64,000 nucleotides of DNA from Candidatus Bathyarchaeota archaeon (GTDB lineage Archaea; Thermoproteota; Bathyarchaeia; Hecatellales; Hecatellaceae), in assembly GCA_052246995.1 (NCBI GenBank), contig JBQPWD010000006.1, positions 64,001 to 128,000 of the forward strand. The letters are read 5' to 3'. The position numbers and the translations under genes are program-made. Numbering within the stretch: position 1 is the stretch's first letter; every line of letters starts with the position of its first letter. Under the pieces are notes generated by a model that saw nothing but the letters and a program-made list of their open reading frames with translations, was not told where the DNA came from and made no database searches. This document shows, in pieces, positions 1 through 64,000 of the stretch.

Positions 1-200
1 TAAATTATTCCAGCTATTATTAGTATTGGTGAGGTAGCAATCCAAAAGTTATCTTTACGGTAAACCCATAAAAGAATCCAGGGGACATGTTCTAAACGTA
101 TTGAAGGCAAATATTTGGCAATTATTGGAACTACAATAAAAACTATACCGAGCAGGATAAGGAAAAAACCTAAACCAATAAAAAGCTTCTCCGAAGACAT
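1..200 (-). CDS. Small membrane protein, partial (runs off window start)
   Basis: Manual translation from ATG at 200: MSSEKLFIGLGFFLILLGIVFIVVPIIAKYLPSIRLEHVPWILLWVYRKDNFWIATSPILIIAGII. Two hydrophobic segments, GAGGA upstream. Not in the ORF track. Confidence 0.65.
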   Translation of the reverse strand, partial: MSSEKLFIGLGFFLILLGIVFIVVPIIAKYLPSIRLEHVPWILLWVYRKDNFWIATSPILIIAGII

Positions 201-396
201 TTTCCATCCTCAAACGTTAATAACCTAAACTCCATTACATACTATGTAGTACTTTGAAATAAATAGTAATAGGTCGTACTTTTAAACAAACGGAGTACTA
301 AAGCTTATGTAAACTGGTTTTGAGGGGTATTTGGGTTTACTGTAAATTTAGCCAGTTAAGTTTTGGTTTAGAAAGCTACAAAAGATTTCTTTGTTT

Positions 397-2061
397 TTAT
401 GTTTCACTTTTAACTTGTTTTTCATAGATTTCCTTTATTCTATTTATCGTATCTATCTCTTCCGGCGTTTTATCCCATCTAATTTTTTTTATTCTTGGAA
501 ACCTTAGCGAGTAGCCGCTTGGGTAAGATGGGGATTTTTGCACCTCTCCAAACGCAACCTCAACAACAATTTTAGGTTGAACTATAAGTTTTCTACCCTC
601 ATCTTTAACAGTTATACTTTTAAAAAGCTTTGTCATCTCCTCAATTTCCTTATCAGTTAAACCACAGTAAGCTTTAGCCACAGGAATAAGTCTACCATTC
701 TCATCTTTAGCTGCAAAAGTATAGTCAGATAAAACTTTAGCTCTTTTTCCATGCCCATACTCTACAGCAACAACTACAAGGTCTAAAGTTTCAGCTTCAC
801 CCTTAAATTTAAGCCAGCCTAAACCTCTCCTACCAAGAGTATATTTTGAGCTTGGATCTTTAATCATTAAACCTTCAAAGCCTTGTTTTAAAGCTTCTTC
901 AAAAAATTTTTTAGCTTCCTCAACATTTGATGTCAAAATACCCCTAGAAACTTCAACGTATCTGCTTGAACTAAAAACCTCCTCAAGCCTTTTTCTTCTC
1001 TCGACCAGGGGTAGGTCAATCAGGGAGACGCCATCTAAATATAGTAGGTCAAAAATGTAAAGCTTGACAGGAATAAGTTTAGCGTACTCTTCAACATCAT
1101 ACTTTCTTCTTAATCTTCTAATAAGATACTGGTAAGCTTTAGGCTTTCTTTCAAAAGGTACAACTTCACCATCCAGGATAAAGGAGTGAGGTGTATTTTT
1201 AACCTCTTCAACAATTTCAGGTAAAGATAAAGTGACGTCTTCACATCTTCTAGTAAAAATTTTAACTAAACCATCCTCACCTTTATGTACGGTTAACCTT
1301 GCCCCGTCATACTTAAACTCAAAAAAAGCCTTACCATACCTTTCAAAACCATTCTCCAACCTTTCAGCTGTTTCCGCAAGCATATGTTTAACAGGTATTC
1401 CAGGCTTAATGTTAAGCTTTTCAAGCATTGTAGGATTGGCTTTTGCAAGCTGTGCAACATAACCTATATCGGATGTTACCATGTAAGCTCTTTTAACAAG
1501 GTCTAAGTTAACTGTAAAGGCTTTTGAAATAGATTCTTCAAGCAACCCCTCCTTAAAACCATACCTCATCTCTCCAGTAACAATTTTAACTATAAATTTT
1601 GCTTCTTCAGGCGAAGCTTTACCCAGCAAGTTTACTATAATTTTCTGCTTCCTTTTTAAGGAACTTTCACCTTTAATCTCAGCAATTTCCAGTAAAGTAT
1701 TGTATGTTTCTTCAACAGTTAAAGGCGTCACATCCAAGCTTAACATACCAACCTTACGCTTAACCTTAAAAACATGTTCAGCAGCCAATCCCAGATCACC
1801 AAACGTGTTATAAGCCTCCACCAGCTTATCCTCACTTACATTAGCAGCCTTTAAAATACAGCCCCATAACGTTGACCATCCAACATCCAAATCCTTCGAG
1901 GAATACTCAGGAAAAATGCTTCCTTTAAGCATGTAACAAACAGCTGATAAAAGTTCTTCAGGAGTATTCTTTAAAAATTCAGCTACAACATCAACTTTTC
2001 TAAGCTTTTCGGAGAAACTTGCAACTTTGCTGTAAACATCTACAAGCGTTCTAAGCAACAT
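397..2061 (-). CDS. lig: ATP-dependent DNA ligase
   Basis: Adenylation motif EFKYDGAR, ILDGEVV, EGLMIK, WLKFK and C-terminal SLRFPRI..R.DK. Confidence 0.97.
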   Translation of the reverse strand: MLLRTLVDVYSKVASFSEKLRKVDVVAEFLKNTPEELLSAVCYMLKGSIFPEYSSKDLDVGWSTLWGCILKAANVSEDKLVEAYNTFGDLGLAAEHVFKVKRKVGMLSLDVTPLTVEETYNTLLEIAEIKGESSLKRKQKIIVNLLGKASPEEAKFIVKIVTGEMRYGFKEGLLEESISKAFTVNLDLVKRAYMVTSDIGYVAQLAKANPTMLEKLNIKPGIPVKHMLAETAERLENGFERYGKAFFEFKYDGARLTVHKGEDGLVKIFTRRCEDVTLSLPEIVEEVKNTPHSFILDGEVVPFERKPKAYQYLIRRLRRKYDVEEYAKLIPVKLYIFDLLYLDGVSLIDLPLVERRKRLEEVFSSSRYVEVSRGILTSNVEEAKKFFEEALKQGFEGLMIKDPSSKYTLGRRGLGWLKFKGEAETLDLVVVAVEYGHGKRAKVLSDYTFAAKDENGRLIPVAKAYCGLTDKEIEEMTKLFKSITVKDEGRKLIVQPKIVVEVAFGEVQKSPSYPSGYSLRFPRIKKIRWDKTPEEIDTINRIKEIYEKQVKSET

Positions 2062-2268
2062 CTCTTACTCTTCTAAAAATATTAAAGCAAGGTAACGTAA
2101 AACTGTTAAAGCAATGAAAGACAAACTTAAACTAGGAGGTTTGGAAATAAACGTTTCATGTTCTAACAGGAAAAATTAAGATTAACATCAACCATCTATA
2201 AAAATTAGCGTAAACATGTTAAAGTATCTAGGTATTTAGCAAATAATGCATATGGCAGACTAGTAAAG

Positions 2269-3021
2269 GTGTTAAAAATGAATAACAACGCTAAAAAGGT
2301 GAGAATGGAAAGTTTAAAACAAGAGTGGGTTGAAAAATTTAAAACGATATTTTTAAGGTTAAGAGATAACGAAATAAGCATAAGCCAACTTCAAAAAATT
2401 TTAGGTAGTAAAGGTAAGCTAAATCTTTCACCTAACATGGTAAACTTAAACTTAAAAATTTTCGGGTTTAATATCAATTTAACTTACGATTTTCAGACAG
2501 ACAGTTTAAACATTGATTTTGAAGACCTTATCAGCAAAGGTGAAGATTTAAACCATCTACTCTTCACCTATACAAAAATTTTAAATCAAAGGGTTTTAAA
2601 TCCTCCTTTAAACCAAGAAGAAAAATTTACCAGTATATCCATGCTACATGGAGGTTTTACTGCTAAAACTTACGAGAAAAGAATTGTTAACTTTATTGTC
2701 GACGAAGTACCTGATGCAGATAAAACTTTAATGTTAAAGATAAGCAAAATTATGGATGGATACGTTGTTCAACATTTAACAGCAGACTGGGCTTTTGAGT
2801 TGGAAGTATTTAACGGTTTTAGAGTTAGATTAGCCTACTGGAAAGGTGAAAATGGAATACCACCTACTGCATCCATTCTTTACGGGGTTGAAATTTTAAA
2901 AACAGGTTTACCTGTAGAGGATATAATAGTATTAACAGAAATTTTTGTTAACAGATTTGTTGCATGCTACAGAAAGATTACAGGAAAAAAACCAAGAAAG
3001 ATAGAATCGTTGTACAGCTGA
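2269..3021 (+). CDS. Hypothetical protein, C-terminal half DUF3786-like
   Basis: 250-aa ORF. Segment FELEVFNGFRVRLAYWKGENGIPPTASILY resembles the W.G.E..PP.A.IL pattern of DUF3786 proteins (recognised by eye). Confidence 0.5.
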   Translation: MLKMNNNAKKVRMESLKQEWVEKFKTIFLRLRDNEISISQLQKILGSKGKLNLSPNMVNLNLKIFGFNINLTYDFQTDSLNIDFEDLISKGEDLNHLLFTYTKILNQRVLNPPLNQEEKFTSISMLHGGFTAKTYEKRIVNFIVDEVPDADKTLMLKISKIMDGYVVQHLTADWAFELEVFNGFRVRLAYWKGENGIPPTASILYGVEILKTGLPVEDIIVLTEIFVNRFVACYRKITGKKPRKIESLYS

Positions 3022-3039
3022 ACCTTAGCTAAGATGAAA

Positions 3040-3543
3040 CTAAACTTTTAATTCTTCACCAACCCTATAAAAAACGTTTTTATGATGGTGAAGAAGAGGT
3101 TTAAAATCTAAGGTTTTAACATGCTCCTCAACAACCTTTCCAACCACCACGTAATGGTCGCCAAACTCTCCACAAAACTCAACAACACCCTCAAGCTGAA
3201 CAGGACACTCCCCTATTCTTGGAGGTTTAACTTTAACACTCTTAACAATTGTAAGCCCGGCTAAGCTAAACTTATCCTGCCTTCTTCCTGAAACTGTTCC
3301 ACAAATCCAAACTTTTTCCGCTAAACTTTCATCTGGAATGTTTAAAACAAACTCTTTAACCTCACTTAAATTTGAAAATGTCAATCTTGAAGGCGCAACA
3401 GAAAACGCAACATATTTGGGGTCAAAGCTTACAGGCATAAGAAAAGAAAATGCAGCCACATTTGGTTTCTCATCTTTACTGCACGTAGTTATTAACCCTG
3501 TAACTCTTGGAAAAATAAGTTTACTAATCCACTCTTTACTCAA
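3040..3543 (-). CDS. Flavin reductase family protein (FMN-binding split barrel)
   Basis: PNVAAFS, EFVLNIP, CGTVSGR..DKF, PPRIGECPVQLE, GDH motifs. TTG start after GGAGG. Confidence 0.9.
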   Translation of the reverse strand: MSKEWISKLIFPRVTGLITTCSKDEKPNVAAFSFLMPVSFDPKYVAFSVAPSRLTFSNLSEVKEFVLNIPDESLAEKVWICGTVSGRRQDKFSLAGLTIVKSVKVKPPRIGECPVQLEGVVEFCGEFGDHYVVVGKVVEEHVKTLDFKPLLHHHKNVFYRVGEELKV

Positions 3544-3654
3544 AGTAAAGCTACCTCCAAGTTTTAAAGGTTAATTGAGCTGTTAGAGAGGCACACTATT
3601 TAGCTATATATATTGTGCCTATCAGAATAATTAGGTATTAAAACAGTAAAAGCT

Positions 3655-4146
3655 TTATGTTAACTTTTCTTCTACATAATGCTTAACTTTAACAGCGACA
3701 CCACGCTTAAAAAGTTTCATTTCCCTCCCAGATAAGATAGCTTTACCCACAGCTAAAATATTATCTTGCTTATCTACAACTACAACCTCATCTTTAGGTC
3801 TAATATTTGTATCAGCCTCATCAACATGCTTAGCAAAAACATCTCCACCCCTTTTAACAAAATCTTTAACCTCATCTTGAACTATAACTCTAAATCTTGG
3901 AGGTTTAAATGTTTGGATAACTCTTTTAAATCCTTCAATTGTTAAATTTAAACTTCCTGTTGTAGGCTTTAGGGTTGCAAGAAGCTTACCATTAAGATAA
4001 ACTTCTCTAACCCTTCCAGTTTTTTTTGAAAATTTTAGAGAAACATCTTCAGGAAAAAGTACTTTCCCTACACCTAAACCAAACTGGTAATCTGCAATAC
4101 CCCTAATCTTTCTTAAAAACCATTCCTTACTCTTAAACCAGTTCAA
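3655..4146 (-). CDS. PUA-domain protein, stand-alone C-terminal part of a split archaeosine tRNA-guanine transglycosylase
   Basis: IADYQFG, SKKTGRVR, G.DVFAKHV..AD..IRP.DEV, GVAVKV match the ArcTGT C2+PUA region. Confidence 0.85.
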   Translation of the reverse strand: MNWFKSKEWFLRKIRGIADYQFGLGVGKVLFPEDVSLKFSKKTGRVREVYLNGKLLATLKPTTGSLNLTIEGFKRVIQTFKPPRFRVIVQDEVKDFVKRGGDVFAKHVDEADTNIRPKDEVVVVDKQDNILAVGKAILSGREMKLFKRGVAVKVKHYVEEKLT

Positions 4147-4309
4147 AATCTAATCATCCTTTAATTAAAAGGATCCACTTCACCTTAAAATTTTCTGGTC
4201 ACTGTTAAACGGTAAACTATAATATGATGAAGAAACTAAAACATTAAAAACTGAGAAAAAACAACTGCCTTAAAGTTTAATTAAATTTTAGATTAATGGT
4301 GAAATTTAA

Positions 4310-5818
4310 ATGAAGAATTGGCTTTTAGCCGGAAGGGTTGGTAAAAAACTTTCAAAGGAGGCTTTAGACTTTCTTGTTTCGGATGATGTTGAATGTGATA
4401 AGTTTATTGTTGAGGAGGATATTACTGGAAATGAAGCTCATGTCCTCATGCTGCTTGATAAGAAAATAATATCCAAAGATGAAGCAAAAAAAATACTTCA
4501 AGCTTTAGAAGAAGCCAGAAAATTATATCGTGAAGGCAAGTTTACCCTTAAACCTGAACTTGAAGATGTACACTTAAATATTGAACAGTTTGTTGTTGAC
4601 AAAGTTGGAGTTGAAGTTGGAGGCAAAATGCATACGGGTAGAAGTCGAAATGACCAAATAATGTTGGATTTAAGACTTTACCTTAGGAAAAAAGTTAACA
4701 ATATTTTAGGTCTTCTCTTAAAGCTTATTAGAATTCTTCTGGATAAAGCTGAAAAGAACTCTAAAACAGTTTTACCAGCATATACCCACCTACAACATGC
4801 ACAACCTACAACATTAGCTCACTGGCTTCATGGATATGGTGAAGCACTTTTTAGAGATTATGAAAGAATTAGGGATGCCTACACAAGGCTTTTAAACCTA
4901 AACCCCTTGGGCGCATGCGCAATTGCAGGTACAAGCTGGCCTATTGACAGAGTTAAAACATCCAACCTACTTGGCTTTAAAGATGTTCAGGAAAATTCTT
5001 TTGATGTTATTTCATCAAGAGGTGAAGATGCCGCTGAACTTTTATTCTCCCTAACTCTCACGCTAATCCATCTTAGCAGACTTTCTTCGGATATTATTTT
5101 ATGGACAACTTACGAGTTTAGGTTTGCTGAAATTGACGACTCTTATGCTATGGTTAGTAGTGTTATGCCCCAAAAAAAGAACCCTGATGTCGCAGAGCTT
5201 ATACGTGGAAAGACAGCTTCAGCAATATCCCAACTTACATGCGTTTTAGAGTTGATGAGAGGCCTTCCATCAGGATACTTTAAAGACCTTCAAGAATCAA
5301 AAATCTCAACATTAAAGGTTGTTGATGATTCTTTAAAAATTTTAAGAGTTATGGTTGGGTTTATTTCAACTTTAAAGTTTAATAAGAGTAGAATGCTGGA
5401 GCTTACCAAAGAAAACTTTTCAACAGCCGTGGATTTAGCAGATATGATTGCAAAAAAGACGGGGCTACCTTTTAGGTTAGCTTACAGGGTTGTGGGAGTT
5501 CTTGTAAAAAACAGTCTAAAAGAGGGCAAAAAACCACAAAATGTTACAATTGAAGACCTAAACAAAGCTTCAATCAAGGTTTTAGGTAAAAAACTTAACA
5601 TGGATGAGAAAGAGCTTAAAAAGGTTTTAGATCCTCTAGAAAGCATAAAGCTTAAAACATCACTTGGAAGCCCCAACCCTAGGGAAGTTTTAAGGATGAT
5701 TAGAAAAAGTAGAGTTAGGCTTAGAATAGAGGAGAAAAATTTAAAAGAGGAGGTTAAACGGTTAAACGTGGTTGAAGAAGAACTTCAGAAGCTTGTATCA
5801 AAAGTTGCCATGGAGTAA
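4310..5818 (+). CDS. argH: Argininosuccinate lyase
   Basis: EDVH, HTGRSRNDQ, YTHLQHAQP, SSVMPQKKNPD signature. Confidence 0.97.
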   Translation: MKNWLLAGRVGKKLSKEALDFLVSDDVECDKFIVEEDITGNEAHVLMLLDKKIISKDEAKKILQALEEARKLYREGKFTLKPELEDVHLNIEQFVVDKVGVEVGGKMHTGRSRNDQIMLDLRLYLRKKVNNILGLLLKLIRILLDKAEKNSKTVLPAYTHLQHAQPTTLAHWLHGYGEALFRDYERIRDAYTRLLNLNPLGACAIAGTSWPIDRVKTSNLLGFKDVQENSFDVISSRGEDAAELLFSLTLTLIHLSRLSSDIILWTTYEFRFAEIDDSYAMVSSVMPQKKNPDVAELIRGKTASAISQLTCVLELMRGLPSGYFKDLQESKISTLKVVDDSLKILRVMVGFISTLKFNKSRMLELTKENFSTAVDLADMIAKKTGLPFRLAYRVVGVLVKNSLKEGKKPQNVTIEDLNKASIKVLGKKLNMDEKELKKVLDPLESIKLKTSLGSPNPREVLRMIRKSRVRLRIEEKNLKEEVKRLNVVEEELQKLVSKVAME

Positions 5819-5923
5819 GTAATGTTTCAATCCGGCAGTAAAGTTAATTAGGACTAAGCTTTAAGGAAAGTTTAAATTCTAAACTTCAAATTTTTTTAGG
5901 AGGGTTACAAGTTTCCAGCAAAC

Positions 5924-7039
5924 ATGGTTAAAGAAAAAGTTAGAAAAGCTATCCTTGTACTTGAAGATGGCACAATAATTACTGGTTATGGTTTTGGCTC
6001 AACTTCTAAAGTTTATGGGGAGGTTGTTTTTAATACTGGAATGGTTGGTTATGTTGAATCTATAACAGACCCATCTTACCATGGACAAATTCTTGTTCAA
6101 ACATACCCGTTAATAGGTAACTATGGAGTTTGTCCTGAACATTTTGAATCAGATAAACCCAAGATTGCAGGATACGTTATTAGGGAGTTATGTTTAGAAC
6201 CAAACCACTGGGCTTCAAGAAAAACACTGGATGAATGGCTTACAGAAAACGGGATACCTGGAATCTACGGGGTTGATACTAGAATGCTCACAAAAAAACT
6301 TAGAGTTAAAGGGGTTATGCTTGGAATTTTGCAGGTTTATGAGCATAATGAAGATATTGACGTAGAAAAACTTGTTAGAGAGGCTAAAAACATACCTGAC
6401 CCCAATAAAAGAGACCTTGCAAAAGAAGTTTCAACCAGACATGTCATCAAACATAACGTTAACGGAAAGTGTAATATTGCGCTTATAGATTGCGGAGTTA
6501 AAAGAAGTATTATAGAAAATCTATTAACTAGAGGTTTAAACGTAATCCAGTATCCAATAGAAACCCCTGCAGATGTCATAATTTCAGATAAGCCTAACGG
6601 AATACTAATATCCAATGGTCCTGGAGATCCTAAAATGGTGCCATACCTTTTTAAAAATGTAGCAAAGCTTATTGAAACAGGAATTCCTATCTTCGGCATA
6701 TGTCTGGGAAGCCAGGTTTTGGCTTTAGCTTTTGGCGGAAATACCTACAAGCTTAAATTTGGGCATAGGGGTCAAAATCACCCTGTACTAGATTTAAATG
6801 ATGGAGTAAGATGTTATATTACAAGTCAAAATCATGGTTATGCAATAGACCCCTACAGCCTTCCTTTTGATATTAAAATTACGTTTATAAACGCTAACGA
6901 TAAAACTGTTGAAGGAATTAGACACAAAAGTTTACCAGTTTTTGCAGTTCAGTTTCATCCTGAAGCCTCGCCTGGACCTTATGATACAGACTTTTTCTTT
7001 GATGAGTTTGTAAGGGAAGTTAAAAAGTTTGGGGGGTAA
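5924..7039 (+). CDS. carA: Carbamoyl-phosphate synthase small subunit
   Basis: GEVVFNTGMVGY, SNGPGDP, GICLG, FGHRGQNHP, QFHPEASPGP. Confidence 0.98.
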   Translation: MVKEKVRKAILVLEDGTIITGYGFGSTSKVYGEVVFNTGMVGYVESITDPSYHGQILVQTYPLIGNYGVCPEHFESDKPKIAGYVIRELCLEPNHWASRKTLDEWLTENGIPGIYGVDTRMLTKKLRVKGVMLGILQVYEHNEDIDVEKLVREAKNIPDPNKRDLAKEVSTRHVIKHNVNGKCNIALIDCGVKRSIIENLLTRGLNVIQYPIETPADVIISDKPNGILISNGPGDPKMVPYLFKNVAKLIETGIPIFGICLGSQVLALAFGGNTYKLKFGHRGQNHPVLDLNDGVRCYITSQNHGYAIDPYSLPFDIKITFINANDKTVEGIRHKSLPVFAVQFHPEASPGPYDTDFFFDEFVREVKKFGG

Positions 7040-7048
7040 AAGGTTCAA

Positions 7049-10000
7049 ATGTCTCTGAGAGAAACACCTAAAAAGGTTTTAATTATTGGAAGTGGCGGTA
7101 TAGTTATTGGACAAGCTGCGGAGTTTGACTATAGCGGTTCCCAGGCTTTAAAGGCTTTACGTGAGGAAGGGATTGAAACCATTCTTGTAAATCCTAATGT
7201 TGCAACAATTCAAACAAGTTTAAGATTGGCTGATAAAGTTTACCTTGAACCTTTAACACCTGAAGTTGTTGCTGAAATTATTAGAAAAGAAAAACCTGAC
7301 GGAATTTTACTTGGTTTTGGAGGGCAAACAGCCTTAAACATTGGAGTTAAACTGGATGAAATGGGAGTGTTAGAAGCAGAAGGTGTTAAGGTTTTTGGAA
7401 GTTCTATTGAAACTATAAGAAAGACTGAAGATAGAGACCTTTTTAAAAAGGAAATGATTGAAGCCAATGTTCCAGTACCTATAAGTCACGCAGCATACTC
7501 AGTTGAGGAGGCTGTTAAAATTGCCAGAGAAATTGGTTATCCAGTAATTCTTAGACCTGCCTACATTCTTGGAGGATATGGTTCAACAGTAGTTTACAAC
7601 GAGGAAAGTCTTAAAGATGCTGTGTTAAAAGCTATTGGATTAAGCTTAGAAGGTCAAGTTCTTGTTGAACAATACCTTGAAAATTGGAAGGAAATTGAAT
7701 ATGAAGTTATGAGAGATTATGCTGACAACTGTATAACTGTTGCAGCCCTAGAAAACTTTGACCCTTTAGGGATACATACAGGAGATAGTATTGTTGTTGC
7801 CCCAACCCAAACGTTAACAAACAGAGAATACCATCTTCTTAGAAGTGCAGGGATTAGGGTTGTTAAGAAGTTAAAGGTTGTAGGCGAATGTAATATACAG
7901 TTTGGGCTTAGCCCTCGCGGTGAAGATTATGTTTCTATCGAAGTTAACGCTAGAATGTCTAGGTCTAGCGCCTTAGCATCAAAAGCTACAGGGTATCCTT
8001 TAGCCTACATTGCAGCTAAGCTTGCTATAGGATATACCCTACCTGAACTTGTAAATAAGGTTACAGGTGTAACAACAGCATGCTTTGAACCTGCCCTAGA
8101 TTATGTTGTTGTTAAAATTCCAAGATGGGATTTCCAAAAGTTTCCAGGTCCTGTAGATAGAACCCTAGGTTCACAAATGAAGTCTGTTGGCGAGGTTATG
8201 GCTATTGGAAGATGTTTTGAGGAGGCTTTACAAAAGGCTATCCGCGGCCTTGAAATAGGCAAAATAGGGCTTGTATGCAACAAGTCAAACCCTGTTAAAA
8301 GGTCTAAAGAAGAAATCGAAAAACTATTGCGGCATCCAACTGATGAAAGAATCTTTGTTATTGCTGAGGCATTGGAAAAAGAATTTTTTGATGTTGATGA
8401 AATCTCTAAGCTTACAGGGATTGACCGTTGGTTTATCTGTAAAATTAAGAATATTGTTGAGATAAAGAAAAAGCTGGAAAAGCTTTCTCTTGAAGATGAG
8501 GAGTCTGTTGAAGTTATACGTGAAGCAAAAAAATATGGTTTTTCAGATAGTCAAATAGCGGTATGCTTAGGAATTAGTGAAAAAGAGGTTAGAAGCTTTA
8601 GGAAAAAATTTGGTATTAAACCTTCATTTAAAATCATAGACACCATGGCGGCGGAGTGGGCTTCCAAAACAAACTATTGTTATGTAACCTATGGAGATGT
8701 TGAAAATGATGTTGATTTTTCGGAGAATAAGAAAAAGGTTCTAATTCTTGGTGCAGGATGTATAAGAATTGGAAGTAGCGTTGAATTTGATTACTGTACA
8801 ATGAATACAGCATGGTCTTTAAAAGAGGAGGGAATTGACGAAATTATAGTTTTAAACAACAACCCTGAAACAGTTTCAACAGACTATGATATGTCCGACA
8901 AGCTATATTTTGATGAAATAACGCTTGAAAGAGTTTTAGACATAGTTGAAGCTGAAAAACCAATAGGTGTTGTTGCGAATGTTGGTGGGCAAACATCAAA
9001 TAACCTAGCTTTACCGCTGGAAAAACATGGAGTTAAACTTTTAGGCACTTCTGGAGTAAAAGTTGATAGAGCTGAAGATAGAGCTAAATTTAGCGCCCTA
9101 CTTGATAAACTAAACATACCTCAACCAAAGTGGAGTAGTGTAACCTCACTTGAGAACGCTAAAAAATTTGCTGAAGAAATAGGTTACCCTGTTTTAGTAC
9201 GTCCATCTTATGTTCTTTCAGGTGCCGCTATGAGGGTTGCTAATGATGAAAAAGAGCTTTTAGAGTATATTAGAAACGCAACATTAATTTCACCGGAATA
9301 CCCGGTTGTTATCAGCAAATTTATTGAGGACTCAAAAGAAGTTGAGGTTGATGCTGTTTCTGATGGTGAGGAAACCCTTATAGGGGCAATAATTGAGCAT
9401 ATTGAGCTTGCAGGTACCCATAGTGGAGATGCAACAATGATTATTCCGGTACAAACGTTAACAAACGAGGAAACAGAAAAAATTAAGAATTATACCAACA
9501 TGATTGCAAAGGAAATTGGCATTATAGGACCATTTAACATTCAATTTTTAGTTAAGAATGGTGAAGTTTACGTTATTGAGCTTAACCTTAGAGCCAGTAG
9601 AAGCATGCCTTATACGAGTAAATGTACAGGAATGCCGCTAATTTATATTGGCGGAAAAGTTATGATGGGTAAAAAAATTGGAGAGTTAAACATTAACATA
9701 AATAGTGACTATAAAAACAACAGGAAAATAGTTGGAGTTAAAATGCCGACGTTTTCATTTCTAAGAATTAAAGGGGCAGATCCATTTTTAGGTGTTGAAA
9801 TGACTTCGACTGGTGAAGTAGCATGCTTGGATGATAGTGTTGAAGGTGCACTGCTGAAAGCTTTTCTAGCTTCAGGTTTAAGTATACCTAAACCAAAAAA
9901 GTTTATCCTTATTAGTGTTCGTGAAAAGGATAAGAAAGATGCTTTAGAAATTGCAAGATACGCTAGAGAAATAGGATATCCATTAATTGCAACCAATGGT

Positions 10001-10321
10001 ACAGCAAAAATTCTTCAAGAGGACGGTATGGAAGTTCTTAGCTTAGGAAAGATTAGTGAAGGCATTAGAAGTATACCAAAAATGATTTCAGCCGGAGACA
10101 TAGGCTTAGTTATAAACACACCTACTCCGACAAAAGAAAAAACTATAGATGATAATTATATTATCAGGCGTACCGCTACAGAGTTCTCGGTTCCAGTTTT
10201 AACAAGAATTGAAACTGCCAAAGCATTTATGAGGGCTTTAGCCGAGAAAAGCTGCTCAAAACTTAACATAAAATCGCTAAACGAGTACCATAAAGAAAAC
10301 CCGTGGTTAAAGTATGTTTAG
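7049..10321 (+). CDS. carB: Carbamoyl-phosphate synthase large subunit
   Basis: IGQAAEFDYSG, two ATP-grasp halves, NNNPETVSTDYD, C-terminal MGS domain, 1090 aa. Confidence 0.98.
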   Translation: MSLRETPKKVLIIGSGGIVIGQAAEFDYSGSQALKALREEGIETILVNPNVATIQTSLRLADKVYLEPLTPEVVAEIIRKEKPDGILLGFGGQTALNIGVKLDEMGVLEAEGVKVFGSSIETIRKTEDRDLFKKEMIEANVPVPISHAAYSVEEAVKIAREIGYPVILRPAYILGGYGSTVVYNEESLKDAVLKAIGLSLEGQVLVEQYLENWKEIEYEVMRDYADNCITVAALENFDPLGIHTGDSIVVAPTQTLTNREYHLLRSAGIRVVKKLKVVGECNIQFGLSPRGEDYVSIEVNARMSRSSALASKATGYPLAYIAAKLAIGYTLPELVNKVTGVTTACFEPALDYVVVKIPRWDFQKFPGPVDRTLGSQMKSVGEVMAIGRCFEEALQKAIRGLEIGKIGLVCNKSNPVKRSKEEIEKLLRHPTDERIFVIAEALEKEFFDVDEISKLTGIDRWFICKIKNIVEIKKKLEKLSLEDEESVEVIREAKKYGFSDSQIAVCLGISEKEVRSFRKKFGIKPSFKIIDTMAAEWASKTNYCYVTYGDVENDVDFSENKKKVLILGAGCIRIGSSVEFDYCTMNTAWSLKEEGIDEIIVLNNNPETVSTDYDMSDKLYFDEITLERVLDIVEAEKPIGVVANVGGQTSNNLALPLEKHGVKLLGTSGVKVDRAEDRAKFSALLDKLNIPQPKWSSVTSLENAKKFAEEIGYPVLVRPSYVLSGAAMRVANDEKELLEYIRNATLISPEYPVVISKFIEDSKEVEVDAVSDGEETLIGAIIEHIELAGTHSGDATMIIPVQTLTNEETEKIKNYTNMIAKEIGIIGPFNIQFLVKNGEVYVIELNLRASRSMPYTSKCTGMPLIYIGGKVMMGKKIGELNININSDYKNNRKIVGVKMPTFSFLRIKGADPFLGVEMTSTGEVACLDDSVEGALLKAFLASGLSIPKPKKFILISVREKDKKDALEIARYAREIGYPLIATNGTAKILQEDGMEVLSLGKISEGIRSIPKMISAGDIGLVINTPTPTKEKTIDDNYIIRRTATEFSVPVLTRIETAKAFMRALAEKSCSKLNIKSLNEYHKENPWLKYV

Positions 10322-10342
10322 AAAAAGTAGTTAAGTAATTTT

Positions 10343-10966
10343 TTAACCTTTAAACTTTAAAATAAGGTTTAAGAAGTATTCATGAAACCTTAAATCATCT
10401 GTAAGCTCAGGATGAAATGCTGTTGCTAAAAGATTTCCATTTTGGACAGCGACAATTTTTTCCTCGTATTTGGCTAAAACTTTAACATTACCCCAAACCT
10501 TTTCAACTATAGGGGCTCTAATAAAAACAGCTGGAAAAGGTTTTTCACCTAAAAGAGGTATCTCAAGGTCAACTTCAAAAGATTCCCTTTGTCTTCCAAA
10601 AGCATTTCTAACAACCCTAATATCCATCAAGCCAAAGGTTGGCTGGTTAACAACACCAATTTTTGCATCATAAACCTCCTTAGCTAAAAGTATTAAGCCA
10701 GCACACGTACCAAAAATTGGGGTACCGTGTTTAGCTTTCTCAACAATCTTACTACTCAAATTGGTCTTTTCAGCCACACGACCAACAGTCGTGCTTTCAC
10801 CACCAGGAATAATAAACCCATCAAGGTTGGTAATATCATCAGCCTTTTTAGCTGGAAAGACAGAACCTTCAACATTGCACTTTTTAAGTGTTTTTTCCAT
10901 AACATTAATATGCTCTGAAACTGCGCCCTGAATTCCTAAAACGCCAATTAAAACTTTAGCCATCAC
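10343..10966 (-). CDS. pdxT: Pyridoxal 5'-phosphate synthase glutaminase subunit
   Basis: PGGEST, GTCAG, RNAFGRQ, FIRAP, FHPEL. Confidence 0.97.
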   Translation of the reverse strand: MMAKVLIGVLGIQGAVSEHINVMEKTLKKCNVEGSVFPAKKADDITNLDGFIIPGGESTTVGRVAEKTNLSSKIVEKAKHGTPIFGTCAGLILLAKEVYDAKIGVVNQPTFGLMDIRVVRNAFGRQRESFEVDLEIPLLGEKPFPAVFIRAPIVEKVWGNVKVLAKYEEKIVAVQNGNLLATAFHPELTDDLRFHEYFLNLILKFKG

Positions 10967-10998
10967 AAACCCAACCTAACAAGTTAAGAATAATTTAG

Positions 10999-11898
10999 CT
11001 ATAATCCTCTTACCTGCATAAGTTGCTCAGGCTTTAAAGTTTTGATATCAACACCAACCATAGATTTTCTTTCACTAACCATTCTTGAGGCTTCAGCAAC
11101 CACCTCAGGTTTTTCCCAGTAAGTTGTGGCTAAAACGATGGCTTTTCCTCTTTCTAGCGGGTCTTCAGATTTAAAAATCCCTGAACCAACAAACACTCCA
11201 TCAGCCCCAAGCCACATCATCAAAGCTGCATCTGCAGGAGTGGCTATACCGCCAGCTGCAAAGTTTACAACGGGTAATCTTCCAAGTTTAGCTGTTTCGT
11301 TTACAAGTTCAAATGGAACCTTAAATTCTCTTGCAACATCCAAAAGTTGTTCTTCACTCATTCCTTGAAGTTCCCTAATTTTACCCATAACAAGCTTCAT
11401 ATGTTTTACAGCTTCACAAACGTTTCCAGTTCCAGCTTCACCTTTAGTCCTAATCATTGCGGCGCCCTCAGCTATTCTTCTTAAAGCTTCTCCAAGGTCT
11501 CTTGCACCATTAACAAATGGAACCTTAAACTCCCACTTATTAATGTGGTGATGCTCATCTGCAGGTGTTAAAACTTCACTTTCATCTATCATGTCAACCC
11601 CTATAGCCTCAAGAACTTTAGCCTCCATGTAATGGCCTATTCTACATTTAGCCATAACAGGTATGGTTACATGGTCCATAACTTCTTCAATAACCTTGAT
11701 GTCACACATCCTAGCAACTCCTCCAGCTTTTCTAACATCGGCTGGGAGTTTATCTAACACCATAACTGCAACTGCACCAGCATCCTCGGCAATTTGGGCC
11801 TGCTCAACATTAGTAACATCCATAATGACTCCGCCTTTTTGCATTTTAGCAAACCCGCGTTTTAAGATGATTGTGCCATAGATAGGCTTGGAAAACAT
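10999..11898 (-). CDS. pdxS: Pyridoxal 5'-phosphate synthase lyase subunit
   Basis: [40 protein letters not shown]. Confidence 0.98.
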
Positions 11899-12016
11899 GC
11901 TTTACAATCCCCCGCGTTTTTCACCCTTTTTAATTAAATTAACAGTTAATACTAATTCTACTATGCATGTGCACTAAGATAAAGCTAAATTCAGAATCCC
12001 TATATAAGGATTTAAT

Positions 12017-12322
12017 TTAAAAGCTAACTTTCCTCCTGTATGATAGGCTTGGTGAAACTTTGATAGATTGGTAGTTTCCTTTTCCAACCCAGTTTGAAAG
12101 TATAACTCTGCTTTTCACCCTACTTTTATGTGAATCATAGCCAACCAAGAGAACTAGATGTCCGTTTCTGGTTCTGGAGGAGAAAATTGTTGCATAACGT
12201 TTTAACCTACATTTAAGCCTATGAAGCTCAATCTTCCGGAGAGGAGGTAAAATTTCCCTCCAAACTTCAAGCTTACCTTTAAGTTTCTGCGCAACATCTC
12301 CAACTTTTAACCCTCTATGCAT
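12017..12322 (-). CDS. Hypothetical basic protein
   Basis: 101-aa ORF filling an otherwise empty gap, GGAGG about 8 nt upstream of the ATG, no recognisable motif. Confidence 0.5.
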   Translation of the reverse strand: MHRGLKVGDVAQKLKGKLEVWREILPPLRKIELHRLKCRLKRYATIFSSRTRNGHLVLLVGYDSHKSRVKSRVILSNWVGKGNYQSIKVSPSLSYRRKVSF

Positions 12323-12473
12323 ATCTTAAAATCCTCCAAACTTAGCTTCAGCGACAAAAAAAGTTTTAGCAACCCAAATATATAAGCAGTATTTAACGGC
12401 TGTAAAACTATAAAACAAAAAATTTTTAACCTGCATTTGTAGATTCACATTATTTAAAAAAAGGGTTTAAACA

Positions 12474-13616
12474 ATGAAGAGCGTAGCCAAAAGAGAGTCA
12501 ATGATTGAGAGACCAGCCTACAGAGTCATAAGAGATTATGCAGCCAGACTGGGGTATAAGGACATAATATATCTAAATGTTGGAGAACCCGACTTTCCAA
12601 GTCCACCAAACGTCGTCGAAGCAGCTAAAAAAGCTATGGATGAAGGATTTACACACTACACTGAAGAAAGAGGTTTAAGTGAGCTTAGAGAAATTTTAGC
12701 ATTAAAGATTAGCGGCGAAAGAGGGATTGAAGTTGATGCTGATGGTATACTTATAACAAACGGTAGCGCTGAAGGCATATTTGTAACCTTGATGACTATT
12801 GTTGACAACGATGATGAGGTAGTAATTGTTAAACCTTACTATCCTCCCTACCTTTATTGTGTTAGAGTTTCCTCAGGAAAACCTGTTTTTGTTTCACCGG
12901 AAGATGAAACATTAACACCAAGCGTGGAAAGCATAAAAGCTGCTGTAACAAATAAAACTAAAGCTATAATTGTTAACAGTCCATGCAACCCTACAGGAGT
13001 TGTCTACGGTGAAGAAGTTTTAAAAACAATCAACGACCTTGCAGAAGACTACGGGTTCTATGTTTTATCAGATGAAGTTTATGATAAATTTGTTTACGAA
13101 GGGGAACATCGTAGCATAGCCTCCTACGACAAAACCATTGAGCATACAATAATTATCAACAGTTTCTCAAAGACTTATGCAATGACAGGTTGGAGGATAG
13201 GATATCTCGCATGTAGAAGCGAGATTACATCGAAAATACTTAAAATTAAAAGTGCTGTAAATGTCTGTGCAAACGCTATTTCCCAGAAAGCTGCGATTGA
13301 GGCTTTAAAAAATTCTGATAGCTATGTTAAAATGATGCTTACAGAATACAGAAAAAGGAGAGAGATTGTTTTAGAAGCATTATCAAAGCTTCCAAAAATT
13401 AGGGTTCCAATTCCTAAAGGAGCATTTTACGTTTTTCCAGATATATCTCAAATAGAAAAAGATTCTTTAAAGTTTACAATGTGGCTACTTGAAAAAGCTC
13501 ATGTCGTTGTGGGTCCTGGTGTGGCGTTTGGTATGGATGGTTACATCAGAATTTCCTATTCAAATTCAATAGCCAACCTTAAAAACGCAATGGATAGGAT
13601 TGCTAGCGTACTTTAA
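12474..13616 (+). CDS. Class I/II PLP-dependent aminotransferase (aspartate aminotransferase-like)
   Basis: GEPDF, NSPCNPTG, SDEVY, SFSKTYAMTGWRIG (PLP lysine). Confidence 0.95.
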   Translation: MKSVAKRESMIERPAYRVIRDYAARLGYKDIIYLNVGEPDFPSPPNVVEAAKKAMDEGFTHYTEERGLSELREILALKISGERGIEVDADGILITNGSAEGIFVTLMTIVDNDDEVVIVKPYYPPYLYCVRVSSGKPVFVSPEDETLTPSVESIKAAVTNKTKAIIVNSPCNPTGVVYGEEVLKTINDLAEDYGFYVLSDEVYDKFVYEGEHRSIASYDKTIEHTIIINSFSKTYAMTGWRIGYLACRSEITSKILKIKSAVNVCANAISQKAAIEALKNSDSYVKMMLTEYRKRREIVLEALSKLPKIRVPIPKGAFYVFPDISQIEKDSLKFTMWLLEKAHVVVGPGVAFGMDGYIRISYSNSIANLKNAMDRIASVL

Positions 13617-13640
13617 ATCAGGCTGTTAGGGAGATGATTT

Positions 13641-14216
13641 ACGGAGGATAAAGTTTTTTTAATACTTAACAATAATAGTGAAACCATAGACAACCTTTAC
13701 CGGATACTTAAAGAGTTTAATGTAAAATTTGAAGTTAAAAGTCCAGGTCAGTATTTCAACCATGAAAACTATTTAGGTATAATTATTTCAGGCGGGTTCT
13801 TGCCAAGAAACAAGTACAAGGAGCTTTTAGCATGGTATGGAAACCTTTTATCTCTAACAAATCTACCAATTTTAGGTATATGTTTAGGGTTAAAGATTTT
13901 AGGATACCAGTATGGTGCCAGAATTAGGAAGATGAGTGAGGGTGAAAACGGTATAGTTAAAATTTTTTTCCATAAAGATTATCCATTAGCACCTAATATT
14001 AAGGAGCTTAAGGTTTACGAGCTTCATGATTATGAGCTAATTTCAATTGGAGAAGGTTTAGAGAATTATGCAAGCTCAGAAAAATGTAAAATTCAAGCAG
14101 TAAAACATAAGATTAAACCTCAGTATGGTGTTCAATTTCATCCAGAGGTTAGTGATAATAATGATGGTAAAATAGTGATTAAAAACTTTATAGAAAAATG
14201 TTTTAGAAAATCATAA
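13641..14216 (+). CDS. Class I glutamine amidotransferase (GMP synthase subunit A-like), start uncertain
   Basis: GICLG and QFHPE catalytic motifs. The frame is open upstream of the track's TTG (13800) back to 13638 and encodes the GATase N-terminus VFLILNN...GIIISGG. Proposed start ACG at 13641. Confidence 0.8.
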   Translation, partial: TEDKVFLILNNNSETIDNLYRILKEFNVKFEVKSPGQYFNHENYLGIIISGGFLPRNKYKELLAWYGNLLSLTNLPILGICLGLKILGYQYGARIRKMSEGENGIVKIFFHKDYPLAPNIKELKVYELHDYELISIGEGLENYASSEKCKIQAVKHKIKPQYGVQFHPEVSDNNDGKIVIKNFIEKCFRKS

Positions 14217-14303
14217 AAACAAATTTAGGATATGCTTAAGTTTTAGCTTTATTACATAATTACATATAATCTAAGTTTAAATTTTTTAAACTGGTTAGAG
14301 AGG

Positions 14304-15092
14304 TTGGAACTTATAAATAATGGTACCTATGTCTTGCTTTATCTTGATGAAAAAAGAAAGTTTTTGGTTAAGGTTGAGAGTGGAAAGGTTTTCCATACTC
14401 ATAAGGGATATATTAAGCTTGAAGAACTTATAGGTAAACCTTATGGTGTCAAAGTTAAAAGTAATATGAATACCAGTTTTATAGCTTTAAAGCCAACCTT
14501 GAAAGATTATCTTATAAGAATAGCAAGAAAAACCCAAATTCTTTATCCTAAGGATATGGCATTAATCCTGCTTTACACCAACACTAGTTCAGGTTCAAGG
14601 GTTGTTGAAGGTGGTACTGGTAGTGGAGCATTAGCATCTCTACTAGCTTTTTACGTTAAACCTAATGGTAAAGTTTACAGTTACGATGTTAACAAAGAAT
14701 TTTTAAGAATTGCAGAAAGGAATCTTGAAAAGCTTGGTTTAATTGATTACGTCATTTTAAAAAACTTAGATTTAACAGAAGGAATAGAAGAAGTTGATGT
14801 TGACGCTGTTATACTTGACATGCCAACTCCATGGCTTGTTGTTCCCCATGCCTATAAAGCATTAAAAAATACTGGAGTTTTTGCATCTTTTAGCCCAACT
14901 ATTGAGCAAGTTATAAAGACGGTTGAAGCTATGAAAAAGGAAGGGTTTACCAGTATTGAAACTGTTGAATGTATGGTTAGAGAATATCAAGTAGAAACTG
15001 GACGTACAAGACCCAAAACTTTAACAGTGGCACATACAGGCTACCTAACTTTTGGGAGGAAGATGTTGAGTGAGGATGACCGTAGCGGGTAA
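14304..15092 (+). CDS. trmI: tRNA (adenine-57/58-N1)-methyltransferase
   Basis: TQILYPKD, EGGTGSGAL, LDMPTPW, SPTIEQV, HTGYL. Confidence 0.95.
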   Translation: MELINNGTYVLLYLDEKRKFLVKVESGKVFHTHKGYIKLEELIGKPYGVKVKSNMNTSFIALKPTLKDYLIRIARKTQILYPKDMALILLYTNTSSGSRVVEGGTGSGALASLLAFYVKPNGKVYSYDVNKEFLRIAERNLEKLGLIDYVILKNLDLTEGIEEVDVDAVILDMPTPWLVVPHAYKALKNTGVFASFSPTIEQVIKTVEAMKKEGFTSIETVECMVREYQVETGRTRPKTLTVAHTGYLTFGRKMLSEDDRSG

Positions 15093-15093
15093 A

Positions 15094-15708
15094 TTACTCA
15101 CCGAAAAGAAGCTTTGCTATATCCCTTCTCATGGCTGTTTTAACCGCCTTAGCCCTCTCCTCCAATGTTTCATTTATCCTTATTCTTCCATCCAATGTTG
15201 ATAGGATAAAGCCTCCAATACTGTTTATTGGATGGTTATCAAATGTTATTTTAATGTTTGCAGGAAGGTTAAGCATCCTAAGTATAGCATCTTTATGTTT
15301 AAGGTCTCTATGGTTTAGAGATATCTTTAAATTGGTTTCACCAAGCTGGGGAGCTATGGTTTCAATAAGTTTCGATAAGCTTTGAGTGTATAATTCTGTT
15401 TCAACAATTTTTTTAAGCCGATTTAACGCTTCATTAAAAGCTTCTTCAATAAGCTTGTTTTTTTCTTCTAGGATTTTTAATGAAAACTGACGTCTAGCTT
15501 CACTAAGTTTTCTAGCTTCTATGAACCTTGCCTCTTCCACCACCCTAACCTTAATTTTTTCAGCCTCATTCTCTGCTTCAGCTTTAGCCTTGTTAACTAT
15601 TTCCTCAGCCTCCTTCTTAGCTTCTTCAATCCTTTTTTGGGCTTCTGCTTGTGCTTCAGCAATTATTTCTTCACTAATTTTTGAAATAACAGTTAAACTT
15701 GAGCTCAT
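15094..15708 (-). CDS. A/V-type ATP synthase subunit E
   Basis: N-terminal A/E/K coiled coil followed by GGFIL...DGRIRINET motif. Confidence 0.88.
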   Translation of the reverse strand: MSSSLTVISKISEEIIAEAQAEAQKRIEEAKKEAEEIVNKAKAEAENEAEKIKVRVVEEARFIEARKLSEARRQFSLKILEEKNKLIEEAFNEALNRLKKIVETELYTQSLSKLIETIAPQLGETNLKISLNHRDLKHKDAILRMLNLPANIKITFDNHPINSIGGFILSTLDGRIRINETLEERAKAVKTAMRRDIAKLLFGE

Positions 15709-16040
15709 ATTTTCCCACCTAAAACTTCTTCAACTATTTTTTTAACAGCCTTATCCATATTTTTAGATGCTCTTTCTCTGAGGGATGAGATTTTTATGGT
15801 TGCTTCCTTCTCTAGTTCCTTAAGCTTTCTTTCAGCTTCCTCTTCAGCCTTTTTTAGCATTTCACTACTCTCAACTTTAGCTTTCTTAACAATTTCTTCC
15901 TTAACTTTTTCAGCCTTCATCGTGGCATCTAGTCTTATTCTGCTGGCTTCAGCTTCAGCTTCCTCTATTATTTTACGTGCTGCATCTTCAGCTTCTCTAA
16001 TTTTTTTAATCACTTCAACTGAAGACAATTTCCTCTCCAC
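15705..16040 (-). CDS. A/V-type ATP synthase peripheral stalk subunit H (G)
   Basis: IKKIREAEDAARKIIEEA coiled coil, ends KAVKKIVEEVL, overlaps subunit E start. Confidence 0.8.
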   Translation of the reverse strand: MERKLSSVEVIKKIREAEDAARKIIEEAEAEASRIRLDATMKAEKVKEEIVKKAKVESSEMLKKAEEEAERKLKELEKEATIKISSLRERASKNMDKAVKKIVEEVLGGKI

Positions 16041-16129
16041 AATCTTATGCTTTTATTAGCAAAACAAAAATTAGCTTACTATGGTATATAAATTATTGGT
16101 TAACACCTTAAGTTAGGGATACTGGTAAA

Positions 16130-17398
16130 ATGCTAATAATCGCGGATTTGCATCTCCACTCCAAGTATTCACGTGCAACAAGCAAACAAATGGACTTGAA
16201 TGGTCTATCCTTAGGTGCAAAGATGAAAGGCTTAACTCTGCTAGGAACTGGAGATATAACTCATCCCGCATGGTTTAATGAGTTAAAATCTAAGCTTGTC
16301 GAGGTTGACAACTCCGGAATATACGCCTACAATGGGGTATACTTCACGTTAAGCGGGGAAGTTGCAACATATTTTGAGTTTGAAGGAAAAAGTAGAAGGG
16401 TACACCATGTAATACATTTACCATCGTTTGAGGAAGCTGAGCAATTAAATGAAAAGCTTTCAAAGTATGGAGAACTGTCCATTGATGGTAGACCAGTATT
16501 GAACATCAGCAGTCCAGAGCTTGTTGAAATCTTAATGGAGGTGGATAGCAAAATCTTAATTTACCCTGCACATGCATGGACGCCTTGGATGAGTTGTTTA
16601 GGCAGTAAATCAGGGTTTAACTCATTAGAAGAATGTTATCAAGACCAAGTAAACCATGTTTTTAGTCTTGAGACAGGGTTAAGCAGCGATCCTGCAATGA
16701 ATTGGAGGGTTTCAAAACTTGACAAGTTTACTCTTCTTTCAAACTCTGATGCACACTCACCAAGTACTTTACGTCTAGGACGAGAGGCAAATGTTTTTAA
16801 CGTTGGAAAGCTTTCTTACATGGAAGTTTATGAGGCGATTAAAAACAAGGATAGAAGTAAGTTTCTTTTTACAATAGAAACAGATCCAAATTATGGCAAG
16901 TATCACTATGATGGACATAGAGAATGTGGTGTAAGTTTAAGTCCTAGTGAAGCAAAAAAGTTAAACAACATTTGTCCGAAATGTGGGAGAACATTAACTG
17001 TAGGCGTGCTACATAGAGTTGAAGAGTTAGCAGATAGACCTGAAGGATTTACCCCTGAAAATGCTATACCGTTTAAATCTTTACTTCCACTTTACGAGAT
17101 AATCTTCTTCACCTTCGGTGGAAAGGTTACAAGTAAAGCAATTCTTGAAGAACAAAATAAGCTTATAGGTAAATTTTCTAACGAATTAAACATCTTACTT
17201 AATGTTCCAAAAGAGGAGCTTTTAAAGATAACGCATAAAAAAATTGCTGAAGCAATAATTAGGGTTAGAGGGGGAAAAATAAGGTACATCGCAGGTTATG
17301 ATGGTGTTTACGGTAAACCAATAATCTCTTCTGAAGAAGAAGAGGGAAAAATAGTTAAAACTAGGAAATATTCTAAAAGTTTAGAAGAATTTTTTTAG
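16130..17398 (+). CDS. Endonuclease Q family (PHP domain + Zn ribbon)
   Basis: DLHLHSKYSRAT, PAHAWTPW, ETGLSSD, SNSDAHS, GKYH, CPKCG, GYDGVYG, C-terminal PIP-like SLEEFF. Confidence 0.93.
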   Translation: MLIIADLHLHSKYSRATSKQMDLNGLSLGAKMKGLTLLGTGDITHPAWFNELKSKLVEVDNSGIYAYNGVYFTLSGEVATYFEFEGKSRRVHHVIHLPSFEEAEQLNEKLSKYGELSIDGRPVLNISSPELVEILMEVDSKILIYPAHAWTPWMSCLGSKSGFNSLEECYQDQVNHVFSLETGLSSDPAMNWRVSKLDKFTLLSNSDAHSPSTLRLGREANVFNVGKLSYMEVYEAIKNKDRSKFLFTIETDPNYGKYHYDGHRECGVSLSPSEAKKLNNICPKCGRTLTVGVLHRVEELADRPEGFTPENAIPFKSLLPLYEIIFFTFGGKVTSKAILEEQNKLIGKFSNELNILLNVPKEELLKITHKKIAEAIIRVRGGKIRYIAGYDGVYGKPIISSEEEEGKIVKTRKYSKSLEEFF

Positions 17399-17964
17399 GT
17401 TTTTGTTTGATATCTTCTATTAAATAGAAGTTTACTTTCCTTCTTTTTACCGAAAAAATAGGAAAAACAAACATTAAAAGAAAAACCAGTAAGGCTAAAG
17501 TTCTCCAGCCAAAAATTTCTAAATCTGATTTCCAGCTTAAAACCTCAAAACTAACATCTTTAACAACTTTCCCATTAACTAAAAATATAAACCAGTATTT
17601 TCCCGGGGGGAAGCTCACCTAAATTGTAAGTGTAAGATTTTTCCGTTATAACCTGAATTGAAGGCCCTGTCCACATATCAACTTTACTGTCGCTATAAAA
17701 TGTTAAGCCTTCTTTTTTAAGAGAACCCCACTCAACATTAAAACCTCCATGTGGAAAAATTATGGATATCTTAACTTCTACAAGCTTATTGTACACCGCA
17801 ACATCAATGTTAACCGTATCGGAGCTTGGAGTATAAGGAATCCATTTATCAGTATAAGGTAAGGGTTGTTGTATTGGTGTTGTTAAGAAAAAGGATATGG
17901 CCAGTAGGAATAACGTAAAGATTGTTTTATGAAACAACATTTTCCGATGTAGATTGTAACACAT
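17373..17964 (-). pseudogene. Frameshifted secreted/membrane-anchored protein (joins track ORFs 17575..17964 and 17373..17618)
   Basis: Both ORFs read PPGK across the G6 run at 17605-17610. Removing one base gives ...YNLGELPPGKYWFIFLVNG... with an N-terminal signal-like segment and a C-terminal TM helix plus KRRK. Confidence 0.8.
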
Positions 17965-18036
17965 GCAAACTAAATAAACTTTAAACAGCCAAAAAACAGA
18001 TAAACATTAAAAACTAAAAATTTTCTGACAACCTTT

Positions 18037-19005
18037 ATGAGCATTAAACCTGAAATTTTAAGGTCAAAATTTATTGGTTCACTTTTAGGTTTAGCTGTAG
18101 GAGACGCTTTAGGGATGCCTGTTGAAGGTTTAACTGCCGAAGAGATTAAAGTGAAATTTGGAGTAGTTAAAGAGATGATGGATGGAAGATTACCAGCTGG
18201 ATGCTACACTGATGACACTGAAATGATGATAGGAGTTGCAGAGTCGCTTATAGAAAATAAAGGGTTTAATGGTGAGGATATGGTTAAAAAATTTATTAAA
18301 AATTTTAAACCTTGGAGAGGATACGGTTACGGGCCTACTAAAGTTTTAGAATTAGTTAAAAAAGGAGTTTCATGGGAAAAAGCTGCTGAAAAACTTTTTG
18401 GAGGAGAGGGATCATATGGTAACGGTGGAGCTATGAGGATAGCACCTGTAGGATTGCTTTACCATGATAATGTTGAAGTGTTAAGAAATGTTGCCTACAG
18501 GGTTGCTAAGATTACACATGCAAATAAGCTTGGAATGGAGGGTGGGGCTATTCAAGCTTATGGTGTAGCTTTAGCTGTTACGGAGAAACCTTATAAAAAC
18601 TTGGAAGTTGAAGCTTTTGCCACAAAACTTTGTACATTTAGTTGTGAAAACATTTTTAGGGAGAAGATTATGCTTGTTAAACAGTTACTTAAAAAACGTG
18701 TAAATAATTCTGAAGTTGTATTCAAGCTTGGAAATGGTATTGAAACATTTAACTCCGTAGTAACAGCTTTATACTGTTTTCTAGCAAACTATAAAAGTTT
18801 TGAGGATGCTGTTGTTTACGCTGTAAATTTGGGAGGAGATGCTGACACCATTGGAGCAATGACTGGAGCTGTAGCAGGAGCATACCATGGAGTTGAAGCT
18901 ATACCTAAGAGATGGCTGGCTAGGTTGGAGGGTAAAACGTATATTGAAGGTTTAGCTGAAAAGTTATGGATGGTCAGCATAACGAATAGAAAAAATGAAG
19001 AATGA
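18037..19005 (+). CDS. ADP-ribosylglycohydrolase (DraG/ARH family)
   Basis: AVGDALG, YTDDT, GNGGAMRIAP, GGDADTIGAM. Confidence 0.95.
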   Translation: MSIKPEILRSKFIGSLLGLAVGDALGMPVEGLTAEEIKVKFGVVKEMMDGRLPAGCYTDDTEMMIGVAESLIENKGFNGEDMVKKFIKNFKPWRGYGYGPTKVLELVKKGVSWEKAAEKLFGGEGSYGNGGAMRIAPVGLLYHDNVEVLRNVAYRVAKITHANKLGMEGGAIQAYGVALAVTEKPYKNLEVEAFATKLCTFSCENIFREKIMLVKQLLKKRVNNSEVVFKLGNGIETFNSVVTALYCFLANYKSFEDAVVYAVNLGGDADTIGAMTGAVAGAYHGVEAIPKRWLARLEGKTYIEGLAEKLWMVSITNRKNEE

Positions 19006-19059
19006 CTGCTTAATAGATAAAAAAATATATGTATAAGTACAAACAGTCTTTATATTGCC

Positions 19060-20772
19060 ATGGAAACTCTTTCTCATGACCTTGTAATTGTAGGTTCAGG
19101 TCTTGCAGGTCTTAGAGCTGCTATTGAAGCAGCTTACACCTCAAAATCTAAGCTGGATATAGCAATAATATCTAAAACTCACCTTATGCGTGCGCATTCT
19201 GTTTGTGCTGAAGGTGGCACAGCAGCTGTTCTAAGGCCCGAAGAAGGAGATAGTTTTGAGCTTCACGCATGGGATACTATTAAGGGAAGCGACTTTCTTG
19301 CTGACCAAGATGCCGTAGAAATATTTGTTAAAAGCATGCCTGAAGAAATATTTCTACTTGACCATTGGGGAATTCCTTGGAGTAGGAGAGAAGATGGAAA
19401 AATAGACCAAAGACCTTTTGGAGGTCATAGCTTTAACAGGGCTACCTATGCTGAAGATAGAACAGGATTCTATGAAATGCATACCCTTTACGACATTCTT
19501 CAAACATTTGAGAACGTAAAGGTTTACGAGGACCACTATGTAACATCCCTAATTGTTGAAAACGGAGAATTTAAAGGTTTAACAGCTTTAGACCTTAAAT
19601 CAGGTAAATTTATTGCTTTTAAGTCTAAAGCTGGAATAATCGCAACAGGTGGAGGGGCAAGATGTTACGCTTTCACAACATATTCACATCCAGCTACTGG
19701 CGATGGTATTGTTATGGCTTATAGAGCCGGAGTACCCATGAAAGATATGGAGTTCATTCAATTCCACCCTACGGGGCTTGTCCCCTCTGGAATACTGATA
19801 ACAGAGGCTGCAAGAGGTGAAGGTGGCTATTTAATCAACAGCAAGGGTGAACGTTTCATGAAAAAATATGCACCTGAACGTATGGAGCTTGCCCCAAGAG
19901 ATATTGTTTCAAGGTCAATCATAAGAGAAATTGAGGAGGGATGTGGATTTAAAGGACCTGATGGTTTAGATTATGTTCACCTAGACCTTACACACTTGGG
20001 CAAGGAAAAGATAGTTGAAAGGCTACCTCAAATACGTGAAGTTTGCCTTAAGTTTTTAGGAATAGATATTGTTAACGAACCTATACCTATCAGGCCTGCA
20101 GCCCACTACAACATGGGCGGTATCCATACAGATATTAACGGAGCTACACCGGTAAAGGGTTTATGGGCTGCGGGAGAGTGTGCATGTGTAAGTGTACATG
20201 GGGCAAATAGGCTTGGAACAAACTCCACTGCGGAATGCTTAGTTTGGGGTAAGATTACTGGTAGGGAGGCAGCAAAATATGCCATGTCCCATGAATCTGA
20301 ATCAAGCTTAGCTGGAGAGATGTTAAAAAGAGAGGAGGATAGAGTTTATGGTTTTATGCGTAAGGAAAGTGGAGAAAACAGTTATGGAATTTTAAGGGAG
20401 CTTAGAAGCCTTATGGATAGATATGTTGGAATATTTAGGAAGGGGGATGAGCTAGAACTAGCCGTAAAAAGGATTAAAGAGTTGAAGGAGAGGTTTAACA
20501 ATGCCACAGTTTATGATAAAAGTAGCGTTTACAACACAGACCTTATAGCTATGCTTGAACTTGACAACCTACTCACTATAGCTGAAGTTGTTGCGACTGG
20601 CGCCCTTCTTAGAAAGGAGTCTAGAGGAGCTCACGCTAGACGAGACTATCCTAAACGTGATGATGAAAATTGGCTTAAACATACATTAGCATACTGGAGG
20701 GTTGATGGGATTAGATTTGAGTACCTACCTGTAACGATTACAAGGTGGAAACCTGTAGAAAGAAAGTACTAG
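19060..20772 (+). CDS. Succinate dehydrogenase/fumarate reductase flavoprotein subunit (SdhA/FrdA/TfrA family)
   Basis: GSGLAG, RAHSVCAEGG (covalent-FAD His), QFHPTG, TEAARGEGG, LAPRD, HYNMGG, HGANRLG, ESRGAH. Confidence 0.95.
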   Translation: METLSHDLVIVGSGLAGLRAAIEAAYTSKSKLDIAIISKTHLMRAHSVCAEGGTAAVLRPEEGDSFELHAWDTIKGSDFLADQDAVEIFVKSMPEEIFLLDHWGIPWSRREDGKIDQRPFGGHSFNRATYAEDRTGFYEMHTLYDILQTFENVKVYEDHYVTSLIVENGEFKGLTALDLKSGKFIAFKSKAGIIATGGGARCYAFTTYSHPATGDGIVMAYRAGVPMKDMEFIQFHPTGLVPSGILITEAARGEGGYLINSKGERFMKKYAPERMELAPRDIVSRSIIREIEEGCGFKGPDGLDYVHLDLTHLGKEKIVERLPQIREVCLKFLGIDIVNEPIPIRPAAHYNMGGIHTDINGATPVKGLWAAGECACVSVHGANRLGTNSTAECLVWGKITGREAAKYAMSHESESSLAGEMLKREEDRVYGFMRKESGENSYGILRELRSLMDRYVGIFRKGDELELAVKRIKELKERFNNATVYDKSSVYNTDLIAMLELDNLLTIAEVVATGALLRKESRGAHARRDYPKRDDENWLKHTLAYWRVDGIRFEYLPVTITRWKPVERKY

Positions 20773-20789
20773 TTTTTGAGGGGAGGTAA

Positions 20790-22373
20790 ATGAGTACGGT
20801 AAAAGCTGAAAAAGTTGTAAAGTTTAAAATTCAAAGGTTTGACCCCTCAAAAGATGAGAAACCATATTTTATAGAGTATGAAGTCCCGATTGTTAAAGGA
20901 ACAACAATACTTGATGCTTTAATATATATAAAGCAGAACCTTGATAGTACGCTATCCATGAGATATTCGTGCAGAATGGGCATCTGCGGCTCATGTGCAA
21001 TGATTATTAACGGAATTCCTAGGCTTGCATGTGAAACACAAGTGCTTCAACTTGGAGAAGATGTTGTAGAAATTCAGCCGTTATCAAGTTTTCCACATGT
21101 AAGGGATCTTATCACCGATTTTAAAACGTTCTTTGCTAAGCATAAAAAGGTTAAAAGTTTCCTTATAAGGAAAGATGTTAAAGAACAGTTTAACCCTAAA
21201 GCTGAATACCTACAGCCTAAGGAAAAATTGAAGGAAATTTTGCCCTATACTAGATGTATTACGTGTGGAGTGTGTTATGCGTCATGCCCGGTAATAATTA
21301 AGAATGAAGGTTTCCTTGGTCCGGAAGCGTTAGCTAAGGCTTACCGCTACATTAGTGATTCTAGAGATGAGGGTGTTGAGAAAAGAATACCGACCTTGGA
21401 AGAGTATCCCCATGGCTGCTGGAGTTGTACAACCTGTTCAACATGTAAATTAAATTGTCCTAAAGAGGTTAGCGGTGTTGACTCGGTTATTAACATAAGG
21501 TCAATAATGACAGAAAAAGGTAAAATTCAGCCAACTCTTAGAGATGCGTTGGAAAGCATGTATCTACATGGTAACCCTTGGGGTAGGATTAGAGATAAAA
21601 GGTCAGCGTGGATACAGGACCAGAATCTAAGTATAAAGGATTTTTCAAAGGGTGAAAAAGCAGAATTATGTTGGTTTGTTGGTTGTACTCCAGCTTATGA
21701 CCCAAGAGTTCAGCAGGTTGCAGGAGCATTAGCAAGGATTTTACAAAAAGCTAACACTAATTTTGCTGTTCTGGGGAATGAGGAAAGTTGCTGTGGTAAT
21801 GAAGCTTATAATGTGGGGGAAATGGGGTTGTTCGATGAATTAAAAGAAGCTAATTTAAAACTTTTTGAGAAGTACAACATAGGTAGAGTTATAACTACAA
21901 GCCCACACTGTTATAATGCCTTTAGGAGTAGGTATGGTAAAATAAGTTTTGAAGTTCAACATTACACCCAATACTTAGCTGAATTGATTGAGAAGGGTAA
22001 ACTTAAATTTTCAAGGAAAGTTGAGAAAGTTGTAACTTACCATGACCCATGCTACCTTGGAAAAATTAATGAAGTTTACGAGGCGCCAAGGAAGGTTATT
22101 GAAAGTATTCCAGGAGTTAAATTTAAAGAACTACCTAGGTCTAGGAGAATGAGTTTATGCTGTGAAGGAGGAGGCGGGCTTATGTGGATGGATGTTCCAA
22201 CACCAAGACTTGGGGAATTTAGGGTTAAAGAGGCCATTGAAGTTGGCGCTGAGGTAATTCTTGTTTCATGTCCATTCTGCATGATAAACTTGGAGGATGC
22301 TGTTAAAACCACGGGCAATGAAGATAAGATTAAAGTTTTAGATGTGGCAGAGTTTCTTCTTGAAGAAATCTAA
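20790..22373 (+). CDS. SdhB-type Fe-S subunit fused to two CCG (HdrB/HdrD-like) domains, TfrB-like
   Basis: CRMGICGSC [2Fe-2S], CITCGVCYASCP and CTTCSTCKLNCP, then FVGC...SCCG...SPHC and YHDPC...CCEGGG...SCPFC. Confidence 0.9.
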   Translation: MSTVKAEKVVKFKIQRFDPSKDEKPYFIEYEVPIVKGTTILDALIYIKQNLDSTLSMRYSCRMGICGSCAMIINGIPRLACETQVLQLGEDVVEIQPLSSFPHVRDLITDFKTFFAKHKKVKSFLIRKDVKEQFNPKAEYLQPKEKLKEILPYTRCITCGVCYASCPVIIKNEGFLGPEALAKAYRYISDSRDEGVEKRIPTLEEYPHGCWSCTTCSTCKLNCPKEVSGVDSVINIRSIMTEKGKIQPTLRDALESMYLHGNPWGRIRDKRSAWIQDQNLSIKDFSKGEKAELCWFVGCTPAYDPRVQQVAGALARILQKANTNFAVLGNEESCCGNEAYNVGEMGLFDELKEANLKLFEKYNIGRVITTSPHCYNAFRSRYGKISFEVQHYTQYLAELIEKGKLKFSRKVEKVVTYHDPCYLGKINEVYEAPRKVIESIPGVKFKELPRSRRMSLCCEGGGGLMWMDVPTPRLGEFRVKEAIEVGAEVILVSCPFCMINLEDAVKTTGNEDKIKVLDVAEFLLEEI

Positions 22374-22480
22374 ATATTTAACATTTTTTACATTAAGTAA
22401 AAAAAGCTGTCGGTAAATAATGACAAGTTAACAGAAACTGTTTATAAAAATTAATAAACTTTTAGAAACTATTTAACTGT

Positions 22481-22894
22481 ATGCCTCTTCCAAGCTTTAC
22501 GTTAACATTTTACATAAAGCTTTTCGCGTTTTTAGTGTCATGGGTAATAGTGTCCTTAGCAGTTTACTTTGCAGGAAGGGTTATCGTTGGCGAAAAAGCA
22601 AAGTTTACCCGTTCGCTGCTGTTAACACTCGTAGGTGTAGTTATAATTAGTCTTTTCGCCATATTTACCATAACATTGCTTGGAAGGGTTATAGGTTTTA
22701 TACTAACTATGATTATTTGGCTTTGGTTAATAAGATACTTTTTTAATACAGGTTGGCTTGCAGCTTTAGGAGTTGCTGTTCTCTCAGTTTTTATGTTTAT
22801 AGTCATACTACTAATTTTAGGGTTTATTTTAGGCTTAACAGGGTTGTTAACTCTAACTTACCAACCTGGAGGTTTACATTTACCATGGATTTAA
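22481..22894 (+). CDS. Small integral membrane protein (about 4 TM)
   Basis: 137 aa, almost entirely hydrophobic, FFNTGW motif. Confidence 0.75.
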   Translation: MPLPSFTLTFYIKLFAFLVSWVIVSLAVYFAGRVIVGEKAKFTRSLLLTLVGVVIISLFAIFTITLLGRVIGFILTMIIWLWLIRYFFNTGWLAALGVAVLSVFMFIVILLILGFILGLTGLLTLTYQPGGLHLPWI

Positions 22895-22908
22895 ATACAT
22901 AAGTAGGG

Positions 22909-23625
22909 CTAGGTTAGGTCGCCACACGCACATTTAACCTCATAAAGCATTGTTAAAAGTTCATTAAACCCATTCCAAGTTTTTGCTGAAACTAGGGGTA
23001 TCCTTTGAGGAGGAAAAAACTTTTTAACTATGTTTGCAACCTCAAAATCTAGTTCTTCCCTTAAACTTTTACTTCTTTCAAATAAAAGAAGGGGGTTTTC
23101 AAGAAACATCCTAGTCTTTTTGACTTCATCTTTGCTTAGAAGGTCAACTTTATTCAATATAACAATAGATTCAACATTTAACGTGTATTTTGCTACAAGC
23201 GAGTAAAGATAAAAACCTATAAGATTTTGTCTTGAGGCTGTAAGGTCGACAATAAAGATAGAGGTACAGTCGTTAAGTTTTTCAACAATTTTTCTTCCAG
23301 AGTCTCTAAAAATAAATGGTTCAAGCTGCCCAGGAGTGTCAACAAAAGTAAAATCTACATTATCAAAGCTTGGAAAGCATACATCAGCAAGCATATCCAT
23401 AGCCTTAATAATAGCACCGTTAGGCCCCAAACCATCAGTTCGCATAATCTTTTCAACAGTAAATTTTTCACGAATATCAAAGTCAGGGTTATAGGGAGTT
23501 TCAAGAACCCCTGGGTCCAGATTTATATACTTAACACTATAACCTTCATTTTCAAGATAAAGACCGAAATTTTTTGTTAACAAACTTTTACCTGAACCTG
23601 CGGGTCCCAAGATAAGGATGTTCAT
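22909..23625 (-). CDS. GPN-loop GTPase
   Basis: GPAGSGKS, NLDPG, GLGPNGA, DTPGQ, NKVD, C-terminal CACGDLT. Confidence 0.95.
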   Translation of the reverse strand: MNILILGPAGSGKSLLTKNFGLYLENEGYSVKYINLDPGVLETPYNPDFDIREKFTVEKIMRTDGLGPNGAIIKAMDMLADVCFPSFDNVDFTFVDTPGQLEPFIFRDSGRKIVEKLNDCTSIFIVDLTASRQNLIGFYLYSLVAKYTLNVESIVILNKVDLLSKDEVKKTRMFLENPLLLFERSKSLREELDFEVANIVKKFFPPQRIPLVSAKTWNGFNELLTMLYEVKCACGDLT

Positions 23626-23696
23626 TTTATAGGTTTAAAGTTGCTCTTACTCTTAAAGTTTATAAAATAAAAACTTACAATTATTGAGAGAATAAA

Positions 23697-24128
23697 TTGA
23701 TTGGAAGTTACATATTAATTTTAAGTTTAGGGAAAGATTGCAGGTTAAAAATTGGAAGTTTAGGTTTTTTAAACTTTAAAAAAGGTTATTACTGCTATGT
23801 TGGTTCAGCTTTAGGTAGAAACATCAGCATAGAAAACCGTGTTGAAAGATATAAAAAAATTGCTGAAAAGAAAAATGGAAGGGTAAGGTGGCATATAGAC
23901 TACCTTCTCGTTTGTAAACACACAAAACTTTTAGAATCTATACTTATACCATCCAAAACTAGAATTGAATGTAAGGTTTCAAAGATAGTTGAAAGTTTGG
24001 CTGACAAGGTTATACAAGACTTTGGAGCATCAGATTGCAGGATGGGCTGTAAAGGACACCTATACTACTTTAAGCATAATCCATTAACAATTTTAACCAA
24101 AATAGGATGGAAACGTTTTAAACTTTAA
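23697..24128 (+). CDS. DUF123 / GIY-YIG-like putative nuclease
   Basis: G.Y.YVGSA, RWHIDYLL, FGASDC..GC.GHL. Confidence 0.88.
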   Translation: MIGSYILILSLGKDCRLKIGSLGFLNFKKGYYCYVGSALGRNISIENRVERYKKIAEKKNGRVRWHIDYLLVCKHTKLLESILIPSKTRIECKVSKIVESLADKVIQDFGASDCRMGCKGHLYYFKHNPLTILTKIGWKRFKL

Positions 24129-24184
24129 AAGGTAAAAAGTTAAGGTTAAGGTTTCTCTTACTTAATTTTATAGTCTTCCACGAA

Positions 24185-24487
24185 CTACGCTGACGGCTTC
24201 TCTACGGATATTTCTATTATGCTTACGTTTGATTTCTTGCCTTCTCTTTCAACAACTTCTGTTCCAATGTTTATGTCTTTGACAACAAGGTCTTTTATGA
24301 AAGCTCTTTTCAAAAGTTCGACAACATCTACAGCTTTACTTATTGCTGCACCTCTAGCTTTCAAAACAACGTTTGTAATACCTTGGTTGAAGAACGTTAT
24401 ACATGCAACAACATAGTTCATTACAGGTTTTTTACCAACTAAAACAACATTTGTTTTTGATTCTTGCTGAGACATAACATTTCTCAC
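24185..24487 (-). CDS. albA: DNA/RNA-binding protein Alba
   Basis: [24 protein letters not shown]. The start may be the later ATG (MSQQE). Confidence 0.96.
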
Positions 24488-24636
24488 CTCTTTCTAGTTA
24501 TTTTGAATTTTTGAGTATTCTACCAATGACCATTTATCCACAGCTAGGTCTTATCCTAAGGTTTATAAGGACTATTTATTTAAAGTTTACTTTTAAGCTT
24601 ATTTATGGTCTAAAAATTATGGGTTTTAAGCTTAAA

Positions 24637-25815
24637 TTAACCCTCCCTTTCAAGTAAAGTTGCAACCCCCTGCCCTCCACCAACGCATGCTGCGGCTACA
24701 CCATACCTTGCACCTTTAAGGTTTAATATTCTAGCTAAAGTTCCAACAATTCTTACACCTGTCATACCTAGCGGATGGCCTAATGCTATAGCACCACCTT
24801 TAATATTCACCTTTTCATAAGGGATTCCTAACTCTTTGATAACATGTAATGTTACAACAGCAAAAGCCTCATTAACCTCCCAAAAGTCTATATCACTAAC
24901 GCTTAATCCAGTTTTAGATAGAAGCTTTTTTACAGCTTCAGCAGAACCTTTACCCATAAGCGTCGGGTCAACACCAACCCAACTCATTCCCTTAATTTTT
25001 GCTAAAGGTTTAACCCCGTACTCTTTAGCTTTTTCTTTGGACATCAAAAGGATAGCGGCAGCACCGTCATTTAATGGTGAAGAATTTCCTGCAGTAATTA
25101 CACCTCTAGGTTTAAATGCTGGGGGTAAACTTGAAATTTTTTCAAGGGTTGTATCAGGTCTAACGCTTAAATCCTTATCAACAACTATTTTCCGTCCATC
25201 TGGAAGGGAAACTTCTATGGGAATTATTTCTTCTTTAAAATATCCTTCTTCATAAGCTTTTGCGGCTAATTGATGGCTACGTAGAGACCATCTGTCCATC
25301 TCCTCTTTACTGATATGAGATTCTTCAGCAAGTTTTTCAGCGGTTAATCCCATACTTATACCTATAGACCAGTCAAATCTTTTTTCTTCGTTAACAAATT
25401 TCTGGTTAATGTTTACATTATAACCCATAGGTATATGGGTCATATGTTCATACCCTCCAGCAATAACAACATCAGAATATCCACACATAATCTCCATAGC
25501 ACCTACATGAATTGCTGACATTGAGGAGCCACACTGTCTATCAATAGCCATGGCAGAGGTTTTTAACGGTAACCCTGCCGCGAGACTGATAAGTCTTCCA
25601 CCATAACTCCATTGTTCTGCCGTCTGATTGGAACATCCAAGAATACATTCATCAACATCTTCAAGTTTAATATCTACTTTCTTAACAAGCTCCTTAATAA
25701 CAGTCACGATAAGCTCGTCTGAGCGTATCCAGTTAAACAAGTCTCTTTCAGGTTCTGTTGGACGAGCCCTAGAAATTGGAGTTCTTAGATAGGAAACAAT
25801 TACCGCCTCCTTCAA
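24637..25815 (-). CDS. Acetyl-CoA C-acyltransferase (thiolase)
   Basis: RQCGSS, TAGNSSPLNDGA, EVNEAFA, GHPLG, CVGGGQG. Confidence 0.95.
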   Translation of the reverse strand: MKEAVIVSYLRTPISRARPTEPERDLFNWIRSDELIVTVIKELVKKVDIKLEDVDECILGCSNQTAEQWSYGGRLISLAAGLPLKTSAMAIDRQCGSSMSAIHVGAMEIMCGYSDVVIAGGYEHMTHIPMGYNVNINQKFVNEEKRFDWSIGISMGLTAEKLAEESHISKEEMDRWSLRSHQLAAKAYEEGYFKEEIIPIEVSLPDGRKIVVDKDLSVRPDTTLEKISSLPPAFKPRGVITAGNSSPLNDGAAAILLMSKEKAKEYGVKPLAKIKGMSWVGVDPTLMGKGSAEAVKKLLSKTGLSVSDIDFWEVNEAFAVVTLHVIKELGIPYEKVNIKGGAIALGHPLGMTGVRIVGTLARILNLKGARYGVAAACVGGGQGVATLLEREG

Positions 25816-25877
25816 TTTAACATAACCTCCAATTAAATAGCGGGTTAATTAAAGTTTAAAATAGTATCCTTTTTTCA

Positions 25878-25894
25878 GGAGAAAACTTTTCTCC
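25878..25894. promoter_or_regulatory. Perfect 8-1-8 inverted repeat in a divergent promoter region
   Basis: GGAGAAAA-C-TTTTCTCC between the thiolase and yhfC-like starts. Confidence 0.45.
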
Positions 25895-25959
25895 GTAAAC
25901 TTGATTAGCAAATTTATCTATAACCTTTAACAATCCTTACTTAGCATTGTTGACAGGCA

Positions 25960-26646
25960 ATGTTTACCAGCCAGATGATAACGCTATCGGTACTAACATT
26001 TGCTACTCTGCTTTCAGTTATACCCGCTTTGCTAGTGTTTATTTTAATTGCAAAAAGAAACAAAAATTTATGGTTTTCATTTATTTTCGGCGGGTTTGGA
26101 TGGGCTGGAGCATTAATCTTGCGTTTAATTCCTCTTCAAGTTCCAATTCTTTTTTACGACACATCTTTTCTCATCTCCAGTATATACTATTTTGCCTATA
26201 CTGCATTGTTGGCGGGGTTTTTTGAAGAGGTGGTACGTTACATTTTACTTAGTAAAGTTAAGCTTACAAGGTTAAGTTTAAAAAACGTTTTATCCTTTGG
26301 TTTGGGTTGAGGGTTCATGGAGGCGTTGCTTGTTTATGTTTTTGGACTTTTACCGCTTCTTTATCTTGGATACAACTTAACATTAATGGATATTTTACCA
26401 GGAGTGGTTGAGAGGAATATCGCAATACTTTTGCACATATCTTTAACGTTTATAGTTTTTAGTAGTTTTTTTGCAGGTAGGAGACTTCTTTTAATTGCTG
26501 TGTCTTTTCACAGTATGGTAGACTTTATAGCCTCATACCTTTTCCGCATCATAAATTTACCTTTATGGTATGTTGAACTAGTAATCTTGCTGGCAGCTTT
26601 GGTTATAACTGTTTATGCATATACCCTTGTAAGAAGGTTAAAGTAA
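25960..26646 (+). pseudogene. YhfC/PrsW-type glutamic intramembrane protease interrupted by one in-frame TGA
   Basis: AGFFEEVVRY, FGLG*GFMEA (TGA at 26308-26310), ER...LLH and H..VD motifs. Track ORFs 25960..26310 and 26317..26646 are in the same frame. Confidence 0.85.
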
Positions 26647-26772
26647 AAGTAAACCTTCACTTAAGTTTGGTCAACATCGTCAATAAAAGCTAATATAAGG
26701 ATGCTATAAAAATAGCAGGCTATGAATACCGCAAAACCTCTCTTGAAAGAGATGCAGACTGTGTTAAGTAGC

Positions 26773-28029
26773 CTAACCAGGCTTCTTTCCTAAGTACTCG
26801 CATATCCTCTTCGAAACCTTAACAGCCAAAGCCATTATAAGCAGTATTGGCGGCTTTCCAAGCGGTGGAGGTATTAAGCTAGCATCAGCTACAAACACAC
26901 CATCACAGCCATTTATAGTCAGATCACTAGAAACTACGTAGCCTATTGCTGCCGTTCCACCTGGATGAGCTCCCCTTACATGAGTCAGGACAACATCCTC
27001 ATCCTTAACACCTAATTCAAAAAGCAAGTTCTTGGCTTTTTCAATTCCCATTTCAAGGATTTTTATGTCCCTCCTCGACATGTAAGGTTCAACAACTCCG
27101 TCAGGCCATACCACCCCCCTACCTTCATCAGCCACCTTTACCATAACGGATGCAATACTCTTACCCTCATGGTCAATACCCTTCATTGTCAGCTGAGACG
27201 ACAAAAGACCTGAATAATGAGGTGAGAGTAAGAAGTTACCGCAATCAGCGTAGGCAGCCATTGGAATTCCGTTACTTGCAGAAGGTCCATCATAAGGTCC
27301 ACCTACTGTAACAAACGGATCTATGAAGAGGTTTTTTCCAATATTCTCATCATTATGAAGTTGAGCTAGAAGTTGAGGTGTTTCAATCGCACCAGCAGCT
27401 AAAACAAGAGCCTTACACTTAATTCTAACCCTCTCATCCATCATAACTCCTTCCACAACTATCTCTCCTTGACCGGACTTGTGTAGCCTGTCAACCGTAA
27501 AACGGTTTAATAAAACTAAACCATGTTGTACACTCATCCTGACAAGGTCAAGAGCAGTATACTTTGCGTTTTTCAGACAGCCATAAGCACATTTACCGCA
27601 ACCAACACATTTGATAAAGTCAATAGACTTCGGCATAATTCTTGCTTCCAGCCCAATCCTCTTGCTAACCTCGATGAACTTAACAGCAAACAATGGCAAC
27701 TTATCCGGGGGAATATTAGCAACGTGCATAAGCCTACATACCTCATCAACCTCAGCCGTTAAGTCGATGCCAAGCCTCTTAAACCTGCTAATTAACGCTT
27801 TTGTGGTAAGCATGTTTCCAAACGATACAAGTGTTGAACCTCCTACACACTTACACCTAAGTATCTCGATTGGAGATAGAGTAGGGTGGTAGCCTAAATG
27901 TGCTTTTTCGAGACCTACATCCCCGCTTGACTCTAGTAGAGCTACCTTAAACCCCCAACGTGTAAGCTTGTATGACACGGTACTACCTCCAGCACCACTA
28001 CCCACAACACTCACATCAACGTTCATCAT
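26773..28029 (-). CDS. GMC-family FAD oxidoreductase with inserted 4Fe-4S motif
   Basis: GSGAGG, VGGST, CVGCGKCAYGC, LAAGAIETP, AHPGGT, VADAS. Confidence 0.9.
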   Translation of the reverse strand: MMNVDVSVVGSGAGGSTVSYKLTRWGFKVALLESSGDVGLEKAHLGYHPTLSPIEILRCKCVGGSTLVSFGNMLTTKALISRFKRLGIDLTAEVDEVCRLMHVANIPPDKLPLFAVKFIEVSKRIGLEARIMPKSIDFIKCVGCGKCAYGCLKNAKYTALDLVRMSVQHGLVLLNRFTVDRLHKSGQGEIVVEGVMMDERVRIKCKALVLAAGAIETPQLLAQLHNDENIGKNLFIDPFVTVGGPYDGPSASNGIPMAAYADCGNFLLSPHYSGLLSSQLTMKGIDHEGKSIASVMVKVADEGRGVVWPDGVVEPYMSRRDIKILEMGIEKAKNLLFELGVKDEDVVLTHVRGAHPGGTAAIGYVVSSDLTINGCDGVFVADASLIPPPLGKPPILLIMALAVKVSKRICEYLGKKPG

Positions 28030-28292
28030 GATTTAACCACTCATATAACATAGTCTACAAAAAACTATATGAATATCAAAGTTACACCTTTTATAGCTAC
28101 TCGAGAATAAACAGCATCCCTAAACTTAAAAAAAAGTCTACTGCTTTAAGCACCTTAATTTTCCATGCCCACACCGTAGTATTTGCTGATGCTTTATTTT
28201 GTGTACCGTTCAAAAAGTTTTAACAACAATTTCAAGCCTTGTTTGAAGTTGATGAATTGAGTTGCCTTTTTAATTGGTTTAAAATTAGAGGT

Positions 28293-28442
28293 TTAGCTTG
28301 TTAAATAGTTGATTTTTAAACGTTTTCTTTTTACAGCTACAATTCTCTCCTCTTCTCCTATCTTTTTACCGCATCCTCTGCATACGATAGTTTTCTCACT
28401 ATTTAGGTAGCCACAGTGGATGCATGGAAGATAAGCAACCAT
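28293..28442 (-). CDS. Small zinc-ribbon protein
   Basis: MVAYLPCIHCGYLNSEKTIVCRGCGKKI with two CxxC pairs. ATG at 28442 preferred over the track's upstream start. Confidence 0.65.
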   Translation of the reverse strand: MVAYLPCIHCGYLNSEKTIVCRGCGKKIGEEERIVAVKRKRLKINYLTS

Positions 28443-28747
28443 CAGGTTTTCCCTTAAGTGGTAGGATAAAACTACCAAATCACTATATCATTAAACAATT
28501 ATATTAATGGTTAAAACATCAAAAGCTATGTTTTAAATCTAAAAGTTGGTTAAGTTAGGCTTATTTAAGACAAGAAGTTTAAAAAATAGTTAGGTAAAAA
28601 TGTTAAAGTTTTATAAGATTAAGATAATCATGAACTTAAGTGTAAGGGTTTATGGTTCATCTCTCTACAACATGTACCTATGAAAAATGTTGTATACATC
28701 TGTAAGTTTTAGCATAACCAGGTTGGAGGGGTTGAAAAACTTTTTCA

Positions 28748-29395
28748 TCAACCTTCTAACAAGTCTTTCATAGTGTCTATTGCTTTCCAGTAACCATTAA
28801 ACATGTATCCGTTTATTCTGACTTTTGGAAAAGTTTCTTTTTCTATATCACCTTTATCTGGAAGTTTATCAATAATGGATTCGTTAACCAAGTATATTCC
28901 TCCATTTATCCAGTATGGTAGTTTTGGCTTCTCTCTAAATCCTAGAACTACACCATCATTTGAAACTTCAACAATACCATAAGGGCTTGTAAGTGGTACA
29001 AGAAGCATTGTAACTTCAAACTTCCTCTTTCTATGAGAACTTATAAAATCATTTAAATCTAGGTTGGTGATGATGTCACCGTTTAAAATCAAGTATTCGT
29101 TTGATGGAAAACTTTTCATCGCCTTTTTTATTCCACCACCAGTTCCAAGCTTTTCCTCCTCTACGGAATAATAAATGTTTACATTAAAATTTGAGCCGTC
29201 ACCAAAAAATTCCCTAATTTTTTCCCAGCGGTAGCCACAAGCAAAGATAACATCCCTAACACCATAACCTGATAAATACTCGATTTGATACTGACTTAAA
29301 GGTTTTCCCTTATACTGCACAAGAACTTTAGGAACTCTTTCAGTTAACGGTCTTAACCTAAGACCCAACCCTCCGGCTAGAATGATAGCCTTCAA
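28748..29395 (-). CDS. Sugar-phosphate nucleotidyltransferase (NTP_transferase family)
   Basis: ILAGGLGLRLRPLT...PK, EEEKLGTGG, NGD, EKP, INGGIY. Confidence 0.93.
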   Translation of the reverse strand: MKAIILAGGLGLRLRPLTERVPKVLVQYKGKPLSQYQIEYLSGYGVRDVIFACGYRWEKIREFFGDGSNFNVNIYYSVEEEKLGTGGGIKKAMKSFPSNEYLILNGDIITNLDLNDFISSHRKRKFEVTMLLVPLTSPYGIVEVSNDGVVLGFREKPKLPYWINGGIYLVNESIIDKLPDKGDIEKETFPKVRINGYMFNGYWKAIDTMKDLLEG

Positions 29396-29409
29396 GAAAG
29401 ACTCCCCAA

Positions 29410-29445
29410 AAATTAAGCATAAATTCCACCCAAATTAAGCATAAA
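29410..29445. repeat. 14-bp direct repeat at 22-bp period in promoter region
   Basis: AAATTAAGCATAAA at 29410-29423 and 29432-29445, between a TATA-like TTTATAAA and the nucleotidyltransferase start. Confidence 0.5.
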
Positions 29446-29689
29446 AACTTGTTTATAAATTTGCCTAAAGCATGTTATAATTGGTTTTATTAAAGGTTTA
29501 CCTGTAGTTTAGACGTGTTTAGTGATTACAGCATAAAGCATCTATGTAGAAAACGGTTTTGATCGAAGAATCAGAGTTTCCAAGAAGCTATGAAAAAGAT
29601 GTCCTTTCTACCATCTAACCCGTTTTTGTTGAGAAATGTTGAGTTAAATTTAAAACTGGCTGAATGATAAAAAAATTACATTTTTTTAC

Positions 29690-30028
29690 TTACTTTTCAG
29701 GTTTGTAGTATACTAGCTGTTTCTGGTAGGCTGGAGGTTGGTAAGCTGGTTCAGCCTTTATTGCTTTTTGAAGACAATTTTCAACACAAACATGGCAGTA
29801 TATACACTTGTAGGGGTCATAGGTTATAGTTTTAGCTTCAGGGTCAACTTTTATAGCTACAGGCGGACATAAACGTTCACAATCTTGACATAAATCACAT
29901 TTTTCCATGTCAAAAACTATTATTCGTCCTCTATGTTCAGAGAAGGGTTCCCTTCTGATGAAGGGATGTTTAACTGTTGCAGGTTTTGAGAAAAGGTTTT
30001 TCAGTATGTTTGGAAGCATCCAAACCAT
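29690..30028 (-). CDS. echF: Ech hydrogenase 2x[4Fe-4S] subunit (NuoI-like)
   Basis: KNLFSKPAT..P...RG, CDLCQDCERLCP, CIYCHVCVENC. Confidence 0.9.
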   Translation of the reverse strand: MVWMLPNILKNLFSKPATVKHPFIRREPFSEHRGRIIVFDMEKCDLCQDCERLCPPVAIKVDPEAKTITYDPYKCIYCHVCVENCLQKAIKAEPAYQPPAYQKQLVYYKPEK

Positions 30029-30030
30029 TC

Positions 30031-31158
30031 CTAAACCCCTCCATCTTTTTTAACATGGATTATACGCTCAGTACAAGCTAAACATGGGTCTATAGATAGA
30101 ACTATTACAGGTATGTCTGCAATCTCATATCCTGGAAGCATAGCAAGAAGGGGTGGAATGTTTGCAAGGGTTGGTGTTCGAATTTTAACCCTTTCAAGCC
30201 TATTTGTTCCATTTCCCTTAACGTAGTAGAAAAGTTCACCTCTAGGTTGCTCAACCCTAGCTACAGCCTCACCTTCAGGCCATTTTTCAGGTTTAACAGC
30301 AATTTCACCTTCAGGCATGGTTTTTAATGCTTCAAGGATTAAGTCTATAGCTTGATATACTTCATAAAGCCTTACAAGTGTTCGTGCGTAAGCATCACCA
30401 TCCTTCTCTACTATAGGCTCAAATTTAAGATGCTTGTATGCTTGATATCCCTCAAGCCTAATATCCTTCGCTACGCCACTTCCACGTGCAGTGGGACCTA
30501 CTGCTCCAAGCCTTAAAGCATCGTCATAAGATAAGAAGCCCTTACCCACTGTCCGTTTTTTAAATGCAGGATCTTTGAGAATTACTGGAGCAAGCTTGTC
30601 GACTCTTCTTTTAAGGTCTAACATACTTTCCTTAAAATGCTCAACCAATGGACCTGAAATATCTCTTCTAACCCCACCAACTATGCATGTTGAAATTATA
30701 ACCCTGTTTCCGCTTGTGCGTTCTTGGAGGTCCATTACAATCTCCCGGTCTCTCCAGAACTGCATAAAGAGACTTTCAAACCCCATAGCATCAGCAAAAA
30801 GGCCTAGCCATAAGAGGTGGCTTTCAAGCCTGTTAAGCTCAGCCCATATAACCCTTAAATATTTAGCTCTTTCAGGAACTTGAACATTTACAAGCTTTTC
30901 TAAAGCCATACAGTAGCATAAAGCATGCATAAAGTTGCATATTCCACAAACTCTTTCACATAGGTATACATTTCGTTGATAATCGTTAAGTTCACAAGCC
31001 CTCTCAATACCACGGTGGACGTAACCTATATTTACACCTACATCAACAATTTTCTCCTCGTCAACCATAAACCTAAGCTGAACTGGTTCAGGTAAAACTG
31101 GGTGCTGAGGGCCAAAAGGTAAAACGGTATACTTTCGCGTAGTTTTACCTTCACTCAT
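30031..31158 (-). CDS. echE: Ech [NiFe]-hydrogenase large subunit
   Basis: PFGPQHP, GYVHRGIE, ERVCGIC and DPCLAC Ni-binding pairs. The ATG at 31158 overlaps the upstream stop (ATGAGTGA). Confidence 0.95.
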   Translation of the reverse strand: MSEGKTTRKYTVLPFGPQHPVLPEPVQLRFMVDEEKIVDVGVNIGYVHRGIERACELNDYQRNVYLCERVCGICNFMHALCYCMALEKLVNVQVPERAKYLRVIWAELNRLESHLLWLGLFADAMGFESLFMQFWRDREIVMDLQERTSGNRVIISTCIVGGVRRDISGPLVEHFKESMLDLKRRVDKLAPVILKDPAFKKRTVGKGFLSYDDALRLGAVGPTARGSGVAKDIRLEGYQAYKHLKFEPIVEKDGDAYARTLVRLYEVYQAIDLILEALKTMPEGEIAVKPEKWPEGEAVARVEQPRGELFYYVKGNGTNRLERVKIRTPTLANIPPLLAMLPGYEIADIPVIVLSIDPCLACTERIIHVKKDGGV

Positions 31159-32929
31159 ACCAATCACACCTCCAACACCTTTTAGCTTCCTTAACAGCCT
31201 CCTCAACACTATAACCTAACTCAACTTCACTAAAACCTCTAACTCTCACTTCTACTGGAAGAAGTTTTATGGGGACCTTACTTAACTCTAAAACTTCTTC
31301 AACGTTAACTCTTGGAATAAGTTCTTCAATAAGCTCATACTCTTTAAGCCCACTTCCACCTAGATACCTGTCAATGGCGTTAGCAGCTTTCCATCCTGCA
31401 CCCACGGCTTCGGTAACTGAGGCTGGACCTGTTACAACATCACCACCAGCAAAAACTCCGCGTATGTTTGTTTCCAACGTTTTAGGGTTAACTTCAACTT
31501 GTCCACGCCTATCTAGTTTAAGCCTAGAAGTTTTAGGTGGTGTTGCAACTTGACCTATGGCTTTAATAAACGTGTCAGCTTCAACAGTAAACTCGCTTCC
31601 AGCTATGGCTTCAGGTCTAGGTCTGCCTGAAGCATCAGGTGCACCAAGTCGCATTCTTATAAACTCCATTTTTGCAGAAGAGCTTCCACCTAAAACTTTG
31701 GTTGGAGCGACAAGAAATTCGAATTTAACACCCTCAGCCTCAGCCTCTTCAACTTCTCTTGGTGATGCAGGCATCTCCTTCCTAGTCCTTCTGTAAAATA
31801 CTGTTACATCTTTAACTCCAAGCCTTAAAGAGACTCTAGCAGCATCCATAGCACTATTACCCCCACCAATAACAACAACTTTTTCACCAAGTTTAGGTTT
31901 TTTACCGTGGAGATTGACTTCCATTAAAAGTTGAAGACAGCTTAAAACTTTTGGATGGTCTTCACCCTCAATACCGAGCCTAGCATCCTGGTGTGCCCCT
32001 GTAGCTATGAAAATAGCGTCATAACCCTCATTCAAGAAGGTATCTAAATTCTCAATCTTCTTTTTAAGTTTAAGCTCAACTTCAGCTTCCTCCATTCTAG
32101 CATTAATTTCATCCTCTAAAATCTTTTTAGGAAGCCTATATTCAGGTATGTATGTAAGCATAGCTCCACCAGGTTTAGGAAGCTCGTCAAAAACTGTAAC
32201 CTCATGACCTAAAACGCCGAGATAGTAGGCTGCGGTTAAGCCTGCTGGACCTGCACCAATAACAGCAACCCTTTTACCAGTAGATTTAAGCTTTTTGATG
32301 TTGAGATTTTTGATACCAACATACTCAGCTACAAACCTTTTAAGCAGTCTTATAGATATAGGCTGACCATTTTTAGCCTGTCTACAACCATCCTCGCATG
32401 GAGCAAAGCAAACTCTTCCAAGAATGGCTGGGAAAGGAGTTTTTTTAAGGATTGTTTGAAAAGCATCCACGTATTTTCCTTGACTTATAAGTCTAACATA
32501 TCTTGGAACATCTATTTCAGCGGGACATTGTTGAGCACATCTTGCTTTTACCCTAAACTTTGGAGGTTGAACACCTACAGCAGGTTTTAAAAGGGTTGTT
32601 TGAGATGCATCAGCAGTTTTTAAAAGCCTCCCTCCAAGGTCAGGATTTAAACCTACAATGTTAAGGTTAAACATATCTTTTATCTCGTTTTCAGCAAGAA
32701 ATGCACAAGGATAAATACTAGTTATGCTTGGTAAAACATCACTTTTTCTAATTTTAACCTTAACATTTACAACCTTCAAGTTCTCTTCAAAATGATATAT
32801 AACCTCAAAAAATTCACCTAAATCTCTACATGTTATAGTTATAAATCTAGCATTAGACGCAGCAAGCTCGTAGATTTTGGGTATAAGGTCAGCTTTATCT
32901 ACAAATACATCAACAACATTAGTGGCCAA
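31151..32929 (-). CDS. EchD (NuoC-like) domain fused to a GltD/NfnB/SudA-like FAD- and Fe-S-containing NAD(P)H oxidoreductase
   Basis: About the first 115 aa: RFITITC...IYHF...PSITSIYPCAFLAENEIKDMF. Then CAQQCP, GRVCFAPCEDGC, GAGPAG, IPEYRLP, GGGNSAMDAAR, YRR, FAGGD and terminal EAKRCWRC. Confidence 0.92.
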   Translation of the reverse strand: MATNVVDVFVDKADLIPKIYELAASNARFITITCRDLGEFFEVIYHFEENLKVVNVKVKIRKSDVLPSITSIYPCAFLAENEIKDMFNLNIVGLNPDLGGRLLKTADASQTTLLKPAVGVQPPKFRVKARCAQQCPAEIDVPRYVRLISQGKYVDAFQTILKKTPFPAILGRVCFAPCEDGCRQAKNGQPISIRLLKRFVAEYVGIKNLNIKKLKSTGKRVAVIGAGPAGLTAAYYLGVLGHEVTVFDELPKPGGAMLTYIPEYRLPKKILEDEINARMEEAEVELKLKKKIENLDTFLNEGYDAIFIATGAHQDARLGIEGEDHPKVLSCLQLLMEVNLHGKKPKLGEKVVVIGGGNSAMDAARVSLRLGVKDVTVFYRRTRKEMPASPREVEEAEAEGVKFEFLVAPTKVLGGSSSAKMEFIRMRLGAPDASGRPRPEAIAGSEFTVEADTFIKAIGQVATPPKTSRLKLDRRGQVEVNPKTLETNIRGVFAGGDVVTGPASVTEAVGAGWKAANAIDRYLGGSGLKEYELIEELIPRVNVEEVLELSKVPIKLLPVEVRVRGFSEVELGYSVEEAVKEAKRCWRCDWYE

Positions 32930-32932
32930 CTT

Positions 32933-33376
32933 TTAACCACCCACCTTTTTTTCTGCAAGTTTTTGTAAGGCTAAAACTACTCCATCTATAATAGCTTCAG
33001 GCCTTGCGGCACAACCTGGAACATAAACATCAACAGGTATAACCTTATCAACCCCACCAAGTATATTTGGGCAGTTATGGAAAATACCACCTGAACATGC
33101 ACATGTACCTATGGCAACAACAACCTTAGGTTCAGGTGTTTGAGCATAAAGGGTTTTAAGCACCCTTGCATTTCTCCTGTTAGCTGGACCAGTTACAAGT
33201 AGAATGTCAGCATGCTTTGGGTTTCCCATGTGAAGCATTCCAAACCTTTCAACATCAAATCTTGGAGTTAAGCATGCCAAAACTTCTATATCGCAACCGT
33301 TACAGCTTCCACAGTTAAAATGTAGTATCCAAGGAGATTTAAGTCTGGCTTTAGCCATTAAACCCATACTAACCAC
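32933..33376 (-). CDS. echC: Ech hydrogenase small subunit
   Basis: SCNGCDIE, FDVERFG, GTCACSGG, YVPGCAARPEAI. Confidence 0.95.
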   Translation of the reverse strand: MVSMGLMAKARLKSPWILHFNCGSCNGCDIEVLACLTPRFDVERFGMLHMGNPKHADILLVTGPANRRNARVLKTLYAQTPEPKVVVAIGTCACSGGIFHNCPNILGGVDKVIPVDVYVPGCAARPEAIIDGVVLALQKLAEKKVGG

Positions 33377-34223
33377 CTCTAAGTAAAGCTACAGCTAAAA
33401 TGTTTGAAATTGTAAGAATAAAGCCTGCAATCCATGTAATCTTCAATAGCAGTTTCCAGGTAAGTCTTGGAAAGATGTTGTCAATAATCATAGTTATAAA
33501 GTAAAAGATGAAGGAGAGGACAGCTCCAAGCCATAGGTTTGGAGACCAGAAAATTGTAAGAAATGACAAGAAAAATACAAGTTTAAACCAGTGACCAAGC
33601 TCTATAAAAGCTAAAGAAAAGCCCGAGAACTCTGTAAAAACTCCGCGCACTATTTCTTGGTGTGCATGATGAGAAGCTGAAATATCAAATGGTGATTTTC
33701 TAGCTTCAACTGGTAAAATTATTAGAAGTGTAAGGAAAATTGCTGGAAGCATTGCTACTAGTGGAAAATTAAGCTGAAGAATGCTTGAAACAAGGAAGCT
33801 TTTAGTAACCATAAAAATCCCCATAATTGTTAAGATTAAGATTGGTTCACAGCTAAGCATTTGAAGAAGCTCCCTTCTTCCCCCAATATAGCTATAGGGA
33901 GACCTTCCAGCAAAACTTCCAACAACTAAACATACATCAGCCAGTGAAATAACAAACACTATTAACAAAAGGTCTTGAGCTAAAACTAGCAAACTAAAAG
34001 CAACAACTGAAAAAGCCATGTAGGAAAATGCAAGCAAAACCTGTAGATTGCTCGCAACAAAACTTTCTTTACCCCAAAGCTTTATTAAATCATAAAATGG
34101 TTGAATTATCGGTGGACCGATTCTGTTTTGTATTCTTGCTGTAAGCTTTCTATCTATCCCACTTAATATTCCACCTATAAATGGCGCTACAACCACAAGT
34201 ATAAGAGATAGATACCACTCCAT
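33369..34223 (-). CDS. echB: Ech membrane subunit (NuoH-like)
   Basis: GIDRKLTARIQNRIGPPIIQPFYD, KSPFDIS.SHHAHQEIV.G..TEFSG. Confidence 0.93.
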   Translation of the reverse strand: MEWYLSLILVVVAPFIGGILSGIDRKLTARIQNRIGPPIIQPFYDLIKLWGKESFVASNLQVLLAFSYMAFSVVAFSLLVLAQDLLLIVFVISLADVCLVVGSFAGRSPYSYIGGRRELLQMLSCEPILILTIMGIFMVTKSFLVSSILQLNFPLVAMLPAIFLTLLIILPVEARKSPFDISASHHAHQEIVRGVFTEFSGFSLAFIELGHWFKLVFFLSFLTIFWSPNLWLGAVLSFIFYFITMIIDNIFPRLTWKLLLKITWIAGFILTISNILAVALLRGG

Positions 34224-34227
34224 AACC

Positions 34228-36159
34228 TCACACCACCAGACTTAAAATGAAAACAAGTATTGCTAAAAATACGCCAATTAAGGTTACATATTTGTTGGTT
34301 TGAGCCTCACCAAGCCTTCTATCAAAGAACATTCCTGAGATTTCAAGCTTATATTCCAAGTCAGCTGTGGAGTGAAAGGTTGTTGATTCCTTACCAGCAA
34401 CATTTTCACCACACATATATGGAGGAACAGATTTTCCACCTTTAGCTCTAACAATAAGAAAACCTGTAAAGAAAATTAAAGCTAAAACTATGAAAAGCGG
34501 CCATATTGGAAAAGCTCCAACATTTGTTAAAATATTTAGCTGAGGAAGTGACAATTTAACTACGTACCATGGTTTTATTCCTGGAATTATTAGTGTTGAT
34601 ATGAAGATTGCTGCTAGAACGGTTACGATGATATCTAAAACTGTTATAGTAATGGTTGAGGTTAAGTATGGTGCTTGAAGTTTTTCAACCTTAGCTTTCC
34701 CGGTTCTAGGTGGGTGAAGAAGAAGATGCGCCATCCATTTTGCCCAGAAAAATGTTGTTGCAACACTTCCAACAACAACAATAACTACAAGGGATATTGC
34801 CCATTGAAGCGGCGTCTCAGATATTACAGCCTCCAAAGTTAACCATTTACCGACCAACATTCCAAATGGCGGGAGAAACATTGTAGACATACCTATAAGC
34901 ATAATTGTTGAGGTTAAGGGAAGTTTTGCCATAATACCCTCCCAATCTTCAATATTCCTACTATAAACCCTATTCTCAACAATTCCAGCTCCAAGAAAGA
35001 GTAAAGCCTTAGACATTGCGTGAAAAACAAGTAAAAGTAAAGCTGCAACCATAGCTAATGATGTATTAACCCCTGCACATAAAATTATAAGACCAAGATT
35101 TCCTATGGTAGAGTATGCTAATATACGTTTAGATTCTCTTTGAGTTATAGCTAAAATGGCTGTAACTAGAAAACTTAAACCTCCAACAGCAGCTATGGCT
35201 AAGCTTAAATATGTATCCTTAAAGGCTGGAACAATTCTAAGCACCAGATACACTCCAGCTTTAACCATGGTGCTGGAGTGTAGTAATGCTGAAACAGGAG
35301 TTGGAGCAATCATTGCCCCTAAAAGCCAACTATGAAATGGAACTTGTGCTGACTTTGTAAATGCTGCCAATGCTAAACAGGCAAAGGCTAAGAGTATAAT
35401 AGGTGAATGAGGGACTAACATAAGCTCGTTAAGACTTAAACTTCCAACTTGATAATAGCCTATAAAGATTGAAGCTACAAAAGCTACTCCGCCTATTAAC
35501 CCCATCCACAGGGCTAAAACAGCGTTTTTTACAGCTTGAGGTGTTTCATCATGCTTAATAAGCTGATAACAACATAACGTGGTAACTTCCCAGAAGAAGT
35601 ATAACCAGTAAAGGTTGTTAGCAAAAACTAAACCATTCATAGCTCCAAGAAAAAGTATCATATATAGGAAGAATCTAGGCTGCCTGGTTTCTGTTAAATG
35701 TAAATGTTCTTCATGCTCATCCATGTAGCTTAAAGCGTAAACACAAATAAGTGAACCTATAATGCAGACAATTAAGGCCATTATTATGGATAAGGAATCT
35801 ATCATAAACGTAGGTTTAACATGAACAACAGGAAGAGATAATTCAAAGTAGGCTAAAGGTATAATTTGAAGTAGAGTTAAGAAAACTACTAATGGATGTT
35901 TAACTCTGAAACCTATGTATAGGAAGTAAGCTAAAAGTGCAAAATCTAAGGCGACTATTACATCGTCCCAAATTTCATGTAAATTAAGAGTGTATAATGC
36001 TCCGTTAACCAATCTAACCAGTAAAAGTGAAGCTGTTATCAGAATGATGGTTGTTAAACTAACGAAAATCATCCGAGCTTTAGCATTCTTCAACCATCTA
36101 ACTATAAACCCCATAATTGGCGGAAAAACCACCAGCATAATTGGAATCCATTCATCCAT
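34228..36159 (-). CDS. echA: Ech antiporter-like membrane subunit (NuoL/MrpA-like)
   Basis: FFWEVTT, TKSAQVPFHSWLLGAMIAPTPVSALLHSSTMVKAG, LAYST, PPFGML..KW. Confidence 0.93.
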   Translation of the reverse strand: MDEWIPIMLVVFPPIMGFIVRWLKNAKARMIFVSLTTIILITASLLLVRLVNGALYTLNLHEIWDDVIVALDFALLAYFLYIGFRVKHPLVVFLTLLQIIPLAYFELSLPVVHVKPTFMIDSLSIIMALIVCIIGSLICVYALSYMDEHEEHLHLTETRQPRFFLYMILFLGAMNGLVFANNLYWLYFFWEVTTLCCYQLIKHDETPQAVKNAVLALWMGLIGGVAFVASIFIGYYQVGSLSLNELMLVPHSPIILLAFACLALAAFTKSAQVPFHSWLLGAMIAPTPVSALLHSSTMVKAGVYLVLRIVPAFKDTYLSLAIAAVGGLSFLVTAILAITQRESKRILAYSTIGNLGLIILCAGVNTSLAMVAALLLLVFHAMSKALLFLGAGIVENRVYSRNIEDWEGIMAKLPLTSTIMLIGMSTMFLPPFGMLVGKWLTLEAVISETPLQWAISLVVIVVVGSVATTFFWAKWMAHLLLHPPRTGKAKVEKLQAPYLTSTITITVLDIIVTVLAAIFISTLIIPGIKPWYVVKLSLPQLNILTNVGAFPIWPLFIVLALIFFTGFLIVRAKGGKSVPPYMCGENVAGKESTTFHSTADLEYKLEISGMFFDRRLGEAQTNKYVTLIGVFLAILVFILSLVV

Positions 36160-36261
36160 AAGAGCCCACCATTTAAAAAAAGATAAAATCTCTACGAGTT
36201 TTAAAGATTTTCATTTCATCCTTTTTACGTTTTTCTGCAAAAAACTAAAAAATTTAAAACC

Positions 36262-36286
36262 TTTTCATCATGAAAAATGATGAAAA
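36262..36286. promoter_or_regulatory. Perfect 10-5-10 inverted repeat upstream of echA
   Basis: TTTTCATCAT-GAAAA-ATGATGAAAA, immediately upstream (minus strand) of a TTTTAAAT TATA-like box at about 36252-36259. Confidence 0.6.
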
Positions 36287-36457
36287 CTCCAGATTGAGAG
36301 TTAGGAAAGTAAAACTTGTTAATTCTTGTTTTTTCATTGTTAGAGGTTAAACCATAATTTATCCGAAGTATTAAGCAAAACTTCTTAGTAGGTTGAAGAT
36401 TATAAATTCAACAAACTAATTTGATACTTCGCATATTCCTTAGTAGGTGAAACTACA

Positions 36458-37147
36458 TTGACACCTATAATAGTGTTTATTCATGGTGCAGGTGGAAACC
36501 AAAAAATTTGGATAAATCAAGTTCAACACTTTAAAAATTCGTTAGCTATCAACCTACCTGGCCACGATGGAGGAGGGGGTAAACGAAGTATTGACGAGTA
36601 TGTAGAGTATGTTAAACATTTTCTCGACGAAAAAAGTTTAAAAGAGGTTGTTTTAGTTGGGCATTCAATGGGTGGAGCTATAGCTCAAATGTTTGCATTA
36701 AAATACCCAAACTATTTAAAAGCATTAGTTTTAGTATGTACTGGAGCAAGACTTAGAGTTTTACCAGAAATACTTAAGTTGATAAAAGAGAGTTATGGTA
36801 AGGCTGTTGAACTCATTGTTAACATGGCTTTCTCAAGGAGTACAAGCCAAACTATTAAAAAACAGTTTATAGAAGAGCTACTAAAAGTTAAGCCTGAAGT
36901 AGTTTACGGAGACTTTGAAGCATGTGATAAATTTGATATTATGGATCAAATTGCTAATATAAAGGTTAAAACATTAATCATATGTGGCTCAGAAGACGTA
37001 TTAACACCTGTAAAATATTCTAAATATCTTAACGAAAAAATAGCTAACTCTGTTTTAAGGATAGTCGAGGGTTCAGGGCATATGGTTATGCTTGAAAAAC
37101 CTAAGGAATTTAACAGAACCCTAGAGGAATTTCTTAATCTGCTTTAA
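36458..37147 (+). CDS. Alpha/beta-fold hydrolase
   Basis: HGAGG, LPGH, GHSMGG nucleophile elbow, G.ED, GH catalytic His. Confidence 0.93.
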   Translation: MTPIIVFIHGAGGNQKIWINQVQHFKNSLAINLPGHDGGGGKRSIDEYVEYVKHFLDEKSLKEVVLVGHSMGGAIAQMFALKYPNYLKALVLVCTGARLRVLPEILKLIKESYGKAVELIVNMAFSRSTSQTIKKQFIEELLKVKPEVVYGDFEACDKFDIMDQIANIKVKTLIICGSEDVLTPVKYSKYLNEKIANSVLRIVEGSGHMVMLEKPKEFNRTLEEFLNLL

Positions 37148-37179
37148 ACCAAATTTAAAAAGGAAATTTCAAGATACTT

Positions 37180-38298
37180 CTAGTATACCCAATCTATTTC
37201 AAGTTTTTTGTTTGACTGAGTTAGCACCCTAATTATGCTTGTAACCACTATTAGAAGCCATAATGGTGAGAGTAGAAAGTAGAAGAGGAAAAATTCTGCA
37301 GGATTAAACATGTAATTTAATTTTCTTGCTAAAAGGTAGTAGAGAATGGTGCCAGCTACATAGCTTCCTAAAAGCAAAGTTAAATTTTTCATTAGTACTA
37401 TGAGAAAAATTAAAAACGTTGTTGGTATTAAGAAACCTAATTTTGAAGTTAAAAATGTTAAAAATAAAACTGCTAAACTTTCAGAGGAAATGCTTGGAAA
37501 AAAGAAATTTACAATAAAAATGGGTAAAAAAGGAGAAAGAATAAAAATTGATGGTATCAAAGTTTTTGGAAATTTAACAGTGACCTTTGCTAAAAGTTTG
37601 TAGTATTCCTTTATCCATAAAGCAGTTCCTGTTCCCCAGCGTTTTCTTTGCCTGTACCATGCCTTAAGATTTGAGGGAACTTTTGTATAAACCTCAACCT
37701 TTTCAGATTGTTTAAACCTTAAATTTTCTAGAAAAGACCGTGTTCCAAGGTCTAGGTCTTCGGAAACAACCCTTCTAAAACCACCTAATCTTTCAAATGA
37801 TTGTCTTTTTATTGCAAAAGCTGCACCGTTGAAACCTAGACATTTTTTTAATGTTTTAAAGAAAATCCAGTTGGCAATAGTATTACACAGGTAATCGTAA
37901 TGTGTTATTTTTGCAATAAAAGAATCTCTAATGGACTTCTTTTTTATGTCAAGCAAATCAAAATCTGAGATTTCCTCAACTATTGTCTTAAGAAAGCTGT
38001 TACCGTTTATATTTTCAGGTATTTGCACGTCGCTATCAAGAAACAAAAGAATGTCTCCTTCAGAATGTTTAAATGCCTCATTTAACGCGTTGGCTTTTCC
38101 AAGCCTGTGACCATTAAGAATAAATTTAACTTTATCCTTCAGTTTTTCAACCAATTCTAAGCTTTTCTCTGAGGGTTTATCTATAACACAGACAACATCC
38201 TTCATTGTGTAGGGGTCTTTAATCAAGCGTTGAAGTAAAGGTTCAAGTAAGCTGCTTTCCCTGTAAACTGGTATAAGCACACTTATTTTTTGCGACAC
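37180..38298 (-). CDS. GT2-family glycosyltransferase with C-terminal TM helices
   Basis: GKANALN, DSD, SEDLD, QRKRW (D,D,D,QxxRW). Confidence 0.92.
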   Translation of the reverse strand: MSQKISVLIPVYRESSLLEPLLQRLIKDPYTMKDVVCVIDKPSEKSLELVEKLKDKVKFILNGHRLGKANALNEAFKHSEGDILLFLDSDVQIPENINGNSFLKTIVEEISDFDLLDIKKKSIRDSFIAKITHYDYLCNTIANWIFFKTLKKCLGFNGAAFAIKRQSFERLGGFRRVVSEDLDLGTRSFLENLRFKQSEKVEVYTKVPSNLKAWYRQRKRWGTGTALWIKEYYKLLAKVTVKFPKTLIPSIFILSPFLPIFIVNFFFPSISSESLAVLFLTFLTSKLGFLIPTTFLIFLIVLMKNLTLLLGSYVAGTILYYLLARKLNYMFNPAEFFLFYFLLSPLWLLIVVTSIIRVLTQSNKKLEIDWVY

Positions 38299-38498
38299 CG
38301 TTCCACCTACACCAACAGAAATAGCAATTTTAACCTACATTCCCACTACTTTTCTATTTGTCTTAATATAGGCATGCATAATATAAACATACACTAAATT
38401 TTTGTTAAGAGCAACAGCTTTTTATTTCTTTCTCAAGAAATTACCTTATACAATAAGGTATTGTTTTTAAAACTTATTAAGTAAAAGGAGTCACAAAA

Positions 38499-39515
38499 AT
38501 GAAACACAAGACGAGGCTTAGCTTGAAAAATCTAATCATGGCGCTTGCCGGCCTTCTTTTGTTAGGATTTTTTCTTTTCACAGCGTCAGACTTAGAGGTT
38601 GTACTTAACCATGTTGTTTTGGCTAGGAAAGCTATGTACTCTTTAGCTTTTCTTTCGTTAATTGCTGGGGTGGTAGCTTACACCGCATCATGGTACGTTG
38701 TAGCTAAAACTGCAAAGCTTAATCTTAGCTTTAATTTTGCCTTAGCTACTACATGGAGCAGCATATTCTTTAATATTGTAACGCCTACAGCATCCGTAGG
38801 TGGAGAGATTGCACGCATCTACTTTGTCAGCCGTAAAAATGGTGAAGATTACGGAAACATAACTGCAACAGTCCTTCTTCATAGGGTTGCTTGTACAATA
38901 CCGTTTTTGACAGGTTCAGTAGTAGGCCTTGCCTATCTACTCAGTTTTTATAAAGTTTCGCTTATTTTGTTTCAAGTATTAGTTTTAATCTTGGCTGTTA
39001 TAAGCGTAATTTTAACTTTTACTATAATACTCTACATTAAACCTAACATTTTTTTCGCCATACTTCTTAGGCTGATAGGATTTTTCGGTAGAAAACAGGG
39101 AAAATTAAGAAGCATAACCAAAAGAATTCAAGATGTTGCCCTAAGATTTGACGAAAGCTTTAAAAACCTAAAAGCTAAAAGAGGAGTTCTCGTTATTTCT
39201 GTAAGCTTAGCCTTTGTTTCTTGGATTTTTGATGTTGCGGTAGCATACTTTGTTTTTCTCTCGTTAAATTATTCATTAAGCTTTTCAGCTATAATTTTCG
39301 TTTACACGATAGGTATGACTATTCAGATGCTTCCAGTAGGAATACCTGGTATGATAGGTGTGGTTGAAACAATAATGCCAATCCTTTATAACGTTATGGG
39401 AGTGCCTTTAAACCTCGGTATAGCTGCAACATTGATGATAAGGTTGGTTATGTTGTGGTTTCAGGCTGCTTTAGGAGGTATCTTTACACTTATTACGCAA
39501 AAAACGTTAAAATAA
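38499..39515 (+). CDS. Lysylphosphatidylglycerol-synthase-TM / UPF0104 flippase-like membrane protein
   Basis: FFNIVTP.ASVGGE..R, PGMIGVVE, multiple TM helices, divergent from the GT2 gene. Confidence 0.85.
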   Translation: MKHKTRLSLKNLIMALAGLLLLGFFLFTASDLEVVLNHVVLARKAMYSLAFLSLIAGVVAYTASWYVVAKTAKLNLSFNFALATTWSSIFFNIVTPTASVGGEIARIYFVSRKNGEDYGNITATVLLHRVACTIPFLTGSVVGLAYLLSFYKVSLILFQVLVLILAVISVILTFTIILYIKPNIFFAILLRLIGFFGRKQGKLRSITKRIQDVALRFDESFKNLKAKRGVLVISVSLAFVSWIFDVAVAYFVFLSLNYSLSFSAIIFVYTIGMTIQMLPVGIPGMIGVVETIMPILYNVMGVPLNLGIAATLMIRLVMLWFQAALGGIFTLITQKTLK

Positions 39516-39803
39516 AGGTCAACTCTCTAGTAAACTTTTTATCTACGGTTTTTTGCGGGTAATTGCTAGTTTTTATGTTAGCAGTTTTATCATTTTATTG
39601 CATTAAATTATCATTAGTTTGACAGTTTGGCGGGGTTTGGTTAAAAATCCTTTGGTTAGGAATAGCAAAGTTCATCTTGTAACTGCTTTCGTAAACGTAT
39701 AACGATAAACCTTAAAGTTGTTGTCATCAGGTATCTACAACCTCTTATTTTTAGGGAGAAAACGTAACATTCATATAGTTGTAATAGATAAATCCTAAAG
39801 AAA

Positions 39804-40352
39804 ATGATTCCAAAATATTTTTTTCTAACAAAGGGTGTTGGAAGGCATAAAGACTTACTCCAATCTTTCGAGTTAGCCTTAAGGAATGCAGGTATACATT
39901 ACTGTAACCTTGTCAATGTTTCAAGCATAGTACCACCTGGATGTAAACTTACATCAAAAGAAAAGGGGTTAAAAATGCTTAGCCCTGGAGAAGTAACTTT
40001 TGTTGTTTTATCTAGGAATTCAACAAACGAACCTCATAGGCTTATTGCAGCCTCAATAGGTGTAGCTATACCTTCAGGTAAAAATAACTATGGATACCTT
40101 TCAGAATACCATTCTTTTGGACAAACAGATGAAGCAGCTGGAGAGTATGCTGAAGACTTGGCGGCAACTATGCTTGCAACAACCATGGGGATACCCTTTA
40201 ACCCTGAAACAGCTTGGGATGAGCGAAAACAGCAATTTAAAGCAAGTGGGTTGATAATTAAAACAACTAATATAACTCAATCTGCTACAGGAGATAAAAA
40301 CGGTTTATGGACAACAGTTATCGCGGCGGCAGTATTCATACCACCAAAATAG
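39804..40352 (+). CDS. pdaD: Pyruvoyl-dependent arginine decarboxylase
   Basis: SFELALR.AGI...NLV.VSSI.PP (SS autocleavage site), [17 protein letters not shown]. Confidence 0.93.
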
Positions 40353-40517
40353 TGCTTAAATTTTTTCAGAAACCTTGCTTTAAACAATAAATAAACTTAA
40401 AGCAATTTTTTGTTTTTAAAGTAATACTGAGATGAAGTCATACACATAATTACTTTAGTATCCTGATATTAATTGGGTACATTCACCTACCGTTGATGCG
40501 TTCAGAGGGAAACATAA

Positions 40518-42224
40518 GTGACCGCAGAAACCGTGGTAGGTTTAGTAATAGCAGGTATACTACTTGCATGGCTCTTCCGTAAACTTGGACTGTCAGATGT
40601 TGTTGGCTATGTTATTGGTGGAGCAATTGCAGCAGCTATTCTAACCATGGTGGGCATTGATGTTGAGGCTAACCTTGAGTATACCGAGCCATTGAGGTGG
40701 CTTGGTTTAACCTTATTCTCGTTCACAATTGGCACCTCAATAGGATTTCGCAAAATTGTAGAAAACCTACAGCGGGTTGTGGCCACTGAACTACTTGTCT
40801 ACGTAGTTTTATGGATTACCACTGGCTTTATTGCATGGATAATTCACCTAGACTATGCAGAAAGAACAGTCTTCTTCATTCTACTTGTTAATAGCTCAAC
40901 TGTAGCTTTAGTAGCCTTAGTAAAGCACCAGCATATAACCTCAGAAGCTCTGAAAGAAAGGGCTATTATACAGAGTAGTATGGAAGACGTTTTGCAATTT
41001 GTACTATTTACACTGCTGTTTATTGCAGAAATATCGCTAACTAGGGATTTTATTAGAGCTGCAACTCAAGTAGTTGTAGTTATAGGTCTCACGATTCTTC
41101 TCTTCACCTTAGGCAGATACCTCTTGCAGTTTTTAAGTAAAACCACATTTATAGCAGATAAAGACAACAAGTTTATTATAGCTGTAGGTACAGCACTACT
41201 GTTTGCATCTACCGCATCCATGGTTGGATTGCCTCCCCTTTTTGGGGCATTCATAGCGGGAGTATCCTTTTCTCTTTTTCTGTCATTGGAAGATGTGTCT
41301 GACATGATTAATGGACTAAAGAATCTAGGTTTGCTACTTTACTTTACATCAATAGGATCACAGATATACTTGAACATCGTGATTTCAAGCAGCCATGACA
41401 TTGTATTATCCGGTGTAATACTCGGTTTAATTGCCTACGCACTAAGGTTTTTCGGGTTGTTTATTGCGACACTCCTTACAGGAGGCAGCATCTCTGAAAG
41501 CTTCATCCTAGCGCTACATCTAAGTTTGCTGAGTGAAATGGGCATAATATTTGTGGATACACTTGCACGTGAAGGAGTAATTTCAAGTAGACCAGTTGCC
41601 TTATCCGTAATGGCGGTCTTGGTGTCAATGTTATTGTTTGGAATACTTGCTCCTAAACTTTCTCCAAGAGCATCTCGATTAGAAAAAATTATACCTCGCG
41701 GAATTACCGTTTTTCTTAACAATGTAGGAAAACTTTATGCGAGAAGAGTAGACATCGCTGTAGCCATGCTTACACCCCTGATAAAATTTACAACGATAGC
41801 ACTAGCTCTAGCATATCTCAACTCACTCATTTTAAACGCCGTGGATTTCTTTAAACTACCTGTAATAACAGCTGTAGTTTTGTCACTAATATTTTCCATA
41901 GTACTTATCATAGCCCTCATACGTGCCTTAAGAGGCTTTCTAAACACGTTTCTCAGAGTAGTATCAACACCCGTTAGAGGTCTGAGTATGGCCTTTAACG
42001 TGATGCTGGATGTCCTCGCCGGAGGAGTAGCCCTAGCATTACAAGCATATATTTTCTACGAAACCATACAGAGAATAATTGCTAGTGAAACATTACTATC
42101 CTACATTATTCTCGTAGCTGGAACGATTTTAATACCAGTACTGTTATACGAGCTGGTTAGATACTACCTTAAGTTAAAGCAATACCAAAACGGTATCGTG
42201 CATGATAAAAAGGTACATTTATAA
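40518..42224 (+). CDS. Cation:proton antiporter (CPA2/Kef-like) with extra C-terminal TM segments
   Basis: VVGYVIGG, SST, MED, GAFIAG, YFTSIG, SE motifs. Highly hydrophobic, no KTN domain visible. Confidence 0.82.
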   Translation: MTAETVVGLVIAGILLAWLFRKLGLSDVVGYVIGGAIAAAILTMVGIDVEANLEYTEPLRWLGLTLFSFTIGTSIGFRKIVENLQRVVATELLVYVVLWITTGFIAWIIHLDYAERTVFFILLVNSSTVALVALVKHQHITSEALKERAIIQSSMEDVLQFVLFTLLFIAEISLTRDFIRAATQVVVVIGLTILLFTLGRYLLQFLSKTTFIADKDNKFIIAVGTALLFASTASMVGLPPLFGAFIAGVSFSLFLSLEDVSDMINGLKNLGLLLYFTSIGSQIYLNIVISSSHDIVLSGVILGLIAYALRFFGLFIATLLTGGSISESFILALHLSLLSEMGIIFVDTLAREGVISSRPVALSVMAVLVSMLLFGILAPKLSPRASRLEKIIPRGITVFLNNVGKLYARRVDIAVAMLTPLIKFTTIALALAYLNSLILNAVDFFKLPVITAVVLSLIFSIVLIIALIRALRGFLNTFLRVVSTPVRGLSMAFNVMLDVLAGGVALALQAYIFYETIQRIIASETLLSYIILVAGTILIPVLLYELVRYYLKLKQYQNGIVHDKKVHL

Positions 42225-42478
42225 ACATAGGAAATTTGAAAACGTAGAAATTGAATTTTGTCCTAAGTTAAACGTGATTTTTGAGCTATTAGACTACGGA
42301 AAAACTATACTTCGTGTAATCATGAAAAAGCTTTTTGTACGTCTGAATGGGAAAGTAGACTGAAAAGTGTTCAGTGTTTATTGACAATGTTAACGTGTAC
42401 TTAGAAAAATCTAGAACAAGAGAAGCCCATTAGAATATTATTTGATGATATTGTATTTAGTCATTCCGAGTTTGCTTA
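42202..42478 (+). pseudogene. Decayed remnant of an ABC/SMC-type ATPase gene
   Basis: Manual translation of 42202-42363: MIKRYIYKHRKFENVEIEFCPKLNVIFELLDYGKTIL (degenerate LNVIxGxNxxGKT Walker A). A downstream fragment KPIRILFDD is Walker-B-like. Confidence 0.5.
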
Positions 42479-42659
42479 GCCTTTAGCCTGAAGATTTTCA
42501 ATAAACCTTAAAAATATCGGATTTACTGCTTTTGCTGATGTTTTTAAAGCTAAGGTAGTTTATATCCCTACTTAGAATCCGGTCGTAAGGGTATCCTAGT
42601 TCCGGCTCCTAGACGTTGCAGGAACACCATTAAAAATAGGCTCCAAACTTGAGGTATGA

Positions 42660-42746
42660 AGCCCCGGGCGGGCTTTGAACCCGCGACCTCGACCTTTCTA
42701 GCAGGTTTACCAGAGTCGCGCTCTAACCAGGCTGAGCTACCGGGGC
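42660..42746 (-). tRNA. tRNA-Thr(GGT) with a 12-nt intron at position 37/38 (42696-42707)
   Basis: Acceptor GCCCCGG/CCGGGGC plus T discriminator, D arm GCTC/GAGC, anticodon stem CGACT/GGTCG, T arm GCGGG-TTCAAAG-CCCGC. Intron AACCTGCTAGAA. CCA not encoded. Confidence 0.93.
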
Positions 42747-42833
42747 GCCTATTGTTGAACTTTTACTTCTGCTTATGTTTTTCTTATTTTAAATTTAAAC
42801 TTAATCTTAAACTTTTCCCAGATTTTTAAATTT

Positions 42834-43400
42834 TCATATTTTGCTTAAAATTTCTGCAAAGTTTTTTAGTATTCTTCCTGTAAGCCCCCATATAACGTTT
42901 TTTCCATGTTTAAGTGTGTAGGTTAAGTATTCCTCCTCCATATAGTTGTATACTTCAAGCTGGAAGTTTTCTGGTTTCAAAATTGAAACTGGAAGTTCAA
43001 GGATTTCTTCAACCTCCAAACTATCCTTTTTAAATTTTGGAGCATAGGAAATAAAACCTACAACAGGTGTTACAATGTAGTTTGATGTTAAGGTTTTATC
43101 GTCATCAAGCATACCCAGAATTCTTACATCCGCGGGATTTACACCAACCTCTTCAAAACACTCCCTAAGTGCCGTGTACTCCAAAGTTTTATCTTCATCA
43201 ACAAATCTACCTCCAGGGAGGGATATTTGCCCTTTATGAGATTCAACATTTTCAGTACGCTTGGTTAAGACAATATAATATTCACAATCTTTCATGTAAA
43301 GAAGAATTAAAACTGCAGCTCTTTCACGACCATCTAAAGCTAGTTTTCTTCTAACCCTTGTAGATAAAAACTTAGCTAACCTTTCCTCAAGACACATCAT
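42834..43400 (-). CDS. Nudix CoA pyrophosphatase (NudL/PCD1-like)
   Basis: AAVL, LTKR....SHKGQISLPGG, ALRECFEEVG Nudix box, IWGLTG. Confidence 0.93.
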   Translation of the reverse strand: MMCLEERLAKFLSTRVRRKLALDGRERAAVLILLYMKDCEYYIVLTKRTENVESHKGQISLPGGRFVDEDKTLEYTALRECFEEVGVNPADVRILGMLDDDKTLTSNYIVTPVVGFISYAPKFKKDSLEVEEILELPVSILKPENFQLEVYNYMEEEYLTYTLKHGKNVIWGLTGRILKNFAEILSKI

Positions 43401-43716
43401 AGAACATGTAACCTTGCCATGTTCTAGATGAATGTGTGCTTTAAACTTAAAAATAAGGTTTCTGCCTTACATAAAAGCAAATTGATTAAGTTTAAGATTG
43501 ACGTAAATTAAGCTGTAAAAGATCCTTGAATAAGCTTAGCTTTGACTAATAGCGAATGTTAAAAGTTTCAGTTTCACTAAAAACTACTTTATGAAGCTTT
43601 TAAAATCTAAGATGAACTAAATGTATCTATAGCAACCTAACAAGCAACAACTGTTAACTATAACTTCTTAAGCACGAAACCTCCAAACCTCCATTAGGGG
43701 AAGAGGCTAAGCAGGT

Positions 43717-44724
43717 TTGAGATTGCCAGAGTATGTTAGGGTTTCTTTAGGAACATCCACAATTTTAGGTTTAGAACTTGCCTTTTTAGCTGAAAGGCCT
43801 ACAACAGCATACCTCCAAACATTTTTTGATGGAAGATGTTCAGCTAACTGTAAATTTTGTGCCCAAGCAAGAAACAGCACCGCTGAAATTTATAGAATTG
43901 CTAGAGCTTTATATCCAGCTTACCAGGTAAAAGCTGTTTTAAATGGCTTGGAAAAAGCTTTTAACACTGGAAGGATTTTTAGGGTTTGTATCCAAACATT
44001 AAACTACCCCTGGATGCTTAATGACCTTAAAAGTTTAGTTAAAAGTATTAAGCTTAAAATTGATGTTCCAGTTTCAGCTTCAATCCATCCTATTTCTAAA
44101 GAGAAAATGGTTGAACTTTATGAGGTTGGAGTTGATAATATTGTTATACCTTTGGATGCGGCTTCAAAGGATGTTTTTGACGAGGTTAAGGGGTTAAAAG
44201 TTGGCAACCCTTATACTTGGGATGTTTACTGGAAAAAGTTTGAGGAGGCTTTAAAAGTTTTTGGTAAAGGAAGGGTTGGAACACATATAATAGTTGGACT
44301 TGGAGAAAAGGAAAAAGATTTAGTTGAAACAATCAAAAAACTTTATGATTTAAGTGTTTACTGCGGCTTATTTGCTTTTACCCCGATACCTAAAACATTG
44401 TTAGGAGAAGAGAAAAAGCCACCTATAGCAAGTTATAGGATTATCCAGTTGACTCATTACCTTATAGCCTCAAAAATGTTAAAACTGAGTGACGTATTTT
44501 TTGATGAAGAAGGTAAAATTCTTGGTTTTAACTTGGAGAAGAAAAAGCTTTTAGAGATTATTAGCTCAGGAAAACCCTTTCAAACAACAGGATGCCCACA
44601 CTGTAATAGACCATTTGCAACAGAAACACCCAATGAAATCTACAACTTTCCAAGGAAGCTTAGGAAAGATGAAATTAAACTTGTAACTAAACAACTTTCT
44701 GAGAGACTCAAAAGTTGGGGGTGA
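43717..44724 (+). CDS. lipS2: Radical SAM lipoyl synthase component LipS2
   Basis: CSANCKFC plus the TxGCPxCNRP signature (TTGCPHCNRP), adjacent to lipS1/gcvH/lpl. Confidence 0.85.
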   Translation: MRLPEYVRVSLGTSTILGLELAFLAERPTTAYLQTFFDGRCSANCKFCAQARNSTAEIYRIARALYPAYQVKAVLNGLEKAFNTGRIFRVCIQTLNYPWMLNDLKSLVKSIKLKIDVPVSASIHPISKEKMVELYEVGVDNIVIPLDAASKDVFDEVKGLKVGNPYTWDVYWKKFEEALKVFGKGRVGTHIIVGLGEKEKDLVETIKKLYDLSVYCGLFAFTPIPKTLLGEEKKPPIASYRIIQLTHYLIASKMLKLSDVFFDEEGKILGFNLEKKKLLEIISSGKPFQTTGCPHCNRPFATETPNEIYNFPRKLRKDEIKLVTKQLSERLKSWG

Positions 44725-45740
44725 AAACTGAAATTATGAGCGGCGGAGACATTAGGGAAATGCTTGATAAAGCAAGTTTAGGTTTAGGTTTAACGCTTGA
44801 GGAGGCAAAACTCCTGTTTAATGTTGAAGGTGAAAACTTTAAAAAACTTTTAAAAACCTCGCTTCAAACATTTTTTAGAAAAACTGGTGGAAAAGTAAGT
44901 TTTTATGAAAAAGCCTTTCCACCTATATCTATTACTGGTTATAATTGTGAGTTAAACTGTAAACATTGTAACAAATACTACCTTAAACATATGATACCAG
45001 TTGAAAACCAAGAAAAACTTGTTAATGTTGGCAGGATTCTTCATAAACAAGGTATTAAAGGTGTTTTGCTAAGCGGAGGTAGTAGAAAGGATGGAGTTGT
45101 TCCTTTAAACCTCTACCTTGATGCAATTAAGATTTTAAAAGAAAAGTTCAACTTTTTCATTGAAGCCCATACAGGATTAATAGGTTATGAAGATTCAAAC
45201 ATGCTTGTTAAAGCTGGAGTTGATGCAATGCTTCCTGATGTTGTTGGCGACGTTGAAACCACCATGCAAGTTTATGGTTTAAACGTCAAGCTGGAAGAAT
45301 ACGAGAAAATGCTTGACGGTATGAAAAAGGCTGGAGTAAAAAATGTTTCTCCCCATGTATGTATTGGACTTAACTTTGGCAGGATTAAAGGTGAATTAAA
45401 TGCTTTAAAAATAGTTTCAAAACATTCCCCGTCAGTTTTAGTTTTAACAATTCTAATTCCCACGGTTGGAACACCCATGGAAAAAGTTCAACCACCAAAA
45501 CCTGAAGACGTTGCAAAAATTATTGCTATAGCAAACTTAATGCTACCTGAAACCCCAATCTCCCTTGGATGTGTTAGACCAGGAGGAGTCTACAGAAATA
45601 TTGTTGACAGTTTAGCTATCAAAGCTGGAGTTTCAAGTGTAGCGGTACCCTCAGAGTCAGCTTTAACAGAGGCTAAAAGATTAGGTTTAAACATTAAAAG
45701 GTTTAAGGAAAACATGTGCTGTTGCGCTGTTAATGTTTAG
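44715..45740 (+). CDS. lipS1: Radical SAM lipoyl synthase component LipS1
   Basis: ISITG..CELNCKHC, LLSGG, LGCVRP and C-terminal CC motif. Confidence 0.85.
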   Translation: MGVKTEIMSGGDIREMLDKASLGLGLTLEEAKLLFNVEGENFKKLLKTSLQTFFRKTGGKVSFYEKAFPPISITGYNCELNCKHCNKYYLKHMIPVENQEKLVNVGRILHKQGIKGVLLSGGSRKDGVVPLNLYLDAIKILKEKFNFFIEAHTGLIGYEDSNMLVKAGVDAMLPDVVGDVETTMQVYGLNVKLEEYEKMLDGMKKAGVKNVSPHVCIGLNFGRIKGELNALKIVSKHSPSVLVLTILIPTVGTPMEKVQPPKPEDVAKIIAIANLMLPETPISLGCVRPGGVYRNIVDSLAIKAGVSSVAVPSESALTEAKRLGLNIKRFKENMCCCAVNV

Positions 45741-45806
45741 ATGGAGTAAAAAATTTAACCTTTAAAGAATATTCGTTTTTAACAAAGTTTTTAGGTGTAG
45801 CAAGGG

Positions 45807-46235
45807 ATGATGGTTGAAGAATTCTACTTCCCAGATAACTTGCTTTACAGTAGAAAACATACATGGGTTAGAGTTGAGAACGAAAAAGTTACAATAGGTT
45901 TAACAAGCTTAGGACAATCTTTAGCTAAAGGTATAGTGCATGTAGACTTGCTACATACTGGTCAAAATGTTAAAAGAAACGGAATTATAGCTTCGCTTGA
46001 AACCATTAAAGCTGTTGTTAAAGTTACATCACCACTAACAGGAAGGATTTTAGAGGTTAATGAGGTTTTAAAAGAAAAACCTGAAAAAATAAATGACGAT
46101 CCTTACGGTGAAGGTTGGATATGTAAAATTTATCCAACAAAAAAGGAAGAATTTGAAAAACTTCTAAACATTAAGGAAGCTGCAAAGTATTTTGAGAAAG
46201 TTATTAGAAAAGAAAGGGAAAGGTATGAAGATTAA
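45807..46235 (+). CDS. gcvH: Glycine cleavage H-like lipoyl carrier protein
   Basis: YSRKHTWV, LETIKAV (lipoyl Lys), SPLTG, NDDPYGEGW. Confidence 0.9.
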   Translation: MMVEEFYFPDNLLYSRKHTWVRVENEKVTIGLTSLGQSLAKGIVHVDLLHTGQNVKRNGIIASLETIKAVVKVTSPLTGRILEVNEVLKEKPEKINDDPYGEGWICKIYPTKKEEFEKLLNIKEAAKYFEKVIRKERERYED

Positions 46236-47004
46236 AAGTTTACGTTTTATAGATTTAGACCTTATCCAACTTGAAAAAATTCATGGAATTGAGGAAGCTA
46301 TAGCGCGCTCAAAAAAATTTAAACCAACTCTAATTTTTTGGAGGTCAATTAAGCCTGCACTTACTGTTGGATATTTTCAGAAGGTTGAAGAAAAACTTAA
46401 CATTGAAAAATGTCGTGAGTTAGGAGTTAGATTTGTGCGTAGGGTTAGTGGAGGCAGTGTTGGCCCCTTAGACCCTGACATACTGTCATACTCAGTAGTT
46501 CTTAAGGAGGAAAGTGGAGGGATAACAGGAAGTATTGAAAAAACCTATAACATCCTTTGTAGTGGCATTGTTTTAGCTTTTAAAAAACTTGGGTTAAACG
46601 CTTATCTTACACGTATAAGTGATGTGGAAATTGATGGTAAGAAAGTTTCTGGAAATGCTCAAGCTAGAGTTTGGGGCAAGGTTCTTCAGCATGGTTTTAT
46701 CTACCTAAACCTTGACCTAGAAACATTCAAAAATCTTCTTAACAAGGAAAAACTTAAGGAAAAAATTTCTTCCATGGATGAAAGAATTACATGCATTAAC
46801 AAAGAGCTTTTAAAGCTTGGAAGAAAACCGTTAACCATCGAAGAGCTTAAAAATTATTTAAAGAATGGGTTTGAGGAGGCTTTAAATGTTGAACTTATAA
46901 ATGAAGATTTAACTGACGAGGAAAAAATGAAAGCTGAAGATTATGCTAAAAAGTTTTTTACAGATGAATGGAATTTTAAGCTTGAAAAGTTAACACCACC
47001 ATAA
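46225..47004 (+). CDS. Lipoate-protein ligase / octanoyltransferase catalytic domain (LplA/LipM family)
   Basis: GYFQ, VRRVSGG, D....GKKVSGNAQ, LQHG, EWNF. No C-terminal LplB domain. ATG at 46225 preferred. Confidence 0.9.
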   Translation: MKIKSLRFIDLDLIQLEKIHGIEEAIARSKKFKPTLIFWRSIKPALTVGYFQKVEEKLNIEKCRELGVRFVRRVSGGSVGPLDPDILSYSVVLKEESGGITGSIEKTYNILCSGIVLAFKKLGLNAYLTRISDVEIDGKKVSGNAQARVWGKVLQHGFIYLNLDLETFKNLLNKEKLKEKISSMDERITCINKELLKLGRKPLTIEELKNYLKNGFEEALNVELINEDLTDEEKMKAEDYAKKFFTDEWNFKLEKLTPP

Positions 47005-47161
47005 TGTACATGAAATTCCTTTAAGAGAAGAAATTTTTGTTTTATTCTTCAGTTGACGGGAATTTAGTTTTAACATTCAAGCGTAAAATATTTAGGCTAA
47101 ATTTAAATATTCAACGTATCTTTCTATATACGAAACTAGGATTTTAGCGGAGGTTTGTGAT

Positions 47162-48688
47162 ATAAGAGGCTTAGAAACTCTAAGGAAGTATGAAGAAATA
47201 AATGAAAAAATTAAGCATGGAAATGTTGTTGTAATGACTGCGGATGAATTTGTTGAGTATGCAAAAACCCATGGTGTTGAAGCTGCTGCAAAGGAGGTTG
47301 ATGTTGTAACAACAGGAACCTTTGGGGCTATGTGTAGTTCGGGAGTATTTTTGAATTTTGGACATTCTGACCCGCCAATTAAGATGCATAAATGTTGGCT
47401 TAACGATGTTCCAGCTTACGGATGCCTCGCTGCAGTCGATGCCTACCTTGGTGCTACGGCTTTAAGTGAAACTAAAGGGTTGGAGTATGGTGGAGGACAT
47501 GTTATAGAGGACCTTGTAAGTGGAAAGGAAGTTGAGCTTCGTGGAGAAGGTTTTGTTACAGACTGCTACCCTAGAAACTATGTGGAAACTGTTATAACAA
47601 TTGAAGATTTAAATCAGGCAATACTTTTAAATCCACGCAACGCTTATCAACGATATAACGCTGCAACAAACACAACAGACCGTATCCTTTATACCTACAT
47701 GGGGACCCTTCTACCCCGTGCTGAAAACGTAAACTACTCTGGTTCAGGGCAGCTTAACCCCCTATACAAAGATAAAAATTTTGAAACTATAGGTGTTGGT
47801 ACAAGAATTTTTCTTGGTGGAGGCGTAGGCTACGTTGTTGGTGAAGGAACTCAGCATAATCCTCAAAACCAGTTTGGAACGATAATGGTTCGTGGAGACC
47901 TTAAACGTATGAATCCAAAATACCTTAAAGGTGCAACTTTTTACAGGTATGGTGTAACCCTTTATGTTGGTGTTGGAGTTCCAATACCGCTAATAAACAT
48001 GAGGGTTGCAGAGTCAGCAGCATTGTCAGATGAGGAAATCTTTACTGACATTGTTGATTATGGTGTTCCATCAAGTAGACGCCCATCTTTACGTAAAGTT
48101 TCTTATGCTGAGTTAAAATCTGAGAGGGTTGTTTTAAACGACAAAACTGTTCCGTCTTCTTCTCTTTCAAGCCTTAAGGTTGCTAAAGAGATAGCTGAAA
48201 CACTTAAAAGATGGATTGAGGAGGGGTTGTTCTTTCTCTCTAAACCTGTTGAACTTCTTCCAGGTTACATGGAGTTTAAACCTTTAAGGGTTAGAAGATA
48301 TGAGCCAAGAGTTAAGGATGTTATGGTAACAGATATTATAACAGCAAAAGTTACAGATAGTATTAAGGTTGTTGCTGAGCTTATTCTCAAGCATAACATA
48401 GATCATATACCAATTATTGATGAACATGGTAAGCTTGTGGGCATAGTTACATCATGGGATATTGCTAAAGCTGTTGCTAAAGGTAGTAAAAACCTAGATG
48501 AGATAATGACTAAAAAGGTGATTACAGCATCTGCAGAAGAGTCGCTGGACATTGTTGCTAGACGGCTTTCAGACAATAAAATTTCAGGTTTGCCTGTGGT
48601 TGATGAAGCTAATACTGTAATTGGCATAGTTACAACAGATGATCTAACAAAATTTTTAAGCAGATATAGGGGAAAACTTCCATGGTAA
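47162..48688 (+). CDS. Homocysteine biosynthesis protein / aspartate-semialdehyde sulfurtransferase (DUF39 + 2 CBS, MA1821-like), start uncertain
   Basis: VDVVTTGTFGAMCSSG, YGGGHVIEDL, TDCYPR, NPRNAYQ, YTYMG, C-terminal CBS pair. The conserved-looking EEINEKIK segment lies upstream of the track ATG (47234). Confidence 0.9.
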   Translation: MRGLETLRKYEEINEKIKHGNVVVMTADEFVEYAKTHGVEAAAKEVDVVTTGTFGAMCSSGVFLNFGHSDPPIKMHKCWLNDVPAYGCLAAVDAYLGATALSETKGLEYGGGHVIEDLVSGKEVELRGEGFVTDCYPRNYVETVITIEDLNQAILLNPRNAYQRYNAATNTTDRILYTYMGTLLPRAENVNYSGSGQLNPLYKDKNFETIGVGTRIFLGGGVGYVVGEGTQHNPQNQFGTIMVRGDLKRMNPKYLKGATFYRYGVTLYVGVGVPIPLINMRVAESAALSDEEIFTDIVDYGVPSSRRPSLRKVSYAELKSERVVLNDKTVPSSSLSSLKVAKEIAETLKRWIEEGLFFLSKPVELLPGYMEFKPLRVRRYEPRVKDVMVTDIITAKVTDSIKVVAELILKHNIDHIPIIDEHGKLVGIVTSWDIAKAVAKGSKNLDEIMTKKVITASAEESLDIVARRLSDNKISGLPVVDEANTVIGIVTTDDLTKFLSRYRGKLPW

Positions 48689-49077
48689 AGTTAAAGTTAA
48701 CCTATAGTCATAAAAGCTTAAGTAAACCTATTCTTGCTGAGGTTATACTTAAAACAGGTATACTCGTAAACATTCTGGAGGCAAGCGTTTCTCCTGTTTC
48801 AGGAGAAATTCTTGTTGATGTTGATGCTCCAAGGGAGAAAGTTGACAGCATTATTTCTTTGCTTAAGAGTTCAGGTGTAGACGTTAAAGAAATAACGCAA
48901 ATAGTTGAAATAGACATAAGCCGTTGTATCTCCTGCGGAGCATGTATTTCCCCATGTCCAACTCATGCTTTAACCTTAAACCAAGATTTAACTTTAAACT
49001 TTGATGAAAAAAAGTGCATCAGATGTAGAATATGTGTTAACGCATGTCCTATTAAAGTGATAAAATTTGTATACTAA
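48682..49077 (+). CDS. NIL domain + 2x[4Fe-4S] ferredoxin (MA1822-like)
   Basis: VNILEA NIL motif, CISCGACISPCP, CIRCRICVNACP. Confidence 0.92.
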   Translation: MVKLKLTYSHKSLSKPILAEVILKTGILVNILEASVSPVSGEILVDVDAPREKVDSIISLLKSSGVDVKEITQIVEIDISRCISCGACISPCPTHALTLNQDLTLNFDEKKCIRCRICVNACPIKVIKFVY

Positions 49078-49858
49078 TGATTACAAGGTTTTACCTATAA
49101 CTTACAGGCAAGGACTTTATAGGCTAAGGTTTAAGTTTAAAGAGACAAACATGCTTGTAGTTTCAGATAATATCAAAGCTTTAAAATTAGCGTTAAAATC
49201 AACGTTACATCACAGAAAACTTCTTGAAAACTACATTAGAAAAGATTTAGCGTTTCTTTATGCTTTGAACCCTCTAAAAGTAAAACCTGACATGCCAGCA
49301 ATTGTTAAGCTGGCTACTGAAGCTGCGGAGAAGGCTGGAGTTGGACCTATGGCTGCCGTTCCGGGTGCTTTGGCAGAACTTGTTGCTAGGGATATTAAAC
49401 CCTACAGCCACTTAACCACACTAGTTGAAAATGGAGGGGAAATTTTTGCTTATTCTGGAAAAATCCTAAACGTGGGAGTCTATGCTGGAGACTCGCCTAT
49501 CTCAGGCAGGTTGGGTTTTAGACTTGAAGCTGAAGATTTCCCTATTGGTATTGCTACAAGTTCGGCGACTGTTAGTCATGCTTTAAGTTTTGGGGAGGCT
49601 GATGCCGTCGTTACTTTTTCAGATTCTTCAGCTCTTGCAGATGCTGCAGCAACAGCTATATGTAACAGTGTAAGAGGGAAAGATGTTGAAGCCTCCGTTC
49701 AAAAAGGTTTAGAAAGATCTGAGGAAATTGATGGTTTAAGAGGGGTTTTTATTGTTAGAGGTAGGTATGTTGGGGTTGTTGGAAAACTTCCAAAAATTTT
49801 AAACATTAATGGTAGCTTGGAGGAAATGTTTAACGCTGGTAGAGCTATTCTTCTCTAA
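49067..49858 (+). CDS. UPF0280 / ApbE-like sulfur-assimilation protein (MA1715-like)
   Basis: GVGPMAAVPG, VENGGEI, IATSSATVSHALSFG.AD, ADAAATAICN. Confidence 0.9.
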   Translation: MYTNDYKVLPITYRQGLYRLRFKFKETNMLVVSDNIKALKLALKSTLHHRKLLENYIRKDLAFLYALNPLKVKPDMPAIVKLATEAAEKAGVGPMAAVPGALAELVARDIKPYSHLTTLVENGGEIFAYSGKILNVGVYAGDSPISGRLGFRLEAEDFPIGIATSSATVSHALSFGEADAVVTFSDSSALADAAATAICNSVRGKDVEASVQKGLERSEEIDGLRGVFIVRGRYVGVVGKLPKILNINGSLEEMFNAGRAILL

Positions 49859-49863
49859 CTGTA

Positions 49864-49900
49864 CTTACCGTATTGGGAAGTTTCTTTACCAAACGTAAAG
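49864..49900. promoter_or_regulatory. Pair of 17-bp imperfect palindromes upstream of the ArsR-type regulator
   Basis: CTTACCGTATTGGGAAG-TTT-CTTTACCAAACGTAAAG, abutting the AATATATA box. Confidence 0.55.
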
Positions 49901-49931
49901 AATATATACAATTTCTTCCATAAAAATCTTA

Positions 49932-50345
49932 GTGAAAAGAATAATGACGCTCCAAAGAAGGATTAAGAGGTTCAGGTTAACAACCAGCGACGGAAAAACA
50001 ATTTTTGAAGAAGAAATTGACGTAGCCTCAGTACCAATTAGTGAAGTAAGCTCAATAATGAATATACTAAAAATTATTTCAAACGAAAGTAGGTTTAGGG
50101 TTATAAGCTGGATTGCTGAAAAAAAGAGCTCAAGCTTCAAGGAGCTTTGCAACGGCCTAGGCTACAGCCAAAAAACAATAGCCCAATCCTTAGATGACCT
50201 TTTAAAAGTTAACGTTATAACAAAAACACCTGAAGGTTACATTCTTTCACCACTCGGCAGGATGATGGTCTTGTACTTTAAGGAGTTGGCAAGTATAATT
50301 AGGAAAATCAGCGAGTTTGAAAGATTAATGATGGAGTTTGAATAA
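49932..50345 (+). CDS. ArsR-like winged-helix transcriptional regulator
   Basis: LKIISNESRFRVI, SFKEL...LG.SQKTI...L..L, GYILSPLG. Confidence 0.88.
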   Translation: MKRIMTLQRRIKRFRLTTSDGKTIFEEEIDVASVPISEVSSIMNILKIISNESRFRVISWIAEKKSSSFKELCNGLGYSQKTIAQSLDDLLKVNVITKTPEGYILSPLGRMMVLYFKELASIIRKISEFERLMMEFE

Positions 50346-50354
50346 AGTTTTATA

Positions 50355-50416
50355 GAAAAGTTTATATATTAGAATTTCTCTTTCCTAATTAGAAAGTTTC
50401 TTTCCATTTTAGAAAG
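50355..50416 (+). promoter_or_regulatory. cdc48 promoter (BRE/TATA) followed by two CTTTC-N7-GAAAG palindromes
   Basis: GAAAAG-TTTATATA at 50355-50368, CTTTCCTAATTAGAAAG (50380-50396), CTTTCCATTTTAGAAAG (50400-50416), then GAGGTGA SD. Confidence 0.75.
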
Positions 50417-50441
50417 TTAGTAACCAGAGAGGTGATAAAAA

Positions 50442-52616
50442 ATGGCAGGAGTTCAGCTTAAAGTTGAAGCTTCTCGTCAAAGAGATGCAGGAAGAGGAAT
50501 TGTACGAATACCACCAAAGTATATGGATAAATTAGGTGTTGGAGCTGGGGATATCGTTGAAATTGAAGGTAAAAAGGTAACATCAGCCATAGTTTGGCCA
50601 GCTTACCCTGAGGATAATGAACTTAACATCATAAGGATGGATGGTATTACAAGGGGTAATGCAAAAGTTGGCATAGGAGATACTGTAACAGTTAGAAAGG
50701 TTGATGTAAAACCCGCAAATAAGGTTATTCTAGCACCAACTGAATCTACGACATTTGGTGAGGGTTTTGAAGAATACGTTAAAAACTATCTTTTAGGCCG
50801 TCCAATAGTTCAAGGAGATAACATAGTTATCGGTGTTTTAGGACAACCTTTACAATTTATAGTGGTAAGCACATCTCCAGCAGGAGTTGTCCAAATTTCA
50901 GATAAAACAAGACTTCAACTACAAACCGAACCTGCTAAAGGCATTGAAACCATACCAAGGGTAACCTATGAAGATGTAGGTGGACTTAAAGAGGCTGTTC
51001 AAAGAATTAGGGAAATGGTTGAACTACCATTAAGGCATCCTGAACTTTTCCAGAGGCTGGGTATTGACCCTCCTAAGGGTGTTCTTCTTTACGGTCCTCC
51101 TGGTTGTGGTAAGACTTTGCTTGCTAAGGCTGTTGCTAACGAGTCTAACGCCTACTTTATCAGCATTAACGGTCCTGAAATTATGAGTAAGTTTTACGGT
51201 GAATCTGAAGCTAGATTAAGAGAAATTTTCCAGAAAGCTCAGGAAAATGCTCCATCAATAATTTTTATCGACGAAATTGATGCAATAGCACCTAAAAGAG
51301 AAGAAGTCGTTGGCGAAGTTGAAAAGAGAGTTGTAGCCCAACTTTTATCCTTAATGGACGGTTTGCAGGCTAGAGGAAACGTTATAGTTATAGGTGCAAC
51401 AAACGTACCCAGCATCCTAGACCCGGCACTACGTAGACCTGGAAGATTTGACAGGGAAATTGAAATAGGAGTACCGGACAAGGATGGAAGATATGAAATA
51501 CTCTTAATCCACACAAGAGGTATGCCCTTAGCAAAAGACGTAGACTTAAAGAAACTTGCGGAGATAACCCATGGTTATACTGGAGCTGATATTGCAGCTT
51601 TATGTAGAGAAGCAGCCATGAAAGCTTTGCGTAGATACCTACCTGAAATAAATCTTGAGGAGGAACGTATACCTCAAAACATACTTGAATCTATGGAAGT
51701 TAGAATGAGCGACTTTTTAGCGGCGTATAGAGAGATAACCCCCACAGCTATGAGAGAAGTTTACATTGAAATTCCAAACGTACGTTGGTATGACATTGGT
51801 GGACTTGAAAAAGTTAAGGCTGAGCTTATAGAAGCTGTTGAATGGCCTTTAAAATATCCTGATGCATTTAAAAGCATGGGTATTAGTCCTCCTAAGGGTA
51901 TTCTTCTTTATGGTCCTCCTGGTTGTGGTAAGACTTTGCTTGCTAAGGCTGTTGCAACTGAAAGTGAGGCAAACTTTATAAGCATTAAGGGACCGGAGGT
52001 TTTCAGTAAGTGGGTTGGAGAATCTGAAAAAGCTATTAGAGAAGTTTTTAGGAAAGCTAGAATGGCTTCACCGTCGGTAATTTTCTTTGATGAGTTTGAT
52101 GCTCTTGTGCCTAGAAGAGGTATGGGTTACGCTGACCAGGGTGTTTCTGAAAGAGTTATAAGTCAGCTTCTAACAGAGATGGATGGAATCACCGACCTTG
52201 AAAATATTGTTGTTTTAGCCGCAACCAATAGACCTGACATTCTTGACCCTGCTGTTCTCCGTCCTGGGAGATTTGATAAGCTTATCTATGTTAATGCACC
52301 TGATGAAAAAGCTAGACTTGAAATCTTCAAGATCTACACAAAAAACATGCCTTTAGCTAAAGATGTTAGCATTGAGGAGTTGGCATTAATAACTAAAGGT
52401 TACAGTGGAGCTGATATTAAAGCGATATGTAATGAAGCTGGGATGAATGCTCTTAGAAGAGATATAACTAGAAAAGAAGTTAAAATGGAAGATTTTAAGG
52501 AAGCATTAAACAGAATAGGGCCAAGCTTAACACCGGAAATGGATAAATTCTATGAAAGTTTTGTAAGAAACTTTAAGAAAATTGAGAAAATGGTTATGCC
52601 TCCACCCATAGCCTAA
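50442..52616 (+). CDS. cdc48: CDC48/VAT AAA+ ATPase
   Basis: N-domain plus two AAA modules, each with [10 protein letters not shown](I/F)DE, RPGRFD. Confidence 0.97.
51069..51955 (+). repeat. 68-nt intragenic direct repeat (51069-51136 and 51888-51955), 66/68 identical
   Basis: CCTCCTAAGGGT(G/A)TTCTTCTTTA(C/T)GGTCCTCCTGGTTGTGGTAAGACTTTGCTTGCTAAGGCTGTTGC. Confidence 0.9.
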
Positions 52617-52666
52617 CATATTTTCTTTTAAAATTTTAGCCTGCTTAAAATTTTTAGAAGGTTTTA

Positions 52667-52900
52667 GTGATGAGTAAAATTTGGAAACCAATACCTCTTC
52701 AACATAAAATAATTGAAATACTGAATGCTTCCAATGGCTCCTGTGAGGATGGTGAGTTATTAAGGATTCTAAAAAAAGAGGGTTGGGAAGTTTCGGTAAG
52801 TAGTTTAAACAAAGTTTTACTCCAACTTGAAATTCAAGGATACATTACTGTTTACACCGTTGGTAAAGGAAAGAGAAAAGTAGAATTAAAAAAGACTTAA
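52667..52900 (+). CDS. Small winged-helix protein downstream of cdc48
   Basis: D.EL...L......S...LNK.LL.LEI.G.I.V pattern, 77 aa. Confidence 0.75.
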   Translation: MMSKIWKPIPLQHKIIEILNASNGSCEDGELLRILKKEGWEVSVSSLNKVLLQLEIQGYITVYTVGKGKRKVELKKT

Positions 52901-53120
52901 ACTTTTATCAGTAAACTGGCTCTATTGACATTCTTCACGGTTAATTTGGTAAGAAAAGCTTAGGATTTGGATTACACTCAACATAACCATAACATGGTAT
53001 TTTTAAGCTATAAATCTCAGGATTTTTGAAAAAAGCCATGAAAACCTAGCTTTAAAAGGCTTAAGGATATTTTCTTAAACTTTTTAAGCATGCCACCCTT
53101 AAGCTTTATTAAGAGAAGAG

Positions 53121-54149
53121 TTGGGTGTAAATTTTAAAGAAATAGTTCCAAAGAAGAATATAAGTTTAGAAGACCTTAAAGGTAAAAGTTTAGCTATAGA
53201 TGCATACAATGCTTTATACCAGTTTTTAGCCATAATAAGGCAGCCCACAGGAGAACCTTTAATTGATAAAAGTGGAAGAATAACAAGCCATTTAAGCGGT
53301 TTACTTTATAGAACATCAAACCTTGTTGAGATGGGGATAAAACCAGTTTATGTTTTTGATGGAAAACCTCCATCTCTTAAATCTGTTGAGATTGAGCGAA
53401 GAAAAATGATTAAACAACAAGCTGTAGTAAAATATGAAGAAGCCTTAAGAAGAGGAAATTTAGAGGAAGCTAGAAAACATGCACAAATGACATCTAAACT
53501 TGAAGATTACATGGTTGAGGATGCTAAAACACTTTTAAACCTTATCGGAATACCATGGGTTCAAGCTCCATGTGAAGGAGAAGCTCAAGCAGCTTATTTA
53601 GCTATTAAAGGAGATGTTTGGGCTACTGTAAGCCAAGACTACGATTCATTACTGTTTGGGGCGCCAAAACTTGTAAGAAACTTGACGATTAGTGGTAAAA
53701 GAAAGCTTCCAGGAAAAAACGTTTACGTTGAAGTTAACCTTGAAGTTATAGACTTAAACCAAGTTTTAGCTGAACTTAAAATAAGTAGGGAACAGCTTAT
53801 TGATGTTGGAATACTTATTGGAACAGATTTTAATCCTGACGGTGTTAAAGGAATAGGTCCTAAAACAGCATTAAAACTTATAAGGGAACATGGATCCATC
53901 GAAAAAATTCCGAACCTACCTGTGGAGGCTTTTCCTGAAAAGCCTGAAAAAATAAGGAAAATTTTTCTTAAACCTGATGTTACTGATGAATACAAAATTG
54001 AGTGGAAAACTTCGGATGTTGAGGGTGTTGTTAGGTTTTTATGCGGTGAAAGGGATTTTTCCGAGGATAGGGTTAGAAAGGCTGTAGAAAAAATTCGTCT
54101 AGGATTTAGCAAACTTGAAGCAAAAGGAACACTAGAAAAATGGTTTTAA
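53121..54149 (+). CDS. fen: Flap endonuclease 1
   Basis: IDAYNALYQFL, TSHLSGL.YR, EGEAQAA, SQDYD, GTDFN, GIGPK, PIP box TLEKWF. Confidence 0.98.
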   Translation: MGVNFKEIVPKKNISLEDLKGKSLAIDAYNALYQFLAIIRQPTGEPLIDKSGRITSHLSGLLYRTSNLVEMGIKPVYVFDGKPPSLKSVEIERRKMIKQQAVVKYEEALRRGNLEEARKHAQMTSKLEDYMVEDAKTLLNLIGIPWVQAPCEGEAQAAYLAIKGDVWATVSQDYDSLLFGAPKLVRNLTISGKRKLPGKNVYVEVNLEVIDLNQVLAELKISREQLIDVGILIGTDFNPDGVKGIGPKTALKLIREHGSIEKIPNLPVEAFPEKPEKIRKIFLKPDVTDEYKIEWKTSDVEGVVRFLCGERDFSEDRVRKAVEKIRLGFSKLEAKGTLEKWF

Positions 54150-54188
54150 AATTTGACTTATTTTCTTTAGATTAGAAGGGGGGTAAAA

Positions 54189-54740
54189 ATGGAAAAATGT
54201 TCTGTTCTTGTTGTAGATATGTTAAACGACTTTGTTAAGGGAAAGTTAAGATGCGACAGAGCTGTAAACATTATTCCTAACATTAGAAGGCTTTTAGATG
54301 TAGCCCGTAAAAAAGGTATCCCGTGTATATATGTTAATGATGCCCATCTACCTAAGGTTGATAAAGAATTTGATTTATGGGGTCCACATGCGGTTGTTGG
54401 AACTTGGGGAGCTGAAGTTATAGATGAGCTTAAACCTCAACCTTCAGAGTACGTTATTCAGAAAAGAAGGTATAGTGGATTTTATCAGACAAGTTTAGAG
54501 CTTCTTCTCAGGGAACTTAAAATTGAAACGTTAATAATAACAGGAATTCTTACCGATGTGTGCGTTCAGCATACAGCTTATGATGCATACCTCTTAGGTT
54601 ATAACATTATTGTTCCTGTTGAATGTGTTGAAACTTTAAGCGATGAAGCCCAGCATTGGAGTCTAGAATACATGAAAAAGTGTTATCGTGTTAACATTTT
54701 AAATTTAAAAGACCTTTTAGAAAGGATGGAAAGGCTGTAG
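54189..54740 (+). CDS. Isochorismatase/nicotinamidase-family cysteine hydrolase
   Basis: VVDMLNDF, D.H, H...GTWG, KRRYSGF, TDVCV. Confidence 0.92.
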   Translation: MEKCSVLVVDMLNDFVKGKLRCDRAVNIIPNIRRLLDVARKKGIPCIYVNDAHLPKVDKEFDLWGPHAVVGTWGAEVIDELKPQPSEYVIQKRRYSGFYQTSLELLLRELKIETLIITGILTDVCVQHTAYDAYLLGYNIIVPVECVETLSDEAQHWSLEYMKKCYRVNILNLKDLLERMERL

Positions 54741-54746
54741 TTTTTC

Positions 54747-55046
54747 TTAGCCGCCACCTTTTTCATACTCTTTAAATGCTTCAACCAGTCTTTTTTTAAA
54801 CTCTTCCACATCTTCCTCAATCATCTCTGAAGCTTTAATTATAGCTTCAACAGGACTCTTACCACCTTTAGTTTTCACGTAAAAAATTGGTGAACCTATA
54901 AGCCTATGAGGACTAGTCCATCCCGCAATTTCTACATCCTCATTCTCTAAAAGAGTTTTTTGAAGAACATTAAGTAGGGTTGAACTTTCACCTTTAACTT
55001 CAAACTTTAGCTCTTTATCAGTCTTTTTTACAAGAGTTATCTCCAA
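54747..55046 (-). CDS. rpoL: RNA polymerase subunit L (Rpo11)
   Basis: GES.TLLN.L...LL....V..AG....PH pattern, conserved position after csl4. Confidence 0.9.
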   Translation of the reverse strand: MEITLVKKTDKELKFEVKGESSTLLNVLQKTLLENEDVEIAGWTSPHRLIGSPIFYVKTKGGKSPVEAIIKASEMIEEDVEEFKKRLVEAFKEYEKGGG

Positions 55047-55066
55047 CCCTTATTCACCCATTAAGC

Positions 55067-55645
55067 TTAAACAATGTTTTTACCGTAAAGGATGCTTATT
55101 TTCCTTTTCTCAATATTTTTACAGTTTAAGCAGAGAAGGTTTTTTCCATGAAGAGCTAGAATTGAGCCGCATTTTGAACAATACGATTGAATTGCTCCTA
55201 AATCTTTTTTTGCGGTTGTAAGTTGAAAAGGATAGTTTTCATCATCAATAACTTCAGCACGTACAACATCCCCAACTTTAAAAGCATCAGGTATAACTTT
55301 TACAAAAGATTTGCTTACAAGAGAAACATGTAAAATACCTGTAAAAAACGAGTCTTTAAGCTCGTAGTTGTTAAGTCTCCTAATTTTTACAAGAGCATAC
55401 TTATCTTGGGTTTGCTGGATAAAACCCACAACAATATCTCCACTTTTAGGGTAAATAGATTTTTTAACCTTGGGGATAACTTCAACTCTACGTTTTTTCA
55501 TTTCAATACGAAGATACCCCACAATTTGAGAATATACTCCTCCATCTACCACATATGTTCCAGGGCCTGTGGTAAACTCTTCAATTACCCCAATTTTATC
55601 TCCAGGGGTAACTAACACTTTATCCTTGTATTTATCTTTATCCAT
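55067..55645 (-). CDS. csl4: Exosome RNA-binding subunit Csl4
   Basis: VTPGD.IG..EE...G.GTY, S1 domain, Zn ribbon CSKCG...C.NC..EKRK. ATG at 55645. Confidence 0.93.
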   Translation of the reverse strand: MDKDKYKDKVLVTPGDKIGVIEEFTTGPGTYVVDGGVYSQIVGYLRIEMKKRRVEVIPKVKKSIYPKSGDIVVGFIQQTQDKYALVKIRRLNNYELKDSFFTGILHVSLVSKSFVKVIPDAFKVGDVVRAEVIDDENYPFQLTTAKKDLGAIQSYCSKCGSILALHGKNLLCLNCKNIEKRKISILYGKNIV

Positions 55646-56264
55646 TTTTAACAATCCGGTAAATGTCAACCTTTACTTTATGTTTTGGTTTTTTATGGAA
55701 GTTGAAAGTATGGGGAATTACTAATTCTGCTTCAAATATATGTGTAACCCTACCACCACTATCTTTAACAACTACTTCCTCTATAAACCTTCTGTTTTCC
55801 AAGCCACTTTTATGAATGCTGTAAACAACTTTACCAAGCGATAAAGCCTTCTTAAGAAACCTTACATCAGCTCCCCTTTTTCTAACTCCAAAAGGAGGAT
55901 TTTGAAGAACAGTGTCAAATTTTCCTATTAAAACATCAATATCTCCAACAATAAGCTCAACATCAACTCCCAGTTTTTCCATGTTTGACTTTGCTGTTAA
56001 AATAGCTAGTTTATCAATATCAACAGCAACAACATTGCATGCTTTAAGCCATGCGGCTCCTAAAGCAAGCATACCGGAGCCACAGCCAAGGTCACATACA
56101 CTTTTACAGGTAATGTCGTTAAAAGTGTAGGTTGCTGTATAAAGAATGTTAGCTGCAAGGTTTGGGGGGAGGGTGTACTGCTCAAGAATTAGTTTAGGTT
56201 GGGGGTGAGGTTTAACTTTTGAAAGAAAAATTTCAAGCTCCCTTTTTCTAACAACTTCTCTCAT
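55638..56264 (-). CDS. METTL5-like N6-adenine RNA methyltransferase
   Basis: LEQY..P, DLGCGSG, NPPFG, YSIH, FH.K motifs. Confidence 0.9.
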   Translation of the reverse strand: MREVVRKRELEIFLSKVKPHPQPKLILEQYTLPPNLAANILYTATYTFNDITCKSVCDLGCGSGMLALGAAWLKACNVVAVDIDKLAILTAKSNMEKLGVDVELIVGDIDVLIGKFDTVLQNPPFGVRKRGADVRFLKKALSLGKVVYSIHKSGLENRRFIEEVVVKDSGGRVTHIFEAELVIPHTFNFHKKPKHKVKVDIYRIVKNG

Positions 56265-56267
56265 CTT

Positions 56268-57239
56268 TTAACCATAAACCTCAAAAACTTCCTTAGGTAA
56301 GATTATAGGCTTAGAAAACCTGTCATAGTCATCTAAACCAACTCTTGGACATGCAGTATTAACGTAAACATCAATTTCAGGAAAGTTTTCCAAGTTTTCA
56401 GGGGTAATTTCGTTTAAACAAAAAAGAAAAACATTTTTTCCGTTTTTCCTCAAAACCCTGTAGACGTCTTCGGCTAGCTTCATGTTTTTCTGACCTGGTT
56501 TTAAACCAACCAAGATGCCAACTTTGTTTGCTTCAACAAGCTTAGCTAAAGCAACCTTTCTGTAAGCTAAAATTTTGCTTCCAACGGTAGAAACGTCCAG
56601 AATGCTTCCGACATATAAGTCTGCTGAAAAAACAGGTTTCCTTGTTTCTAGAAAAATTCCTAAAGGATGGAAAATTCCTCCACCAATATAAAGGTAGGCG
56701 TCAACAAGGTTTAAAACATTTTTTACGGTTGTATAGTCACAACCAAGAACCTGTCCATCGTATACCGCTAATCCACCCGCTTTTCCAATGTAAACTTTAA
56801 ACCCCTCATTTTCAAGAAAGGTTTTAGCATCATTAAGCTTATGAACATGTTGAATGTTTGAAGCTAAGCCTATATTTCTGTAGGGTTTAATGGTGGAAGG
56901 AATTTTTGTAAGGATTTCATCTAAGCTGGTTGTGGCTTCAGCCTTGATGTATAAAACTTTGACACCATCAACTTCATCTTTTAAATGTTTAAATGGTGTA
57001 TGGCCATAATGGATGATTAAATCAACATTCAAGTTTTTGGCAGCATCTAATGCTAAATCACATGCCCCATAGCATGGGTCAGCTGAAATGAAAATGGTAG
57101 CATTAGTTTTACTTCCAATTTCTGTTAAAATTTTACTTCCATAGGGTTTTAACCCTTCCGGAAGTTGGAGAAGTACTCTTTTAGCTTGAAGTTTTAAAAT
57201 ACTTTCTAAAACCTTTTTAACATCAAAATTGAAGCTCAA
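56268..57239 (-). CDS. dph2: Diphthamide biosynthesis enzyme Dph2
   Basis: QLPEGL, CYGACD, HYGH, GQVLGC, KPGQ, TACPR (three Fe-S cysteines). Confidence 0.96.
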   Translation of the reverse strand: MSFNFDVKKVLESILKLQAKRVLLQLPEGLKPYGSKILTEIGSKTNATIFISADPCYGACDLALDAAKNLNVDLIIHYGHTPFKHLKDEVDGVKVLYIKAEATTSLDEILTKIPSTIKPYRNIGLASNIQHVHKLNDAKTFLENEGFKVYIGKAGGLAVYDGQVLGCDYTTVKNVLNLVDAYLYIGGGIFHPLGIFLETRKPVFSADLYVGSILDVSTVGSKILAYRKVALAKLVEANKVGILVGLKPGQKNMKLAEDVYRVLRKNGKNVFLFCLNEITPENLENFPEIDVYVNTACPRVGLDDYDRFSKPIILPKEVFEVYG

Positions 57240-57252
57240 TCTTACACTTTGT

Positions 57253-57756
57253 TTACTGCTTATCTGAACTTGAAACTTGGATTAAGCATGGGGTTGGAAG
57301 TTTGCTTGCACCTATACGTAAAGCGTTCTTAGCAACCTCAACACCTTCAGGATTTACATCAACAATCATTATAGGCTGGTTTGCCTCAACTCTTGCAGCT
57401 AAACCTACAGGTTTGCCAAATGCTCTACGCATACCTTCCTGAAGTCTGTCAGCACCAGCAAAAGCCATCATTTTGTTCTCCCTTAAAACAACATGAGGAA
57501 ATGGGACAACTTTAAGCCGGTAATTTTTTTCTCCAAGCTTATCTAACAAAGCCTTATTTACAGCTACACGTGCAGCTTCAAGAGCGTTATGGGTTATTTG
57601 AACCCTACGTTCAGATATAAGGCTAACACTACAGGAAAAATTTCCTGTAGGGTCGCCCATAACAAACTTTGAGATTTTTGGCTGAGGAGCTCCTTTAATA
57701 TACTCCCGTCTAACATAAGCCATGCTCCTACCTATCTTATACCTTCCACCCCTCAA
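57253..57756 (-). CDS. rpl10e: 50S ribosomal protein L10e (uL16)
   Basis: Y.RREYI.G.P, ALEAARV, RENKM...AGADRLQEGMR.AFGKP. TTG at 57756 after GGAGG preferred as start. Confidence 0.95.
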   Translation of the reverse strand: MRGGRYKIGRSMAYVRREYIKGAPQPKISKFVMGDPTGNFSCSVSLISERRVQITHNALEAARVAVNKALLDKLGEKNYRLKVVPFPHVVLRENKMMAFAGADRLQEGMRRAFGKPVGLAARVEANQPIMIVDVNPEGVEVAKNALRIGASKLPTPCLIQVSSSDKQ

Positions 57757-57797
57757 ACCGACAGCCTCCAGCAAATTCTTCAATCAACTTGAAATAT

Positions 57798-59474
57798 TTA
57801 AGTTTTAGATTGAGGAATAAGCTTAAAAGCTCTTTTAACACGGTTTGAAGCATCAAGCTTCCTATTAACCACTAATTTTTGCAGTTTAATTGTGGTTAAA
57901 CTTGTGGTTAGGGCTATTGTTAAAATCATGAAAAAGCCTGATGCTACAGTTAAAATGGTTGGTGAAAATATTTCACCTAGGGCTAGTAGAATTATGCTGG
58001 TTAGCCATGTAAACAGAATTGGTTTAAGCTTATTTTGTTTTAGTTGAAGGTTACTATGGTATTTTCTTAAAACCAGTGTTATAACCAGGGTTATTGGGGT
58101 GAAGTATATCAAGCCTACCAAGATACCTGTAACAAGTCCAGCCATAAATATTCCAATTTCACCATTAAAGCTAAACACTGTATAAGTTAAGGTTGCAGTA
58201 TAAAGTATCCATAAAAGTGGGTAGAGTATAACTTGCACTACAGGTTTTAGTGTAGGATATGTCCAGATTAGGTTGGCAACGTAAGGACTCCAAGCATAAT
58301 ACCACGCATTAAACAGCTTCATAAACTGGCTTCCAGCGTAGGTTTTGTAGACTATTGTTTCCCTAAAACCTCTAAGACACTGTACTTGTGGCGCTAATTC
58401 TGATTCGTATGTTGCTGTTGCAACTATACATCTTTTTTCCACAGCCTCAAATGTTAACTCCTGGCTTTCACTAGCCTCATATTTTTCATCTCCTTTCCAG
58501 CTAGCTTTAACCTTCCACGTTCCACCAGCATCAGGCGTGATTGTATCCGTGAAAACCCCATTTAAATTTGTGGTTGAAATGTGGATTATTTTTACTCCTC
58601 CAGCTTTAATGTATGTTAATGTTACCTCTACACCTGCAAGTGGTGGTGTAATCTTACCTTCTATGGTAAGCTTTTTTCCAACATCAACTTCCCTGGGTAA
58701 TGGTGAAATTTCTAGGCTAGTAGAAATTTTAGCAGCTGTAAATGTTACGCTTTTGCTTGTAGCTCCATCATAAACAGAATCCCCAAGCCAGCTTGCGTAA
58801 ACTTCCCATACACCGCTTAAGTTAGGCTTAAAAACATCAGAAAAAATTCCATCAGATGTTGTTATGACTTTATGAGTAGCCTCTACTTTACCTGTTCTAG
58901 CATATGTTATTGTGACTTCAACATTCACACGTGGAGGCTCTATTTTACCAGTTATGAAAACTTCTTCACCAATTTTAACTTTTAAAGGTGAAGCTAAAAC
59001 TGTGATGGTGCTTGCAGGCTTCCCGACACTTACTATGAAAGAAACCGTATTAGATATTTTTGTTAGATTTGTTACACTTCTTTGACACCAAATTTTAAGA
59101 GTAAAGTTTCCAATTTTTTCAGGTGTCCACATTATGCCAGCCGTATAAGTCTTACCAGCTGGAACTGTAAGCAGTATTAGGTTTTTAAAGATGATGCCTC
59201 GAGCATCCTCAATTTGAACTATAAAAGCACAATCTACATCCTTGCTACTTAAATTTGTTAAATTTGAGGAAATTAGTGTAGGTGAATCTACCGTCAACTT
59301 TGTAACTGGTTTACCAGCTGTAGAAAGAAAGAAGGGTTCAGATACAAGTATTAGTGCACCATTAACAGCTTCCTGCTTAGCATAAACTGTTGAAACATTT
59401 AATACTAATGCAAAACTTGAAAACATCAAAACCACAGTTAAAACTACAATAGAAAAACAGTTAAACTTCAACAT
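57798..59474 (-). CDS. Cell-surface protein with Ig-like repeats and CFI-box-CTERM domain
   Basis: Signal peptide, two G.I.PP...G.F.D...P...G.W.V.ASW.GD..Y repeats, CIVATATYESELAPQVQ.LR.FR, FNAWYY..SP, C-terminal TM helices. Confidence 0.88.
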   Translation of the reverse strand: MLKFNCFSIVVLTVVLMFSSFALVLNVSTVYAKQEAVNGALILVSEPFFLSTAGKPVTKLTVDSPTLISSNLTNLSSKDVDCAFIVQIEDARGIIFKNLILLTVPAGKTYTAGIMWTPEKIGNFTLKIWCQRSVTNLTKISNTVSFIVSVGKPASTITVLASPLKVKIGEEVFITGKIEPPRVNVEVTITYARTGKVEATHKVITTSDGIFSDVFKPNLSGVWEVYASWLGDSVYDGATSKSVTFTAAKISTSLEISPLPREVDVGKKLTIEGKITPPLAGVEVTLTYIKAGGVKIIHISTTNLNGVFTDTITPDAGGTWKVKASWKGDEKYEASESQELTFEAVEKRCIVATATYESELAPQVQCLRGFRETIVYKTYAGSQFMKLFNAWYYAWSPYVANLIWTYPTLKPVVQVILYPLLWILYTATLTYTVFSFNGEIGIFMAGLVTGILVGLIYFTPITLVITLVLRKYHSNLQLKQNKLKPILFTWLTSIILLALGEIFSPTILTVASGFFMILTIALTTSLTTIKLQKLVVNRKLDASNRVKRAFKLIPQSKT

Positions 59475-59660
59475 TTTTACTAAACTTCCTAGGTAACCCC
59501 TTTAACCCTAAGCTAAGGTTGCACGCTTATTTAAAATTAATCATCAACATTAAAGTATACTTGTAAAGGTTAAAAATAGAAGTAAACAACTTTAAAGGAA
59601 AACGCTACGTTTTAATTTAAATGTTCAGGGAAATCTGGCAACTTTGGAGGTTCTTCTTTT

Positions 59661-60182
59661 ATGATACTTTCAGATAGAGAATTGGAAGAATACATTAAAA
59701 AGGGAATTTTGGTTGTAAAACCGTTAAGTAAGGAAACTATACGTGAAAACGGTCTAGATTTACGTTTAGGTGAAAACTTTGCAACAACAAAAAGTTTAAG
59801 GGAAACGTTAAACATCAGAGGAAAGGTAAATGTTGAAGACTATTATAAGGTTAGAAAGGCTAAAAGTTTTATTTTAAAACCCAATAGAAGGATTTTGGTT
59901 TCAACATTGGAGTATATTGAAGTTCCACCAAATCTTGTTGGATTTATAAATTTGCGTTCAACTTTTGCAAGGTTAGGCTTGATTCTTCCACCAACAATTG
60001 TTGATGGAGGGTTTAAGGGAAATTTAACAGTAGGACTTGTAGGTGGAAGTTTTCCAGTAAAACTTTATGCTGGTGAAAGATTTTTACATCTTGTTTTTGC
60101 TAAGTTAGCCTCACCAGTTAAAAAGTTGTATAGGGGGAAGTATCAGGGACAAAGAGGAGTAACTCTTCCAAGATTTGATTAA
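59661..60182 (+). CDS. dcd: dCTP deaminase
   Basis: MILSD, ENGLDLR, TLE, RSTFARLG, VDGGFKG, YRGKYQGQ. Confidence 0.95.
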   Translation: MILSDRELEEYIKKGILVVKPLSKETIRENGLDLRLGENFATTKSLRETLNIRGKVNVEDYYKVRKAKSFILKPNRRILVSTLEYIEVPPNLVGFINLRSTFARLGLILPPTIVDGGFKGNLTVGLVGGSFPVKLYAGERFLHLVFAKLASPVKKLYRGKYQGQRGVTLPRFD

Positions 60183-60187
60183 AAGTT

Positions 60188-60802
60188 TTAGATATATGGC
60201 TTAAAAGCTTCAAAGCAAAAAATCTCTTCAAAATCAAACTTCTCTTTACCAACAATGTTAACAGTAAAACCTTTTTTAGTAAACATTTTAAATGTTTTTT
60301 TAACATTTGAGAGAGATGATTGAACCATTATAACTTTACCATTCCTTTCCAAAAATTTTTCAACATCAACAATAAATCTATCAATAACTCTTCTTCCGTT
60401 AAAACCACCATTCCAAGCTTTTTCTAACCAGCCTCCAATTCTCTCACTTTTTTTAACTGGAAGATATGGTGGATTAAATACTATCAGGTTGAACTTTTCA
60501 TTTTGTTTTACTGGTTTGAATAGATTTCCAAGTCTAGCTTCAACTTTACCTTCTAAACCATTTAACCTTGCATTTTCCAATGTTAACTGAACCGCGTAAG
60601 GGTTAATATCAACGGCAACAACTTTAGAGGCTTTTTTAGCTGCAACCAAGCTTACAATACCACAACCACACCCAACCTCTAAAACAACATCACCATCTTT
60701 AACATTAAGGTTTTTTATCAATAGAAAAGTATCCTCTGAAGGTTTGTAAACTTTATCCGAAATCTTAACTTTAAAACCTTCAAACTCCAAAAATCTATCC
60801 AA
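60188..60802 (-). CDS. HemK2/Mtq2-family release-factor glutamine methyltransferase
   Basis: VYKPSEDT, EVGCGCG, DINP, FNPPYLP, GG..GR. TTG at 60802 directly follows the rsmA stop. Confidence 0.92.
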   Translation of the reverse strand: MDRFLEFEGFKVKISDKVYKPSEDTFLLIKNLNVKDGDVVLEVGCGCGIVSLVAAKKASKVVAVDINPYAVQLTLENARLNGLEGKVEARLGNLFKPVKQNEKFNLIVFNPPYLPVKKSERIGGWLEKAWNGGFNGRRVIDRFIVDVEKFLERNGKVIMVQSSLSNVKKTFKMFTKKGFTVNIVGKEKFDFEEIFCFEAFKPYI

Positions 60803-60803
60803 T

Positions 60804-61643
60804 TTAGGTTTCCACCTTTTCAGCAAATTTTTGATGAAAAATATTTGAAATTTCACAGATTTCTTCAGGTTTAAGCGTAAAAACCTTTCTTTCAAGGTAG
60901 GGTAAACTGGGAATGATGTTTTTAATCCAGTTAAAACCATTATAATTGGAAAATATTCTTAATGCGTTTTTAAGTTTCTTGTTTCTTTGAGTAAAAAGAA
61001 CATTTACTGTTTGCTTAAACATACTCCAACTTTCAATATTTAACGGTGGCTCCTTCTTAGGTACCACCTTCACAACTATTGAGGAAACCTCAGGTTTTGG
61101 ATAGAAGGAGGAGGCTGAAACTTCTTCTAAAAATTCAACTTCACATTTAACATAAGCCATAACAGTAAGCCTACTATAATCCTTTTCCCCAGGTTTTGCT
61201 TTAAGTCTTAAAGCAAACTCTTTTTGTAGTAGTAGTAATGCTACCTCAAACCCTTCCTCCAGAATTTTAAAAAATATTCTTGAAATTTCAGAGTATGGTG
61301 GACTTGAAACAACCTTGTTGTATAAACCTTTAAAGTTTAATTTACAAAAATCACCAAAAACAACCTCAACATTATCTTTTCCAGAAAACTTTTCTTTAAG
61401 AAAATTGTAAAGTTTTGGGTCTAACTCTACACAAATAACTTTACCAGCCTTTTTAGCTAAAATTTCGGTTAAAAAACCAAAACCTGCTCCAACATCAACA
61501 ACAACATCATCACCTTTTACTCCAGCGTATTCCACCATTCTCTCCATTAAACCTTTATCTACAAGAAAATTTTGTCCAAACCTTTTTTTTGGCTTTAACC
61601 TACAGCTTATAATAAGCTGTTTAACATCAAATTTTAAACTCAT
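60804..61643 (-). CDS. rsmA: 16S rRNA adenine dimethyltransferase
   Basis: GQNFL, GAGFG.LT, ELD, S.PY, LQKEFA.RL, YSRL, FYPKPEV.S. Confidence 0.95.
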   Translation of the reverse strand: MSLKFDVKQLIISCRLKPKKRFGQNFLVDKGLMERMVEYAGVKGDDVVVDVGAGFGFLTEILAKKAGKVICVELDPKLYNFLKEKFSGKDNVEVVFGDFCKLNFKGLYNKVVSSPPYSEISRIFFKILEEGFEVALLLLQKEFALRLKAKPGEKDYSRLTVMAYVKCEVEFLEEVSASSFYPKPEVSSIVVKVVPKKEPPLNIESWSMFKQTVNVLFTQRNKKLKNALRIFSNYNGFNWIKNIIPSLPYLERKVFTLKPEEICEISNIFHQKFAEKVET

Positions 61644-61650
61644 ACCTCAA

Positions 61651-62205
61651 TTAAACATGACGTGTAAATATTTTATATTTTTGGCTTGAGGTTAACTCTT
61701 CAACAATTCTTTTAGATATAACCTTTACAGGATCGGGTATACCTGCTCTTTTTCGAATATCCTCAAAACTTTTGAACGGTTCCCTTTCCCTTTCATTTAT
61801 AATTTGCCACATATGTTTTTTACCTACTCCGGGTAGAAGCTCAAAAACATGCATTCTCGGGGAAATAGGTTGGGCTTTATTAAAAAATTCAACAAACCTT
61901 TTCTCGTTAGATTTAACAATGTTTTCAATAACTATTGGCAGTTCAGCTTTAGCTGTAGGGGTGAGGTCTTCATAGGATATTCTTCCAATAACATGGTTAA
62001 CTTTATCCCTATTCTCCTTACCAATATAAACCTTTTCATGGAGAGTTACAGATACACCAGGCTTTAATGTTGCTTCCAAGAGAGTGAAAAACTCCTCGCC
62101 TACAATTTGTACTAAAGGTTCTCTCCTAATGTTTTTAGCAACCGGTTTACCTTCTGGAAGAAAATCCAGTATATATGCTACTTCTTCGTAACGCTTCTTC
62201 TCCAT
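61651..62205 (-). CDS. DUF655 family putative nucleic-acid-binding protein
   Basis: EEVAYILDFLP.G, GEEFFTLLE, FFN.AQPI..RMH..ELLPGVGKK, FKSFEDI..R. ATG at 62205. Confidence 0.92.
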   Translation of the reverse strand: MEKKRYEEVAYILDFLPEGKPVAKNIRREPLVQIVGEEFFTLLEATLKPGVSVTLHEKVYIGKENRDKVNHVIGRISYEDLTPTAKAELPIVIENIVKSNEKRFVEFFNKAQPISPRMHVFELLPGVGKKHMWQIINEREREPFKSFEDIRKRAGIPDPVKVISKRIVEELTSSQKYKIFTRHV

Positions 62206-62396
62206 TATAGGTTTCCTCTTACTCTTTCCTCTAAAAGAGGAAATGTAAAGCAAGCATATAAAGGATATTACCAAAAGGTTTAAATAAAACTTTTACAGCT
62301 AGGTTAGCTGTAACTTCTTCAAAAAAATTGTAAAAAACATAAACACTAATTTTTTAAGTTAGGGGGTAAATATCTGTTTCAACAGGTTAAAGGGGG

Positions 62397-63062
62397 ATGT
62401 TGGTGGTTTTTCCAAGTGAAAGTGCTGAACAGTTAAGAAGAAGACTTCTTGAAACTTGTCAAGACCATTTTAGAAAGGTTTTAGATATACTTCGCGAGGT
62501 ACGATTGATGATTTCGGCATACCAAACCAACAACGAAAATGAGGTGTACAACCATCATAACAACATTCTTAAACTTAACGAGGAAAGTTCTAAAAAGAAA
62601 AAAGATATCATAGTTGAGGTTGCAGAGGTTGGAGCAGTTCTCTTGAGTAAAGATGACTTTGTAAGGCTGTTATCACACGTTGAAACAATCTCAGATTATT
62701 GCACAGGAATATCACATAGAATGGTTGAACTTGTAAAAAGAAGGTGGAAGGTTAAAAATGAGATTATGAAAAGTGTGGAAGATTTATGTGAGGCTACACT
62801 TAACTGTGTAACAAAACTTAGAGAGGCAATTATCGCCTTAATTTACGGGGGACCTAAAGTTTTTGAGGTTGTAGAGCAGGTTGACGCTGCTGAGAAAAAT
62901 GTTGACAACATTTATCGAAAAGTTGACATCATGATTTTGGCCAGTCGTATGAAGCTTCCTGTAATGTTTATAATCAGAGAAATTGCAGAATTTCTTGAGG
63001 GTATAGCGGATGTTTGTGAGGACACAGGCGACATTGTAAGAATTTTGGCAATAACAACTTAA
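62397..63062 (+). CDS. DUF47 / PhoU-like helical protein
   Basis: All-helical, E...D..YR and E.IAD.CED..D motifs. Confidence 0.85.
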   Translation: MLVVFPSESAEQLRRRLLETCQDHFRKVLDILREVRLMISAYQTNNENEVYNHHNNILKLNEESSKKKKDIIVEVAEVGAVLLSKDDFVRLLSHVETISDYCTGISHRMVELVKRRWKVKNEIMKSVEDLCEATLNCVTKLREAIIALIYGGPKVFEVVEQVDAAEKNVDNIYRKVDIMILASRMKLPVMFIIREIAEFLEGIADVCEDTGDIVRILAITT

Positions 63063-63073
63063 AGTTGTAAGTT

Positions 63074-63625
63074 ATGAGTGAAAAAATCGAGGCAAATCTT
63101 GTTGAAAACAAGATTGTTGTTTGGGATGCTAAAAAAGGTAGCGAGCTTTACAAGCTTGGATACTATGGTAAACCGTTAGGTATACCTAAACCCAAAACAC
63201 CAGACTTTAACGTACCTTTAATTTTAGACCTTTTTGAGGGTTTATATCTTAAAGAAAAGGGTTTAATTACAATTTACGAGGATGATAAAGAGTTAAATAA
63301 AAGAGAGCTTGTTAAGAAAGCCAAAAAAACTTACAAAAATTTTCTCCTAAAATACCTTGTGTATAAGGACCTTAGGGATAGAAACCTTGTTGTCCAATCT
63401 GGAATAAAATTTGGATGTGATTTTGCTGTTTACGAACATGGACCTGGCGTAGAGCATGCGCCATACCTTATTCAAGTAAAAAGAGATGTAGAAAACTTGG
63501 ATGCAACAGAGGTTGTTAGGGCTGGTAGGCTTGCAACAACTGTAAGAAAAAGGTTTATTATAGCAGTACCCCAACCTAAAACAGGAAAAGTAGAATATTT
63601 GATGTTTAAGTGGTGGAAAGCATAG
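63074..63625 (+). CDS. endA: tRNA-intron endonuclease, catalytic subunit
   Basis: YLVYKDLR.R, GIKFG.DF.VY..GPG..HAPY, R.A..VRK (Tyr/His/Lys triad). Confidence 0.95.
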   Translation: MSEKIEANLVENKIVVWDAKKGSELYKLGYYGKPLGIPKPKTPDFNVPLILDLFEGLYLKEKGLITIYEDDKELNKRELVKKAKKTYKNFLLKYLVYKDLRDRNLVVQSGIKFGCDFAVYEHGPGVEHAPYLIQVKRDVENLDATEVVRAGRLATTVRKRFIIAVPQPKTGKVEYLMFKWWKA

Positions 63626-63805
63626 TAAAATGTTTCCCAGAAGTTTTTAGAAGTATTTAACCTTAGTCAAGAAGTCTAGGTTTAACATAAGCCAGTTTTT
63701 AAGTTAGAGGAAGGTGAAAACTCGTAGGAAAGTAAAAAATTGAGGTAAGATTGTCTTTCTTAAGAATATTATAAAAATTTTAAAACCTCTGGTGAAAGCT
63801 TAACC

Positions 63806-64000
63806 ATGAAGAATATAAGTTTTAGAAGAAGAAAATGTGAAGTTAAATTTTTAAATCCAAATTTAAACTTTACCCTAGATACTCAGCCAGTTGAGTTTAG
63901 GAGAGAACCGTTAACGGGTAAATGGACTTGTAGGTTAAATCTTAAGAGAGCTTTAAGGGTTAAACAGGTAGTAAAGGAAAGTTCTAAAGAAAGTTTTTTT
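63806..64000 (+). CDS. GalT-like (nucleotidyltransferase/HIT superfamily) protein, partial (runs off window end)
   Basis: Manual translation MKNISFRRRKCEVKFLNPNLNFTLDTQPVEFRREPLTGKW...R. The E.R..PLTG.W...R motif is typical of GalT-family N-termini. Confidence 0.6.
   Translation, partial: MKNISFRRRKCEVKFLNPNLNFTLDTQPVEFRREPLTGKWTCRLNLKRALRVKQVVKESSKESFF

What the first reader, a model, noticed from the sequence alone, without database searches (positions are those of the whole stretch)
29690..36159. Ech-type membrane hydrogenase with a built-in NAD(P)H module (EchD fused to a GltD/NfnB-like flavoprotein)
Seen: six tightly coupled genes in canonical echABCDEF order. The large subunit keeps both Ni-binding CxxC pairs (RVCGIC, DPCLAC), so this is a hydrogenase rather than an Mbx/Fpo-like complex. 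The fourth gene is 592 aa instead of a small EchD: an EchD/NuoC domain continues in frame through a short linker into a complete Fe-S/FAD/pyridine-nucleotide oxidoreductase. Established: characterised Ech complexes (Methanosarcina, Desulfovibrio, Thermoanaerobacter) exchange electrons with ferredoxin, and EchD carries no cofactor. Inference: the complex covalently tethers an NAD(P)H-reacting arm, functionally like the N-module of complex I but from a different protein family. It could couple H2 directly to NADP(H) with ion translocation, or act with ferredoxin in an electron-bifurcating/confurcating mode. I know of no description of this fusion but cannot search the literature.
Basis: partly seen in the sequence, partly recalled or inferred. 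Interest (0 to 1): 0.88.

Follow-up and report, generated by a model that had tools for sequence, protein, structure and literature searches.

The report
Membrane hydrogenase with fused NADPH module
An uncultured hot-spring archaeon carries a six-gene membrane hydrogenase whose normally cofactor-free small subunit is fused to a complete NADPH-binding iron-sulfur flavoprotein, so the enzyme probably links hydrogen gas directly to the cell's NADPH pool and to an ion gradient.

Summary
Six tightly packed minus-strand genes (29690-36159) encode NuoL-, NuoH-, NuoB-, NuoC-, NuoD- and NuoI-like subunits in echABCDEF order. The large subunit keeps both [NiFe] motifs.

The fourth gene (592 aa) is a NuoC/EchD domain, a length-constrained connector and a complete GltD/NfnB-type module. 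That module has seven invariant Cys plus one Lys for two [4Fe-4S] clusters, and FAD and NADPH motifs.

It is not an assembly artefact. Independent contigs bridge the junction, at least 120 protein clusters share the architecture, and the same six-gene cassette occurs in six other genomes (archaea and one Chloroflexota).

The module most resembles the non-bifurcating NADPH entry module of StnC/NfnABC: 41% identity, the same permuted Cys tail, and Lys where bifurcating NfnB has Glu. The genome has no NuoF-like gene.

A shortened form lacking the NADPH domain sits in nine-gene Dehalococcoides-type ech clusters beside NuoE/NuoF-like genes.

Best reading (0.55): an ion-coupled NADPH:H+ (H2:NADP+) oxidoreductase. 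Activity, direction and cluster distances are untested, because the complex model was not folded. Ten full-text searches found no description. I rate it a new variant of a known kind.

The parts
34228..36159 (-). echA: NuoL/MrpA-like antiporter-type membrane subunit, 643 aa
   Evidence: Pfam Proton_antipo_M 1.1e-54 and Proton_antipo_N 6.5e-11. NCBIfam best hits are Mrp subunit A, hydrogenase-4 subunit D and NuoL, all below their cut-offs.
33369..34223 (-). echB: NuoH-like membrane subunit, 284 aa
   Evidence: Pfam NADHdh 1.8e-45.
32933..33376 (-). echC: NuoB-like small subunit, 147 aa, with a CxxC...GTC...PGC pattern for one [4Fe-4S]
   Evidence: Pfam Oxidored_q6 2.2e-32. NCBIfam NF005012 scores 147.6 bits, above its cut-off of 116. 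The Cys pattern was read in the translation.
31151..32929 (-). Fused subunit, 592 aa: EchD/NuoC domain + connector + permuted GltD/StnC-type Fe-S flavoprotein
   Evidence: Pfam Complex1_30kDa + Fer4_20 + Pyr_redox_2. NCBIfam PRK12771 covers residues 122-588. AF2 model has pLDDT 88.8. At least 120 full-architecture clusters exist.
32624..32929 (-). NuoC/EchD domain (aa 1-102)
   Evidence: Pfam residues 11-103. The nearest 50%-level relatives are mostly stand-alone NuoC-like proteins of 93-226 aa at up to 49% identity. The model is confident here, with block pLDDT 77-94.
32567..32623 (-). Connector (aa 103-121), low model confidence but constrained in length, with conserved L113, K115 and P116
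   Evidence: pLDDT is below 50 for residues 103-121. The span from residue 92 to 131 is 36-40 aa in 42 of 42 homologues, and 39 aa in 33 of them. L113 is conserved in 39/42, K115 in 40/42, P116 in 37/42 and R126 in 40/42.
32318..32548 (-). Fer4_20 core (aa 128-204) with C131, C135, C174, C178, C182 and K197
   Evidence: profile positions 29-108. These residues are invariant in 42/42. K197 aligns with StnC K170.
31394..32272 (-). FAD and NADPH Rossmann domains (aa 220-512). The NADPH sub-domain is about aa 318-478 (nt 31496-31978)
   Evidence: Pfam Pyr_redox_2 residues 220-512. G225/G227/G230, G355-G357, Y379, R380 and R381 are invariant. The segment of about 318-478 is missing in the Dehalococcoides-type proteins.
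31154..31312 (-). C-terminal tail (aa 540-592) ending in RCWRCD. It supplies C585 and C588 and corresponds to the N-terminal piece of classical GltD/NfnB (a circular permutation)
   Evidence: The tail at 550-589 aligns to residues 4-43 of NfnB 4ylf_B and 8-46 of 5jca_L. Fer4_20 profile positions 2-28 match this tail. C585, W586, C588 and D589 are invariant in 42/42.
30031..31158 (-). echE: [NiFe] large subunit, 375 aa, with L1 CGICNFMH and L2 DPCLACTER and a 10-aa C-terminal extension
   Evidence: Pfam Complex1_49kDa 2.6e-60 and NiFeSe_Hases 2.9e-12. Motifs found. Best solved relatives are MbhL 6cfw_L (4.5e-74) and HycE 7z0s_E (1.1e-69). Relatives are named 'ech hydrogenase subunit E' by JGI.
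29690..30028 (-). echF: NuoI-like 2x[4Fe-4S] subunit, 112 aa
   Evidence: Pfam Fer4 dicluster families. Eight Cys are invariant in 14 of 14 sequences. Relatives are named 'ech hydrogenase subunit F' by JGI.

Best explanation
[quoted passage not shown] Its electron-input site is built in: the EchD/NuoC subunit carries, on a connector of fixed length, a StnC-like, non-bifurcating NADPH dehydrogenase module.

Proposed electron path:
1. NADPH donates a hydride to FAD.
2. Electrons leave one at a time through the proximal [4Fe-4S] (C174, C178, C182, K197).
3. They pass to the distal [4Fe-4S] (C131, C135, C585, C588).
4. They cross to the two clusters of EchF, then the cluster of EchC, then the [NiFe] site of EchE, where H+ is reduced. 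The whole path may also run in reverse, from H2 to NADP+.

The small free-energy difference would be exchanged with an H+ or Na+ gradient through EchB and EchA, as in Ech and complex I. The net reaction is an ion-coupled, reversible NADPH + H+ <-> NADP+ + H2.

Shown here: the genes, the domains, all cofactor ligands, their conservation, and the conserved cassette.

Inferred: NADPH rather than NADH, contact between the module and EchF, ion coupling, and direction.
For: (1) Architecture and motifs.

(2) All ligands for two [4Fe-4S] clusters, the FAD GxGxxG, and the second Rossmann fold with Y379-R380-R381 are invariant in 42 of 42 fused homologues. The same YRR(T/S) motif stands in all five closest solved chains. 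NADP(H) binding is documented here only for StnC and for NfnB 5jca_L, by its entry title.

(3) The closest solved structures are the NADPH-binding parts of NfnABC subunit A (9bov_A, 9n5u_A) and StnC (8oh5_C; 41% identity, TM 0.71). In StnC this domain binds FAD, NADPH and two [4Fe-4S], does not bifurcate, and feeds a linear Fe-S wire (PMC10482914, passages read).

(4) The ligand that differs between StnC (K170) and bifurcating NfnB (Glu) is Lys here: K197, 42/42.

(5) No Complex1_51K (NuoF-like) gene was found in the own genome, which is 100% complete by markers. This gene is the genome's only Fer4_20 match above the cut-off. No other NAD(P)H module is therefore available to this complex.

(6) Natural deletion series. 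In two of two loci read (L142 in G424, L143 in G964), the fused protein lacks exactly the NADPH Rossmann domain. In both, NuoE-like, NuoF-like and Fer2_4/Fer4 genes are inserted between echC and the fusion.

(7) The same echA-B-C-fusion-E-F cassette is present in six other genomes: L001, L106, L107, L108, L109 (cut by a contig end) and L128 from Chloroflexota. Both [NiFe] motifs are present in 6 of 6 EchE read, the window's included.

(8) HypD is present in the genome, and a HycI-family protease lies beside the 11-subunit complex, so [NiFe] maturation is possible.
Against: - No biochemical or expression evidence. The only RNA-library hits (X9, 284-b and 274-b contigs) may be DNA carry-over, and the tool says transcription is not shown.
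- The geometry between the module and EchF is unknown. The AF2 monomer gives no confident placement of the two halves: the connector has pLDDT below 50.
- NADPH versus NADH rests on motif likeness only.
- The nearest relatives of the module all work inside electron-bifurcating complexes, so a bifurcating role cannot be excluded from sequence. The Arg that H-bonds flavin N5 in NfnB is conserved here (R265, 41/42) as it is in StnC, so it does not discriminate.
- EchF may still accept ferredoxin.
- The free-energy span between NADPH and H2 is small (textbook potentials of about -320 and -414 mV, recalled), so ion pumping may be marginal.
Confidence: 0.55

Rival explanations
1. Electron-confurcating or bifurcating membrane hydrogenase. 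NADPH and reduced ferredoxin together drive H2 formation (or H2 reduces both), with the fused flavin as the branching point and EchF as the ferredoxin site.
For: The module belongs to the NfnB/StnC/NfnABC lineage, all parts of bifurcating enzymes. R265, the counterpart of NfnB R201, is conserved in 41/42. Characterised Ech enzymes use ferredoxin (recalled; PMC6349859 passage).
Against: The proximal-cluster ligand is Lys, as in StnC, whose FAD was shown not to bifurcate. It is not Glu as in NfnB. Only one Fe-S path leaves the flavin. No NfnA-like or NuoEF/HydBC-like partner is in the operon, and no NuoF-like gene is in the genome.
Confidence: 0.15
2. A ferredoxin-dependent Ech in which the fused module is a side exit. 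Electrons from ferredoxin entering at EchF can go either to H+ or to NADP+, so the complex doubles as a ferredoxin:NADP+ reductase rather than coupling H2 to NADPH.
For: The same cofactor chain allows it. A gltD-related flavoprotein in mbx-like operons of Thermotoga was interpreted as an NAD(P)+ reduction site (PMC4758237, passage read). This gene is the genome's only Fer4_20 match above cut-off, so the complex may be a main source of NADPH.
Against: Nothing in the sequence distinguishes it from the main reading. Electron flow from ferredoxin to NADP+ would bypass the coupling site at the EchE/EchC/EchB interface, so the conserved linkage to a complete hydrogenase cassette would be unexplained.
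Confidence: 0.15
3. The flavoprotein part is an inactive structural remnant or scaffold, and the enzyme is an ordinary ferredoxin-dependent Ech.
For: In the Dehalococcoides-type relatives the module has lost its NADPH domain yet is retained. This shows that part of its role can be that of a wire or scaffold.
Against: In the 592-aa form every cofactor ligand and both dinucleotide motifs are invariant in 42/42 sequences spanning 47-94% identity. That is not expected for a decaying domain.
Confidence: 0.05
4. Assembly chimera or sequencing error that joins an echD gene to a neighbouring gltD-like gene.
For: None found.
Against: Three contigs from two studies bridge the junction without indels. 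120 of 120 listed homologous clusters from NCBI, JGI, ENA and Logan carry PF00329 with PF14691 and PF07992. The connector length is conserved.
Confidence: 0.01

Closest known systems
Ech hydrogenase (six-subunit group 4 [NiFe], e.g. Methanosarcina barkeri EchABCDEF; recalled, and PMC4683180 passage)
   Same: Same six subunit families in the same gene order. Both [NiFe] Cys pairs are kept. There is one antiporter-like subunit plus one NuoH-like membrane subunit. JGI names close relatives of EchE and EchF 'ech hydrogenase subunit E/F'.
   Different: [quoted passage not shown] Here it is fused to a module with FAD and two [4Fe-4S]. The predicted donor or acceptor is NADP(H), instead of or besides ferredoxin. 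The HydDB subgroup (4e versus 4g) was not determined.
StnC of the StnABC transhydrogenase (8oh5) and subunit A of NfnABC (9bov, 9n5u)
   Same: 41% identity and TM 0.71 over the GltD-like part. The Cys-bearing tail follows the flavoprotein in the same permuted order. The proximal cluster has a Lys ligand. The FAD, NADPH and YRR motifs match.
   Different: Those proteins embed the module in NuoG-like or formate-dehydrogenase-like domains and work with NuoE/NuoF-like partners. Here the module ends right after RCWRCD, hangs on a NuoC domain, and the genome has no NuoF-like gene.
NfnB of NfnAB (4ylf_B, 5jca_L) and GltD of glutamate synthase
   Same: Same fold (TM to target 0.76-0.79), with two [4Fe-4S], FAD and NADPH sites.
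   Different: The N-terminal Cys segment is moved to the C-terminus. Lys replaces Glu at the proximal cluster. No NfnA or GltB partner is encoded.
Nine-gene ech cluster of G424 and G964. The EchE of G424 is 100% identical to a protein cluster that NCBI labels Dehalococcoides mccartyi
   Same: echA, echB, echC ... echE, echF are present, with EchE 62% identical to the window's. A NuoC + Fer4_20 + FAD-domain fusion keeps the same connector, Cys set, K197 and RCWRCD tail.
   Different: The fusion is 464-472 aa and lacks the NADPH Rossmann domain (window residues about 318-478). NuoE-like, NuoF-like (with two extra Fer4) and Fer2_4/Fer4 genes are inserted before it.
N-module of respiratory complex I (NuoEFG)
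   Same: Works alike: pyridine nucleotide, then flavin, then an Fe-S chain, then NuoI, then NuoB, then a catalytic site at the membrane interface.
   Different: Unrelated protein family (FMN-binding NuoF versus FAD-binding GltD type). The acceptor is H+ at a [NiFe] site, not quinone.
Soluble NAD(P)-coupled [NiFe] hydrogenases (groups 3b and 3d; HydDB table read)
   Same: Same predicted net reaction, NADPH + H+ <-> NADP+ + H2.
   Different: Those enzymes are cytoplasmic, have other diaphorase subunits, and have no membrane arm and so no ion coupling.
mbx-like operons of Thermotoga with a gltD-related flavoprotein (PMC4758237)
   Same: A GltD-type NAD(P)H protein is recruited to a complex related to group 4 hydrogenases.
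   Different: There it is a separate gene, said to replace NuoI, and the large subunit has only vestigial Ni-Fe Cys. I did not examine those loci.

Membership tests
[quoted passage not shown] | Large subunit with L1 C[GS][ILV]C[AGNS]xxH and L2 [DE][PL]Cx[AGST]Cx[DE][RL] (motifs as printed in PMC7886697) | tested here: met
   CGICNFMH at residue 71 and DPCLACTER at residue 357. Both are also present in 5 of 5 EchE of the other fused operons read.
[quoted passage not shown] | NuoB-like small subunit, NuoI-like 2x[4Fe-4S] subunit, and NuoH-like and NuoL-like membrane subunits, in one operon | tested here: met
   Pfam hits. Eight Cys are invariant in EchF.
[quoted passage not shown] | Small stand-alone EchD without prosthetic group | tested here: not met
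   The NuoC domain is the N-terminus of a 592-aa Fe-S flavoprotein.
[quoted passage not shown] | Ferredoxin as redox partner; H+/Na+ translocation | not testable with these tools
   Needs enzyme assays.
[quoted passage not shown] | HydDB subgroup assignment (4e versus 4g and others) | not tested
   No HydDB classifier or labelled reference set was on hand. The best solved relatives are MbhL and HycE.
GltD/NfnB-type Fe-S flavoprotein (Fer4_20 + Pyr_redox_2) | Ligands for two [4Fe-4S] clusters | tested here: met
   C131, C135, C174, C178, C182, C585, C588 and K197 are invariant in 42/42. Assignment to proximal and distal clusters is by alignment to StnC and NfnB, not by a structure.
GltD/NfnB-type Fe-S flavoprotein (Fer4_20 + Pyr_redox_2) | FAD-binding and NADPH-binding Rossmann motifs | tested here: met
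   G225/G227/G230 and G355-G357 with Y379-R380-R381 are invariant. These are motifs only; binding was not shown.
Bifurcating NfnB (NfnAB) | Glu ligand at the proximal cluster, and an NfnA partner giving a second electron branch | tested here: not met
   Lys stands at the aligned position. No NfnA-like gene is in the operon, and there is no other Fer4_20 protein above cut-off in the genome.
StnC / NfnABC-A type NADPH module | Cys-bearing segment placed after the flavoprotein domain, and a Lys ligand at the proximal cluster | tested here: met
   PMC10482914 passages.
StnC / NfnABC-A type NADPH module | NuoG-like domains and NuoE/NuoF-like (StnAB) partners | tested here: not met
   The protein ends at RCWRCDWYE. 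No Complex1_51K match was found in the genome.

The most novel reading that the evidence does not exclude
This is a minimal, self-contained respiratory machine of a kind not yet characterised: a six-subunit, ion-translocating H2:NADP+ oxidoreductase. In it a group 4 hydrogenase acquired its own pyridine-nucleotide module from the GltD family, independently of the NuoEFG module of complex I. It would give anaerobes a direct, energy-coupled link between H2 and the NADPH pool, either pumping ions when NADPH is burnt to H2 at low H2, or using the gradient to make NADPH from traces of H2. The Dehalococcoides-type nine-gene clusters would be a later stage, in which the NADPH domain was lost and a NuoEF-type module took over.
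Probability: 0.45. Interest if true: 0.85.

Novelty: new variant of a known kind. Interest (0 to 1): 0.72.

Why it matters
Known energy-converting hydrogenases are linked to ferredoxin, formate or CO. Known NAD(P)-linked [NiFe] hydrogenases are soluble and conserve no energy. A membrane hydrogenase wired to NADPH would be a new coupling site in anaerobic bioenergetics.

It would also change how hydrogen and redox budgets are read from the many Chloroflexota and archaeal genomes that carry it. One Atlas cluster of 681 members looks like this protein.

It offers a natural parallel to the origin of complex I, in which a hydrogenase core gains an NAD(P)H-oxidising head, with a second stage visible in the ech cluster of a genome whose EchE carries the label of a cultured genus.

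Practically, a six-subunit NADPH-driven or NADPH-producing hydrogenase from thermophiles would interest people working on H2-based cofactor regeneration.

Tried and rejected
- **Complex model.** met a full queue. The job was accepted and returned 'NOT FOLDED' by a likeness filter. It gives no result either way and was not repeated, so the Fe-S distance test remains open.
- **Suspected second paralogue.** A 587-aa frame with a NuoC match elsewhere in the genome looked like a second NuoC-GltD copy. Pfam shows it is a NuoC-NuoD fusion in a different complex. Rejected.
- **The search for related loci with the fused alignment.** Of the 80 loci kept, 79 hold GltD-type relatives without a detectable NuoC part, and only L001 holds the fusion. 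The scan therefore says little about how common the fusion is.
- **Phylum samples.** The full-length fusion was found in 5 of 401 genomes of the window's phylum, the window's own genome included. It was found in 1 of 401 Chloroflexota (threshold 1e-140, which by construction misses the shortened type; only 3 candidates per genome were scored).
- **Expression.** RNA-library run X9 holds short contigs at 99% identity over 31200-31481 and 31621-31858. The tool warns that DNA can be present in such libraries, so I do not count this as transcription.
- **Literature.** Ten full-text searches and passages of 13 papers gave no description of a NuoC/EchD-GltD fusion. Two Dehalococcoides papers read by passage search (PMC6005880; PMC2930330) do not discuss it. 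Two further papers were not held.
- **HydDB subgroup.** Not obtainable with the tools on hand.

Full report
**What is in the sequence**

Six ORFs lie head to tail on the minus strand between 29690 and 36159. Neighbouring genes are 2-4 nt apart or overlap by 8 nt. Pfam assigns them, in order:
- a NuoL/Mrp-type antiporter subunit (643 aa)
- a NuoH-like subunit (284 aa)
- a NuoB-like small subunit (147 aa)
- a 592-aa protein with Complex1_30kDa (residues 11-103), Fer4_20 (128-204) and Pyr_redox_2 (220-512)
- a NuoD-like [NiFe] large subunit
- a NuoI-like 2x[4Fe-4S] protein (112 aa)

NCBIfam agrees and places residues 122-588 of the fourth protein in PRK12771/PRK12814, 'NAD(P)-binding protein / putative NADPH-dependent glutamate synthase small subunit'.

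The large subunit most likely starts at the ATG at 31158, giving 375 aa. That is the length of the full-coverage homologues P0284 and P0285. It carries both [NiFe] motifs, CGICNFMH and DPCLACTER (motif definitions from PMC7886697).

Flanking genes are unrelated: a GMC oxidoreductase, a nucleotidyl transferase, a hydrolase and a glycosyltransferase. The window is archaeal by its other genes, which include CDC48, diphthamide synthesis, tRNA-intron endonuclease and an exosome subunit.

**Is the fusion real?**

- In public runs, a 20-kb contig (X1) spans 31000-33500. Shorter contigs from X3 and, in another study, X5 bridge the connector without insertions or deletions. X1 or X3 may be the source sample. 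X5 is an independent relative.
- A search of 5.8 billion proteins listed 120 best clusters. All 120 carry PF00329 together with PF14691 and PF07992, and most are 588-617 aa long. They come from NCBI, JGI, ENA and Logan assemblies labelled Nitrososphaeria (94% identity), Odinarchaeia, Hecatellales, Methanomethylicota, Korarchaeum, Bathyarchaeota, Dehalococcoidia and Planctomycetota. About 23 of them add an N-terminal response-regulator receiver domain and are 716-724 aa long (checked for P0035).
- The ESM Atlas places the protein at score 0.99 beside a 681-member cluster. That cluster is 73% bacterial, with Chloroflexota the commonest phylum.

**The N-terminal domain**

Searched alone against 1.84 billion representatives, the first 118 residues find 503 proteins at E <= 0.001. 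The best 150 are almost all stand-alone NuoC-like proteins of 93-226 aa, at up to 49% identity. Five fused representatives (P0114, P0135, P0138, P0216, P0145) and one NuoC-NuoD fusion are among them. It is therefore an ordinary short EchD/NuoC domain.

The AF2 model (pLDDT 88.8) folds both halves with confidence and leaves residues 103-121 undefined. The connector is not a loose spacer, however. The distance from residue 92 to Cys131 is 36-40 residues in 42 of 42 homologues, and 39 in 33 of them. L113, K115, P116 and R126 are conserved.

**The flavoprotein module**

In 42 fused homologues spanning 47-94% identity, the following are invariant:
- C131, C135, C174, C178, C182, C585, C588 and K197
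- the FAD GxGxxG
- the second Rossmann GGGN with Y379-R380-R381

The last 40 residues (...EAKRCWRCD) align to the N-terminus of classical NfnB (4ylf_B residues 4-43, 5jca_L residues 8-46). Fer4_20 profile positions 2-28 match this tail, while positions 29-108 match residues 128-204. The domain is thus circularly permuted.

StnC and subunit A of NfnABC share this arrangement, and they are the closest solved structures: 9bov_A, 8oh5_C (41% identity, TM 0.71) and 9n5u_A. NfnB, GltD and dihydropyrimidine dehydrogenase follow.

The Stn paper (PMC10482914; passages read) shows three things about this domain of StnC:
- it binds FAD, NADPH and two [4Fe-4S]
- it does not bifurcate
- it passes electrons one by one into a linear Fe-S chain

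The same paper shows that its proximal cluster has a Lys ligand (K170) where bifurcating NfnB has Glu. In the phmmer alignment K197 of the window protein stands at K170, and NfnB has Glu there.

**Comparative evidence for function**

The same six-gene cassette was found wherever I could read the surroundings of a full-length fusion:
- L001 (a Bathyarchaeota MAG)
- G109 (same genus, 88% identity)
- G032, G236 and G398 (another family of the phylum, 48-52% identity)
- G490 (Chloroflexota; its EchE matches the window's at 4e-158)

G398 is cut by its contig end.

The cassette is patchy. It occurs in 5 of 401 sampled genomes of the window's phylum, the window's own genome included, and in 1 of 401 Chloroflexota.

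The window's genome is 1.53 Mb and 100% complete by markers. It has no NuoF-like gene, and this gene is its only Fer4_20 match above the cut-off. It does have HypD, and a HycI-family protease lies beside the 11-subunit complex.

The most telling comparison came from EchE relatives. A cluster labelled Dehalococcoides mccartyi is 62% identical to the window's EchE and is encoded, at 100% identity, in G424. There, and in G964, the gene order is:
1. echA, echB, echC
2. a NuoE-like gene
3. a NuoF-like gene with two extra 4Fe-4S motifs
4. a Fer2_4/Fer4 gene
5. a 464-472-aa NuoC-Fer4_20-flavoprotein fusion
6. echE, echF

The alignment shows that this shorter fusion keeps the connector, all Cys, K197, the FAD motifs and the RCWRCD tail. 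It lacks exactly the NADPH Rossmann domain, window residues about 318-478. So where the fused module has lost its own pyridine-nucleotide site, a separate NuoEF-type site is encoded beside it. Where the site is intact, as here, no such genes exist. This is two loci, not a survey.

**Most likely mechanism**

The proposed path is NADPH -> FAD -> proximal cluster (C174/C178/C182/K197) -> distal cluster (C131/C135/C585/C588) -> EchF -> EchC -> [NiFe]. It would be reversible, and the energy difference would be exchanged with an ion gradient through EchB/EchA, as in Ech and complex I.

By textbook potentials (recalled: H+/H2 -414 mV, NADP+/NADPH -320 mV), the reaction runs toward NADPH at high H2 and toward H2 at low H2. 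In either direction the span is small, comparable to that used by ferredoxin-dependent Ech.

The cofactor sites and the conserved context are shown. Contact with EchF, NADPH preference, ion coupling and direction are inferred. I put this reading at 0.55.

A confurcating enzyme that needs NADPH and ferredoxin together (0.15) and a ferredoxin-fed enzyme with an NADP+ side exit (0.15) remain possible. A dead domain (0.05) and an artefact (0.01) are unlikely.

**Comparison with what is known**

By subunit set, gene order and motifs this is an Ech-type group 4 hydrogenase. It fails the feature 'small cofactor-free EchD' (PMC4683180), and its HydDB subgroup is undetermined.

The module is a member of the StnC/NfnABC-A branch of GltD-like proteins by permutation and Lys ligand. 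It lacks their NuoG-like domains and NuoEF partners.

It works like the N-module of complex I but is built from another family. Its net chemistry is that of soluble group 3b/3d hydrogenases (HydDB table), but on a membrane arm.

A gltD-related gene in mbx-like operons of Thermotoga has been noted before (PMC4758237). That is the nearest printed precedent I found.

**Novelty and limits**

Ten full-text searches returned no description of a NuoC/EchD-GltD fusion or of an NADPH-linked Ech. That covers open-access papers and bioRxiv only. The searches were exhausted before the Dehalococcoides link turned up, so older genome papers on that organism, which I could not read, may mention the gene.

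The complex prediction that would have tested the Fe-S distance was not folded.

I therefore rate the finding as a real, widespread but apparently uncharacterised variant of a known enzyme class. It has a clear and testable mechanism.

Noticed in passing
G424:C1 (L142 2075-11163) and G964:C1 (L143 5732-14830): This is a nine-gene ech cluster: echABC, a NuoE-like gene, a NuoF-like gene with an N-terminal extension and two extra 4Fe-4S motifs (a HydB/StnB-like layout), a Fer2_4/Fer4 protein, a 464-472-aa NuoC-Fer4_20-FAD-domain fusion lacking the NADPH domain, then echE and echF. It looks like a membrane hydrogenase carrying an Stn/HydBC-type module. The EchE of G424 is identical to a cluster labelled Dehalococcoides mccartyi.
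   Followed up: partly
Proteins P0026-P0079 and others; P0035 checked: About 23 of the 120 best fused homologues (716-724 aa; one is labelled Dehalococcoidia) carry a response-regulator receiver domain in front of the NuoC domain. This suggests phosphorylation control of a hydrogenase subunit.
   Followed up: partly
own genome G000:C4, L084 5866-13541: This is a second group-4-like complex: an HdrB-like CCG protein, an antiporter subunit, NuoH, a 4L-like subunit, a NuoC-NuoD fusion (583 aa, both [NiFe] motifs), two Fer4 proteins and NuoB, with GcvH next door. It resembles the Ehd/Ehe-type HdrB-linked complexes described for Culexarchaeia and Methanomethylicia (PMC9723716).
   Followed up: partly
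own genome G000:C4, L085 638-11230: This is a third complex: an 11-subunit Nuo/Fpo-like cluster whose NuoD homologue has the L1 motif CGICSFIH, with a HycI protease gene beside it. The strict L2 pattern did not match. It resembles the 11-subunit hydrogenase reported for termite-gut Bathyarchaeia (PMC7886697).
   Followed up: partly
window 19060-22373 (+): An SdhA-like flavoprotein (570 aa) is followed by a Fer2_3 + Fer4_8 + two CCG-domain protein (527 aa). This is the layout of a thiol:fumarate reductase (TfrAB)-like enzyme.
   Followed up: no
L068 3336-13444 (Thermodesulfobacteriota MAG): A nuo-like cluster has a 659-aa protein made of the NuoF C-terminal 4Fe-4S region + Fer4_20 + Pyr_redox_2 between nuoD-like and nuoH-like genes. 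This is another, different recruitment of a GltD-type module to a complex-I-like enzyme.
   Followed up: no
L069 1117-11452 and L066 (Bathyarchaeia MAGs): A GltD-type protein with a C-terminal 2x[4Fe-4S] ferredoxin domain (584-588 aa) lies near a NuoD-like [NiFe] large subunit, a NuoB-Fer4 fusion and a 1008-aa HdrA-like protein. No membrane subunits were seen in the stretch read.
   Followed up: no
window 32945: Contigs of runs X1 and X3 carry one extra T behind 32945, four codons before the echC stop. This would change the last residues of EchC. It is either strain variation or a homopolymer error in one of the assemblies.
   Followed up: no
L107, L108, L128 versus window 30031-30060: EchE ends directly after DPCxxCTER in three of the six fused operons, but has a 9-10-aa extension in the window, L001 and L106. 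The need for C-terminal proteolytic maturation may therefore differ within the family.
   Followed up: no
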